Assembly (NCBI GenBank): GCA_018238155.1
Contig: JABCTZ010000006.1
Location: forward strand, 32,001-96,000
Length of the DNA: 64,000 nucleotides
Direction: 5' to 3'
From: Candidatus Heimdallarchaeota archaeon
Lineage (GTDB): Archaea; Asgardarchaeota; Heimdallarchaeia; JABLTI01
Numbering within the stretch: the stretch's first letter is position 1; each line of letters opens with the position of its first letter. The notes below the pieces were generated by a model. That model saw only the letters and a list, made by a program, of their open reading frames with translations. It was not told where the DNA came from and ran no database searches. Positions 1-64,000 of the stretch are shown piece by piece. Made by a program: the position numbers and the translations under genes.

Positions 1-491
1 AGCTGTTTTGAGAGTAATCTAATTTCTTCTTTCGTTAACCGTGCATCGATTAAGGGACTTTTAACAGAATATTCTTGAACTGCTTGATAACCTGGTCGAT
101 AATCATCTAAATCATCAAAATTAGAACCTTCAATTAGTTGTCCGGAAATGCGTTGTGTTCTACAATATTGTTGAATCTCTTCAATAGCACCTTTCTTACA
201 AATATAACATCTATTAGGAGGATTATTTTCAAACCATGAGTAATCCATTTTTGAAGAGTCAATAATTAGATGCTTTATGCCAATTTTTTTAGCAAGTATT
301 TTAGCTTCTTCGAGTTCATGACTTGGAAATTGTGGAGTATCTAATGTTAGAGCAATCGCTTCATCACCTAACATATTAAAAGCAACTTGAGCTAAAAAAG
401 TGCTGTCGACCCCTCCAGAGAAGGCAATTACTACCGCTTTCAATTCTGAAAGGATCTGTTCTAATTCATCTAATTTATTTGATGTATTCAT
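1..491 (-). CDS. larE: LarE-family ATP-dependent sacrificial sulfur transferase (PP-loop), runs off window start
   Basis: Own translation from ATG at 491: MNTSNKLDEL...VIAFSGGVDSTFLA (PP-loop)...NPPNRCYICKK...EGSNFDDLDDYRPG...KSPL, all LarE/TIGR00268-type motifs. Confidence 0.85.
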   Translation of the reverse strand, partial: MNTSNKLDELEQILSELKAVVIAFSGGVDSTFLAQVAFNMLGDEAIALTLDTPQFPSHELEEAKILAKKIGIKHLIIDSSKMDYSWFENNPPNRCYICKKGAIEEIQQYCRTQRISGQLIEGSNFDDLDDYRPGYQAVQEYSVKSPLIDARLTKEEIRLLSKQ

Positions 492-514
492 GATGTATCA
501 AACAACAGGGAACT

Positions 515-1816
515 TTATGCTGTGGAATTGGAGAAAATAAAGTAAATTGTCATTACATCATTCCATGTCTTACCAAATTTATTACCCAAGTGAGCAGTGG
601 CACTGATAGAGTAATTACCTCCTTCAATTAGTAATCCATTTTCTATCCAAGAACCGATACCAACAGTTTTTTGACCCTCAAAATTATAAACAAGCGTCCA
701 TCCACCTTCACCTAGAACTTCACCACTTGTCTGGTTAGTAACTGTTAAAGTGAAAGATTGGAACTTTTGATGCCAATGACCTGGATTATTTACAGTAACA
801 GTCGTAAATACAAACCAATGTTTCCCTCCAGTAACATCATAGGAATCTGTTTTTTCGAATTTAAGATCAACAATTCCAAAATGTGAACCCCAAGTAGCAT
901 CTAAAGTATCAACTATTGGAATTAAAATAACAAGTCCAAGAACAATACTTGGTAAAATAAAATGTTTCTTTTTCATTGCCTTTTTATAGAAATCTTTCAA
1001 AATACCTAAGAATGTTTTATCGCCATTTAATTCAACAGCTTCCTTTTTGGAAGTTTTTTCTTTAGTACTGGTTTTCTTTCCAAAAACTTTCTTATCGTCA
1101 AAAACATCCGATTCCTCGTCCTCTTCGTCTTTTGAGGTCATGCTAAGAACAATGGATAATAGAAAGACAATACCAACAACAACAAAAAGTGCCGTTCGAC
1201 CACCTGAACTTTGGAAATAGCTATAGATTCCACCAAGGTAGGGGATTCTGCCAACAATTTTACCTACTAATCGATCTTCATGGATATTTAATTCATCAAT
1301 TCTAATAAACTCAATAAATGCTTGATTGGTTTCCCAATTATCACCTTTTGTAGTGAACCAATAATCACCTGTGGCATCCTGATAAACACGCGTCACTCTG
1401 TGTACAATCGGGACATCAACATCCTCTGTGTGATTAACATAATTAAAAACAATTGCATCTCCAACCTTAATTGTAGATGGATCGACACCTCGGACAATAA
1501 GCATATCTTTTCTAATATCATTTTCTCCGCCAAAACTATCTCTATTTGAACCCCAATAAGATGGCTCCATAGATTCACTTGTAACTACAACGAGTGGAGA
1601 ACTTGTATTGAGAAAAGCTCCTAGGATTTGATTGAAACTAAGCACTAAGACTACTGCAATAATGATGAAGAATCCAATTTCAATGATGTCTTTTCTCCAA
1701 GTAGTTTTACTTTGCTTTTTAGACTTCTTTTCTGTTTTTTGTGACAAATTTGTTGGCGTCCTTTTCCTATGAATATAGGAGAATAATTGATACATGAATA
1801 AAATACTTTTCCACAA
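515..1816 (-). CDS. sec11: Signal peptidase I (Sec11/S26B type) with extra TM and C-terminal beta-rich domain
   Basis: TM followed by VVTSESMEP (catalytic Ser), PIVHRV (His), TKGDN; true start probably downstream of 1816. Confidence 0.85.
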   Translation of the reverse strand: MWKSILFMYQLFSYIHRKRTPTNLSQKTEKKSKKQSKTTWRKDIIEIGFFIIIAVVLVLSFNQILGAFLNTSSPLVVVTSESMEPSYWGSNRDSFGGENDIRKDMLIVRGVDPSTIKVGDAIVFNYVNHTEDVDVPIVHRVTRVYQDATGDYWFTTKGDNWETNQAFIEFIRIDELNIHEDRLVGKIVGRIPYLGGIYSYFQSSGGRTALFVVVGIVFLLSIVLSMTSKDEEDEESDVFDDKKVFGKKTSTKEKTSKKEAVELNGDKTFLGILKDFYKKAMKKKHFILPSIVLGLVILIPIVDTLDATWGSHFGIVDLKFEKTDSYDVTGGKHWFVFTTVTVNNPGHWHQKFQSFTLTVTNQTSGEVLGEGGWTLVYNFEGQKTVGIGSWIENGLLIEGGNYSISATAHLGNKFGKTWNDVMTIYFIFSNSTA

Positions 1817-1874
1817 TATTCCAAATATCGAGAGATAATAAGGATTATTAAGAGCTAACTAAATCTGTTTTCAT

Positions 1875-2429
1875 ATGAAACTTGAAAAGGCAATTGATGA
1901 GAAGTATAGTTTTATTCTTGTTGGATGTAATACTGTTAAAGAACGAGATGGTATGAGTGAATTATGGCATGTTCTAATTAAATATTGTAATATTTCTCCA
2001 ATAGAAGCATTTGAACTGCCAATAAGAGGTCTCTATTTAATTGCTATTACAGAAAACCCACAAGAAATTGTTGCAGTAATTGGTTCAATTGTCAAAGAAA
2101 AAAAATTTGTTTTCCAGATGAGTAGAAAACTCATTCCGATAGATCAAATAATTGAAAGCTCTTTGGATTTACTTGCAGAAAGAATTACTCCTTATCTTAA
2201 ACGAATTCACAAAAAAGATCAATGGAGAATCACAGTAAATAGAAGACATACTAATTTGAAAAAGGCTGAAATCATTGAAAAAATTGCTTTATTACCTCAA
2301 GCACCAAAAGGTAGAGTAAACTTATCAAATCCGGATTGGGAAATTATCATTGAGATTTTTGGCAGATGGATTGGATTTAGCGTATGCCCTACAAATAGTA
2401 TTTTAAAAATAGCTGAAAATGAAATTTGA
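1875..2429 (+). CDS. THUMP domain RNA-binding protein (Tan1-like)
   Basis: RKLIPIDQ, WRITVNRRHT, RVNLSNPDWEIIIEIFG match the stand-alone archaeal THUMP pattern. Confidence 0.8.
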   Translation: MKLEKAIDEKYSFILVGCNTVKERDGMSELWHVLIKYCNISPIEAFELPIRGLYLIAITENPQEIVAVIGSIVKEKKFVFQMSRKLIPIDQIIESSLDLLAERITPYLKRIHKKDQWRITVNRRHTNLKKAEIIEKIALLPQAPKGRVNLSNPDWEIIIEIFGRWIGFSVCPTNSILKIAENEI

Positions 2430-2448
2430 AATCAAAGTAATTATCATT

Positions 2449-3066
2449 TCATTTCCATATATTAAGCAAAGCTGATTTCTCAATTGCTATTTTTTCTATT
2501 ATTTCATCTCGAGAGCTTTCTGATTTCTGGAGAAATAGATTTATTTCTTTCTCAGTTATTTCAAGATTTGCCAGAATTTTCTTTTCATTTCGCACTGAAA
2601 ACCCCTCAATATTTAACTGGAAATTAGAAACTACAATATTCCTCACTTTCAAGAACTCTTCAAAATCAAAAAATCCCTTCTTTGAAGGAGAATGATTCAC
2701 CTCAACATGATTTGATTTGATATGTAAGGTTATTACTTCTTTGGATTCAATATTTAATCCAACTTTCTCGATTGCTTTGCTAATCTGTCTATAACCTGAT
2801 AAATAAAGTAGAATTTCAGTATTCAATGTTTTAGCTAGATTATTCTTCTGTTTAAAAGCTTGTAACGAATAGTGTATGCATGCTTTTAGATGTTGAAATC
2901 CTGCTACACTTCCCGAATCAATGATTAAAAGATAATTGTGATCGCCAAGCATTTTTTTTTCTTCAAGGATCAGTTTCTTTACGATTTCAACAATCTGATC
3001 ATTGGAGATTTTTTTGGTAAAGGTTGCAAGAGAGATTTCTATATGATGGGAACCTAACAGTATCAT
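2449..3066 (-). CDS. cgi121: KEOPS complex subunit Cgi121
   Basis: NLAKTLNTEILLYLSGYRQISKAIEKVGL and C-terminal IEKSALL are Cgi121 signatures. Confidence 0.85.
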   Translation of the reverse strand: MILLGSHHIEISLATFTKKISNDQIVEIVKKLILEEKKMLGDHNYLLIIDSGSVAGFQHLKACIHYSLQAFKQKNNLAKTLNTEILLYLSGYRQISKAIEKVGLNIESKEVITLHIKSNHVEVNHSPSKKGFFDFEEFLKVRNIVVSNFQLNIEGFSVRNEKKILANLEITEKEINLFLQKSESSRDEIIEKIAIEKSALLNIWK

Positions 3067-3171
3067 AAACGTACACCATAATTTTCTTTACATGTGGTAT
3101 CAATATAAAAACTTTTAATATTCCTCTAAAGTTTGAATAAAACTAGAAGCATATAGAGATTAAATCAAAAA

Positions 3172-3759
3172 GTGAGCAAGATGTCAGACAATATTATAGT
3201 ATTTACACCTCAAAATATCTGGGATAAAATATTTGATTTAGCTCAAAATATCAAACAAGCAGAATTCTGTCCAGATATTATTATTGGGATCCTTAGAGGC
3301 GGGTTAGAGGTTACACGTACATTAAGTGATTTACTTGAAATAAAGCAAGTATCCACTATTGGTGTGGGTTTTTACAAGGGGATAAATGAAACTCTCAAGA
3401 AACCACAACTCACTCAGGAATTAATCTATGATGTGAAAAATAAGCATGTTCTATTAGTAGATGATGTGGCTGATACAGGGAAAAGCATGGCTTTTGCATT
3501 GAAATACATGGAAACAAAAAAAGCTAGCACCATTAGAACTGCAACGATTCACCACAAACCACATTCAATATTTAAACCCAACTTTTTTGTTGAAGAGACA
3601 TCAAATTGGATTGTCTATCCATGGGAGTACGTTGAGTTTTCAAAACTTTTTATTAATAAACAAAGAACCAATAAAAAAACATATTATCAAATCGCAATCG
3701 AGCTTAAAAAATTGGGCATTCCAAAAAAAGTAGTAGATAATATTTTGCCTGAAAAATAA
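3172..3759 (+). CDS. Type I purine phosphoribosyltransferase
   Basis: GILRGG, PRPP motif VLLVDDVADTGKS, WIVYPWE. Confidence 0.9.
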   Translation: MSKMSDNIIVFTPQNIWDKIFDLAQNIKQAEFCPDIIIGILRGGLEVTRTLSDLLEIKQVSTIGVGFYKGINETLKKPQLTQELIYDVKNKHVLLVDDVADTGKSMAFALKYMETKKASTIRTATIHHKPHSIFKPNFFVEETSNWIVYPWEYVEFSKLFINKQRTNKKTYYQIAIELKKLGIPKKVVDNILPEK

Positions 3760-3806
3760 TAAAAAAAAGTTAATTATTTACCCTCTGTTTTTCAGAGAGC
3801 AAATGG

Positions 3807-4604
3807 TCATGCTGTTTTTTCTTCTATTGGCAACTCTTTGTAGAATTTGCGTAAGAAATTTGGCATAACATAACCTAGATATGCAAATGAACACATTAGA
3901 ATCGCTGCAACGTAAGCAATATAATAGAATGGTGTAAATCCTTCTATTGAAAAGATAGGTATTAATCCTTCGCTAGCTGTCAAGAAGTCAAGAGCAAAAG
4001 AACTGTAAGTTATCACTCCAAAAACAGCTGAAAGGATAATAAATTTGAATCCTACTTTTTCCCATCTCAGATTTGCTTCTTGAAGTGGACGAATAGTGAG
4101 GAACATCAAAGTGAAGAACGATATGAAAGTTAATGCTAAATGATAAAGTGTTGGTGAAAGAGCATAAACTGGATTAGGCCAGGTATTAAATGTAGCTCCT
4201 ATTAATAAACCAATTGTGATACCATTTAATGCTCCAAAAATTATTGGAATAAGCATTTTCGTTCTTCGGAAAATGGGCGATTGTGAGAAAACAATAGCAA
4301 CAAATATCATAATGAATACATTACTAATAGCTGAAAATCCATAACCAATATTGATTCCAAGAGCACTAAAGCCAATAGTAGTATAATTTGTATTTGTAAT
4401 TATCTCATTATCAATTAGATATTGAATTAATTTACCAAGAAATAAACTAAGAGCTCCAATAACCCAGGCATTAAAAGCAATTGCTAATGTAAGTGCTGCA
4501 ATTCTCTTACGATCGAAATATCTATAGTATAAAGCTGCTACTACAAATGAAACAGCTAGAAAAGCAATTCCTTCTGTGATAACTGCTTCGAGTGGGATAT
4601 CCAT
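3807..4604 (-). CDS. 7-TM membrane protein, paralog of adjacent gene
   Basis: Seven hydrophobic segments; shares YFDR, GINxGY, FRRTK, YHLxLTF, LRWE, FAYLGYxMP with 4606..5409. Confidence 0.7.
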   Translation of the reverse strand: MDIPLEAVITEGIAFLAVSFVVAALYYRYFDRKRIAALTLAIAFNAWVIGALSLFLGKLIQYLIDNEIITNTNYTTIGFSALGINIGYGFSAISNVFIMIFVAIVFSQSPIFRRTKMLIPIIFGALNGITIGLLIGATFNTWPNPVYALSPTLYHLALTFISFFTLMFLTIRPLQEANLRWEKVGFKFIILSAVFGVITYSSFALDFLTASEGLIPIFSIEGFTPFYYIAYVAAILMCSFAYLGYVMPNFLRKFYKELPIEEKTA

Positions 4605-4605
4605 T

Positions 4606-5409
4606 TTAATTAACCTCCGGCTCTTTTAGTAAATTACGTATTCTCGTTGGCATAGCATATCCAAGATAAGCAAATGTGGACATTAGGATAGCAAATACCC
4701 AACCAAAATAATTAAAGACAGTATACCCTCTGCCAAATATCTCCTTGAAGAATAAAGGAAATATGAGGTCTAAAACGAACATAACATAAATCATTATACC
4801 TGAAAAACCATAAAGGATAATGAAGGTAAAACCTGCTCGTTCCCATCTCAAAGTAGCCTCTTTTCTTTCTTTAAAACTAAGAGCTAAGAGTAATGTGAAT
4901 GAAAAGAATGTTAAGAGCAAATGGTATATTGTTTGAGCAATTGGATATTGGGGATTATATAGTTCGGTTGGATCTACAGCGTCCAAGCTTAAAGAAAGAG
5001 TATTAATAATTAAACCAATCGTAATTCCATTAAGAATTGCATTCACTAGTGGTATTGTTTTCTTGGTTCGTCTAAACATTGGTGCTTGAGAAAAGATTTG
5101 TGATATGAACAAAACCATAAATATGTTACTTGCTGCAGAGAAAAGATAACCAAGGTTGATGCCATATCTTGCGTATTGTATTTCTCCTGCTAATTGTGGC
5201 ATATTAATGTAATGTAAAATAAAACCGAGAAATACTAAAATTCCACTTATCCCCCAGAAGAGGAAGGTTAATGCTAAAGTTAAAGCAGGTTCTTTTCTTC
5301 TATCAAAATATTTCATGAAAAGCATTATAACAACTGTAAATACAGCCAAAAGCACAAATCCTAATATAATTATTGATCCAAGTTTTGGATCTTGAGGTAA
5401 GTCTGCCAT
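4606..5409 (-). CDS. 7-TM membrane protein, paralog of adjacent gene
   Basis: Seven hydrophobic segments; tandem paralog, 1 bp from the next gene. Confidence 0.7.
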   Translation of the reverse strand: MADLPQDPKLGSIIILGFVLLAVFTVVIMLFMKYFDRRKEPALTLALTFLFWGISGILVFLGFILHYINMPQLAGEIQYARYGINLGYLFSAASNIFMVLFISQIFSQAPMFRRTKKTIPLVNAILNGITIGLIINTLSLSLDAVDPTELYNPQYPIAQTIYHLLLTFFSFTLLLALSFKERKEATLRWERAGFTFIILYGFSGIMIYVMFVLDLIFPLFFKEIFGRGYTVFNYFGWVFAILMSTFAYLGYAMPTRIRNLLKEPEVN

Positions 5410-5424
5410 GATGTTTCACTCCAA

Positions 5425-5880
5425 TTACCAGAGAGCATCCTTCATTTTGTCAATTGGTGACAATTCCTTCTGGTGCCACTCGATCATTTCTAGCATAGAT
5501 TTCTTAAATTCAGATATTTTGACAATATCAAAATTATTTGGATCATAAACCTTCTCAAATTTTGTTGCTATTTCCTTAGCAACGCCTTCCCATTGAGATA
5601 ATATTTTATCATCCATGGATGTTTTAAAAACAAAAGTTACTGAAACTCCTTTTTCAGCACAAATTTGAGCTATTAGTTGATCATTTAGACCCAACTTGAA
5701 AATGCCTTTCTCAAGTTTCGTTGCAATGTCTTTTATTTGGTCAAGAAAGCCCATAAAAGTATCAGAATTTGGATCTATATCACCAATCTGAGTTGTAATT
5801 AAGGCTTCTCCACTATCTTTTGAGAAAATAATCGCGTTCTCGATCATAGTAGTTTTTTTCTCCATAAAATGGATAAACAT
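5425..5880 (-). CDS. Small longin/roadblock-like protein
   Basis: IENAIIFSKDSGEALI...TFMGFLDQIKDIA...AKEIATKFEKVY resembles the beta-beta-alpha-beta3-alpha2 longin pattern; likely start MIENA. Confidence 0.5.
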   Translation of the reverse strand: MFIHFMEKKTTMIENAIIFSKDSGEALITTQIGDIDPNSDTFMGFLDQIKDIATKLEKGIFKLGLNDQLIAQICAEKGVSVTFVFKTSMDDKILSQWEGVAKEIATKFEKVYDPNNFDIVKISEFKKSMLEMIEWHQKELSPIDKMKDALW

Positions 5881-6015
5881 TTGTTTTTATATTTCCATTA
5901 GATACTAAAATATACTAGTCTCTAAGTAAATAAAGTTCACCCTATTAGCAAAACCGGGTGAAAATTCGTTAAATCAAAATTAGCTTTATTTAGGAGAGAA
6001 TTTATTGTTATTGAT

Positions 6016-7119
6016 GTGATTTGGTTCATGAGTAAAAGTAGCGAGTTTCAGTATTATTCTGCACCTGGAAGAGTGTGCTTCTATGGTGAACATCAAGATT
6101 ATCTAAAACTTAAGGTTGTTCCTGCTGCAATCAATCTTCGAACACTTATTGGGATTAAGGATAATGATCTAAAACGCATTCGAGTTAAATCACAAGATAC
6201 AGCTTCTTCAGATGATTTCTCCATTTCAAAGAAAATATCTTTGGTAAAAAATGAATTTGATTACCTTCGAGCGATAATAATTTCTTTACAAAAGGAAGAT
6301 TTAGTAGAAAATTTAACTGGATTAGATGTTACTATCAGCAGCAGTTTGCCAATTGGATCGGGCTTATCCTCTTCGGCAGCATTATTGGTTGCTTGGACCA
6401 CAGCACTCAATGATAGGTTCCAGTTAAATTTAAATAAAGAAGAAATCGCACTGTTGAGTTTCAAAGCAGAAAACAACATTCTTGGAGTGAATTGTGGTAT
6501 TATGGATCAATATTCCTCTTCACTAGGAGGTATTATTGGTCTTGATTGTGATGGTCCACCATATAAGATTACTAAGCATTCAACTGCTTTTTCAAGTTTA
6601 GTTCTTGGAGATAGTTGTGTAAGACGTTCAGCAAATGAACCATTAACTATTTTGAAAAATCAATTATATTCTGGGATTAAAAATTTGCAAAAAGTTGTAC
6701 CATTTAATTTGAAAGAAATTACTTTTGAGGAGCTGACGAGATTGAAATCAACTTTAACACCAAATGAGCAAAAAAGGTTGCATGGTGCAATAGTTATTCG
6801 AGACATAACCAAAGAGGCTCAACGAAATTTGTCTAAGAAAAGCAACCTGAATTTGCCTTTATTGGGAGAATTATTAACAAAACAGCATGATGCTCTGAGA
6901 GATTTATTAGAAGTATCAATTCCCATATTAGATAATATGGTTAATGCATCAATAAAAGCGGGAGCACTTGGAGCCAAGTTAACTGGAGCAGGATTTGGTG
7001 GTTGCATTGTAGCTCTTGCTCCTGGAAAAGAAAAAGAAGTTGCAGCAGCAATAGAACATTCCGGTGGAAAAGCAATAATTTGTCAAGTGGATTCCGAAGG
7101 TGGAAGAAAAGAGAAATAG
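6016..7119 (+). CDS. galK: Galactokinase-like GHMP kinase
   Basis: APGRVCFYGEHQDY, PIGSGLSSSAA, CGIMDQ, GAKLTGAGFGG. Confidence 0.8.
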   Translation: MIWFMSKSSEFQYYSAPGRVCFYGEHQDYLKLKVVPAAINLRTLIGIKDNDLKRIRVKSQDTASSDDFSISKKISLVKNEFDYLRAIIISLQKEDLVENLTGLDVTISSSLPIGSGLSSSAALLVAWTTALNDRFQLNLNKEEIALLSFKAENNILGVNCGIMDQYSSSLGGIIGLDCDGPPYKITKHSTAFSSLVLGDSCVRRSANEPLTILKNQLYSGIKNLQKVVPFNLKEITFEELTRLKSTLTPNEQKRLHGAIVIRDITKEAQRNLSKKSNLNLPLLGELLTKQHDALRDLLEVSIPILDNMVNASIKAGALGAKLTGAGFGGCIVALAPGKEKEVAAAIEHSGGKAIICQVDSEGGRKEK

Positions 7120-7147
7120 TAAAAGTAACCTATTTCTCCAATGAAGA

Positions 7148-10100
7148 TTATTTCCTTCCAACTATTCTTGGATTGATTTTTCCTTCTAGAATTAAGTATT
7201 CAATTTCTCTCTGAATTGTTTCAGGTGGGAAGTTCATTTGGGTTGAAATTTTGTTAATGTCAATATTTCCAATGTCTTGATAACCTAATGCAAGCTTCGC
7301 GACTTCACTTCTGAGTTGAAGATATGAATAGAGTACTGTTGTGTCTTTATTAAATACTGCCATAAACTTTTGTGGAATGTATTCGATACGAATTACGCTA
7401 AGAATTTCATCTAACCGTAATTTTGTTTTATTAGCTAAATCTGCTACAATAGCTTTACCATTATCTAATAATTCTTTATCACACCAGTGCAATACTTCAG
7501 AAAGTATATCACTTGAAACAAAAAGACCAATTTTGAAGTACTTGCCTGTGATTTCTTTATGAGCATAAAGATCTTGAATTAGAACGTTGATTAAACGAGA
7601 TATTGGTTGATTTTCTAAATATTCATAAATACTAATTCTTCCTCGCTCATAAATATCTGCTCGAACTTGTTCCTTATAGATATCAATGAATTCTTGGATA
7701 TTCCTTTGGAATTTGATATTTACTAAGCTTGCTTGTTGTAGTGTGAGGGAAAGATTTCCTTCTTGAAGGGCAACCAAAGATTTCTTGAGTGCAATAAATG
7801 TCCTATTTTTCAAAACACGTTGGTCATTAATTTCTTCAATAATTGTTTGAATTGCTTTGAAATCCCAAATACGTAATTTCTTAAGTGAGGATCTGATTAG
7901 AAGATCTAAGAATAAGTTAATGATTTTTGAATCAGTAGTCGCTTTAAGATATTTGAACATTAAGTCATCATAAATTTTGGTTTCTTCTATAAAACTACCA
8001 GTGCGTTCGTAAATATCTGTTGCAGCAAAAACATATGGAATTGAATGGAAGATAAGATCCTTCTTACCTGATTTAAGCATCTTTTTAGCTTGATCCAATG
8101 CTTGAAAGGCAAGGTCTTCTGCTTGTTCAATCATATTTCTATTGGCATAAACCATTCCGGGAACAAGATAACAGATATACCCATCTTCAATGGGTACAGT
8201 GTTGAAGAGATTCTGGATAGTTGTTGCTATGATTTTTATGCTCTTCTCATCTTGAGAGAGTTCATAATTTTCAAGAGAAGTTGAATAATAATATAATCCT
8301 TCTTTGAATTTGTCTTCTTTAATTTTCTGATCGCCAATACTTGCACTTATCATTGCTACATCAGCAATTAAACGATTATCACCAAAGATTTCATATATTC
8401 TTCCAGCAGCTTTCAGGAAATTGATAGCGTCACTTAATTTATTTTTATCTGCTGCAAGTTGACCTAGAGCTATACAATGTTTTCCAAGGTCAATAATTCT
8501 GTCTCGTTGTCCAAAATTATTCATTGCCGTTGCCAAAGTTTCCATTAGGACATCAAGACCTTTGAAACGTTTTTTCGTTAAACTTTCAAGTATAACTAAT
8601 AATTCATCAATGATTGCAATTCCAATTTGAGTTTGTTTGGATAGAGATGCTAATCGCAATGCTTGGTCTTCAATTCTTATTGCTTTATCGAAAGTAGTTG
8701 ATTTTTGATGTAATAATTCAGCAGTCTGATGCCAAGCTATAATCATATTTGCATAATCCAAATTGCCAAGAATGGATAGAGGGTAATTTGAGTTGATAAT
8801 TGAGCTGAGTAATTTGATGATATTTTCTCTTGCAAAAATTACTAAGTCAACATTCTTTTCTTCAGATATATCTTGGTTTAATTGTATTAATGGAAATGCT
8901 ACTACAGGATAGAACTCTTTTTCTGATAAGTTGATAACTAGATTGATAGTTGTACTTAGTAATTTCATACCATCTTTTCTAGTTGAAGATTCTAGGCAAA
9001 GAATCCTTCCAGTTTGAGCTAATGTGCCAATAAACTTTCTACTTTCTTTGATATCATTGACTTCTAGATAGATACTTCTTGCTTGATTTACTGTTGCATC
9101 AATTAAGTCAAATTTCTTATTTTTAATTAAATAATTAACATGGTCTAAATAATTATTTGCAATATTAATCTTTAATTTAGAATTACTCGCTAAATCTGCT
9201 GCTGCATTTGCAGCATCTAAAATACCTCTGGCTATTCTTGGTCCACGTGAAATGAGTAATTTTTTACCATAATCAGTTAGTATTTTAGATAAATGTTCAA
9301 GACCTTTCTGATTTTTTGTTTGACTCAAGAATTTAGTTGTTGAATCAATAAATTGTTCAATAAGCTCTAATCGACTATCTTCATCTATTATGCTCTTTTC
9401 ATATTGTGCTCCTATTACTTGTGAAATGGTTTCAAGATAGTTAGCTCCTGCTCGAGAGGTTTTTTCGAGTTTAGTTTCATATTGTACGATAAGCTCACCA
9501 CCAGCATTCATAAATTGAATGCCTAAAATTGGGTCTCCTTCTTTAATTAATTTCAAACCAAAATCAATGCATCTGTTTCCTACTTTTGGCAGATAATTGT
9601 TTAAACCTGCTCTAGTAGAAAGTTCCATTGCTTTTGAGAAATAGAGAGCCGCGATATCGAAATTCCGTTCATTGAGCATTTTACCTCCTTGGTTGATAAA
9701 GATTTCAGAGATCACCATGATTCTTTCAGTTCGTTGAAGGAAGATATACAATCCACCGGCAAGCTCAACTAAAGGCATTCCAGTATTAATGTTATTATTA
9801 TCAATTTGTTTTCGACCTTCAGCAATGAGTTCATTAACAATATCTAATGATTCTTTGGTTAAGTTCCCTTGAGCTAAGAGATGAACACCATTTCTAAATG
9901 CTTCAACTGCAGCTGCCATTTCATTTCTTTGCATAAGAGTTCGTCCTAAATCAATACTGATTTGACCGATACCTGTAAGATCATTTATTGTACGGAGGAT
10001 GCCAATACCTGATGCAAGAATAACATGAGATGCTTCGAGTTTTCCATCTTCTCTAAGAATGATACCTTGATTTCTACATACAGTAGCTAAGTGCTTAATT

Positions 10101-20145: not shown

Positions 20146-20892
20146 TCAATGATATTTAACATTTGAGCAATTGCTCTTAGATTTAATATTGAGCGTTTCA
20201 AAGAGCATTGAACCAATATCTATGAACAATAGGCTATTAATTAACAGTGGTTCTTCTTTTAGCATTACTCTAGTAGCTTCTGCAACTTGTAGGCTACCAA
20301 TTAACTGAATTATACTTGGATGAATACCTGTAATAGATGAAACTGGAAGTGTTTTATCATCAACATGACCAAATAAGCATTCAATACAAGTACTACCTCG
20401 AACAACAGTCATTGCATTCCCAGTTAAACCACTAACTGCACCAAAGAGGAAAGGTAAATCTTTTTCTAAACACTTTTTATTTATTGCAAATCTTGGTGTG
20501 AATCTATCTAAGGCATCAATAACAAAATCTACATTATCAGTCACAAGTTCAACATTTTTAGTAGTAATCTCTTCCTGAATGATTTTAATTTCAACATCAG
20601 GATTAAGATATTCTAAGAATTTTTTAGCTGCTTGTACTTTGGATTTGCCTACATCCTTTTCACGGTAAAGCATTTGTCTTTGCAAATTTGATAATTCAAC
20701 GACATCTTTGTCAATTAATCGCAAGTAACCTACTCCTAAAGCAGTAAGTTGAGTAGCAGTAACAGAACCTAGACCTCCTGCTCCAACAATAGAGACTCTA
20801 GCTCTTCGTATTTTTTTCATACCCTCAACACCAATTGACGGGAGAACAATAAAACGAGAATATCTGCCTGTAGTCAAGTCCTTTTCGTTCAA
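20146..20892 (-). CDS. ThiF/MoeB/E1-like adenylyltransferase
   Basis: RYSR, GAGGLGS, DKDVVELSNLQRQ, CIECLF. Confidence 0.9.
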   Translation of the reverse strand: MNEKDLTTGRYSRFIVLPSIGVEGMKKIRRARVSIVGAGGLGSVTATQLTALGVGYLRLIDKDVVELSNLQRQMLYREKDVGKSKVQAAKKFLEYLNPDVEIKIIQEEITTKNVELVTDNVDFVIDALDRFTPRFAINKKCLEKDLPFLFGAVSGLTGNAMTVVRGSTCIECLFGHVDDKTLPVSSITGIHPSIIQLIGSLQVAEATRVMLKEEPLLINSLLFIDIGSMLFETLNIKSKSNCSNVKYH

Positions 20893-20896
20893 AGTT

Positions 20897-21487
20897 TTAC
20901 TTCTCCTTTAGTAGCTCTTTTGCGAGCTTCTTGACTAAGTTAAATTCGTAATTGTCTACTTCTTTCTTGAAACTAATGAAAAAATCACTGAACATCTCTT
21001 TAGAGAGACCATTTTGAATATAATTATTCATCTGAAGGATAGTTTCCAGTCGATCTGCTTCAGAGACTATTCTTGCTTCAATAGATTTCTTATCTTGAAA
21101 CTCAGAGAAATATTCTTGCAGAATTTTTCCTTGCTCTGGTGGAAGTTTTTGAAATAATGAATTTGCTGCATTTTTGTCAAGGTCATGTTTGAAGGCATCG
21201 AATTTTTCTGGGGCGAATTTTCTTATACAACGGTTAATATCTTGAGATACACTTTCAGACAAGTCATGTATATGCGCCATGATTAATGCTTTTTCTAAAT
21301 TGATCTTTTTTCCATTAGCCTTTTCATCAAAACAGATTAACATAGTAATCATCGTTACAAACTGACTATGATCTGCAACACTTTCTACTTGTGATAGTGG
21401 AACACCAGAATATATCCATCCACTTCTGACTATTCGTTTCAAGCGGATAGATTCTTGTAAAAATGACAATAACTCTATTTCATGCAT
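20897..21487 (-). CDS. HD-domain hydrolase (YfbR/HDDC2-like)
   Basis: LKRIVRSGW, ESVADHS, HDLSE, ADRLE. Confidence 0.85.
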   Translation of the reverse strand: MHEIELLSFLQESIRLKRIVRSGWIYSGVPLSQVESVADHSQFVTMITMLICFDEKANGKKINLEKALIMAHIHDLSESVSQDINRCIRKFAPEKFDAFKHDLDKNAANSLFQKLPPEQGKILQEYFSEFQDKKSIEARIVSEADRLETILQMNNYIQNGLSKEMFSDFFISFKKEVDNYEFNLVKKLAKELLKEK

Positions 21488-21577
21488 TTGATATCACACA
21501 CATATACTAATTCATTTCAAATTAAAAATGATTGGCACTACTAATAAAAAAAGAGTTGGTTGGTTAATTGCTCCAAC

Positions 21578-22345
21578 CTAAGTATAAAAGGTGCTCTTTT
21601 TCCTTCCTTGTTGGGGCGATGCAGAAGACATTTCTTGTGTTTGATGAGCTAATTCTGAAAGTTTCTTTTTTATGGATTCAGATTGCTCAACCAAATTTTT
21701 GACTTGTACATCTAATTCTTTTAAATTATTGATAACCTTAATGAGCGCTGCAGCACCTCCCGGATCTGGGAGATTAGGTCTTGTACCTACAAGAAACGCA
21801 TATCCATCAACATCACTTATCATGGTTTTGTTCAAAATTGCTCCTGCAAATCCTTTAATAAATCCACTTTTCAGAGGGGGAATGTTCAATTTCTCAGCTT
21901 TGGCTTTAAGCTCTGGTTCTGCAACCATATACACTTTCCCTTCATCATTTTTATTGAGATAGCCGAATCCATCAAGGATAATAATTTCCTTTGCTCCATG
22001 TTTCTCTGTCCATTCCATAATAGTATTAGCAATGAAATAGGCAGCTTCCGGAGAGACAGCACTTTCACCAATGAATATTGCAATTTTCGAGCCTTTCTTT
22101 CCCATGATTCGATAAGGATGTCTTAGATACCCATCTAGGAAAACAGCTACAGGTGGTAATGCAACACCTTCTATAAAACCAATGGTTTCAAGGGCTAATT
22201 TTTTGCTTATATGTTGAGCAGCAATTGCTCCAGTTAACCCCATGCCCGGAAAACCAATAATAACTGTTTCTACATCAAAATCCGTTTTGCAGATACATCG
22301 AGCATACATCTCGGAATTATCAATTAAACTTCTATCATAACTCAT
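21578..22345 (-). CDS. Proteasome assembly chaperone PAC2 family (Pba-like) with C-terminal HbYX
   Basis: GFPGMGLTG, HPYRI, PDPGGAAALI; ends ...STFYT. Confidence 0.85.
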   Translation of the reverse strand: MSYDRSLIDNSEMYARCICKTDFDVETVIIGFPGMGLTGAIAAQHISKKLALETIGFIEGVALPPVAVFLDGYLRHPYRIMGKKGSKIAIFIGESAVSPEAAYFIANTIMEWTEKHGAKEIIILDGFGYLNKNDEGKVYMVAEPELKAKAEKLNIPPLKSGFIKGFAGAILNKTMISDVDGYAFLVGTRPNLPDPGGAAALIKVINNLKELDVQVKNLVEQSESIKKKLSELAHQTQEMSSASPQQGRKKSTFYT

Positions 22346-22542
22346 TGTTCATTTCTCCAAGTGTTTTTGAAAATAAATCTTCAAATTATATGTTGTAAAT
22401 ATATACTATCTTTTACCATTATTTAGACTTGTTGTTTTTTGTTTAGAAAAAACTTTATCAAAAGTAAACTTTTAATAAAAATATCAATATTAAAGCAAAT
22501 AAAGGGTCGGAAAAATACCTCCGACAAATCGTTGTTTGAAAA

Positions 22543-23466
22543 TTACTTTTTCTTCTTAACAACTTCAATCATTTTCTTAATATGTTTAGTAGAAGTTCCA
22601 CAGCACCCTCCAATAACTTCTACGCCAAGTTTTTGGATTTCTAGCATATCATTAGCAAACCTAGTTGGATCGATTGGGTAAAGATTTTTACCCGCGACAG
22701 TCAATGGTGCTCCTGCAGTAGGTTGTATGATAACTGGTTTCGTTGCAACCTTTTTGATTTCCTTAGCTAATCCTATCATTTCAAAACTACCAAGTGTGCA
22801 ACCACAACCAACAACATCTGCTCCTGCTTTTTCTAAGCGAGTAATGGATTCTTTCACTTCAACATTATCCAATGGTGTTCGATATCCTTCAGCAAACTTA
22901 TCAAAAGTCATTGCTACAATAATTGGTATATCACTCGCTTCTTTGGCACTCTTGATGGCTTCTTCTGCTTCTTCGATATAATACATTGTTTCGATACTAA
23001 ACAAATCTACACCACCTTTCACTAGAGCTTCGATTTGTTCATCAAAAGCTTCTCGGAACATTGATAATGTATAATCTCCACCATCACGTTCTAAAAGCAC
23101 TGCATTTGGTCCAACATTTCCGGCAACAAAACCATTTTTTGGGCAGACACTTCGAGCAATCTCTACTTGACGAGTGTTGATTTGTTGAATCTTTCCTTCA
23201 AGTTTTTTTCCTAAACCTATAATGGTTGCACCATATGTATTTGTATGGATGGCATCAACCCCTGCATCAAAATATGCTTTATGTATTTCTGCAATAATCT
23301 CAGAAAAGTAAGCTGAAAATCTTTCAGCAGAATCGCCTAGTACCAATCCTTTCTCAAGGAGCTCAGTTCCCATTGCCCCATCAAAGAAAACGGTTCGTTC
23401 TTTTATTAAATCAAGTATTGTTTTCTTCATACATTTCACCAAAACTATAACTTCTTTTTTTCCCAA
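22543..23466 (-). CDS. Homocysteine S-methyltransferase family protein
   Basis: DGAMGTEL, TNTYG, IETM, GGCCGT; likely start MKKTILD at 23430. Confidence 0.85.
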   Translation of the reverse strand: MGKKEVIVLVKCMKKTILDLIKERTVFFDGAMGTELLEKGLVLGDSAERFSAYFSEIIAEIHKAYFDAGVDAIHTNTYGATIIGLGKKLEGKIQQINTRQVEIARSVCPKNGFVAGNVGPNAVLLERDGGDYTLSMFREAFDEQIEALVKGGVDLFSIETMYYIEEAEEAIKSAKEASDIPIIVAMTFDKFAEGYRTPLDNVEVKESITRLEKAGADVVGCGCTLGSFEMIGLAKEIKKVATKPVIIQPTAGAPLTVAGKNLYPIDPTRFANDMLEIQKLGVEVIGGCCGTSTKHIKKMIEVVKKKK

Positions 23467-23591
23467 ATGCTAATAGTTTATAGTTTTAAAAAACGTTCCT
23501 CAAAGGCAATAGGTGGAGAGAAACAATCAAAACTTTGTTAAGGTGAAATATGTTCTATTCTTAGTAGTGAAAATTTACCTCTCAATCCAAG

Positions 23592-25706
23592 TTGATTGCA
23601 ATGAAGAAATTAGTTATTGGCATTGATATAGGTGGAACATTCACAGACATTATTATTCAAAACAAAGATTCTGGTAATATCATTAAACAGCTAAAGGTTG
23701 CAACGACAATCCAAAACCCTGAAGAGGCCATAATCACTAGCTTACATCAAGAACTAACTGATGAAGAAATAGATTTTGTTCAACAAATCTATCATGCTAC
23801 TACGATTGGAACAAATGCTTTTCTTGGTCAAGTAAATTTAGAATTACCTAAAACAGCATTGGTTACAACAAAAGGTTTTAGAGATGTGCTGGAAATTGGT
23901 CGACAAAGAAGATCTTCTCTTTATGACTTCTCTTTTGAGAGACCAAAACCCATTATTCCTAGACGTTTTAGATTTGAAATTAAAGAACGATTAAATCATA
24001 GAGGAGAAATAATCTCTCCCCTCGAATTTGGTGCTTTGCCAAAAATCAGTGCTTTTATCAAACGAGAAAAAATCAATAGTGTTGCAATTACTCTTCTCCA
24101 CTCATACAAGAATTCAATTCATGAACAAAAATTAAAAGAATACTTTGAAAAAAATCACAAAGAGATTTTTGTTTCAGCAAGTTTTGAAGTATCTCCCGAA
24201 CACAGAGAATTTGAACGAACAAGTACAACAGCAATAAATGCGATCTTAATGCCAATAGTTTCTAGATACATAAAGTCATTGGTTGAATCATTTACAGAAT
24301 TTGGTTTTAAAGCTCCATTGTTTATCATGCAGAGCAATGGTGGAGTAAGTAAATCGGATCAAATACAAAAATTACCTGTTAGTATAATTGAAAGTGGACC
24401 ATCTGCCGGTGTAGTTGCATCCCGATTTTATGCTGAATTCCTTGATCTTAATAGAGTACTTTCTTTTGATATGGGTGGAACAACTGCAAAAGCAGGTTCA
24501 ATAGTAGATAAAATAATCACTCTAACCTCTGAATATGAAGTGGGTGGTGATCTTCATAGCGGACGAATTACAAAAGGAAGTGGTTATCCTGCAAGATTTC
24601 CATTTATTGATCTAGCTGAAATTTCCTCTGGAGGGGGGTCAATTGCGTGGGTGGATGAAGGAAATGCTTTGCGCGTTGGTCCGATTAGCGCTGGGTCCGA
24701 TCCTGGTCCCGCTTGTTATAATCAAAATGGTGATGCACCCACAATTACTGATGCAAATCTAATTCTTGGTCGGTTAAATCCTGAAGGCTTACTTGATAAA
24801 ACATTTAAATTATATCCTGAATTTTCAAAGAAAAGTATCAAGAAGGAAATAGCATCGAAAATAGATTTGAGCATTACAGAAAGTGCTCTTGGAATCATTG
24901 AAATTGCAAACATAAATATGAGTCGTATTTTACGAATTGTAACAGTTGAACGTGGATTAGACCCAAGAGGTTTCATTTTAATTGCTTTTGGTGGTGCAGG
25001 ACCATTACATGCATGTGCCTTAGCGACTGAGCTTGAGATGACCCACATAATAATTCCAAATAATCCTGGATTTTTCTCAACAATGGGGTTACTCTTCACA
25101 GATGTTAAACATACAAACATCAAATCAATTAGAGAAAAGATATCGAATCTCGATTATCTGATGATTGAGAATGCATTTGAAAATTTGGAAGGAAAAGGAA
25201 CTGATGTTTTAAATGAGGAAGGTTTCCAAGAAACAGATATAGTTCATCAACGATTTGCGGAATTACGGTATGTAGAGCAAGGTTTTGAATTATTGGTTCC
25301 ACTTTCAGAAGTAAAATTAGTTGGTGATAATGTCTCCTCAAATATTAAGAGAATTTTTAATGAGAACCACAAAGTAAAATATGGCTACATAATGGAAAAT
25401 GAAGAAGTTGAAGTGGTTAATATAAGAGTAAATAGTCTTGGTTTAATCAAGAAACCTGTTCTAAAGCCTATCAAATCTGGAAAGAAAAAACCAATAAAAG
25501 AAGCTATTGTTGGTTATAGGCAAGTGTTTTTCAACAGAGAAAAGGAATTTACTCAAACACCGATTTATGATCGAACAAAACTTCAAGCAAAGAATGAAAT
25601 TACTGGTCCGGCTGTCATTGAACAATATGATACAACAACAGTTCTTCCTCAAAACTGGATAGCAAAAGTGGATGAATTTGGATTGCTTCATTTGTGGAGG
25701 GTGTGA
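23592..25706 (+). CDS. Hydantoinase/oxoprolinase subunit A
   Basis: IDIGGTFTD, ESGPSAG, DMGGTTAK, SAGSDPGPACY, FGGAGPLHA. Confidence 0.9.
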   Translation: MIAMKKLVIGIDIGGTFTDIIIQNKDSGNIIKQLKVATTIQNPEEAIITSLHQELTDEEIDFVQQIYHATTIGTNAFLGQVNLELPKTALVTTKGFRDVLEIGRQRRSSLYDFSFERPKPIIPRRFRFEIKERLNHRGEIISPLEFGALPKISAFIKREKINSVAITLLHSYKNSIHEQKLKEYFEKNHKEIFVSASFEVSPEHREFERTSTTAINAILMPIVSRYIKSLVESFTEFGFKAPLFIMQSNGGVSKSDQIQKLPVSIIESGPSAGVVASRFYAEFLDLNRVLSFDMGGTTAKAGSIVDKIITLTSEYEVGGDLHSGRITKGSGYPARFPFIDLAEISSGGGSIAWVDEGNALRVGPISAGSDPGPACYNQNGDAPTITDANLILGRLNPEGLLDKTFKLYPEFSKKSIKKEIASKIDLSITESALGIIEIANINMSRILRIVTVERGLDPRGFILIAFGGAGPLHACALATELEMTHIIIPNNPGFFSTMGLLFTDVKHTNIKSIREKISNLDYLMIENAFENLEGKGTDVLNEEGFQETDIVHQRFAELRYVEQGFELLVPLSEVKLVGDNVSSNIKRIFNENHKVKYGYIMENEEVEVVNIRVNSLGLIKKPVLKPIKSGKKKPIKEAIVGYRQVFFNREKEFTQTPIYDRTKLQAKNEITGPAVIEQYDTTTVLPQNWIAKVDEFGLLHLWRV

Positions 25707-27354
25707 TTCATTGAAAGAAAATCAAGTAGATGTTATTACTCGAGAAGTCATTCGTGGTGGATTAGAATTTATTGCAGAGGAAATGGGTATTATTTTGCGA
25801 AATGCTGCATATAGTACAAATATTAAGGAAAGAATGGATCACAGTTGCTCATTATTTGACTACAAAGGACGAATGTTAGCTCAAGCAGAGCATATACCTG
25901 TGCATCTCGGCGCTATGCCACTTGCTGTGAAGAGTGTTGTAACAACCTTTGAAGGAGAAATTAATCCCGGAGATTCATTTATTCTAAACGATCCATATTT
26001 AGGTGGAACTCACTTACCAGATATTACTATAGTTACACCAATCTTTTATCAAAAGGAATTGGTCGGCTATTCTGTAAATAGAGCACATCATAATGACATC
26101 GGTGGAATGGTTCCAGGATCAATGCCTGGAAATGCTACTGAAATTTTCCAAGAAGGCTTGAGGATTCCTCCTGTGAAAATAGTTCGAAAGGGGATTATTA
26201 ACAAGGATATTCTCGATATAATAATGATTAATTCCAGAACACCCAAGCTCCGTAAAGGTGATTTAATGGCTCAACTGTCTGCAAATTGGACTGGAGAGAA
26301 ACGATTAATAGAATTAATTCAAAGTAAAGGACTAAAAACATACAAATTAGCTGTTGATGAAATCTTGGATTATTCTGAAAGAAGATTTCTAGCTATTCTT
26401 GAAAACTTTCCCAACAAAGAAGCTGAAGGTATAGACTTCATGGATGACGATGGGATTAGTGATGAAAGAATCAAAATCGTCGTCAAAGTAAAGAAAACTA
26501 AAAACCATCTGACTTTTGATTTCACAGGCACTTCTAAACAAGTAAAAGGGGCTGTTAATTGCCCGTATGCTGTTACATTATCTGGTGCATATTTTGTATT
26601 ACGATCAATATCTGATCCTACAATACCTGCAAATGAAGGATTATATCGTCATTTAACAGTCATTATTCCGGAGGGATCAATTTTAAATGCTAAAACCCCT
26701 GCTGCAGTTGTTGGAGGAAATGTAGAAACATCTCAACGAATTGTCGATACTCTATTGAAAGCTTTTTCAAAGATAATTCCGGGTAAAATTCCTGCTGCAT
26801 CTCAAGGAACAATGAATAATCTCATTATTGGTGGGATGGATGCAAATAATCAACCATTTACTTTTTATGAAACAATAGGTGGTGGAAGCGGTGGCACTTC
26901 AAGTAAAGATGGAGTCGATGGAATTCATACCAATATGACTAATACTATGAATACACCAATCGAAGAAATCGAAGCAAGATATCCGCTAAAAGTTTTGGAG
27001 TATTCTTTGAGAAACAATAGCTCTGGAAAAGGCAAATATCGTGGTGGTATTGGGATAATCAGAACATTTCAAACGGAAGTTCCTGTTACAATTAGTCTTC
27101 TAGGTGAAAGGCAAAAAACTGCTCCTTGGGGGTTAGAAGGTGGAAAAGATGGAAAGCAAGGGGAATATTATAAAATCACAACAGCAAATAAAAAAGTAGT
27201 CTTACCAGGAAAAAGCACCTTTACATTGGAGGCAGGAGAGATAATCGTAATTGAAACACCAGGAGCAGGTGGTTACGGTGAACCACTGGAGAGAAGTGAA
27301 AAAAGAATAACTGATGATAAACTAGATGAGAAAGTTATTGAAAAAAAGACCTAA
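25672..27354 (+). CDS. Hydantoinase/oxoprolinase subunit B
   Basis: NIKERMDHSC, HIPVHLG, NDPYLGGTHLPD, AHHNDIGG, ETPGAGGYG; likely start TTG at 25711. Confidence 0.9.
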   Translation: MNLDCFICGGCDSLKENQVDVITREVIRGGLEFIAEEMGIILRNAAYSTNIKERMDHSCSLFDYKGRMLAQAEHIPVHLGAMPLAVKSVVTTFEGEINPGDSFILNDPYLGGTHLPDITIVTPIFYQKELVGYSVNRAHHNDIGGMVPGSMPGNATEIFQEGLRIPPVKIVRKGIINKDILDIIMINSRTPKLRKGDLMAQLSANWTGEKRLIELIQSKGLKTYKLAVDEILDYSERRFLAILENFPNKEAEGIDFMDDDGISDERIKIVVKVKKTKNHLTFDFTGTSKQVKGAVNCPYAVTLSGAYFVLRSISDPTIPANEGLYRHLTVIIPEGSILNAKTPAAVVGGNVETSQRIVDTLLKAFSKIIPGKIPAASQGTMNNLIIGGMDANNQPFTFYETIGGGSGGTSSKDGVDGIHTNMTNTMNTPIEEIEARYPLKVLEYSLRNNSSGKGKYRGGIGIIRTFQTEVPVTISLLGERQKTAPWGLEGGKDGKQGEYYKITTANKKVVLPGKSTFTLEAGEIIVIETPGAGGYGEPLERSEKRITDDKLDEKVIEKKT

Positions 27355-27463
27355 AAGCAACTTTTTATCAAAAAGTTCTAAATCATAAGACTTATTTTCT
27401 CATAACTGTCAAAATTGTGTAAGAAGCGTTTGAGTTTAGTGTTTCGTATTGGAGTAATGCATA

Positions 27464-29446
27464 GTGACCACGCCAGCTAAGGGGACGAAAGTAAAAATCA
27501 AAAAGACCTACAAGACCCACCCGAATCTTGATAGAATTCTTACAGATGGCAATTGGTACAGAAAACTCATTGAAACAATGGATGATGGGATTATTGCTAC
27601 AGATATGAATAGAAATATTATTTATGTTAATCCTGCTGTGTGTAAAAAATTGGGTTACACTGATGAAGAATTGCTTGGTATGAACTCTTTGGACATTGTT
27701 GTTGAAGAAGATCGCGATAGAGTCGCTCGAGAATCTGAAATACGTTTTAGTGAAAAAGTCTCTTCACAATATGAAATTACTTTCAAAACAAAAGTTGGTT
27801 CAAGATTACCAGTTCTTATTAGTGGCTCACCAATTTTGGATGAGAAGAATCAAACACTCGGGACTTACGCTTTAATTACAGATATCCGTGATAGAAAGGT
27901 TGTAGAAAAAGAGTTACGCGATAAGAATAATGAATTACAAACTCTTTATAATAATTTATTAGAACTATATCAACAGCTGGGTGCAATAATCGCTGAGACT
28001 ACAACAGTACCCTCAACAGAAATTTTACTTTTCACTTCCAAGCATTGTGTTTATTGTGCGCCTGCAGAAGAAGTTCTACAACAAGTACTTGCATCTTACG
28101 CCGGAAAAATTACTTACAGAAAAGTAGATATTGAAAAAGAACCTGAGCTTGCAGCTGAACATGATATTCTTTCCCTTCCTACAATAGTTATTGGAAAAGA
28201 ACAATTAACCTCTGTTCCAGATATCTATAAATTACATTCAGCTTTATTCAGTGCATTGGTACCTGAAGAAAAATTCAGAAGAACAAGACAAGAATTAGAT
28301 AATATTATCGACAATTCTCCGGTAGCTATTTTTACAATTAATTCTAAAGGAACGATTACTAAAAGCAATCCTCATGTTGGAATTATGACAGGTATGAAGA
28401 AACAAGATATTACAGGTCATAATGCTATAGAAGCAGATGACAATGAAGAAGAAATTTTCCCAAAATCACTAATCAAACTCTTTAAGAAAGGTCTAAAGGG
28501 CAAGAGAATCACTGAAAATCGTTTACGTATCAAAGATTATTCCTCTGAAAAAGCCGATCCATTTTCAATTGTAAGTTTCAAAGTAGTTCCTATGGCTACC
28601 AAGGAAGGAGATATAAACGAAATTCTTGTTTTATGTGAGGATGTTACTAAATTAGCTATGCAAGAAGAAGCCTTGAGTGAATCATATACAAAATTAGAAG
28701 AGCTGAATGACACGCTTTTACAATTAAATAAAGATAGATCAAATTTTGTTGAACTTACATCAACTAAACTTCTAGAGCCCTTAAGAAACTCGAGAGCGTT
28801 GATAGATACTATTCTCCGTGGGAAATTAGGTCTGTTGAGTGAAGAATTATTTGGAACAATGGAATTTTTAAGAAATAATTTGGATAAAGTATCCAAAAGC
28901 ATTTTCGGCATAATAGAATTTTCAAATATAGAAGCACAAGACTTTAGTTTGAAACTAAATGAAAATAATCTTAAGGAATTAATTTCACAAACAACCAGTT
29001 TAGTTGGGTCAGTAGGTATACAAAAGAGCTTTATTGGAACTGTAGATATTTCCAGCAAAGTAAACGTTTGGTGTGACTCCGAACAAATTATTCGTATTTT
29101 AAGAAACTTGATTTTGAATGCTATCCAATTCACACCATTGAATTGCACTATCCTCTTTACTGCTGAAGAAAAGAATGGTCTTGTTGCAGTTTCTGTGAAA
29201 GATAATGGTTTTGGTATTGCAAAGAAAGATCTCGAAATAATCTTTAATCAATATGTAAAAACCGACCCTCAAAGTCCTGGTTCGGGTTTAGGCTTATCTA
29301 TGGTAAGAAGTTTAGTAGAAGCTCATGGTGGAACCGTTAGAGCAAAATCTGAAGGTAAGAACAAAGGTTCAACATTCATATTTACTTTGCCGACCAATGA
29401 AGCATCATATGAAAAACTAATTTCTAAGAAAGAGAAATCAAAGTAA
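27464..29446 (+). CDS. PAS-thioredoxin-PAS sensor with HisKA/HATPase_c domains, H-box His missing
   Basis: PAS/PAC (YVNPA...DIRDRK), Trx CVYC and SLPT, second PAS, N-box NLILNAIQF, G1 DNGFGI, G2 GSGLGL. Confidence 0.85.
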   Translation: MTTPAKGTKVKIKKTYKTHPNLDRILTDGNWYRKLIETMDDGIIATDMNRNIIYVNPAVCKKLGYTDEELLGMNSLDIVVEEDRDRVARESEIRFSEKVSSQYEITFKTKVGSRLPVLISGSPILDEKNQTLGTYALITDIRDRKVVEKELRDKNNELQTLYNNLLELYQQLGAIIAETTTVPSTEILLFTSKHCVYCAPAEEVLQQVLASYAGKITYRKVDIEKEPELAAEHDILSLPTIVIGKEQLTSVPDIYKLHSALFSALVPEEKFRRTRQELDNIIDNSPVAIFTINSKGTITKSNPHVGIMTGMKKQDITGHNAIEADDNEEEIFPKSLIKLFKKGLKGKRITENRLRIKDYSSEKADPFSIVSFKVVPMATKEGDINEILVLCEDVTKLAMQEEALSESYTKLEELNDTLLQLNKDRSNFVELTSTKLLEPLRNSRALIDTILRGKLGLLSEELFGTMEFLRNNLDKVSKSIFGIIEFSNIEAQDFSLKLNENNLKELISQTTSLVGSVGIQKSFIGTVDISSKVNVWCDSEQIIRILRNLILNAIQFTPLNCTILFTAEEKNGLVAVSVKDNGFGIAKKDLEIIFNQYVKTDPQSPGSGLGLSMVRSLVEAHGGTVRAKSEGKNKGSTFIFTLPTNEASYEKLISKKEKSK

Positions 29447-29447
29447 T

Positions 29448-30662
29448 TTGTTGATTTTTTATGCCCACTTTGATTTGTTAGTCAGAAATGTTTTATACCT
29501 ACGTAATAATTGCAATAATGTGATTAAAATGCATTATCGTATGTTAGGTAAAACTGGACGAAAAGTATCAATACTTGGTTTTGGAGCAATGCGTTTGCCC
29601 ACAATAAAACCAGGAGAACAAGCAATCAAACATGATGAAGCAATAAACTTGATAAGAAGAAGCATTGATGCTGGTGTAAATTATGTTGACACAGCATATA
29701 ATTATCATAGTGATGAAAGCGAGCTTGTTGTAGCAAAGGCATTGAAAGACGGATATAGAGATAAAGTTACTCTCGCAACTAAAGCACCGATTTGGAAGAA
29801 AGAGTACGATAAAGAAGAAAGTTTTGATAAATATCTCAAAGAACAATTGAAGAAATTAGATGTTGAAACGATAGATGTGTATCTTTTCCATGCTCTAAAT
29901 GAAAAAACATGGAAGAAACTGAATGAAATAAAAGCAATTGAAAGTGCACAGAAAGCAAAAAAAGAAGGGAAAATAAATCACTTGGCTTTTTCATTTCATG
30001 ATAAACCAGAGCTTTTGAAAAAAATTATTGATTCTGATGCATTTGAGGTTATGTTGGTACAATACAACATTCTTGATACTGTAAATGAAGAAATGATCAA
30101 ATATGCATCTGAAAAAGGCATAGGTATAGTTATTATGGGACCCGTAGGTGGAGGTCGGCTTGCAGGTGAACCTCCTGAAGATCTAATAAAATATTTGTTA
30201 CCTGGAAAGAAAACTTTTGCTGATTTAGCTCTAAGGTATGTGTGGGCTAATAAATACGTTGATATTGCATTATCTGGAATGGGTTCAGACGAAATGCTAG
30301 ATGAAAACCTTTCATTGGCTTCTAATGAAGATTATACTTTGACTGATGTTCAAAAAGAAAAGGCGGATGAATTAGGTGTTGCATTCAAAAAACTGACAGA
30401 TAATCTCTGTACAAACTGTAAATATTGCATGCCATGCGAACAAGAAGTGAATATTGCTTTTATCTTTCAATCATTGATAAATTTCCAAGTTTATGGACAA
30501 GAAGATGCAGCTAAACGAAGATATAGTGCAATAGGCAAAGAAGATTGGGCTTCAGGAAAAAATACAGAAGCATGCACAGAATGCGGAGAATGTCTAGAAA
30601 AATGTCCACAGAAAATACCTATTATTGAACAATTAAAGAAATCACACAAAATTCTGACTTGA
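29448..30662 (+). CDS. Aldo/keto reductase with C-terminal 4Fe-4S domain
   Basis: LGFGAMRLP, YVDTAYNY, CTNCKYCMPC, CTECGECLEKCP; likely start MHYR at 29529. Confidence 0.9.
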   Translation: MLIFYAHFDLLVRNVLYLRNNCNNVIKMHYRMLGKTGRKVSILGFGAMRLPTIKPGEQAIKHDEAINLIRRSIDAGVNYVDTAYNYHSDESELVVAKALKDGYRDKVTLATKAPIWKKEYDKEESFDKYLKEQLKKLDVETIDVYLFHALNEKTWKKLNEIKAIESAQKAKKEGKINHLAFSFHDKPELLKKIIDSDAFEVMLVQYNILDTVNEEMIKYASEKGIGIVIMGPVGGGRLAGEPPEDLIKYLLPGKKTFADLALRYVWANKYVDIALSGMGSDEMLDENLSLASNEDYTLTDVQKEKADELGVAFKKLTDNLCTNCKYCMPCEQEVNIAFIFQSLINFQVYGQEDAAKRRYSAIGKEDWASGKNTEACTECGECLEKCPQKIPIIEQLKKSHKILT

Positions 30663-30725
30663 TAGAAGATACAATAATAATAGAAAAAATAGCAGTTGAA
30701 AAACTGCTTTTTACTTTCTTTTTTT

Positions 30726-31415
30726 TTATCTCATCCATTGCCCTACTTTGATTCCCTTCCAAGGTTTAATATCACCATTTCTCATACCAATGAAATCTGG
30801 GATCATTCTAATGATGATGAGTATTGTGCATCCCCAAGCAAAAACCATTATCGGCCAAGTATGCCAATAGGTTCCATTAAGTGTAGAAAATTGTCCTACC
30901 AAATAAAATATTGTGTATGTTGTTGCAACGGATGCAGTTGCCATTATACCCGCTACTCCACTGTATCTGATAATTATTAACCAAATAAGTAATGAACCCC
31001 ACCACACCAGAATACCCCAAGGATTGATAACAATCATTACTCCTGATAATGCTGCAAATCCTTTGCCTCCTTGAAACTTCATCCAAGGCATCCAGCAATG
31101 CCCGGCAAATACTGCAATGCCACACAGAGCTGCTAGTAAATCCAAATTTACGGGTTCTAAAGATGTTAGAGAACTAAAAAAGAAATATCTGGTTAATAAT
31201 GTACCGAGAAACCCTTTTGTAATATCTAAAGACATTGTTAAAGCTGCCCAACTATAGCCTGCTGTTCGGACAGTGTTTCTAGTGCTAACGGAACCTGAAC
31301 CTTCATTACGCACATCTTTTCCAGTAACCAATTTAACAATAATCCAAGCAAATGGAAGAGAACCGAAAAAGAAACCTATAATTGGTGCTAAAATAAATGG
31401 ATAAATCATTTGCAT
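30726..31415 (-). CDS. plsY: Glycerol-3-phosphate acyltransferase PlsY homolog (divergent)
   Basis: GSLPF, DVRNEGSG, LDITKG, GHCW..FQGGKG, multi-TM. Confidence 0.8.
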   Translation of the reverse strand: MQMIYPFILAPIIGFFFGSLPFAWIIVKLVTGKDVRNEGSGSVSTRNTVRTAGYSWAALTMSLDITKGFLGTLLTRYFFFSSLTSLEPVNLDLLAALCGIAVFAGHCWMPWMKFQGGKGFAALSGVMIVINPWGILVWWGSLLIWLIIIRYSGVAGIMATASVATTYTIFYLVGQFSTLNGTYWHTWPIMVFAWGCTILIIIRMIPDFIGMRNGDIKPWKGIKVGQWMR

Positions 31416-31576
31416 AATCTCCTGTTACTGACGAATACTCTTGTTCATCTTTAAATAGATTATTCCCCCACTCTATGATGGTTCAAAGGTCCATTCTTTA
31501 ATAAAAGTAATTCTTTGGCAAAACCTAAAAAAGCAGAAGAGCTTAAGAAAGATAACAAACCAAATCGAAAGAGAGA

Positions 31577-31867
31577 ATGATTATCTTGGTGTCATGGAAA
31601 GAAGAATTTAAACAAGCTGGTTTAGAGTTGGGATTTGATCTATTATTAGTTGCACTTATCGTTTGTTGGGTAGCTGCCATTTTAACAGCTATTCTAGAAG
31701 TTTCTCTTTGGGTTGTCTTTGGACTTTTCTTTTTGGGTTGTGTTTTCTTATTTTCAATGTTCACTATCTCAAGAAATTCGGAAGAAGCAGAGAAAAAAGC
31801 TCTTGCACTAGAAAATGTTGAAGACACAGAGAATGAAGCTGAAGAAGAAAGTGATGATTCAGAGTGA
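31577..31867 (+). CDS. Small 2-TM protein with acidic tail
   Basis: Two hydrophobic helices and an E/D-rich C-terminus. Confidence 0.55.
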   Translation: MIILVSWKEEFKQAGLELGFDLLLVALIVCWVAAILTAILEVSLWVVFGLFFLGCVFLFSMFTISRNSEEAEKKALALENVEDTENEAEEESDDSE

Positions 31868-32082
31868 CCGTTTAATACAAAGGACAATAATTAGCTTCTT
31901 TTCTTTTCTGTTATTCCTATAACACAACACTTTTTTGTTCAAACTTCAAAATGATTCTAGCAGATAATTTGTTGTCAAAAATGAAATTGCCTTTATTGTA
32001 ACAAATGAGGTACATTTACAGATACGAATAAGTAGAGTGATTTGATAAGAAATTAATAGAATCACATCTGGAGCGAATAAAA

Positions 32083-33729
32083 ATGCCTGAAATAGGTCTT
32101 GGAGAATTCGATGATCAAGAAGTATTGAAGAAATCACTTGAGATATTTGAAAAAAAGAAAAAAGAAATTCAAGATCACATTCTTGAAAGAACAGCAGTCG
32201 TTCCAGATGAAACTTTAACAGAACTTGAAAAACAATTCAATATTTCCACAGAATTAGCGAAAGCTGTTTTCGTACTAGAGTTTGAGTATCACATTCCAAG
32301 GGAACTTTCTGCAAATCACTATAAAGCTGAAATGAAAAGACTGACACAAGCACAATATGAATTGCCTGATATCTACTCTTTTAGAGTAAGATTTTCAATG
32401 GAAGAAGGTTTTTGGATTAAATATCTAGTAGTGGACCTTCCAAAAAAACTTGAGCAAAAAATGCTCAAATTGAAAAAAATCTATTGTTCTCTATTTGGCG
32501 ATCTTGCTGCAGACAAAGAAGATGCAGCTGTATATATTATTGAAAGAGCTTTTATTTGCAGTGAGATAGTAAGACCAATTATCCATTCTTGGATGAAAGA
32601 GCATCATCGAGCAAAGTATTCTGATTGTGTTGAAATTTTCTTGTGCAGCATCTCTCGAAAAGCGAGAGAAAAGTGTTTACTGTTAGTTGAAGAAATTAGC
32701 AATAGATTTCATTCACAGATTGATTCATTAAGAAGTATCATTACTGAAATTAGACCACAAGGATGGATATTGAATGCAAAAGAAGAGTATAATAAACTTT
32801 CAGAGAAATTGCTTCTATTCGATAAAGAAAATTATCTTGATTGGCGCTTGACTGCAGAAATCATCTTAGAAATAATGTTGTTTAGGGAATTTGATGGATC
32901 AACAAAGGAAGAATCAGTTTTTCTAGTTAAAGAAATGCCGAAACAGAAAGAAAATATTGTCACTGAAATGATGGTCACAAAAAAAGAAAAATTCATCACA
33001 GATGATATTTCGGTGATTCTTACAAAAATAATTGAATTACCAGAAAATGATCAAAAGCAGCTGATCGTAGAAATGGTACAAGAAAGCTATGATTTTGCTA
33101 TAATTAAAAATCGTACAAAGCCAGCTATTTTCTCTAAGGTCTTTCTAGAAAGGATTATGGCAGAACTAATGGTTAGAAGTAATGAAATAACCAAAATAAC
33201 AAAGAAATTTGATATCCAACTAATGTTTCGCTTGTCTCCCGCAGGAGGAAAAGATCGTCGAAATTTAGATCTAGATGAAAAAATAACGGAATTACTTGAA
33301 GAATTTGTGGTGGATATTTTAAAAAGAAGAGATGAGCTAAAAATCGTTTCAACAGAAAAAACAATGAAAACAGCCGTTGAACCATCTCATGAAGAAATCG
33401 AAAAAAACTCTGAAGTGCACTCTGCAATAAAAAATCAAAGAGCAGGAAAAATAAAGGATTCAACTGAAAAGGAATTATGGCTATTTGTAAGAGATGAATA
33501 CTTGAAAGAATTATTTGATAGTGAGAAGGAACTAGTTGCCGGGGCAAAAATTTTAAAGAAATATTCACTTGATCTGGGATTATTAATGACAGAGGGAGAA
33601 GCAATATCATATTTAACCTCTGAACTCGAAAAAAGGGGTTTTTCTTTTGAAAACTCAAGCAAAGAAGATATTGATTCAAATTTGTGCAAAAGCATTTTCA
33701 GGCAGTTGAAAGAATTGAGAAAGTATTAA
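32083..33729 (+). CDS. Hypothetical helical protein
   Basis: 548-aa ORF with GGAG upstream; no motif recognised. Confidence 0.6.
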   Translation: MPEIGLGEFDDQEVLKKSLEIFEKKKKEIQDHILERTAVVPDETLTELEKQFNISTELAKAVFVLEFEYHIPRELSANHYKAEMKRLTQAQYELPDIYSFRVRFSMEEGFWIKYLVVDLPKKLEQKMLKLKKIYCSLFGDLAADKEDAAVYIIERAFICSEIVRPIIHSWMKEHHRAKYSDCVEIFLCSISRKAREKCLLLVEEISNRFHSQIDSLRSIITEIRPQGWILNAKEEYNKLSEKLLLFDKENYLDWRLTAEIILEIMLFREFDGSTKEESVFLVKEMPKQKENIVTEMMVTKKEKFITDDISVILTKIIELPENDQKQLIVEMVQESYDFAIIKNRTKPAIFSKVFLERIMAELMVRSNEITKITKKFDIQLMFRLSPAGGKDRRNLDLDEKITELLEEFVVDILKRRDELKIVSTEKTMKTAVEPSHEEIEKNSEVHSAIKNQRAGKIKDSTEKELWLFVRDEYLKELFDSEKELVAGAKILKKYSLDLGLLMTEGEAISYLTSELEKRGFSFENSSKEDIDSNLCKSIFRQLKELRKY

Positions 33730-33741
33730 AGATGATTTTTT

Positions 33742-33879
33742 TTATCTGTCCTCGAAAATTGAAAATGTTTTACTCGATGTTTTTTGATTCACAGTATCGG
33801 ATTGATTGCTAGCAATAACCTCTTTCTTACGATGGCTTCGGTTCAAGTTTTCAGCCCAAAAATCTAGTTCAATTGGCAT
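33742..33879 (-). CDS. Possible small protein (45 aa)
   Basis: Own translation MPIELDFWAENLNRSHRKK...FEDR*, AAGGT upstream, fills an otherwise empty gap. Confidence 0.3.
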   Translation of the reverse strand: MPIELDFWAENLNRSHRKKEVIASNQSDTVNQKTSSKTFSIFEDR

Positions 33880-34284
33880 TCTTTTTCTTTACCTTCTCAA
33901 GATTAGTTTGTAGTGAAAGAATATTTCAGTAATTCAATAAAAACAACTGCAATATCGGGATAGTTACCCCAATATTAGCCTTTAAAAGAATTTGGAGAGG
34001 AAAAATAAACAAAAAGAAGGGTCTTCATAGCGACAAAAACACTGATGCTTTTTCCCACAAAGCATAAAAAGAATCAATAAAACGTACAATTAGAAACTAA
34101 TTTGTCTTCAAATCTAGAAAAGCTATTTGAAGTTGCTTGTGTAAAAATATGCTCTTTGTTTGACCACTCAGAAGGACGGCTAGAACAGAAAACGCTACAA
34201 GATAAACAAGCACTTGGTACTGATAGATTTTGAAGGAAATGGATTACAGATTAAATAATTGATAGTAGGGTAGATGATAGAACA

Positions 34285-35517
34285 ATGTCAAATATAGAAG
34301 ATTTCACAAAAGAATTAGAAATTTCTACATTCTCAAAACCAATTCTAAAAGAAATGGGGATAAAGTCAATCTTCTTAGTTACATTTGATATTATTCTAGG
34401 ACCAATAGCTTATGTCAATACATTGACACCTGAAAAAAGTGAATACCTTGAATTCTTGGAAAATCTAGCGCATCTAGGAGAATTTTATACTGGGATATCA
34501 CACGCTCAAATTGATAAAGTAACAACAAGAACCGGAGAAGAGATGATAGTTGGACGCGCAACAAGAAAAGTAAATGAAATGGAATTAATTGATATTGCTG
34601 TAGCTATAGTAGACTCAACAGAATATCAAAATGAAATTGTTAAGATGCTGAAATTCGTAGTTCGTACTTCATATGGTAATCCAAAGAACTTTTGTGATTT
34701 ATTAGACAGAGTACTGCTAGAATATCAAGACCTCGGAAAGAAAAATGCCAAGGCTGGAAAATTCGCTGTATATAAAGACACATCAAAAGCAAAAGTGACA
34801 AATATAGCAAAGATATATCACAATTGGAAAGGCGTGCTCTTCATAGATTTTGAAAAAGATAACGTAAACAGCTCATTTATGCCTGATTGGATTGAAGCAA
34901 GCAAAATAAATTCACAGGAAATAGCACAAAAAACAAGAAATATGTACGCAGAAGGAGTTATCCTTCCAAGATCAAAACAAATTTTTTCGATGGTAAGCAT
35001 AAAGGGTAAACAAGTAATTGCCGTATCAACAAATAATTCACGGTTTGTAACAATAATATATCCCACAGCAGACGGAATGACAAAAATATCAACTATAGCA
35101 GAAAATATGGATATTATTAACGAAGCTTTGAGCGAAGTAGGAATGCAAGTCAATACAGAAGCAATGAAAAGTACTCTTGAAATGATCGATAAAAGAATAA
35201 GAGTAAATGACACAAGTGCATTAATGAAAGAAGTAATTGTTCTAATGTTGAGAGCAGAAGAGCTGATGCCAAAGAACAAGATACAACAAAAAGAATTCGA
35301 AACATTTCAAGGAGGAATACAAAAGAAATATTTCAAAGGATTAAGAAAAGCATTCGAAGAATTTGATGGCACAAAAACAATACTAGAAATTGCTCGAAAA
35401 GCAAATGTTAGTTTGGATAAAATGGCTGATTTTGTGTCGTTTTGTATGACAAGGGGAATTGTACAAGTTTTTACTAAAAATGGCCGAACAAGAACACCTG
35501 AAAGGAAAATTGTCTAA
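34285..35517 (+). CDS. NPRL2-like protein (N-terminal uDENN/longin, C-terminal winged helix)
   Basis: SIFLVTFDIILGP at the N-terminus; FDGTKTILEIARKANVSL...RGIVQV at the C-terminus. Confidence 0.5.
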   Translation: MSNIEDFTKELEISTFSKPILKEMGIKSIFLVTFDIILGPIAYVNTLTPEKSEYLEFLENLAHLGEFYTGISHAQIDKVTTRTGEEMIVGRATRKVNEMELIDIAVAIVDSTEYQNEIVKMLKFVVRTSYGNPKNFCDLLDRVLLEYQDLGKKNAKAGKFAVYKDTSKAKVTNIAKIYHNWKGVLFIDFEKDNVNSSFMPDWIEASKINSQEIAQKTRNMYAEGVILPRSKQIFSMVSIKGKQVIAVSTNNSRFVTIIYPTADGMTKISTIAENMDIINEALSEVGMQVNTEAMKSTLEMIDKRIRVNDTSALMKEVIVLMLRAEELMPKNKIQQKEFETFQGGIQKKYFKGLRKAFEEFDGTKTILEIARKANVSLDKMADFVSFCMTRGIVQVFTKNGRTRTPERKIV

Positions 35518-35672
35518 GTAAAAACAGTAACAAACAAACAATAAATTGAAAATAAGACTTATTTTTGATAAAAAAATTCACAAACAAAATAGCGATACAT
35601 TCTTTTGTATTGAATAAAAGAGGCTATTACTTCACAAAATGAAGCGATAGAATAAATGAATAAATAAGTTGG

Positions 35673-35972
35673 GTGTGTGTGAAATTGACAATGCAATATG
35701 TAGTTAAGAAAATGGCAAAAATACATTGTGCAAAAGGACCAAAGGGCTGCAAGAAATGTCAAGAATATGTGAAAGAGATAAGATATGCATTATTGGATAC
35801 CAATCCACAAGAAAATGAATTAGCAGCAAGACCAATGATAGAGTTGGAAATAGCTAGCGGCGAAAAAATTTGGGTAACTTTTGACATAATAGCCTATTTT
35901 GATACATTGGATGCAGTAAAAGAATATGCAGTAAAAAAAGGCATTGAAATTGAGCAAATAATTGAAGAATAG
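35673..35972 (+). CDS. Small Cys-containing hypothetical protein
   Basis: HCAKGPKGCKKC motif; real start probably an internal Met. Confidence 0.55.
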   Translation: MCVKLTMQYVVKKMAKIHCAKGPKGCKKCQEYVKEIRYALLDTNPQENELAARPMIELEIASGEKIWVTFDIIAYFDTLDAVKEYAVKKGIEIEQIIEE

Positions 35973-36080
35973 AATTTATGAAGGTTTATTTGCCAAAAAG
36001 AATCAATGATCCTTCCATTCAATAAAAAACAGTAAATGTGTAAGAATATAACTAAGACATAGATCGAATAAAATGATCTA

Positions 36081-37133
36081 TCAGAAACTTAAACCAAAAA
36101 AAGAATGCTTCTCAATTTGTTGTTTAAGATCAGGTTTTATCTGTATGCAAATATCAATAACTAAAGTCATTAAATCTTCTGAAGTCTGTTTAGTAAATTT
36201 CTTGAATTGTTCACTGTCAATTTTATCATTTGAACACAATCTTAACAAGTCAATACATTTTTGAATAATATTACTCATTTCCTTTTCATATGTTGCACGA
36301 ATTTCAATTTCTGTTTTTTGCTTTCGCAAATTTTTTATCAAAGCACGAAGAATTTTGGTACTTTTTGAACCATAAACAGTTCTCTTTTCAAATGAAATAG
36401 TTGTTACATCAGCATTTTTATAATTTTTAATAGATGCCTGAGGAACGCCAATAACATTAACTGTTTGAGGAATTACATATGAGCTTGAATAGTTGATCAC
36501 TTTGTGAAAGGGAAAAGGAGTAAGTAAATTCAGAATAGAAACTGTATTAGAGGCAGATAATATATCACCACAAATGATTATTGTTTTGTAAGACAATAAG
36601 GCATATATAACGGCATCTAAATTGGATTTTATATGCTCTAGAAGAAACGTGATAGAAACATCAGTAGCGGTATTCATCTTAGTACGAAAAACAGCTAAAC
36701 TCTCTTCTGAAAACCTTTTCATTTCAGTTGAGCTTCGATCAAAAGAGGATAAAACATTATCAATTATTTTATCAATTAGTTGTTCAGCTTCATTGGAGAA
36801 GCAGTAATCTGCGTGAATCTCTTTAATTTCAAATGAAATTTTGGATGCTATTTTAGATAGAATCTGATCGATTATTTCCCTTTTAAAAGCTATATTGATA
36901 TCCTTAATAATGACAACACCAAAATACTTTCTTATTTCCATATATATTTCATGTGTTTTTGTAGCAAAGTATTTCGCTTCACCAACATCTATTGTAGATA
37001 GAAATGCCTGTATGGCTGAAATAGCTCCTGAAAAAAGAGTAGCCCTGTCAATAGATTCTTTTTCTATTGATTGCAATTTTCTGAAATATAGAGGAAGTCC
37101 ACTTCGAGAAATAATATAAACAGCATCTAGCAT
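36081..37133 (-). CDS. Longin domain fused to DENN-like core
   Basis: MLDAVYIISRSGLPLY...LFSGAISAIQAF (longin); AVIYALLSYKTIIICG...LLTPFPF...VIGVP...DVTTISFE (cDENN-like). Confidence 0.65.
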   Translation of the reverse strand: MLDAVYIISRSGLPLYFRKLQSIEKESIDRATLFSGAISAIQAFLSTIDVGEAKYFATKTHEIYMEIRKYFGVVIIKDINIAFKREIIDQILSKIASKISFEIKEIHADYCFSNEAEQLIDKIIDNVLSSFDRSSTEMKRFSEESLAVFRTKMNTATDVSITFLLEHIKSNLDAVIYALLSYKTIIICGDILSASNTVSILNLLTPFPFHKVINYSSSYVIPQTVNVIGVPQASIKNYKNADVTTISFEKRTVYGSKSTKILRALIKNLRKQKTEIEIRATYEKEMSNIIQKCIDLLRLCSNDKIDSEQFKKFTKQTSEDLMTLVIDICIQIKPDLKQQIEKHSFFGLSF

Positions 37134-37328
37134 TTTGTAAAAAACAAATTAGTATCCATTTTAAATGTTCGTTAAGATTCATGAAGGGACGATGAACGCT
37201 TCTTTTGTCGGTAGAAATGCTTTTGCCTGTGTGCTCGAATTCATCCCTAGAATGAACTTCAAGACTTGATAGCTACATAAACTGAATAAACAAAGCAGAT
37301 TGATCACTCTACTATGATGACGATTAAA

Positions 37329-37640
37329 CTATTTAACTAACATCTTATATGTTCTAAAGCTTAACAAAACCATAATTAGAACGAAAATTGCACCAAATAA
37401 ATAAACAATGGGTGTTATAATTTGATTGATAATATCAATTTCTAATATAGCACTAATTATTGCCATGATATAACCAAAAGTAAAGAAAATAACAAGAACG
37501 AAAGCAATTTTCCAATACTTTGCTATTGTAGCGCCATCAGGAAATATTGAAATGATTTTCAAAATCAGATAAAAGCAAAAGCTGAAGCTTATAATTCCGA
37601 TAGATGCTGAAATAATTGTGAATATACCTAGTAAATCCAT
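37329..37640 (-). CDS. Small 3-TM membrane protein
   Basis: Three hydrophobic segments. Confidence 0.6.
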   Translation of the reverse strand: MDLLGIFTIISASIGIISFSFCFYLILKIISIFPDGATIAKYWKIAFVLVIFFTFGYIMAIISAILEIDIINQIITPIVYLFGAIFVLIMVLLSFRTYKMLVK

Positions 37641-37814
37641 TTTGACATCACATCCTTCTATTTGGAAATAGTTATAAATCTTTTTTTAGCACAAAAAAAA
37701 CACTTATTATAAAAGTAACAGTAAACAGATAAAAAATACTCTCTCCAGAGGAAAAATTAACAGTAAAAGTAAAGAGAAAATATTTTATTCCAACAACGGG
37801 AATAATAAACATGA

Positions 37815-37935
37815 GGAAAGGTTTTAATACTACTGCTTCAAAACAAAACAAGTCAAAAGACGAAAACTCGGGATGGAACGCAAGAGAAATAAAAACTTGC
37901 AGACCATTTGCTTATTGGAGCAAAAGTTTAAAAAC
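37815..37935 (+). promoter_or_regulatory. Two candidate BRE/TATA promoters for the 16S pre-rRNA
   Basis: GGAAAGGTTTTAATA (about 37815) and CAAAAGTTTAAAAA (about 37921), each followed by CTTCA, upstream of the leader arm. Confidence 0.4.
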
Positions 37936-38185
37936 AAAAAACTTCACCGACAGAGATTAGTTTCTTCATGAAACTGCTCGCACCGTATATGAAGGCGACA
38001 ATCCGACTAGGAGCATACCGCTCTAGAATGACAGGTTGCAAAAATCCAAGCGAGCAAACAATGAAAAAAGAAACGAAAAATCTCAAAAAAATAAATAATA
38101 TTAAATAACAATAAATAACATCAAAAAATAATAATCATTATGTTTACTATGAGATCCCGAAATAAAACGGTTCGGGGTTGATGAA

Positions 38186-38314
38186 AACCAACTCGCGCTA
38201 TTATATATTACCCCCAATAGAATAAAAGCAAAATTGCATGGTTAAAAGACATGTAAAGGTTGTACAAACTAATAATTCCTACTGTTAGAAAGCAAATATT
38301 TTTCTAGTGGAAAG
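38186..38314 (+). other. 5' arm of the 16S pre-rRNA processing stem (BHB)
   Basis: GTTAAAAGA(38241)-CATG(38250)-TAA-AGGTTGTACAAAC(38269) pairs with 39980-40008; flanking helices CCTACTGTTA, TGGAAAG and CAACTCGC also pair with the trailer. Confidence 0.9.
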
Positions 38315-38403
38315 TAAGATCTTGTTAATAGTAAACCCGTACACAAAAAACCCTGTTATGTTTATACCATAAATGGTCCATAACTAATCAAAAACAGGAA
38401 TCA

Positions 38404-39894
<1,491 letters not shown>

Positions 39895-39952
39895 CTGAAA
39901 TCGATTGGTCCTCAGGACCGATCTTTAGTCAATGGAGGGGAAATTAAAACCC

Positions 39953-40054
39953 CTTTCCAAGTTTGACTTAATAGTAGGCGTTTGTATAACCTCATGAAAT
40001 CTTTTAACTGCAGAAATAATGGGTAGAAAAAAAGCGAGTTGTGTTAGTTAGGTT
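39953..40054 (+). repeat. 3' arm of the 16S processing stem = repeat copy R1
   Basis: GTTTGTATAACCT-CATG-AAA-TCTTTTAAC (39980-40008) ... GCGAGTTG ... GTTAGGTT, then T-tract. Confidence 0.9.
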
Positions 40055-40231
40055 GTTTTTTTATTATTTTTTGATTATGAAATAAGTGTTTAAGCGTCAT
40101 TTTTCTTGTATAGTTTTCTTCTCTGTAGAACCTTTACTTTTTTTCTTAGAAAATTTGACTATTAGAGCAACAATAGCTATTTCTAGAATAACCGGGATTC
40201 CATACAGAACAAAATAGAAAATAAATGGGCG

Positions 40232-41818
40232 TTACTGTTGTTTTTTTCGAACTATGAATATGATGATAGGTATGGCAATAATTGGTATGATAACTAAAAA
40301 GGCGAAATAGCCATAATTACATTTGGTAGGTTCAACAAAAATCGCAATAAAAGCATCAGTATGATCATCAAAGAAATTACGATAAGCATTCTGCGTAGTA
40401 GGGAAATCACTTGAAAAAGTTTCACCCATTACATAGCAGCTCCCATCACTTGCAACTACAACACTGTTAGCGCGATCAGTAGAATCCCCTCCTAGGTAAG
40501 TACTCCAGAGAAGTGAACCTGATGGAGAGAACTTTGTAATAAAAGCATCATAAATACCTCCTATAGTACTATTAGAAACCCCCTGTACTGGGAAATCACT
40601 CGAGGAAGTCTCACCAACGACATAACAGCTGCCCTCACTGGAGACCGCAATATCGTAACCGCGATCCCCGTTATACCCTCCTAAGAACGTACTCCAGAGT
40701 AAGGATCCATCCTTTGCCAGTTTGACCACGAAAGCATCTCCATACCCGCCGTAGGTGTGATTATGAGCATTGTACATGGGAAAATCAGGTGACCCTGTGA
40801 ATCCAGTAATATAGCAGCTGTCATCCCCTGCTACAGCAATACCAAGAGATTCATCCCAATAACTCCCACCAAAGAAGGTACTCCAGAGTAAAGAACCATT
40901 GGAAGAGAATTTGGTTATAAAAGCATCCCAATCACCAGCATAAGTGTCGTTAATTGCATTTTGTGTGGGAAAATCAATAGAAGAAGTAAATCCTGTGATA
41001 TAACAGCTGTCATCACTTGCTACTGCAACACCATACCCCCATTCTCCACCATACTCCCCGCCCAAATAAGTACTCCAGAGGAGAGCGCCATCAGGGTCGA
41101 ATTTGGATACAAAGACATCATAACCGCCATTAAAAGTGCTATCGAATGCCTTTTCAGTGGGAAAGTTCGTGGAGGACGTCAATCCAGTAACGTAGCAACT
41201 ACCATCACTTGTTGTTGCAACACTACACCCCATATCCCAGTTATTTCCTCCTAGGTAGGTACTCCATAACAGCGTACCATTCGTAGCAAATTTACTAAGA
41301 AAGGCATCGGTAGCAACATCAATCCCACTTCCATAGGTAGCATTGTAAGCATTCTTTGTAGGAAAGTTTGAAGACCAGGTTGTCCCCGTGACGTAGCAGC
41401 TGCCATCACTCGCCACAGCTATATCATAACCATAATCTAAATCACTCCCACCAAGATAGGTACTCCAGCATAGAGTGCCATTTGCAACAAATTTGGACAC
41501 AAAAGCATCTCTACCACTATATGTATAATTGAATGCATGAAGCGTTGGGAAATCTCCTGAGGAGGTTCTTCCTGTGAGATAATAGCTGCCATCCCCTGCC
41601 ACAGCAATGCCTAAGCCAATTTCTGTTCCACCCATGCCACCAAAAAAAGTACAATACTCAAGAGTAGGCATAGCAGTCTTCTGGACTCCAAATTGAGTCT
41701 GAGGAAGTATTTGTCCACTGCCAAAATTCAGAGGAAAGGGGGAACAAAGTATTAGAATTACAAAAAGAACGCCACAAGTCCCTCTCTTGCTTCGATTGGA
41801 AAATATCGTTTGACCCAT
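40232..41818 (-). CDS. SBBP beta-propeller repeat surface protein
   Basis: Signal peptide, about 7 repeats of WSTYLGG..D.G..IAV.SDGSCYVTG.T.S.DFP...DAFxxKF, C-terminal TM and RKK; visibly more G+C than flanks. Confidence 0.85.
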   Translation of the reverse strand: MGQTIFSNRSKRGTCGVLFVILILCSPFPLNFGSGQILPQTQFGVQKTAMPTLEYCTFFGGMGGTEIGLGIAVAGDGSYYLTGRTSSGDFPTLHAFNYTYSGRDAFVSKFVANGTLCWSTYLGGSDLDYGYDIAVASDGSCYVTGTTWSSNFPTKNAYNATYGSGIDVATDAFLSKFATNGTLLWSTYLGGNNWDMGCSVATTSDGSCYVTGLTSSTNFPTEKAFDSTFNGGYDVFVSKFDPDGALLWSTYLGGEYGGEWGYGVAVASDDSCYITGFTSSIDFPTQNAINDTYAGDWDAFITKFSSNGSLLWSTFFGGSYWDESLGIAVAGDDSCYITGFTGSPDFPMYNAHNHTYGGYGDAFVVKLAKDGSLLWSTFLGGYNGDRGYDIAVSSEGSCYVVGETSSSDFPVQGVSNSTIGGIYDAFITKFSPSGSLLWSTYLGGDSTDRANSVVVASDGSCYVMGETFSSDFPTTQNAYRNFFDDHTDAFIAIFVEPTKCNYGYFAFLVIIPIIAIPIIIFIVRKKQQ

Positions 41819-41980
41819 GATAATAACCTATTGCCTTTCTTTTAAGTATTTTATTCTTATAAGATTTATCTTGATTGAGGTTTCCTTAAATCTTTTAGTT
41901 TTGCACTTTCTTTACAATATAACCTCAAATAAAAGAAGAAACAATGAAATAAATAATGCTGTTATTTTTAAAAAAAAGAT

Positions 41981-42001
41981 AATCCTAGCAAAGCTAGGAT
42001 T
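41981..42001. terminator. Perfect hairpin downstream of the caspase-like gene
   Basis: AATCCTAGC-aaa-GCTAGGATT. Confidence 0.5.
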
Positions 42002-42016
42002 TAGTGGTAATAGTTT

Positions 42017-43015
42017 CTAGGAACCAAACCATACATAACTTGAACAGTCACTTATTTGAGCATATTGAGCATCACCAACTGGGGATTGACAGCAACTGTA
42101 AGCAATAGAGAAACCTTCGGTACCTGTAGCATCCAAATTTAATTGTGCAAAGAAGTAATGTGAAAACCTTCCTTCATAAGGTAATGGTTGGAAAAGATAA
42201 GAAAAAGCAGGTTTGTCTTCACGACTGCAGGATATAGCAAGATAAGGTGAAGCTGCAAAATCGTCCACCCAGTAACCTGAATAACATGATTCCACAACAA
42301 TACATTTACGGGGAGCCTCTAATGCATCCATATAGTCTCGAAAATCATCTGAAGAGATTGTGGTTCCATCTTCTTTAAATTTTGTATGGGAGTGTTCATT
42401 ATATGTACTTCCATGACCAAAGATATAAACAAATACGGTGTCTTGATCATGTTCGTATGCATCTATAGTATTCATTGCACTTTGAACAGCTGCAACATTT
42501 GCGCAGTCTTCGTATTTATAGAATTTCGTATATCCATGTTCTTCTTCTAGAATATCAATATAATCGTCAATATCTTGTTCCCGTCCTGCATCACTTGCCC
42601 AGAAGAAGACACCTATCTTTTCTGTTATTCCGACAAGTTCAAAATCATTTGTTCCTCCACCATAGACCGTTTCCATACCAGAATTGAAACGAGTTTTGGT
42701 TGCAGTCAAATAATAAGGTGCATTACCATTCAATGTGACACTAAATCCATAATCACCTGAACTGTCTGTTGTATCTATTCCTAGTATATTGAAATAGCAG
42801 TCAGCGAGCATTATTGTAGCACTACTTAATGGATTATCAGAACAATCTTCTACTGTTCCCTCAAAGGTTGATACACCTTGTACACTCATTATTCTCATTG
42901 TTGAAAAAAGGAGAATGATGATAGCTAAGAAACTTATTTTTTTTTCAAATATTTCATTATTAAATCTCCAATTCAAAAGTGTTGAAAGAAAATTCTTTAA
43001 CAGAGCTATTACCAA
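42017..43015 (-). CDS. Secreted clan CD (caspase/legumain-like) cysteine peptidase with N-terminal carboxypeptidase-regulatory-like domain
   Basis: FEGTVED..NPLSSA..TTDSSGDYGF; catalytic dyad FVYIFGHG and IVVESCYSG; natural ATG at 42957 is out of frame across an A9 run. Confidence 0.75.
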   Translation of the reverse strand: MVIALLKNFLSTLLNWRFNNEIFEKKISFLAIIILLFSTMRIMSVQGVSTFEGTVEDCSDNPLSSATIMLADCYFNILGIDTTDSSGDYGFSVTLNGNAPYYLTATKTRFNSGMETVYGGGTNDFELVGITEKIGVFFWASDAGREQDIDDYIDILEEEHGYTKFYKYEDCANVAAVQSAMNTIDAYEHDQDTVFVYIFGHGSTYNEHSHTKFKEDGTTISSDDFRDYMDALEAPRKCIVVESCYSGYWVDDFAASPYLAISCSREDKPAFSYLFQPLPYEGRFSHYFFAQLNLDATGTEGFSIAYSCCQSPVGDAQYAQISDCSSYVWFGS

Positions 43016-43148
43016 TGGTGTGTAATAAAGTTACCTACATAGTATACGTTATCTTTTCTCTTTGTGAAATTTCCAGTAAGAATTCAAAAGCTTAAAGAAT
43101 TGTGAGAAAAGGAATTTTTCACTCAAATTAAAACATTGATTTACTACT

Positions 43149-43309
43149 AACCTGCGGCTGGATCACCTCCTCTGAAATCGATTGGCCCTCAAGGCTAATC
43201 TCTGGTCCATGGAGGGAAATTTAACCCCTTTACATGTTTGACCTTAATTGTAGGGTTTGTTCAACCTCATGAAATCTTTTGTCATGCAAGAAAAAATATT
43301 TTTGTGCGA
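43149..43309 (+). repeat. R2: duplicate of the 16S 3' end plus trailer
   Basis: AACCTGCGGCTGGATCACCTCCTCTGAAATCGATTGG (37 bp) identical to 39872-39908, then diverged trailer with intact AACCT-CATG-AAA-TCTTTT at 43263-43280. Confidence 0.95.
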
Positions 43310-43352
43310 ATCTTTATAGTTTATATCTAGCTCTTATATAATAGGTGAATAT

Positions 43353-43547
43353 ATGAATTCAATTAACTTGAAAGTAGATGAACCAATAGTTATCCTTTCT
43401 TTGGCTGATTATGAAGCTTTAATAGAATCACTTGAAATTTTAACTGAAGATTCCAAGATATTAGAAGAGATTACAAAAGCAAGAAAGGAGATTGTTACTG
43501 GTCAAGGCGTGCCTCTCAAGGAATTTCTCAAGGAATTGAAGTCATGA
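43353..43547 (+). CDS. Phd/YefM-like antitoxin
   Basis: VILSLADYEALIESLEIL...ARKEI..GQGVPLKE; ATGA overlap with the RelE gene. Confidence 0.8.
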   Translation: MNSINLKVDEPIVILSLADYEALIESLEILTEDSKILEEITKARKEIVTGQGVPLKEFLKELKS

Positions 43548-43801
43548 TCTATGATATAATATTGGCACCTCAACCACAAAAATTTCTTAAAAACATGAAA
43601 AATAAATGAATATTTCTTCAAATTGAAGTTGCTTTCACAAGTATATCTTTAGATCCTAAAAAAGGCAAACAATTAGTAGGTGCTCTAAAGGGATTGTGGA
43701 GTTGGCGTGTAAGTTCTTATCGAATTTTATATGAAATTCAAGAGCAGAAAGTAATTGTATATGTACTTCGTATTTCACATCGGAAAAAAGTCTATGAGTA
43801 A
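43544..43801 (+). pseudogene. relE: RelE/ParE toxin interrupted by in-frame TGA at 43607
   Basis: Own translation MIYDIILAPQPQKFLKNMKNK*IFLQ...GKQLVGALKGLWSWRVSSYRILYEI...VLRISHRKKVYE. Confidence 0.85.
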
Positions 43802-43828
43802 TTTTTAGTCTGAATTTTCATATCTTTG

Positions 43829-43898
43829 TGTAGGTTATTGTACTCTTTGATTATCTTTTACCATTCAAGGAGCGAAATTTTATTGTGCGAGTTAGGTT
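43829..43898 (+). repeat. R3: truncated 16S trailer-arm copy
   Basis: ATCTTTTACCATTCAAGGAGCGAAATTTTATTGTGCGAGTTAGGTT. Confidence 0.85.
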
Positions 43899-44026
43899 CG
43901 TTGTTTTTAGATAAAGTTTTAACCTTTTTTTAAGAAGTTTTTACTTTGCACGTGAGTTGATTTCTTATAAGTTGAAAGGTATTATTTAATAGTTTAACTT
44001 CTATATAGTATAAAAGAGGAATTCGT

Positions 44027-44278
44027 ATGAGTAAATTTGAACGAATTGTCCGTGATCCTGAGATTTGTGGAGGACAACCAACCATAAAAGGCACTCGAGT
44101 TCTAGTTCTCGATATTCTTGATTGGGTTAAAGAAGGACTATCTTTCGATGAAATTTTGGAGAGCTTCCCCAGTATTACTCGAGAGGATATCCAAGAAATA
44201 ATTGCATATGCAAAGGATATGATTGCAGGTGAGGTTGTCATTTATGGTTCTAAGAAAAGCGAAGTTTCTATTGGATGA
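44027..44278 (+). CDS. DUF433 antitoxin
   Basis: RIVRDPEICGGQPTIKGTRV...FPSITREDI. Confidence 0.9.
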   Translation: MSKFERIVRDPEICGGQPTIKGTRVLVLDILDWVKEGLSFDEILESFPSITREDIQEIIAYAKDMIAGEVVIYGSKKSEVSIG

Positions 44279-44603
44279 GAACATTCCTATAAAGCTTGAA
44301 CAATTATTCACTTCTCTTGAGTTATCTTGTGTTTCAATTCGGGATGTGAAGTGGTTTGGCATTAAAAATAGAAAATTATCTGAAAGAGTCAAAAAGAGCT
44401 CCTATATTCTAATTACTCGTGATAAAGATTTCACGTTTCTCTGGAACAAATATGAAGTCCAAGTTATTTATTTAGCTATTGACCCTCCACTTCTATCTTC
44501 TTTTCTTCAACCTCTTCAGAATTTACTTCTAAATTGGCACTATAACCTAGACAAACCTTTTCTTATAATTTTGACTAAGGATACAATTCGTTTAAGACAA
44601 TGA
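44223..44603 (+). CDS. DUF5615 PIN-like toxin
   Basis: FLLDENIP, LITRDKDF; follows DUF433; likely start MVLRK. Confidence 0.8.
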   Translation: MQVRLSFMVLRKAKFLLDENIPIKLEQLFTSLELSCVSIRDVKWFGIKNRKLSERVKKSSYILITRDKDFTFLWNKYEVQVIYLAIDPPLLSSFLQPLQNLLLNWHYNLDKPFLIILTKDTIRLRQ

Positions 44604-44672
44604 TTTGTATTAACACTCTGAAATCTTTTACCAAGTAAGGAGCAAAAAAAGTATTATTGTGCGAGTTCGGTT
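44602..44672 (+). repeat. R4: truncated 16S trailer-arm copy
   Basis: TTTGTATTAACACTCTGAAATCTTTTACCAAGTAAGGAGC...TTATTGTGCGAGTTCGGTT. Confidence 0.85.
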
Positions 44673-44682
44673 AGATAATCAT

Positions 44683-45048
44683 TTAATCTTTAGGTCTTAT
44701 TCGAATTGCTTTGGTTGTAATAATAACTAATTTGCCTTGATATCTAGGTTCTTTTAAGTCTCTAAGCATAAGGCTTCTATGCAATAGTTGATTTGTTGCT
44801 TCAGGATGTGGTGATAGCACTTGCAGAATAATTGTTAATGGAGGTTTTTCTTTCGTGTTATGATATATTTCTCCGAATCTTCTATCATGTGTAATCAACG
44901 GAGTAGAATTTTCTGTTGCATAATCATATATTTCCTCATCAGTTATACTTGATTTCAAAATCTCATCAATTTCTAATACTATGAATTTATTTTTTCTCAA
45001 AATTTTCTTCGTTGATTCTGATAAGCATTCATCAACAATTACTCTCAT
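44683..45048 (-). CDS. DUF5615 PIN-like toxin
   Basis: MRVIVDECL, TDEEIY, LITHDRRFG. Confidence 0.85.
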   Translation of the reverse strand: MRVIVDECLSESTKKILRKNKFIVLEIDEILKSSITDEEIYDYATENSTPLITHDRRFGEIYHNTKEKPPLTIILQVLSPHPEATNQLLHRSLMLRDLKEPRYQGKLVIITTKAIRIRPKD

Positions 45049-45063
45049 TGCCCCTCTCCTCTC

Positions 45064-45303
45064 TTACTCTACTATTGGGATAATTTCATCTTCTGGGTGA
45101 TTAATGAGGTGAATTGAATATTCAAGTGTTGCTCGTATATCCTCTTCTGTTAATTTTGGATATTCTTTGATTATCTGCTCAAAAGACGCTCCGTCTTTTA
45201 GCATCTGTAAGATAATGTAAATTGGTATTCTAGTATTTCTAATGACAGGTTTGCCACCTAGAATCTTGGGGTTTACTTCTATACGATTTATTATTGGATT
45301 CAT
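45064..45303 (-). CDS. DUF433 antitoxin
   Basis: RIEVNPKILGGKPVIRNTRIP...YPKLTEEDIRA. Confidence 0.9.
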   Translation of the reverse strand: MNPIINRIEVNPKILGGKPVIRNTRIPIYIILQMLKDGASFEQIIKEYPKLTEEDIRATLEYSIHLINHPEDEIIPIVE

Positions 45304-45374
45304 TTCTTCTCACAATTATATTTATCTGGCTGACTAATAAAGTTTTTTTGGATTTCTAACAAATTTTTCCATAA

Positions 45375-45452
45375 TAGGAATTTGTTTACACAAAACATCT
45401 TGAAATCTTTTACCAAGCAAGAAGTGAAAAATAGTTTTGTACGAGTTAGGTT
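45375..45452 (+). repeat. R5: truncated 16S trailer-arm copy
   Basis: TGAAATCTTTTACCAAGCAAGAAGTG...TTGTACGAGTTAGGTT. Confidence 0.85.
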
Positions 45453-45592
45453 GTTCTACTTTTATTTGACTCTAATTTTTTTGATTTAGATTTTAAAAAG
45501 AATGAAACAAGAAATAAGAATTTCAAAATATCTTAAGATAGTGGATTTTACATTAAAAAAACCGTTTTGGTAACTAATTTTCTGTATTGTTT

Positions 45593-45850
45593 TTACTGAA
45601 GCATTTCGATGAGTTTATCTTTCGAGATATTGTTCCAAATTGCTACCTTCGTTAAAATATCGTTTAGAGTTCCTTTTGCAATCTCTTTATGTGTAACAAT
45701 AGTAATATGATGTTCTCCTGCTTCCCCTTTCTTTGTTAGTCTTATATGACTTCCTTTTTGTCTTACTACCCGATAATCTAGTTTATTCAGTAGCTTTAGT
45801 AGTTTCTTTCCACTAACTACTGGAAGCTTTGGCAATTGCTTGCACCTCAA
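45593..45850 (-). CDS. hicA: HicA toxin
   Basis: KLPVVSGKKLLK..VVRQKGSHIRL..HKEIAKGTL. Confidence 0.85.
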   Translation of the reverse strand: MRCKQLPKLPVVSGKKLLKLLNKLDYRVVRQKGSHIRLTKKGEAGEHHITIVTHKEIAKGTLNDILTKVAIWNNISKDKLIEMLQ

Positions 45851-46049
45851 ATTCAGACAAAGTTAAAATTCTTATCGTTTCTGTTTGCAATTCTTCCTCA
45901 AAGTGCACCTCAACGGCTTCTTCAATATTCTTTCGTAATTCATCTAAGGTTTTCCCTTGAGTAAAAATATCTGCATCCATTCCTCTTGCACACCAATTTC
46001 CCTCTTCATCTTGATATATTTCTAATTTTATTAGACGCATTAATTTCAC
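45813..46049 (-). CDS. hicB: HicB-like antitoxin
   Basis: QDEEGNWCA..IFTQGKTLDELRKNIEEAV. Confidence 0.8.
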   Translation of the reverse strand: MKLMRLIKLEIYQDEEGNWCARGMDADIFTQGKTLDELRKNIEEAVEVHFEEELQTETIRILTLSEFEVQAIAKASSS

Positions 46050-46117
46050 CTAATTATATCTTCTTTTTCTTTAATTATAAACTCATTTATTATTGATTAT
46101 ATTTAAAACTCATTCTC

Positions 46118-46207
46118 TTTTCATGTTCGATCTAAAAGTAGGATTTGTTTAACCTCATGAAATCTTTTACCAAGCAAGGAGCGAATAAATTATTGTGCTA
46201 GTTAGGT
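46118..46207 (+). repeat. R6: 16S trailer-arm copy with intact BHB half
   Basis: GTAGGATTTGTTTAACCT-CATG(46156)-AAA-TCTTTTACCAAGCAAGGAGCG...TTGTGCTAGTTAGGT. Confidence 0.9.
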
Positions 46208-46255
46208 CAGTTGTTATTATTTTTACTATTTTTCGTTTATCTTAATTGTAAATGG

Positions 46256-47491
46256 TCACTCAGATTTTTTCAGTTGTTTTTTTGTTCTTATCCTAATAGC
46301 AGCAATTACTTTTAGGACAATAACAATTAGAATGATAGAAATAACCGCTATTACTGATACAATTGTAATTATCATTTTAGTTTCAAAGGTTAGAGGAATT
46401 ACCATTGGAAATAATCTTTTAATTCTCTCAGGATTTGTAACATCATAGATAAAAAGGAACCAAGAATAATAAAAAGTCGTAGCAATCCAATCTTCCGTAA
46501 TTATTATACAAATGTTGTTTATCATGACTATTTTTTTATACTCTAACTTCAAACGGTCTTCCATTGAATGTTTATCGAGTTCAATAATATGTTCAAGATT
46601 TGTTTTATCTAATGTTAGTATTTCCCTTTCAGTTACTAGATAAACAATATTTTCAGATACATGAGCTGATTTTGCATTTTCTAATGTATAATTAGCTATA
46701 CAATTCAATCTATTATCATTTAGTATTTCATAAATCTTCAATCCCATATTATCGCAAGCATTTAGCTGATCATCCGACAATGAAATGCTGTTTAGATTGT
46801 CGAATTCATATTCAACTACAAAATCTAATTGAAGAGCACTATTTACTTCATAGATAGCTAAATTTTGCTCTCCGGTTATTACGAAAACTCTTTCCTCATC
46901 CATTATTACATCATTAAAGGAAAAGTTTCTCGTTGTATTACCAATTAAGTTCCAGTTGTTAAAATCTGTTAAATCATATGTGAGCATTAATTTACTTCCA
47001 TAATCGTTAGAACCAAAAATGAATAATTCATCATTGATTATAATCAATTTTAGTATTTCCAAATCTATTGTTGTAAGTATATTCACCAATGTAGCGTTTA
47101 TTTCACAATTAACTATCCCAATGAAATTATCATAGTGTCTTGCACTGAATAATATCTTATCATTGTATCTTGTTATATACCGTGCTAAACTGAGATTTGC
47201 ATTTTTTTCTTGATAGATTACTTGCGCTTTCGCTGGTCTACTTATATCGATTATCTGAAAACCTGCTGAGCTTGTTGAATAGATTAAATCTTCATATACT
47301 ACAAAATCAAAACTACAATGCATCACTGTATTGATCGTATAAAATTTGTCGATACAGACTTTCTTATTGATTGATGTATTTCCACTAATATATTGTGGAT
47401 TTTTGATGTTATTATAGTCTATGGACGTTCCAATGATAACTGTAATGATCATTGAAATTCGTACTAATTTAAAAAAATCGTTTCCTCTCAT
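46256..47491 (-). CDS. LVIVD-like beta-repeat membrane-anchored surface protein
   Basis: Repeats GFQIIDISRP, LTYDLTD, LFIYDVTNP; N- and C-terminal TM; start moved to the ATG of MRGND because the ORF-track extension to 47536 overlaps the promoter-like region shared with the paralog. Confidence 0.65.
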   Translation of the reverse strand: MRGNDFFKLVRISMIITVIIGTSIDYNNIKNPQYISGNTSINKKVCIDKFYTINTVMHCSFDFVVYEDLIYSTSSAGFQIIDISRPAKAQVIYQEKNANLSLARYITRYNDKILFSARHYDNFIGIVNCEINATLVNILTTIDLEILKLIIINDELFIFGSNDYGSKLMLTYDLTDFNNWNLIGNTTRNFSFNDVIMDEERVFVITGEQNLAIYEVNSALQLDFVVEYEFDNLNSISLSDDQLNACDNMGLKIYEILNDNRLNCIANYTLENAKSAHVSENIVYLVTEREILTLDKTNLEHIIELDKHSMEDRLKLEYKKIVMINNICIIITEDWIATTFYYSWFLFIYDVTNPERIKRLFPMVIPLTFETKMIITIVSVIAVISIILIVIVLKVIAAIRIRTKKQLKKSE

Positions 47492-47562
47492 AATGCATCC
47501 CGCTTTTCCATTCTCTTGTATTTCTTTCCTTTTCAAATTGATAAAATTTTTTGTAATGAGCG

Positions 47563-47577
47563 TGTGCGAGTTAGATT
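47563..47577 (+). repeat. R7: terminal remnant of trailer arm
   Basis: TGTGCGAGTTAGATT; the preceding ~60 bp also resemble 48905-48965. Confidence 0.6.
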
Positions 47578-47588
47578 AGTTCATTTTT

Positions 47589-48904
47589 TTATTCTTCTTT
47601 ATATTTCAATTCAGGTTTATTTTTCAGTTTTATTTTTTTAGATTTCTTCAACTTCCTCACAGAAAAGATAGACATAATTATAACAATAATCAAAATAAAT
47701 GGACTTGCAATACCCATTATTGGAAGAATTAAATAGTGAAATATGAGTGGTAATTTTATTATTGGAAATTGTAGTTTAATTCTATTCTTATTTTCTATAT
47801 CAAAGATAAAAAGATCGGTTTGTGTGTCAGGGGCACCTGTCATGTAATCCTCTGTCATAACTAAAACATAGTTTTTGTACAAGAAAATTTTCTTAAAATC
47901 TAGTTCTACTATATCCTTTAGCCTATATTTACTTCTGCATTTAATTTCATCATTTTCTACTTCTAAAAGTACTAAATTCTTTGAGTTTATGATGCAAATA
48001 ATATCATCCTTAACAGCAATTGACTTTGGTTGAGCTATATCATAACTTGCAATTTTTTCCGGATTATAAGGATCGTCATTATTGAACACTTGAATTTGGT
48101 TACTTTTTAATGCATACAGAAAGTTATCCTGAAAACTTATTCTGGTATATTCTTCTTCAAATTCTTTTACTTTTACTGGTGCACTTACATTGCTGAAATC
48201 GTAGACCAACAATTTGTTGTCAATAGTACTATGATATAGAAAATTATTATGGAATTTATAATCTAGGATATCATCATATTTATAATACGGTGGATATTGA
48301 TTCCCAATCACAATTTCTGAAATATTGTGACAACCAATTAAGATTGGATTATAGATATCACTAATATTGTATATTTCACATTGAGGGACTTCATATCTTG
48401 AACCAAACAAAAAGAGATTGTTCTTTTTTTGCTCTAAACGGTGAACAAAGCTTAAATTTGTACCAATTATTTTATTAAAGTATTGATCTTTTCATTTTCA
48501 ATAAATCCAATTACACTTTGATTAACATTATAATTTCCATCCATTGCCATGAACGTAATACTGCCATTATTGTAAAATGAGAAAATATATTCATAATCAA
48601 AATATCTTACCCATTTTAATTCTTTCCATCTTTGTAATTGGGAGATATTTCTTACAAATATTGAACTTGATGAGAAGCTAACGAGAACTAAATCATTTAC
48701 GCATGTAATATCATTGCACATCTTTAACATATGATTAATACTCAGTGGATTATTATTGAAATAATTTAAACTTTCAGTTTTAGCATTGTTTTTCTCAGTA
48801 TTCATATTTGAGTAATGATTCCGTAAATCATTCATTTGAACTAAAATTATGATTATAAAAAAAAAGGTATAAATAATCCTCTTCCTACAATTCTTTAATC
48901 CCAT
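47589..48904 (-). pseudogene. Frameshifted LVIVD-like surface protein, paralog of 46256..47491
   Basis: ORFs 48467..48904 and 47589..48410 join if one A is added near 48470 (TLIK-IIGTNLSF...LFGSRY); LLVYDFSNVSAP and LFIFDIENK repeats, C-terminal TM. Confidence 0.7.
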
Positions 48905-48965
48905 TTTTCCACTCTCTTGTATTTATTTACTCTTCAAATTAATAAAATTTCTTGTAATAAGAATA

Positions 48966-48978
48966 TGCGAGTTAGGTT
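48966..48978 (+). repeat. R8: terminal remnant of trailer arm, end of array
   Basis: TGCGAGTTAGGTT followed by a long T-tract. Confidence 0.65.
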
Positions 48979-49206
48979 TGTTTTTTTCTTTTTTTGTTTT
49001 TCGTTCGAGTTTTCCTATTATTTTCAACCCAAGAACTATACTTAATATTATTATGATAAAAATAATCCTCGATTTTTATTGTTTATTTCAATCAAAAAGA
49101 GCATGCCAAATTATTATTAAAGATAGAAAGATATTCTTCATTGGGATTTATACTAGGTTTATTATCTTAGATTTTGAATTCACAAGAAATTTCCAGGTGA
49201 AAAAGT

Positions 49207-50508
49207 ATGGAAGAAAACCAACTAACTGAACAAGAAACAGATACTAGAATAGAAGAAGTATTGAACGATAATCGAGCAGATAAAAAGCAAATTAGTCCAG
49301 TATTAAAGGTGATTATTCTAGGCATATTGACCTTCTTTACTATTGTAGCTGTTTCAGTTTTACACGCAAATAAACCAGAATTCCTCGCTAAAGTCAGTAC
49401 GTATGAGTTATCAGAGTTTCAGGAATCGTTATTTGATTCTGTGCAATATGCTTCGTATCTTATTTTCGGTATTATTATAGGAATACTTGCTGATAGATTC
49501 GCAAAGCGGAGAATCTTTATTCTTATTGGAAGTGCTGTTTCAGCAGTTTTCTTCTTTCTAATGACGATTGTGGGTCAATATTGGCTTCTCTTGATTTTCA
49601 GGTTTATCCAAGGAGCCTTCACTGTTATGATTTGGCAGATGTTAATGACTATGATTCTTGATGTTTCTACAGAAAAGGATCGTGGAAGAAACATGGGTAT
49701 TTATGGCTCTTTACTTGCATTAGGTTTTGGTTTAGGACCAATGTTTGGAGGTTTCTTATCTAAGGCGGGAGTTAATGTACCCTACTACACTGCTACTGGT
49801 CTTGTCTCACTAGTTTTTATTCTCTCTTTAGTTATTTTACGAGAAGCAGAAACTACTGCTGATAGACCCACAATTATTGACTCACTTTCAATTGTTAAAA
49901 AATATCCCCGAATTATTATCCCCAGTATATTCAATTTTGTGGATAGATTTACTATTGGTTTTATAGTCTTTTTAATACCGTTCTTCCTTAATGATGAATT
50001 AGGGCTTCCAGCTGAAAAAAGAGGTCTCTCTCTTGCAATCTTTGCTTTACCATTTATTCTTCTTCAATTTCCGATGGGCAAACTAGCAGATAAAATTGGT
50101 CGGTATATTCCTTTATTGATTGGTAGTTTATGTTATTGTATTGTTTTACCGATGGTAGGCTATTTTAGCGCCAATAATTTTACCGTGTTGTTAATACTGT
50201 TAGCTCTTTTAGGAGTCTTCTCAGGTATTTCTGCACCTGCTAATATGACTTTAGTTGGAGACTTTGTTAAAAAAGAGGATAATGCTATGGGAATGGGTTT
50301 CTTTAATTTCGCCGGAAATTTAGGTGTTACTCTTGGTCCTTTAGTTGGTAGTTTATATGGCATTTATGGATACAACACAATTTTTCTATCAGCTGGCATT
50401 GGAAGAATGATCCTGTTAGTTATTAGTGTTCTCTTGATCTTCTTAGTTTTCAAAGAAAAATTACAACCTTCTCCTAAAGGAGCTGTTGAATTAAATACTG
50501 AAAAATAA
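49207..50508 (+). CDS. MFS transporter
   Basis: GILADRFAKRR and GKLADKIGR motif A, RFIQG, about 12 TM. Confidence 0.9.
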   Translation: MEENQLTEQETDTRIEEVLNDNRADKKQISPVLKVIILGILTFFTIVAVSVLHANKPEFLAKVSTYELSEFQESLFDSVQYASYLIFGIIIGILADRFAKRRIFILIGSAVSAVFFFLMTIVGQYWLLLIFRFIQGAFTVMIWQMLMTMILDVSTEKDRGRNMGIYGSLLALGFGLGPMFGGFLSKAGVNVPYYTATGLVSLVFILSLVILREAETTADRPTIIDSLSIVKKYPRIIIPSIFNFVDRFTIGFIVFLIPFFLNDELGLPAEKRGLSLAIFALPFILLQFPMGKLADKIGRYIPLLIGSLCYCIVLPMVGYFSANNFTVLLILLALLGVFSGISAPANMTLVGDFVKKEDNAMGMGFFNFAGNLGVTLGPLVGSLYGIYGYNTIFLSAGIGRMILLVISVLLIFLVFKEKLQPSPKGAVELNTEK

Positions 50509-50525
50509 TGTTCAAAACTAATAAT

Positions 50526-50551
50526 CTAGATTCCCAGTAAGAGGAATCTAG
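50526..50551. terminator. Hairpin between convergent MFS and ADH genes
   Basis: CTAGATTCC-cagtaaga-GGAATCTAG. Confidence 0.45.
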
Positions 50552-50613
50552 TGACTCTTTTCTTTCGATATTCAATAATTTGAAGTGAGAAAAATGAAAC
50601 GGATAATTACTAA

Positions 50614-51639
50614 TTAAGGTGTAATCACCGTTCTGAATTCTGCAGTAAACTTTCTAAGACGATGTTGTACTTCATTAATAGCACCTGCTTCTAGTGGAAC
50701 TGTTTTTGTTACCACATTAGTTAAGTCAAGTTTTCCTTTTTCTGCTAATTCAAGTAAGAAAGGTATCTCAGATAATAGGTGATCAGAACATCCAATGATT
50801 TCTTTTTCTCTACATATTGCCTCATAAGAATCGATATTGAATGGTTGTTTTGTAATTCCGACTAATCCCAATCTCCCAAATCGAGCCAATGATTTAATTC
50901 CTTGTTCCATTGTTAGTTGAAGTCCAATTAATTCTAATGCGACATCCACACCATCTCCGAGAGTTAGCTCCATTATTTTCTCCACAGGATCATTTTCTTT
51001 GGCGTTGATAGGTATCGCTCCTAGTTTTTCTGCATAAAGCAATTTTTTCTTATCAATATCTACAGCGTAAATCTCTCGAGCACCAAAAACTTTTGCTAAC
51101 TGCAATGCAGAAATCCCCAATCCTCCTAGACCAAAGATTGCTATGTTTTCTCCCGGTTGAAATCTTGTTTTCCTTAGTGCATGAAGCGAAGTTGCTGAAG
51201 AACACATCATCACTGAAGCATGTTCAAATGAAACCCCATCTGGTAGCTTGTATATACCTCGAGTGGGTACAGCAATATATTCTGCGTATCCACCATCAAC
51301 ATCTTTCCCTATCATTTTACCCTTGACACAAAACTGTTCTGTACCTTGAATACAGTATTTACACTTACCACATGTAATCATATAATTAACACAAATACGG
51401 TCTCCAATTTGAAAATCAGTTACATTTTCGCCAATTTTTTCAATTTCCCCTGCAACTTCATGCCCTAAAGTTATTGGTAAATATCCCACAGGAGAAACCC
51501 CCGCTCTATAATGAACATCCGAATGGCAAATTCCTGCTGCTTTTATTCGAATTAGAACTTCATCTGTCTTTGGTTCCGGTTTTGGAATTTCTCTTTCCTC
51601 TAAATCTTTACCAATTTCAATTAATTGAATAGTTTTCAT
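50614..51639 (-). CDS. Zinc-dependent alcohol dehydrogenase (MDR family)
   Basis: GICHSD, GHEVAG, CGKCKYC..C, GLGGLG. Confidence 0.92.
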   Translation of the reverse strand: MKTIQLIEIGKDLEEREIPKPEPKTDEVLIRIKAAGICHSDVHYRAGVSPVGYLPITLGHEVAGEIEKIGENVTDFQIGDRICVNYMITCGKCKYCIQGTEQFCVKGKMIGKDVDGGYAEYIAVPTRGIYKLPDGVSFEHASVMMCSSATSLHALRKTRFQPGENIAIFGLGGLGISALQLAKVFGAREIYAVDIDKKKLLYAEKLGAIPINAKENDPVEKIMELTLGDGVDVALELIGLQLTMEQGIKSLARFGRLGLVGITKQPFNIDSYEAICREKEIIGCSDHLLSEIPFLLELAEKGKLDLTNVVTKTVPLEAGAINEVQHRLRKFTAEFRTVITP

Positions 51640-51801
51640 AGTTTGAGTTATTATCTACCTCATTTAAAACTATTTTATATTATATGAAACAAGCATTAAT
51701 TGTTCTTGATGGACTCGATTAGAATAAGGATTAATATTGTTAAAAAAAAAAGCTTTTTAAGTAACTTGTGAGTCAATCAAAGTATATTCAAACAATTATA
51801 G

Positions 51802-54800
51802 GTGTTTCATATTTCCAACTATTACATCGGTACCAATGTAGGTTCTGTTTCAGTGAACCTTGTCTATATTGATGATGACGATAATGTTGCTACATTCAAA
51901 CGACCTCATCTTGGCAATCCAAAACAAGTTCTGAACTATCTCTTAGAAGAAAAGATCGGTAAAAAAGATAACTATTATGGTGTTAGTGGTTCTTTTGGTG
52001 ATATTTCTGAAATTGTTGCAGTAGAACGTGCTCTAAATTCTTTCGATGAAAAATTCGATGTTGTTCTCTCTTTAGGAGGGGAAGCACTTATTCTTTATGT
52101 CTTAGGAGAAGACGGTCATATCGCCAACGTCATGTCTCACGATAAATGTGCAGCCGGAAGTGGAGAGTTTTTCATACAACAAATTGATAGATTAGGTCTA
52201 ACTCTTCCTGAAGCCATTGCACTTGCATTGAAGGGTAAGAAAACTGAATTAGCTTCAAGATGTTCTGTTCATTGTAAATCTGATATTACACACAAATTGA
52301 ATCGTGGAGAAGCACTAGTTGAAGATTTATTAACTTCCGTTCTTGCGAGTATAGTGAGCAAAGTACAAGCTTTGATCTTTCAATCTCGAGCCACTGTCAA
52401 ACGTATGTTAGTCATTGGCGGTGTTTCATTAAATGAAGCCTTTATTAAAATATTGCGCGAAGAGATTTCTGGTGTTAATGTAGTAATAAAAGAAGTAAGT
52501 CCCGTTTTCGAAGCATATGGAACTGCACTCTTGGTACGTGACAAACCTGTTTATCAACAAATCAAGTTAAAAATAACTAAAAGTTTCACATCTAACCCTT
52601 CCCTATCTGATTTCGAAAAACAAGTAACAATTATTGAAGCAACAGAAAATAAGACAAAATTCAAGAGGAACACTGTTTTTCATTTAGGTGTTGATGTGGG
52701 TTCTACAACAACAAAAGCTGTATTGGTTGACCCTTCTGATTCAAGCGTAGTTGCATCTTATTATGGAAGAACAAGTGGAAACCCAATTGAGGCAACAAAG
52801 AACTGTCTTGTAGAGCTTATTTCTCAAGTCGGTAATCAGAAAGTTTCTTTGGTCGGAGTAACTGGATCTGGAAGATCACTTGTCGGTGCTTTTCTGGGAA
52901 CACCGGCAATTTATAACGAGATTTCAGCTCATTCCCAAGGAGCTGTTTTTTATGATCCCGAAGTTGATACCATCTTTGAAATTGGTGGTCAAGACTCCAA
53001 ATATATGCTCTTGCAGAATGGTGTTCCAGTTGACTATGCTATGAATGCTACCTGTTCCGCAGGCACAGGCTCATTTCTGGAAGAAAGTGCAAAAGGTGAT
53101 TTGGGTATATCTGTTTTTGATATCTCTAAAATAGCAATTGATGCAAAGCAACCTATTAGATTCAAAGCTGATTGTGCAGCATTCATAAATACGGATATTC
53201 GCACTGCACTACAAGAAGACTATGGCAGAGAAAATATCGTTGCAGGATTAGTCTACTCAATTGTTGATAATTATCTAAACAAAGTAAAAGGAGCAAGACA
53301 AGTAGGCAAAAAAATCTTCTTTCAAGGTGGCGTTGCAAAAAATCATTCAGTTGGATATGCATTCGCACAAACAACTGGGAAACAAATTATTATTCCTCCA
53401 AACCCCGAACTTGTTGGAGCGTTTGGCATTGCTTTAATTGCGAAAATTAAATTCGAACAACATGAAATAACAGAAATGCCAAAATCAACTTCTCTCGAGA
53501 CTTTGATCAAAGCAGAACTTAAACATCTTGGAAGTGTTACTTGCAAATCTTGCAAGAATTTTTGCAAAATTGAGCGATATGAAGTTAGTGGTCGACGTTT
53601 CTTATTTGGTGGAAGTTGTTCAAAATACGAGCACCAGTGGAAAGGGTCCGAAAAAACAGCTGAAGTGGAAGACCTTGTTCAAAAAAGAAATGAAATAATG
53701 TTTGACGATTCAAATAATAACAAGACGAAAATTTCTAGAAGTAAAAAATCAATTGGAATTCCTCGAGCTTTGTTAACTCACAGCTTATATCCACTGTACT
53801 CCACTTTCTTAAGAGAATTAGGTTATCAAGTCATTCTCTCTGGAATTGATGATGATAAAGAATTAATGACAAATGCTCCATTTTGCTATCCAATTCAAAT
53901 TTTGCATGGTGCAGTCTTAGATCTTGTAAAGAGAAAAATTAAAACGATATTTATACCACATATTGTTAAATTGACAAAAATATATACTTGGAGGGATTCA
54001 ACATTCTGCCCAATAACTCAAGCAAGTCCTTACATTATCTCACAAGCATTTGAAGATACTACTATTTTAAAACCAACTCTTGATTTCTCACGAGGGTATA
54101 CCAAAGAAAATGCCTTAATCAAAATGGCCGTAGACGAATTACATCACACTAAAAAATTAGCTAAGAAAGCCTTTCAAAAAGCTGTTGAAGCTCAATTAGA
54201 TATTGAGAAACAATTCTTGCTTTTAGGACAAGACGCAATTAACAAATTGAAAGGGACTGATGAAATCGGTATCTTATTGGTCGGAAGAAGCTACAATGCT
54301 TTTCCATCTGAAACCTCTCTGAAAATACCAAAGAAACTCTCGAGCATGGGTATTACAGTAATACCTTTTGATTTTCTGGAAAAAACTGATACAGACGATA
54401 TTCCCTGGTATTTTGCAAACTATGTCAAAGTAGCAATTGATCTTGCGTTAAAACACGAAAATCTCTACGTACTCTATATTAATAGTTTCAGTTGTACAAT
54501 AGATGCTTTTATTCAAAATTATGTTAGTACCGAGATGACTTCAAAACCTTATCTCTTTTTAGAATTGGATGCACATACTGCAGATGCGGGGATCCAAACA
54601 CGATTAGAAGCCTTTCTTGAAATTGTTAAAAACTACAAAATAAGTGAGAAAATAGACAAAGAAGATTCATTTCAAGTAGCACAAGTAAAACGTAGAAATG
54701 GAAAAACAGTAGTAATAACTTCCCAAGGGAAAACTCTCGATATAAAAGACTCTCGAGTCAAACTCTATTCACCAAGCTTTTCAAAAAATCATACCGATAT

Positions 54801-56187
54801 CGGTGAAAAATTCATGTCTATGTTTGGCTTTAACATGGGTGTTGCCAATGACATTAAACTAGACTACGCCGTGAAAGGATTAAGATGTAGTTCAGGAAAA
54901 GAATGTATTCCTCTTCCAATCGTTTTAGGTCAAATAATGACTCTTGTTGAAAATAAAAAACCTGAGGAACTTATAGGTATGTTCATGATTCGTGGAGGTT
55001 CACCCTGTGCCGTTTATAGCTATTATCATTACATTGAACAATTTTTAGAAAGTAATAAAATAGAAAATGTTTTCATTTATAGATTGGATTATCTTACAAA
55101 GTTCTTAGGTATGAAATTAATTGATGTTTTGCGCTTTTTCCCAAAAGCAATGGTAATTGCTGATATTATTGATGAAATTGAAAGCTCTCTCCGAGTTGTA
55201 GGTGATCAAGATAGTTTAGATTCACTTCAGAGAGTTTGGGGAGAATTTTTGAACAACATTACCAACAAAAGAAATTTTACCAAAGGATTACCGAGGCTCA
55301 TTAGAAATATTAGAAAAATACCTCGAAAAGACTCACCAATAGACTATCCAAAAGTACTGATCAGTGGTGATTTCTTTGTGCGATTTAGCCCCTTCTTTTT
55401 GAAGGAATTACGTGATATTTACAGTGAAAATGGCATCATCGTTAAATCCTCAGATTTACTTGAATTAAATTTGTATGGTACAAGTTTTAATGGTGGTTAT
55501 GAGGTTTTGAAGAAATGGAATAAAGACCCCACGAAATTCTTAACTCAATTGAGAGCTTTTCTCACACCTTGGGATCTAGCTTCTAGAAACCTAATTATTT
55601 CAAAGATTGTTTTAAAATTTCTACATTCACTTGAAAGAAGAATTAGAAATCGATTCAAGAAAACAAGATTATTATATGCTGAACCAAATGATATTGGAAA
55701 GCTGATAAATCACTCTAGCCCTTATATCTCTCGTTTAATTTTTGGCGAAGCAATTCCAACAATTGGTAAAGGATTAGAAACTTTGGAAGAGTCTGCATAT
55801 GATTCTCTGATATTAACTGGTCCCTTTAATTGTCTGCCATACAAAATATCTCAGGCAATTTTGAAACCTATTTACTTTGAACATAACACTCCTTTCCTAG
55901 TATTTGATGTAGATATTACCGCAATTACACCCAACACGAAACGATTAATTCATGCCAACATTGAACAAATAAAAAGAAAAAGAACGCAAAATCTTCGTGA
56001 AGTAAAATGGTCTCATAGAGTAGAGAGTAGATTGAAATCACAAGAAAGAAAGCAAGAACGCAAAAAAGAACGTTTATACAGAATGGTTCAACGGAAAGAA
56101 AAAATTTGGTCTCAACAATTAGAGCGAACTGAAAGGCGACTTAAGAATCGAACGATTATTAATCTGATTAGATGGAGGAGAAAATAG
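51802..56187 (+). CDS. 2-hydroxyacyl-CoA dehydratase activase-like multidomain protein (2x BcrAD/BadFG + DUF2229)
   Basis: KCAAGSGEF, SRCSVHCKSD, DVGSTTTKA, EIGGQDSK, CSAGTGSFLEE, IGIPRAL, GKECIP, GPFNCLP. Confidence 0.88.
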   Translation: MFHISNYYIGTNVGSVSVNLVYIDDDDNVATFKRPHLGNPKQVLNYLLEEKIGKKDNYYGVSGSFGDISEIVAVERALNSFDEKFDVVLSLGGEALILYVLGEDGHIANVMSHDKCAAGSGEFFIQQIDRLGLTLPEAIALALKGKKTELASRCSVHCKSDITHKLNRGEALVEDLLTSVLASIVSKVQALIFQSRATVKRMLVIGGVSLNEAFIKILREEISGVNVVIKEVSPVFEAYGTALLVRDKPVYQQIKLKITKSFTSNPSLSDFEKQVTIIEATENKTKFKRNTVFHLGVDVGSTTTKAVLVDPSDSSVVASYYGRTSGNPIEATKNCLVELISQVGNQKVSLVGVTGSGRSLVGAFLGTPAIYNEISAHSQGAVFYDPEVDTIFEIGGQDSKYMLLQNGVPVDYAMNATCSAGTGSFLEESAKGDLGISVFDISKIAIDAKQPIRFKADCAAFINTDIRTALQEDYGRENIVAGLVYSIVDNYLNKVKGARQVGKKIFFQGGVAKNHSVGYAFAQTTGKQIIIPPNPELVGAFGIALIAKIKFEQHEITEMPKSTSLETLIKAELKHLGSVTCKSCKNFCKIERYEVSGRRFLFGGSCSKYEHQWKGSEKTAEVEDLVQKRNEIMFDDSNNNKTKISRSKKSIGIPRALLTHSLYPLYSTFLRELGYQVILSGIDDDKELMTNAPFCYPIQILHGAVLDLVKRKIKTIFIPHIVKLTKIYTWRDSTFCPITQASPYIISQAFEDTTILKPTLDFSRGYTKENALIKMAVDELHHTKKLAKKAFQKAVEAQLDIEKQFLLLGQDAINKLKGTDEIGILLVGRSYNAFPSETSLKIPKKLSSMGITVIPFDFLEKTDTDDIPWYFANYVKVAIDLALKHENLYVLYINSFSCTIDAFIQNYVSTEMTSKPYLFLELDAHTADAGIQTRLEAFLEIVKNYKISEKIDKEDSFQVAQVKRRNGKTVVITSQGKTLDIKDSRVKLYSPSFSKNHTDIGEKFMSMFGFNMGVANDIKLDYAVKGLRCSSGKECIPLPIVLGQIMTLVENKKPEELIGMFMIRGGSPCAVYSYYHYIEQFLESNKIENVFIYRLDYLTKFLGMKLIDVLRFFPKAMVIADIIDEIESSLRVVGDQDSLDSLQRVWGEFLNNITNKRNFTKGLPRLIRNIRKIPRKDSPIDYPKVLISGDFFVRFSPFFLKELRDIYSENGIIVKSSDLLELNLYGTSFNGGYEVLKKWNKDPTKFLTQLRAFLTPWDLASRNLIISKIVLKFLHSLERRIRNRFKKTRLLYAEPNDIGKLINHSSPYISRLIFGEAIPTIGKGLETLEESAYDSLILTGPFNCLPYKISQAILKPIYFEHNTPFLVFDVDITAITPNTKRLIHANIEQIKRKRTQNLREVKWSHRVESRLKSQERKQERKKERLYRMVQRKEKIWSQQLERTERRLKNRTIINLIRWRRK

Positions 56188-56422
56188 GCTACTTGTTGGT
56201 TCATCTTTTCTTCATCAATTATTATTTTTTTATTAAAAAAAGATTTAAATTGAACAGAATTCTTTTAAAATGTAGTTTGAATAAAATAGTATTAATTAGA
56301 AATGATGGTTTTTTTACCATAATATTCTAATTAAATAACTTGAAACACAAAAAATTATTATAAAAGAAGCGCTGAAAACTCATTGCTCGGTAATGTGATT
56401 CTTACTTAGGGAATAGATCAAT

Positions 56423-57301
56423 ATGAAAATCGTTGAAAATAAACCTCTAAATATACTTTTCCAAGTAGCTATTGCTGTTGGAATTGCTGGACTAGTAATG
56501 TTCTTGATTCAAGAAATTATTACTATTTGGACTGGTACTGCATATACAGTGATACTTGTAATCGCTGACTTCATTGGAATTATTGCTCTTATTACATTTA
56601 TTGTGTGGATGTTTCTACCAACTAATAGAGACATTACTTTGAATGTTGCATTTATTAGTAGTGCAGTTTATGTTTTATTATACTCATTTGCTCACTTCTT
56701 CGTTATACAATATCGAAGTTCAATTGGCTCCGCACCTTCAACAGGAAATATTCTTAGTGATTTTATAGATTCAGGAGTTAGCTTTATTGGCTTAGTAGCT
56801 TTAACATTAATCTCTATAATGATGGTAATTGTTTTTGCTCTTAGGTTTGTAAAACGAAGTGCAATGCCTGTATATGAGAAATTTGCAACATTGATTTGGT
56901 TGTTAGTTTTAGCTATTTATGATTTCGGTGGATTCTATTACGTCAAGCAAAGCATAACATATGGAACTTCAGGAGCTCCATTAACAACACTGCTAGGAAT
57001 AACTTTCTTACCAAATACTTTGGAACTTATTTTCCTTCTCTTTGCAGCTCTTATTGTAATCTTCAAACTGTTTGGAAGATTGGATAAAAAAGTCGAAAAA
57101 ATTCTTGTATTGACTTTAGTAAATACTTTCTTCCTCACTTTTGCTATTGCTACAGTAAATGCAATAGGCTTTGTTACTTCAATTACAGCACGAATTCCAT
57201 CTGTGATCGGTAATCATTTCATCATGGCTGGTACACTGCTAGCAATAGTTATCACTTTTATCATGTTGGGAAAAGAATATCCTGTTAGATCAAGACAATA
57301 G
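56423..57301 (+). CDS. Multi-pass membrane protein
   Basis: About 8 hydrophobic segments. Confidence 0.65.
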   Translation: MKIVENKPLNILFQVAIAVGIAGLVMFLIQEIITIWTGTAYTVILVIADFIGIIALITFIVWMFLPTNRDITLNVAFISSAVYVLLYSFAHFFVIQYRSSIGSAPSTGNILSDFIDSGVSFIGLVALTLISIMMVIVFALRFVKRSAMPVYEKFATLIWLLVLAIYDFGGFYYVKQSITYGTSGAPLTTLLGITFLPNTLELIFLLFAALIVIFKLFGRLDKKVEKILVLTLVNTFFLTFAIATVNAIGFVTSITARIPSVIGNHFIMAGTLLAIVITFIMLGKEYPVRSRQ

Positions 57302-57320
57302 AAATAAGAAAACAAAATTC

Positions 57321-57848
57321 TTATTTCAAATTCTTCTTTTTCTTTTTTTGAAAAAAACTGATAATAAATATCGTTGAGAGAACTATTTTTATTGATGAAT
57401 TTGCTCTGCTTGTTTCTTCCACTGCATTGGAATTAGGTGCTGTATCTGTTATTACAGCTGTAACTGTGGTATTTTCATCTTTGAAATCCCAATCTAAATG
57501 AACAAACCTGATTGAATAATTCAGTGAGACTTCAGCTAAAAAGCTTCCTTCTCCAATACTTATTCCATGAGCTAAAAGAGTGCTCGATCCTTCTTCTCCA
57601 GGAAGAATAGCTAATGTATAGATTGAGATGTTGATAGTATCTGAGGTGCTTACGAAAGACCAATACAGGGTTTGGTTTTCTATGTGGAAAATACCCAAAT
57701 CGATATTCAATGCTCTAGAATAAGCTATCTCTTGGGAACCAATCCACGGACTTTCGGATCGACTCATTTCCATCGATCTACTTAGAATTAAAAATAAAAT
57801 TAAACATACTATTCGAAATTTATTCTTTCCCAAATATTTTACCCTCAA
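57321..57848 (-). CDS. Secreted/membrane-anchored beta protein
   Basis: Signal peptide, several N-x-S/T sequons, C-terminal hydrophobic stretch and poly-K. Confidence 0.55.
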   Translation of the reverse strand: MRVKYLGKNKFRIVCLILFLILSRSMEMSRSESPWIGSQEIAYSRALNIDLGIFHIENQTLYWSFVSTSDTINISIYTLAILPGEEGSSTLLAHGISIGEGSFLAEVSLNYSIRFVHLDWDFKDENTTVTAVITDTAPNSNAVEETSRANSSIKIVLSTIFIISFFQKKKKKNLK

Positions 57849-57961
57849 TTAAAGTCAAAATCTAATTCGTATAAAGTTATTGTTAATTATTTTGTGAGAA
57901 TGATGTTTTTTGAATTAAATTGACGGAAGAAATAAATTAGTAATCAGCTTATTTAGTAACC

Positions 57962-58516
57962 ATGCCTTTTACACCGTTTCATTTAGGGTTTGGTGTGTTC
58001 ATATTTGCAATATGCCCCTTTATTGATATTACAGCAATTTTGATTGGAACTATAATCATTGATATAGAAGGAGTTCTTTATTTATTGTTTAAAATTGGTG
58101 CATTACATGGCTACTCTCATAGCTTGCTTGGAGTCATGATTTATCTAATTCCATGTACGTTTTTCAGTTGGATATTTTACAAGCTGTTAGCAAGAATGAC
58201 AAAAATAGAATTTAGATTTAACTGGATATTATCTGGTATCTCAAGTCTAATTGGTCTAATATCACACATCATTTTTGATGGTAGTTTATATCCGGAGATG
58301 ATGTCTTTGTATCCATTCTCCAAAGTCCAAGGACACCTCATAGGAATCATGTCCTATCAAACAGTAATTATTATTTTAATATCTATGTTCGCAGTAGGTG
58401 TTCTTATTATAGCAGTAAAATCTTTATTGAGGTTTAAATTTGAGAAAAATATCTTATTATCCTATAATTTATTGAAACCATTAAACATAGAGGACTCTAT
58501 ACATACTGAATCGTAA
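57962..58516 (+). CDS. Membrane-bound metal-dependent hydrolase (YdjM/DUF4184-like)
   Basis: MPFTPFH, IDIE, LHGYSHS, SHIIFD. Confidence 0.75.
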   Translation: MPFTPFHLGFGVFIFAICPFIDITAILIGTIIIDIEGVLYLLFKIGALHGYSHSLLGVMIYLIPCTFFSWIFYKLLARMTKIEFRFNWILSGISSLIGLISHIIFDGSLYPEMMSLYPFSKVQGHLIGIMSYQTVIIILISMFAVGVLIIAVKSLLRFKFEKNILLSYNLLKPLNIEDSIHTES

Positions 58517-58564
58517 GGCAATTTTTTTCTTCTCTTGTTTTTTCGATTTCCTAAAGACAATTCA

Positions 58565-59011
58565 TTATTTATGAAAGGGAAGATTAAAATCTCGATTTTG
58601 TCTCTCTATCTTTATTTGCTCCAGAAAAGAGCTTATTTGATGATCTCTTTTGTGTTTGAATATTTTGTCTTTAAACTTCTTCTCCAAAAGAGCTTCTATC
58701 TGAATAAGCAGACGGTCATCGTAAGGTTTGAAATTCAATTTGCCTTCTGCAGTTCTTTCGATAGTTTCTACTATAGTATAGAGTTTGGAAATTAATCTTT
58801 CTTCAATTTCACTATGGATGTTTTGTCTTACAGGAAGTCTTTCATTGAAGTCTTCTTCTTTTGGCATCACTTGCTCCCTCACAATACTATATGCCGACAA
58901 AAAATAAAAGACTTTTGTAAGAAAAAGAAATACGATGGAAATATATCCATTGCTCATCGTTTTTTCATCTGAATTTATGGGATTCAAAGTAAGCAAGGTG
59001 AACAATTTCAC
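58565..59011 (-). CDS. Hypothetical protein
   Basis: Charged ORF; real start probably MPKEEDF near 58867. Confidence 0.45.
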   Translation of the reverse strand: MKLFTLLTLNPINSDEKTMSNGYISIVFLFLTKVFYFLSAYSIVREQVMPKEEDFNERLPVRQNIHSEIEERLISKLYTIVETIERTAEGKLNFKPYDDRLLIQIEALLEKKFKDKIFKHKRDHQISSFLEQIKIERQNRDFNLPFHK

Positions 59012-59729
59012 ATTCTGTTATCAGGTGTCCAAAATTTAGAATAAAATTCTCATCTGCTAAAGGTCCAAAATGGATAGGAACAAAGTATTCAGGTTGAATG
59101 ATATCAATTACATCTATGATTTCTAAATCTGTCATAGTTTGACATCCAGGACCTAAAGGAAGTAATGCTACATCAATTAAACCTGTTAGTTGACTATATT
59201 CTTCAATATTCTTGGAATCTCCTGCATGAAAAATAGTAAACCCATTTATGTTTACAATATAGCTAGTAAAATTCTCTTCTTGAGGATGGCTTGCAAGATA
59301 CACTTCAACTGGAAGTGTATACATATAGAATGCTGTGATATCAAAGAGACTTACTTGATATTCATCTTCGGGGTTAAGTCCTATTCCATCAAATGATGCT
59401 ATGGCTGCTGTCATACATTTTGGAAAAATATTAACGGTCTCATTTTTTTGTAACATATCAATAATTATCGGTTGGTAATGATCCGAATGACTATGCGTTA
59501 TTAATATTGCATCTGCAAGTTTAGCACTATAATCTTCTGGAAGTTCAATGGGATCAATGTATAATCTCATCCCTCGTGTTTCAATCATAACTCCCGCGTT
59601 ATCTAGTAATGTTAAATTGACTGCATTGTAGTTGAGTATTGAAAGAGTTATAATTGGTGTTGCAACAGCCGTTACTGTTAACATCACTCCAATACCTATG
59701 AAAATTTTAACTCTCTTTGTAAACTTCAT
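58965..59729 (-). CDS. Exported MBL-fold metallo-hydrolase
   Basis: N-terminal TM, YIDP, THSHSDH, FHAGDS, PIHF. Confidence 0.85.
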   Translation of the reverse strand: MKFTKRVKIFIGIGVMLTVTAVATPIITLSILNYNAVNLTLLDNAGVMIETRGMRLYIDPIELPEDYSAKLADAILITHSHSDHYQPIIIDMLQKNETVNIFPKCMTAAIASFDGIGLNPEDEYQVSLFDITAFYMYTLPVEVYLASHPQEENFTSYIVNINGFTIFHAGDSKNIEEYSQLTGLIDVALLPLGPGCQTMTDLEIIDVIDIIQPEYFVPIHFGPLADENFILNFGHLITECEIVHLAYFESHKFR

Positions 59730-59850
59730 ACTATCTAAATTAAAACAGTTATATTAAAACTTCTCGACATTTTGGAGAATTAATTCTCGCCTATATGAGA
59801 ACAATACTATTTCTTCCCTCGTAGGATTTTTACTAGTACTTTTAATATGC

Positions 59851-60471
59851 TTAACAAGATTTCAAAGTTTCTTTAATATCATTCTTGTATATCATAATAA
59901 GCCAAGCGATATTTTGAATGAATTGATTTATTTCAGTAAAGTCTTGCCCTTTCAGTAGTTCAAAGACTTTTTCATCAGAATTTTGAATGAATTCGATAGC
60001 AAGTTCTTCTCCTTTGGATAACTTCGCCATGATTGTTTCTATACATTCTTTCGTAAACGTTTTTTCTTCATCAACTTGATCTAAGAGTAATTTGTATGCT
60101 TGATAGTTTTTCTTTTTACTTGCCTTAGTTGTTGATGTTTCCATTGTGTCATCAAAAAATACTTTGGCTGTTCGCATAAAAATAGAGACACTTTTATTTC
60201 TATTTTCATCATCAGTGAAAATTCGTTTCCCTGCTTCTACTACCAACCCAACATCCCCCAAAGTCCGAATATATCGATATAGTGTTTTATCCGATTTCTC
60301 ATTTCCTTCAGCTGCATATACCTCTTCAATTTCCTTTATGGTTTTAGGCCCTGTTCTCAAGACGGTCAAAAGAAGTCCATAATCCTTATCATAGAAATAT
60401 TTTGAAACCTCTTTATCTTTGACTTTCAAAGTGACTCGCTGATTGTAGGTTATTACATCTTGTTCACGCAT
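59851..60471 (-). CDS. Winged-helix transcriptional regulator
   Basis: LRTGPKTIKEI...KSDKTLYRYIRTLGDVGLVVEAG. Confidence 0.75.
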   Translation of the reverse strand: MREQDVITYNQRVTLKVKDKEVSKYFYDKDYGLLLTVLRTGPKTIKEIEEVYAAEGNEKSDKTLYRYIRTLGDVGLVVEAGKRIFTDDENRNKSVSIFMRTAKVFFDDTMETSTTKASKKKNYQAYKLLLDQVDEEKTFTKECIETIMAKLSKGEELAIEFIQNSDEKVFELLKGQDFTEINQFIQNIAWLIMIYKNDIKETLKSC

Positions 60472-60595
60472 CTAAATCTCCAATATATTTGTCGTAACTA
60501 TGAAATATTAATGTTTTCTCACCTCTTAGGAGTGCTGAACAAATCACAAACTAGTCGGACAGACAATACAAGTCTTTTCTCAATAGATAAACCTC

Positions 60596-60623
60596 TTTCT
60601 CAATGAATGAGAAAGTTTATATA
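60596..60623 (+). promoter_or_regulatory. Palindromic operator abutting a TATA box
   Basis: TTTCTCA-atgaa-TGAGAAA (60596-60614) then TTTATATA (60616); second half-site TTTCTCAAT near 60576. Confidence 0.55.
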
Positions 60624-60657
60624 CTTGTGTATTTATTATATAGTCAAGGTGAAAAAA

Positions 60658-60768
60658 ATGTCACAACCATTCCTAAATAAAAGAGAAAAAATATCATCAA
60701 CCTACGAACGCTTCTTGGATAAAAGATTATCAAGTGCTGAACAGTACTTGTTACTTTCCCACAGATGA
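60658..60768 (+). CDS. Unannotated 36-aa peptide
   Basis: MSQPFLNKREKISSTYERFLDKRLSSAEQYLLLSHR*, with TATA and AGGTGA upstream and a hairpin downstream. Confidence 0.55.
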   Translation: MSQPFLNKREKISSTYERFLDKRLSSAEQYLLLSHR

Positions 60769-61217
60769 GTGAATAAGTGTGGATAAGGAAGGTAACTTCC
60801 TTTTATTCATTCATCACACAATATTTTTCTAATTCTAACTAATTTCAAAAATCTCCATTATTAATAATGAACTTCTGTTTTTGTAAGACTTCTTGTGAGG
60901 ATCAAAGAATTTCCTTTTCATTTAAAGATAAAATTGCTTAATATCTTCAAATTCATTGCTAGTGAGTTGTTTTATTGTTATTTTCCTTGAAAACGAGTTT
61001 ATATTTTTCAATCAAATTGATGAATTAAGTAATAAGTATACCTTTATAAGTTGAAACAGAGAACAAATATCTTGTATACATTCAAAAAACAAGAAGAATG
61101 AAAGTAAGAGATTTCAGTAATTAGATTATGTAAAAATAATTTTTTTAAAAAATCAAACCTTCCAATTGATTGTTTTGAGTTTATGTATAACAAAAAATTA
61201 TTCGGTGAAAAAACAAA

Positions 61218-61376
61218 ATGAATAACTATAACGGATACAACCGCGAACCAAGAGAAATGCATAAAGTCACATGTGCTGACTGTGGAAATGAAACAGAAGT
61301 TCCATTCAAACCAGATGGCGAAAGACCAGTCTATTGCCGCGATTGTTACCAAAAAAGAAAGCCAAAAAGATACTAA
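61218..61376 (+). CDS. CxxC-x17-CxxC zinc-ribbon protein (missed by ORF track)
   Basis: MNNYNGYNREPREMHKVTCADCGNETEVPFKPDGERPVYCRDCYQKRKPKRY; GGTGA upstream. Confidence 0.9.
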   Translation: MNNYNGYNREPREMHKVTCADCGNETEVPFKPDGERPVYCRDCYQKRKPKRY

Positions 61377-61555
61377 GTTTCTTAGTTACATAATCTAGTT
61401 GAATACTAACTATCTTTTTGAATGTTATATTCAACCTTTTCTTATTTTTTGATTTAATTTACTGTTTATTTAAGAAGTAATTATTCTCTAATAAATTTAT
61501 TTTTGAGAAAAATAAATGTGACTTTTCTGATTTATTCAAAAAAGTGCTAATCTAT

Positions 61556-61690
61556 TCACGTGTTTTTCTTCATTCGAACCAATCCACATTCCGGACAAAT
61601 AAATTTAGTTTGTTTATGAAATCCTCCTTTTCTTTTCACAGGTTTCATATGAACTCGCAAATTTTTTAATCGGCAACGTGAACATTCCAT
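61556..61690 (-). CDS. Small zinc-finger protein
   Basis: MECSRC...FICPECG, two CxxC pairs; start reset to the internal Met. Confidence 0.6.
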   Translation of the reverse strand: MECSRCRLKNLRVHMKPVKRKGGFHKQTKFICPECGLVRMKKNT

Positions 61691-61786
61691 ATAAATCACA
61701 TTTTGATTTTCAATAAAATGTTTTAAAATTATCTCTCTCTTAAAATTTATTATGTAATAGAAAAAACAAGAAAGGAAAAACAATTG

Positions 61787-62707
61787 CTATCTTTTTCTTT
61801 TCTTTGAAAAATATCGCCCCTTTGAAATGGCAAAAACGCTGAGTATACTAGAAATGAAACCAATTGCTGATACTCCTTGTGAAGGTTGTAATTTGAAAGC
61901 AGGCATATTATAATCAACCTCCTCAAATAATAGTGATGTAGATACATCAACAGCATAACCATTGATTTCACCAGAACAAGAACCCTCATATCTTGATCCC
62001 AATACAATTCCTGTTAACTTATGAATAGAAATCTGATAATTACTTGTACCTGTAATATTCGAAATGAAACGTTCATTTGAACGAATATCTATCATTTCAA
62101 CGACCCATTCAGCAGTAAACACATCACTTTTGGTCTTGCTTGTATAGTCAATAGTATAATTAGCATTGTCAGATGTAGCTGTTAAAAAAAAATGAGCAAA
62201 ATTGTAACTATATAAGTTTAGATATTCCCAAGTTGATTCTGTGATATCTATGAATGGAACAAAAGTAGGCATATAGAGTATTTGATATCCTTCTGCGAAT
62301 CGTGTTTCTGCAGTTTTCCAATTATTTGCAAATGATCCCATTACGTTAAAAACGTACATTACTGAGTCTGGAATTAAATATTCCACAACATCTAATCCTA
62401 TATAACCAATATCTTCGGAATCTTCTGCTGCAAAAGTAACTTTTACAAGAGCAGATGAAACATCATCTATTTCCACTGAAAAAGAGTGGCCTTCTTCGAT
62501 ATTTTTCCCATAAATACTTATCCCTGAAGTTTCAAAATAATCTAAACCTATTGCTGCTTCAAGAGAAGCTTCAGAAATAGAGTAATTTATCTTTTCTCCT
62601 TTGCTCACATTAAAAGTGCATGCACTAAATTGTAAATTTACCAACAAAGCACTCAATATGATTTGAAAAATAATTATCCAAATTTTCTTAATAATCATTA
62701 TCTCCAA
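61787..62707 (-). CDS. Secreted protein with C-terminal TM/basic anchor
   Basis: Signal peptide, beta-rich body, GFISSILSVFAI and RYFSKKRKR. Confidence 0.65.
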   Translation of the reverse strand: MEIMIIKKIWIIIFQIILSALLVNLQFSACTFNVSKGEKINYSISEASLEAAIGLDYFETSGISIYGKNIEEGHSFSVEIDDVSSALVKVTFAAEDSEDIGYIGLDVVEYLIPDSVMYVFNVMGSFANNWKTAETRFAEGYQILYMPTFVPFIDITESTWEYLNLYSYNFAHFFLTATSDNANYTIDYTSKTKSDVFTAEWVVEMIDIRSNERFISNITGTSNYQISIHKLTGIVLGSRYEGSCSGEINGYAVDVSTSLLFEEVDYNMPAFKLQPSQGVSAIGFISSILSVFAISKGRYFSKKRKR

Positions 62708-62807
62708 TTAATCTTCATTATAAAAAACATATAAAAGATATATAAAGCTATTTTTATTGAAAAGTATTTGTTGTCAATTTTAGAAACTCTTAAATGAAAG
62801 AATTACC

Positions 62808-63809
62808 TTGTTTTATTATATTAGGTGGTATATTGTGAACAAGAAAATAATAATCATATTAATAACAAAAATATCGCTTATTACCATTTTAATGGTCAAT
62901 ACCACATCTATTCAATCAGCAGATCGATCATGGCATGCAGGTGAAGTGTATTTCTTTGGAAGCTCTTATGATATACACGAAATACTTAGAACTCATTCTC
63001 CTGATCTTCAAACAATTGTTGATATTAGTGGTGAAATGCAATTTTCTTATAATATCACTGGAATAGATTTAATACAAGAGAGATATCAAGCAATTTATAC
63101 AGATAATTCAGGACCATCCACTACTACAAATCGGCGCTTCATTTGGGAAGATTTTGTTGAACGTTATTTAGAGAATCTCTTTGATGCTACTTATGTGTGG
63201 GATTATGAACACAATAGCACAGTTCTCACTGGTTTTAGTATTTCTTCATCCAAATGGACTTTCATTGAACCACAGTGGGATAAGATAAATAGTGGATTCG
63301 CAAATGATTTTCTCAACACATCAGAAATTATTGCTACAGTAAATGATCCCTATTCTTCAGTCATTCACAACATTACTTTAGGTTCTTTTCTTAATGATAC
63401 AAGTTCATATACGATAATGGGGAAAGATAATTTAGAGGATGCTAAGAATAAATTCACAGAAAAAGTCACCAAGTGGTTTTTAGAGCTTGATTTAACCGGA
63501 CTTTTAATGACCGGTATTTATAATAGTACTTTAGGATACAATTTATATCATCCTGCTGAAAAAGCAACAATTTCCTATGAAGTTGAATATTCCAAAGGAG
63601 GGGTTTTGAATAAATTGCAACTAGGTAGTTTTTCAAATTATACATTCACTGATTATTCAGTTGAATCTTTGATGAATCACCTAACTGTTCTTGGTGGTAT
63701 AGAATCACTTGAAGGCAATTTTCCAATTTTAATGGTATTTCCCGCAATAATCTTTGTAGCTATTTTTGCGCTGAAAATTAGAAAAGAAAAGAATCGGAGG
63801 GTTTGGTGA
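62808..63809 (+). CDS. Secreted glycoprotein-like protein with C-terminal TM/basic anchor
   Basis: Signal peptide, many N-x-S/T, YSKGGVL, C-terminal TM and KIRKEK. Confidence 0.65.
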   Translation: MFYYIRWYIVNKKIIIILITKISLITILMVNTTSIQSADRSWHAGEVYFFGSSYDIHEILRTHSPDLQTIVDISGEMQFSYNITGIDLIQERYQAIYTDNSGPSTTTNRRFIWEDFVERYLENLFDATYVWDYEHNSTVLTGFSISSSKWTFIEPQWDKINSGFANDFLNTSEIIATVNDPYSSVIHNITLGSFLNDTSSYTIMGKDNLEDAKNKFTEKVTKWFLELDLTGLLMTGIYNSTLGYNLYHPAEKATISYEVEYSKGGVLNKLQLGSFSNYTFTDYSVESLMNHLTVLGGIESLEGNFPILMVFPAIIFVAIFALKIRKEKNRRVW

Positions 63810-63814
63810 TTACT

Positions 63815-64000
63815 ATGAAGCAAAACACAAAATTTTTCATGTTATTCCAATTAACAATACTAATTTTTGTAATGGTAAATCCAACAAATAGTCAAGCAAT
63901 AGGAGAATCTTGGGAAGCTGGGACCTTCTATACATTCAACACACGTGACCTTGAAAATTTTTCTTTCATCAATGAAAAGGAAGATACTGAATCGCATTCG
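63815..64000 (+). CDS. Probable paralog of the previous gene, runs off window end
   Basis: MKQNTKFFMLFQLTILIFVMVNPTNSQAIGESWEAGTFYTF resembles MVNTTSIQSADRSWHAGEVYFF. Confidence 0.6.
   Translation, partial: MKQNTKFFMLFQLTILIFVMVNPTNSQAIGESWEAGTFYTFNTRDLENFSFINEKEDTESHS

What the first reader, a model, noticed from the sequence alone, without database searches (positions are those of the whole stretch)
43149..43309. Second copy of the 16S 3' end starts inside the helix-45 tetraloop
Seen: 37 bp identical to 39872-39908, including the anti-Shine-Dalgarno GGATCACCTCCT, followed by about 120 bp of recognisably homologous but diverged trailer. The homology begins at the AA of AGCCGTAGG-GGAA-CCTGCGGCT, the loop of the helix-45 dyad. 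Established: tyrosine integrases that target tRNA genes cross over in stem-loop loops and duplicate the gene's 3' end as attR. Inference: the 3.3-kb segment 39872-43148 is the newest insertion, flanked by attL/attR-like copies of an rRNA 3' end rather than a tRNA. The trailer divergence suggests a donor of a different strain or species.
Basis: partly seen in the sequence, partly recalled or inferred. Interest (0 to 1): 0.8.

Follow-up and report, generated by a model that had tools for sequence, protein, structure and literature searches.

The report
Spare 16S tail marks gene insertion
A second, partial copy of the end of the 16S ribosomal RNA gene, starting in the helix-45 loop, is real and marks where a 3.3-kb block of two surface-protein genes was joined in behind the only 16S gene of a Heimdall-group (Asgard) archaeon. 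The same layout recurs in relatives, no integrase gene lies in any cargo read, and no tyrosine-recombinase domain was detected at all in one closed relative, so the rRNA gene end looks like a gene-capture site.

Summary
Window 43149-43185 is identical to 39872-39908, the last 23 nt of the 16S gene plus 14 nt of trailer. Homology then continues at about 83% to roughly 43342. It starts at the AA of the helix-45 GGAA loop.

Copy 2 is the best-preserved of a local series of 16S-tail/trailer repeats that separate small cassettes downstream of the single 16S gene. The cassettes carry surface proteins and toxin-antitoxin pairs. The 23S gene lies 62 kb further on.

Partial 16S tails with the genome's own type of trailer recur in at least seven other Asgard genomes. 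One is a closed Heimdallarchaeum genome, where they bracket most of the published element HeimM2. Their 5' boundaries pile up around the helix-45 loop and 3' strand, but they scatter by a few bases and some lie elsewhere.

No cargo read carries an integrase gene. No tyrosine-recombinase domain was detected in the closed genome. The far junction shows no symmetric arm.

I read copy 2 as the displaced older tail. It was left by a homology-anchored insertion whose far junction formed at a break in helix 45, not by classical attL/attR integration.

This scan found the same layout before in other Asgard genomes. I class it as a new variant of a known kind.

The parts
38404..39894 (+). Single archaeal 16S rRNA gene. 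Helix 45 is at 39861-39882 and its GGAA loop at 39870-39873.
   Evidence: Rfam RF01959, 1391 bits. Sequence read. It is the only full copy in the genome.
38241..38269 (+). 5' leader arm of the pre-16S processing stem.
   Evidence: Inverted repeat I3 with 39980-40008. Cofold ddG is -29 kcal/mol with copy 1, -21 with copy 2 and -25 with the unit at 46105-46195, against -6 +- 3 for shuffles.
39872..40067 (+). Repeat copy 1: the last 23 nt of the 16S, the functional trailer (hairpin, second hairpin, 3' arm of the processing stem) and a roughly 60-nt distal segment ending in a T-run.
   Evidence: Hairpin energy -14.2 kcal/mol.
40232..41818 (-). Cargo gene 1: a 528-aa membrane-anchored protein with seven 63-aa SBBP beta-propeller repeats.
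   Evidence: Pfam PF06739, 3.7e-22. 189-nt repeats (D1). GC is 38-40% against about 32% around it.
42017..43015 (-). Cargo gene 2: a secreted Peptidase_C13-like protein with a CarboxypepD_reg domain.
   Evidence: Pfam. It belongs to an Asgard-wide family with paralogues on other contigs of this genome.
43149..43342 (+). Repeat copy 2, the finding. 43149-43171 is a 16S-derived 23 nt that starts at the loop AA. Identity runs to 43185, followed by the diverged trailer and distal segment.
   Evidence: The hairpin is kept through a different stem, -10.9 kcal/mol. Logan contig 43126-43323.
43820..43915 (+). Older, eroded trailer/distal unit upstream of the DUF433/PIN cassette.
   Evidence: nhmmer profile hit, E 1e-14. 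In G010 and L074 the homologous cassette is preceded by a unit that still carries the 16S part.
44592..44695 (+). Eroded unit between the two DUF433/PIN cassettes.
45353..45485 (+). Eroded unit upstream of the HicAB cassette.
46101..46237 (+). Unit that keeps the distal trailer, including the processing-stem arm.
47545..47600 (+). Remnant that keeps only the distal motif GCGAGTTAG plus a T-run.
48945..49005 (+). Last remnant of the distal motif. The array ends here.

Best explanation
Copy 2 is an earlier 3' end plus trailer of the 16S transcription unit. It was pushed 3.3 kb downstream when a stretch of DNA from a related lineage was joined into the gene. That incoming DNA carried its own 16S tail and trailer, followed by two surface-protein genes.

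The left joint is seamless because it lies in conserved 16S sequence, so I infer homologous recombination or copying there. The right joint is non-homologous and formed at a break in or beside the helix-45 loop.

No dedicated integrase is involved. The break may come from a LAGLIDADG-type endonuclease of the kind that sits directly behind the 16S trailer in related genera, or from the hairpin-forming, heavily transcribed gene end itself.

Repeats of this process, plus recombination among the resulting repeat units, built the cassette array at 39.9-49.0 kb.

Shown: the repeat, its boundary, its recurrence, the lack of an integrase, and the allelic origin of the trailers. Inferred: the break, its cause, and the direction of transfer.
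For: 1. The repeat is real and begins at the loop AA.

2. The repeat unit is local. An nhmmer profile finds six strong copies, all downstream of the 16S on C1, and none elsewhere in 4.08 Mb.

3. The layout recurs with different cargo:
- G010, three tails, with M20 peptidase and DUF433/PIN.
- G012, three tails, with SIR2-STAND, HEPN and NosD-like genes.
- G016, closed.
- G038 and G070.
- G127.
- The L074 contig, three tails.
- Trailer-only repeats in G026 and G020.

4. Counting from the G of GGATCACC, with the loop at -13 to -10, the boundaries are -135, -39, -26, -22, -17, -13, -11 (four times), -9, -8, -7, -4, -1, +28, +36, +75 and +75. There is a mode at the loop and the start of the 3' strand. 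The junctions form a ragged series: GGAA|CC, AA|CC, |CC, |C, |TG. This looks like end processing at a break more than conservative strand exchange.

5. There is no PF00589 on C1 and none at E<=0.001 in closed G016 or in G012. No recombinase domain was found in any cargo searched.

6. A double-motif LAGLIDADG gene lies directly behind the 16S trailer in G016 and G040 (56% identity), and at a contig start in G061.

7. Inserts of about 30 nt sit exactly at GGGGAA^CCTGCGG in the resident 16S of four other Asgard genomes, so this point is a recurrent insertion site.

8. Trailers of partial copies keep the post-16S hairpin through covarying stems and match functional trailers of related lineages.
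Against: - No LAGLIDADG gene lies near the 16S in this genome or in its family. A search with the G016 protein found 0 of 11 f1 relatives. Own-genome hits are mostly in long frames that look intein-like, plus one small ORF on C20.
- No cleavage site has been shown.
- Boundaries are not confined to the loop.
- Ascertainment favoured copies that keep CTGCGG..GGATCACCTCC.
- L074 junctions a and c share TTGGTG|AACC. Some boundaries may therefore be inherited with a moving cassette rather than made anew.
- Decay does not increase strictly with distance from the 16S. G010 copy 3 is better kept than copy 2, and the unit at 46101 is better kept than those at 43820-45485.
- The 23-nt 16S part is intact in both G000 copy 2 and L074a although their trailers differ by about 19%. 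This hints at gene conversion or selection, which the simple scar model does not predict.
- End joining is poorly documented in archaea (my own knowledge).
Confidence: 0.5

Rival explanations
1. Classical site-specific integration. A tyrosine (or other) recombinase, encoded elsewhere or by a lost or visiting element, crosses over in the helix-45 region. The element's attP carries the 16S tail, and copies 1 and 2 are attL and attR.
For: - Direct repeats include the gene's 3' end, and the boundary lies in a stem-loop loop, as at tRNA genes (the tRNA rule is from my own knowledge of Williams 2002, NAR).
- Boundaries cluster at helix 45 in several families.
- The genome has two PF00589 genes on other contigs.
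Against: - No integrase gene lies in any cargo read.
- No PF00589 hit in closed G016 or in G012, both of which carry the same structure.
- The far junctions show no arm resembling the helix-45 5' strand, and the flanks differ in every case.
- Boundaries are ragged by a few bases and some lie far away.
- The repeats are 130-190 nt long and match each host's own type of trailer, which is unlike a short conserved core.
Confidence: 0.13
2. Cassette circles that move by ordinary homologous recombination. Recombination between two repeat units loops out a circle holding one cassette and one unit, and this re-enters at any unit, including the one attached to the 16S. The helix-45 boundary was made once per lineage and is then inherited.
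For: - The units are 130-190 nt long and 83-97% alike.
- The DUF433/PIN cassette sits in different array positions in G000, G010 and L074.
- L074 junctions a and c share TTGGTG|AACC.
- Unit similarity does not follow synteny.
Against: - It does not explain why boundaries arose at or near the helix-45 loop independently in at least five family- or genus-level lineages, each with its own trailer type and unrelated flanks.
- The 20-38 nt next to the junction differ between G000 and L074, although both sides are homologous.
Confidence: 0.22
3. In-place duplication, or the remnant of a second rRNA operon that decayed where it lies.
For: The two copies are each other's near relatives, at 83%.
Against: - The 16S-derived 23 nt are intact while the trailer differs by 17%, with structure-preserving changes.
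- Copy 1 is closer (93%) to a partial copy in another organism than to copy 2.
- The cargo between the copies differs among close relatives with conserved upstream synteny.
- Deletion of a second operon would give random boundaries, not the recurrent helix-45 boundaries seen.
Confidence: 0.05
4. Assembly chimera at a conserved 16S word in a metagenome-assembled genome.
For: The genome is a 46-contig MAG with 5.9% contamination. The 16S ends of strains are identical.
Against: - Unique non-16S sequence precedes copy 2.
- A Logan contig from another study covers 43126-43323.
- The L074 contig shows the equivalent junction.
- Closed long-read genomes G016 and G026 show the same layout.
Confidence: 0.03
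5. Retro-copy. The unit is a cDNA of the 3' part of the pre-16S transcript. Its 5' limit is set by reverse-transcriptase arrest at the two dimethyl-adenosines of the helix-45 loop, and its 3' limit by the terminator T-run.
For: - Several boundaries lie immediately 3' of the loop AA (G016, |CCTGCGG).
- All units end at a common T-run.
- That m6,2A blocks reverse transcriptase is my own knowledge.
Against: - No reverse transcriptase gene turned up in any locus read, but none was searched for by family.
- Many boundaries include the AA or more.
- Dimethylation is a late step that follows removal of the distal trailer (my own knowledge).
- Trailer-only repeats exist.
Confidence: 0.03

Closest known systems
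HeimM2 and HeimV2 at the 16S / tRNA-Arg(TCT) site of Candidatus Heimdallarchaeum (Wu et al. 2022, Nat Microbiol, PMC8813620)
   Same: - Mobile DNA sits directly behind the only 16S gene of a Heimdall-group archaeon.
- The cargo is a repeat-rich surface protein.
- No integrase is present.
- Locus L040 of G016 matches the published description: 16S, an LRR protein, a LAGLIDADG gene and tRNA(TCT).
- It shows the same 16S-tail repeat, starting at CCTGCGG.
   Different: - The passages of the paper's main text that I searched do not mention the duplicated 16S tail or trailer.
- By the repeats, the 8-kb 'element' is a 6.65-kb insert plus a LAGLIDADG gene that lies outside the repeats.
- The window has different cargo, no LAGLIDADG gene, and a longer array.
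Genomic islands and proviruses integrated in the 3' part of tRNA/tmRNA genes (attL/attR; sublocation rule of Williams 2002, from my own knowledge)
   Same: - The target is a structured RNA gene.
- The incoming DNA supplies a replacement 3' end.
- The old 3' end is displaced as a direct repeat whose boundary lies in a stem-loop.
- Tandem arrays can build up.
   Different: - The target is an rRNA gene.
- No integrase is present.
- The repeats are 130-190 nt and co-vary with the host's trailer.
- Boundaries are ragged.
- The cassettes are very small, 0.5-3.3 kb.
Integron cassette arrays (including the archaeal integrons of Ghaly et al., bioRxiv 10.1101/2022.02.06.479319; title and abstract seen only in the results list)
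   Same: - A same-orientation repeat lies at every cassette boundary.
- Cassettes hold one or two genes in either orientation.
- Many are toxin-antitoxin pairs.
   Different: - There is no IntI.
- The repeats do not fold as attC hairpins; z-scores run from -0.9 to +1.4.
- The repeats are copies of the neighbouring rRNA gene's tail.
Homology-facilitated illegitimate recombination (one homologous anchor, one illegitimate joint; known from naturally transformable bacteria, from my own knowledge)
   Same: - One joint lies in conserved sequence and the other is non-homologous.
- No element-encoded enzyme is needed.
   Different: The illegitimate joints here concentrate at one hairpin instead of scattering. 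The process has not been described in archaea or at rRNA genes.
rDNA-specific selfish elements: LAGLIDADG endonucleases in archaeal rRNA introns, and group I introns at the 3' end of eukaryotic SSU rDNA (from my own knowledge)
   Same: - They target universally conserved rRNA sequence.
- A LAGLIDADG gene lies next to the 16S tail in G016 and G040.
- Short inserts sit exactly in the helix-45 loop of other Asgard 16S genes.
   Different: The inserted DNA here does not interrupt the rRNA. It brings a replacement tail, so no splicing is needed, and the cargo is ordinary cellular genes.

Membership tests
Integrase-borne integrative element at an RNA-gene 3' end | An integrase gene inside the element, next to one att site | tested here: not met
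   The cargo holds only SBBP and Peptidase_C13 genes. No PF00589 on contig C1. None in the cargos of G010, G012, G016, G038 or G070.
Integrase-borne integrative element at an RNA-gene 3' end | Direct repeats (attL/attR) that include the gene's 3' end | tested here: met
   39872-40067 against 43149-43342, with the first 37 nt identical.
Integrase-borne integrative element at an RNA-gene 3' end | The same precise crossover point in independent insertions, with a symmetric arm at the far junction | tested here: not met
   Boundaries range from -13 to -7 around the loop, and also fall at -135, -39, -26, -4 and from +28 to +75. The sequences left of the junctions are unrelated to the helix-45 5' strand.
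Integrase-borne integrative element at an RNA-gene 3' end | Excision to a circle with a reconstituted attP | not testable with these tools
   Only low-depth Logan contigs were on hand.
Integron | An IntI tyrosine recombinase next to the array | tested here: not met
Integron | attC sites that fold as imperfect hairpins in single-stranded DNA | tested here: not met
   Six units were folded as ssDNA. Energies did not differ from shuffles.
Integron | An array of promoterless cassettes separated by recombination sites | tested here: inconclusive
   The cassette-and-repeat layout is present. Promoters were not examined.
HeimM2-type insert behind the Heimdallarchaeal 16S gene | The insert lies immediately downstream of the single 16S gene | tested here: met
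   for the window. for G016.
HeimM2-type insert behind the Heimdallarchaeal 16S gene | An associated LAGLIDADG endonuclease gene | tested here: not met
   None near the 16S in G000. No homologue in 11 genomes of its family with the G016 protein as query.
Homing-endonuclease-driven insertion | Endonuclease cleavage within the helix-45 DNA | not testable with these tools
   The evidence is circumstantial only: gene position, two LAGLIDADG motifs with acidic residues, and ragged junctions.

The most novel reading that the evidence does not exclude
Asgard archaea have an integrase-free gene-capture system anchored on the 3' end of the 16S rRNA gene. A break at helix 45 is repaired from a foreign 16S allele, which drags in that allele's tail and the genes behind it. 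In some genera the break would be made by a free-standing LAGLIDADG endonuclease that lives behind the 16S trailer. Repeated rounds build integron-like arrays of defence, toxin-antitoxin and surface genes. These arrays progressively push the 16S and 23S genes apart, which would explain how rRNA operons become unlinked in this lineage.
Probability: 0.3. Interest if true: 0.8.

Novelty: new variant of a known kind. Interest (0 to 1): 0.6.

Why it matters
If this reading is right, it matters in four ways.

- The most conserved gene of the cell would serve as a landing pad for accessory genes in the archaeal group closest to eukaryotes. Universal 16S sequence would act as the homology anchor that lets DNA from diverged relatives recombine.
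- It would add an rRNA-gene counterpart to tRNA-gene integration that needs no integrase.
- It would explain the published but mechanistically unexplained 16S-adjacent elements of Heimdallarchaeum.
- It offers a concrete route by which 16S and 23S genes drift apart. They are 5.9 kb apart, with two trailer repeats between them, in G020, and 62 kb apart here.

On the practical side, spare 16S tails carrying an intact anti-Shine-Dalgarno and primer-binding sequence can mislead rRNA annotation and assembly.

Tried and rejected
- attC-like folding of the repeat units: no signal.
- A genome-wide dispersed repeat (MITE-like): rejected, because the unit is confined to this locus.
- tRNA genes in the window: ARAGORN found none.
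- Sequencing runs: only three DNA holders with small shares, all Logan contigs, and no RNA holder listed. The contigs gave one piece across the junction and no joined 'empty-site' form.
- First metagenome pattern scan, for copy-1/copy-2-type trailers: no match. The second scan gave three loci, all of them full 16S ends or the G010-type array.
- PDB sequence search with the G016 LAGLIDADG protein: no significant match.
- G040:C171 was first counted as a partial copy. It was then recognised as a real 16S end with a short insert upstream and dropped.
- G069's three tails all have full 16S sequence upstream, so they are multi-copy genes or a strain mix. They were dropped.
- About ten two-mismatch pattern hits turned out to lie in coding sequence and are chance matches.
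- G021's tail was left undecided: it could be a 16S with inserts or a partial copy.

Full report
**What is there**

The window is C1:32001-96000 of a 4.08-Mb, 46-contig assembly with about 32% G+C. An earlier follow-up of this scan placed the genome in the Heimdall group of Asgard archaea, and a neighbouring genus in the genome search turns out to be Candidatus Heimdallarchaeum (see below).

Rfam finds one archaeal SSU rRNA at 38404-39894 (+) and nothing else. This is the only 16S gene in the assembly. The 23S gene lies on the same strand about 62 kb further on, at the end of contig C1.

Helix 45 reads AGCCGTAGG (39861-39869), GGAA (39870-39873), CCTGCGGCT (39874-39882).

Bases 43149-43185 are identical to 39872-39908. 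That is 37 nt: the loop AA, the 3' strand of helix 45, the anti-Shine-Dalgarno end of the gene, and 14 nt of trailer. Recognisable homology runs on to about 43342, with trailer identity of 83%. The bases before 43149 are unrelated to the 16S.

Several independent sequences argue against an assembly artefact:
- A contig from an unrelated sediment run covers 43126-43323 with three differences, although only 23 aligned bases lie left of the junction.
- An ENA contig of a relative (L074), whose peptidase gene is 89% identical in DNA, has that gene followed by a partial 16S tail beginning ...GGTG|AACCTGCGG.
- Closed long-read genomes show the same layout.

**What lies between and beyond**

The 3.1 kb between the copies holds two genes on the minus strand:
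- A 528-aa protein with seven SBBP beta-propeller repeats.
- A Peptidase_C13-like secreted protein.

Neither is a recombinase. G+C here is 38-40%.

Copy 2 is not alone. A profile built from the trailer and the roughly 60 nt distal to it finds six strong copies, all on the + strand between 39.9 and 46.2 kb and nowhere else in the genome. Two further remnants lie at 47.5 and 48.9 kb.

Each interval holds one small module:
- A Phd-like ORF (no Pfam match; my reading of the sequence).
- Two DUF433/DUF5615-PIN pairs.
- HicAB.
- Membrane proteins with no Pfam match.

The units share their 3' limit, a T-run, but begin at different points. Only copy 2 keeps the 16S-derived part. They do not fold as hairpins, so they are not attC-like. 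The leader arm at 38241-38269 pairs best with copy 1, and also well above shuffles with copy 2 and with the unit at 46.1 kb.

**Relatives**

The upstream side of the locus is syntenic in G010, of the same genus. The downstream side is not, apart from one DUF433/PIN cassette. Extra 16S tails, each followed by that genome's own type of trailer, occur in:
- G010: three tails.
- G004.
- G012: three tails, 14.5 and 16.2 kb downstream.
- G016.
- G038: two.
- G070: two.
- G127, which belongs to another Asgard class.
- The L074 contig: three.

Trailer-only repeats flank inserts in G026 (38 and 41 kb downstream, 96-97% identical). In G020 two such repeats lie in the 5.9 kb between the 16S and 23S genes.

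I ran a local comparison of each 16S end plus 260 nt of trailer against up to 18 kb downstream. Seven of 16 loci had such repeats.

Cargo is varied: M20 peptidase, LRR protein, SIR2-STAND, HEPN, NosD-like beta-helix proteins, subtilase, and toxin-antitoxin pairs. No recombinase domain was found in any cargo searched.

**Link to the literature**

G016 is a closed 3.08-Mb genome whose locus reads 16S, three unknown ORFs, an 1171-aa LRR protein, a LAGLIDADG gene, then an intron-bearing tRNA(TCT). This is the layout of HeimM2, described by Wu et al. [quoted passage not shown] They report HeimV2 (44 kb) at the same site in the sister species.

The passages of that paper that I searched do not mention flanking repeats. 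In the DNA, a 135-nt repeat starts exactly at CCTGCGGATGG, the first base after the loop. It brackets 6.65 kb and leaves the LAGLIDADG gene outside. Two further full-text searches found no paper on 16S 3'-end duplications as insertion scars in archaea.

**Testing site-specificity**

I count from the G of GGATCACC, which puts the loop at -13 to -10 and the start of the 3' strand at -9. The 5' boundaries are:

-135, -39, -26, -22, -17, -13, -11 (four times), -9, -8, -7, -4, -1, +28, +36, +75, +75.

Nearly all boundaries inside the gene fall in its last 40 nt, and about half lie within three bases of the loop/3'-strand border. This holds in lineages whose trailers and junction flanks are unrelated. 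The site is therefore preferred but not exact.

Two cautions apply. My pattern scans could not see copies that begin 3' of CTGCGG. Two L074 junctions share TTGGTG|AACC, so they may not be independent.

**Mechanism**

A classical integrase is poorly supported:
- No integrase gene lies in any cargo read.
- There is no PF00589 on C1.
- There is no PF00589 hit at all in closed G016 or in G012, and the single hit in G026 is 2.2 Mb away.
- The far junctions have no symmetric arm.
- The junctions are ragged.
- The repeats are long and track the host's trailer.

The ragged series GGAA|CC, AA|CC, |CC, |C, |TG looks like variable trimming at a break in the loop.

Two observations make a break there plausible:
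- A double-motif LAGLIDADG gene with the expected acidic residues sits directly behind the 16S trailer in G016 and G040 (56% identity), and at a contig start in G061.
- Four other Asgard genomes carry inserts of about 30 nt exactly at GGGGAA^CCTGCGG in their resident 16S. Other lineages carry similar inserts a few bases to either side.

Against this, G000 and its family have no such endonuclease near the 16S.

The trailers tell where the DNA came from. The hairpin just after the 16S end is kept in functional and in intact partial copies through different, covarying stems. Partial-copy trailers pair up with functional trailers of other lineages: L074a with L075 at 87%, L074b with window copy 1 at 93%, and the G004 partial with the G005 functional trailer at 90%. 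The two copies in the window are therefore two alleles that diverged while each was in use and were later brought together.

My best reading has four steps:
1. A break occurs at helix 45.
2. The 16S side is repaired on a foreign allele and copies its tail and the genes behind it.
3. The other end is joined without homology.
4. Recombination among the units later shuffles the cassettes.

I give this 0.5. The rivals are homologous-recombination circles with inherited boundaries (0.22), an unseen site-specific recombinase (0.13), in-place duplication (0.05), an assembly artefact (0.03) and a retro-copy (0.03).

**Verdict**

The thing is a displaced 16S tail that marks a cassette insertion, one unit of a gene-capture array behind the rRNA gene.

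The integration site as such is published for Heimdallarchaeum. The duplicated 16S tail, the helix-45 preference and the absence of an integrase are not in the literature I could search.

This scan has reported the same layout in other Asgard genomes (Hodarchaeales, Helarchaeales, Thorarchaeota). I did not re-test those notes.

Noticed in passing
Relatives: L050 (G044:C52), L057 (G070:C26), L031 (G012:C23), L037 (G040:C171), L034 (G021:C13), L078 (G116), L079 (G099), L080 (G106), L081 (G086): The resident 16S genes of many Asgard genomes carry hairpin-forming inserts of 29-39 nt in the last 50 nt of the gene, at five or more distinct points:
- Within GTCGTAA^CAAGG.
- Within CCGTA^GGGG.
- Exactly in the loop, GGGGAA^CCTGCGG.
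- After CCTGCGG.
- Within GGAT^CACCTCC.

They may be mini-introns, remnants of endonuclease-bearing introns, or expansion segments. An insert in the dimethyl-adenosine loop would be remarkable if it is kept in the mature rRNA.
   Followed up: partly
Outside the window: G000:C1:134047-136836, against the 16S at window 38404-39894: The 16S and 23S genes lie on the same strand but 62 kb apart. In G020 they are 5.9 kb apart, with two trailer repeats between them. Cassette accumulation behind the 16S may be what unlinks the operon.
   Followed up: partly
L040:2690-2740 (G016), minus strand: A degenerate inverted copy of the 16S 3' end (GTAACAAG...GGATCACCTCCTAGAG, 79% over 44 nt) lies about 200 nt downstream of the real end. 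It could pair with the 16S tail in a read-through transcript, or it could be the scar of an inverted insertion.
   Followed up: no
Window 43353-46049: Four consecutive small toxin-antitoxin-type modules: a Phd-like 64-aa ORF with no intact partner toxin ORF of 40 aa or more behind it, DUF433 + DUF5615/PIN on the + strand, the same pair on the - strand, and HicB-like + HicA. The + strand DUF433/PIN pair is 74% identical in DNA to one in G010 and 79% (over the DUF433 part) to one in L074, but sits in a different array position.
   Followed up: partly
G016 and G012, whole genomes: A six-frame search found no Pfam PF00589 (tyrosine recombinase) match at E<=0.001 in a closed Heimdallarchaeum genome or in a 95%-complete relative. 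That would include XerA, which most archaea have.
   Followed up: no
Window 40398-41610: The SBBP protein gene is built of seven 189-nt (63-aa) repeats that are 63-73% identical in DNA.
   Followed up: no
Window 46256-48904: Three minus-strand genes (426, 273 and 145 aa). The 426-aa product, the only one searched, has no Pfam match, and the two larger proteins have C-terminal membrane anchors. Each of the two modules (the 426-aa gene; the 273- and 145-aa genes) is followed on the + strand by a remnant of the repeat unit's distal motif.
   Followed up: no
L054, L055, L056 (G069 contigs C261, C676, C247): Three different contigs end in full 16S 3' regions with related but distinct trailers. The genome has either several rRNA operons or mixed strains (63% complete).
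   Followed up: no
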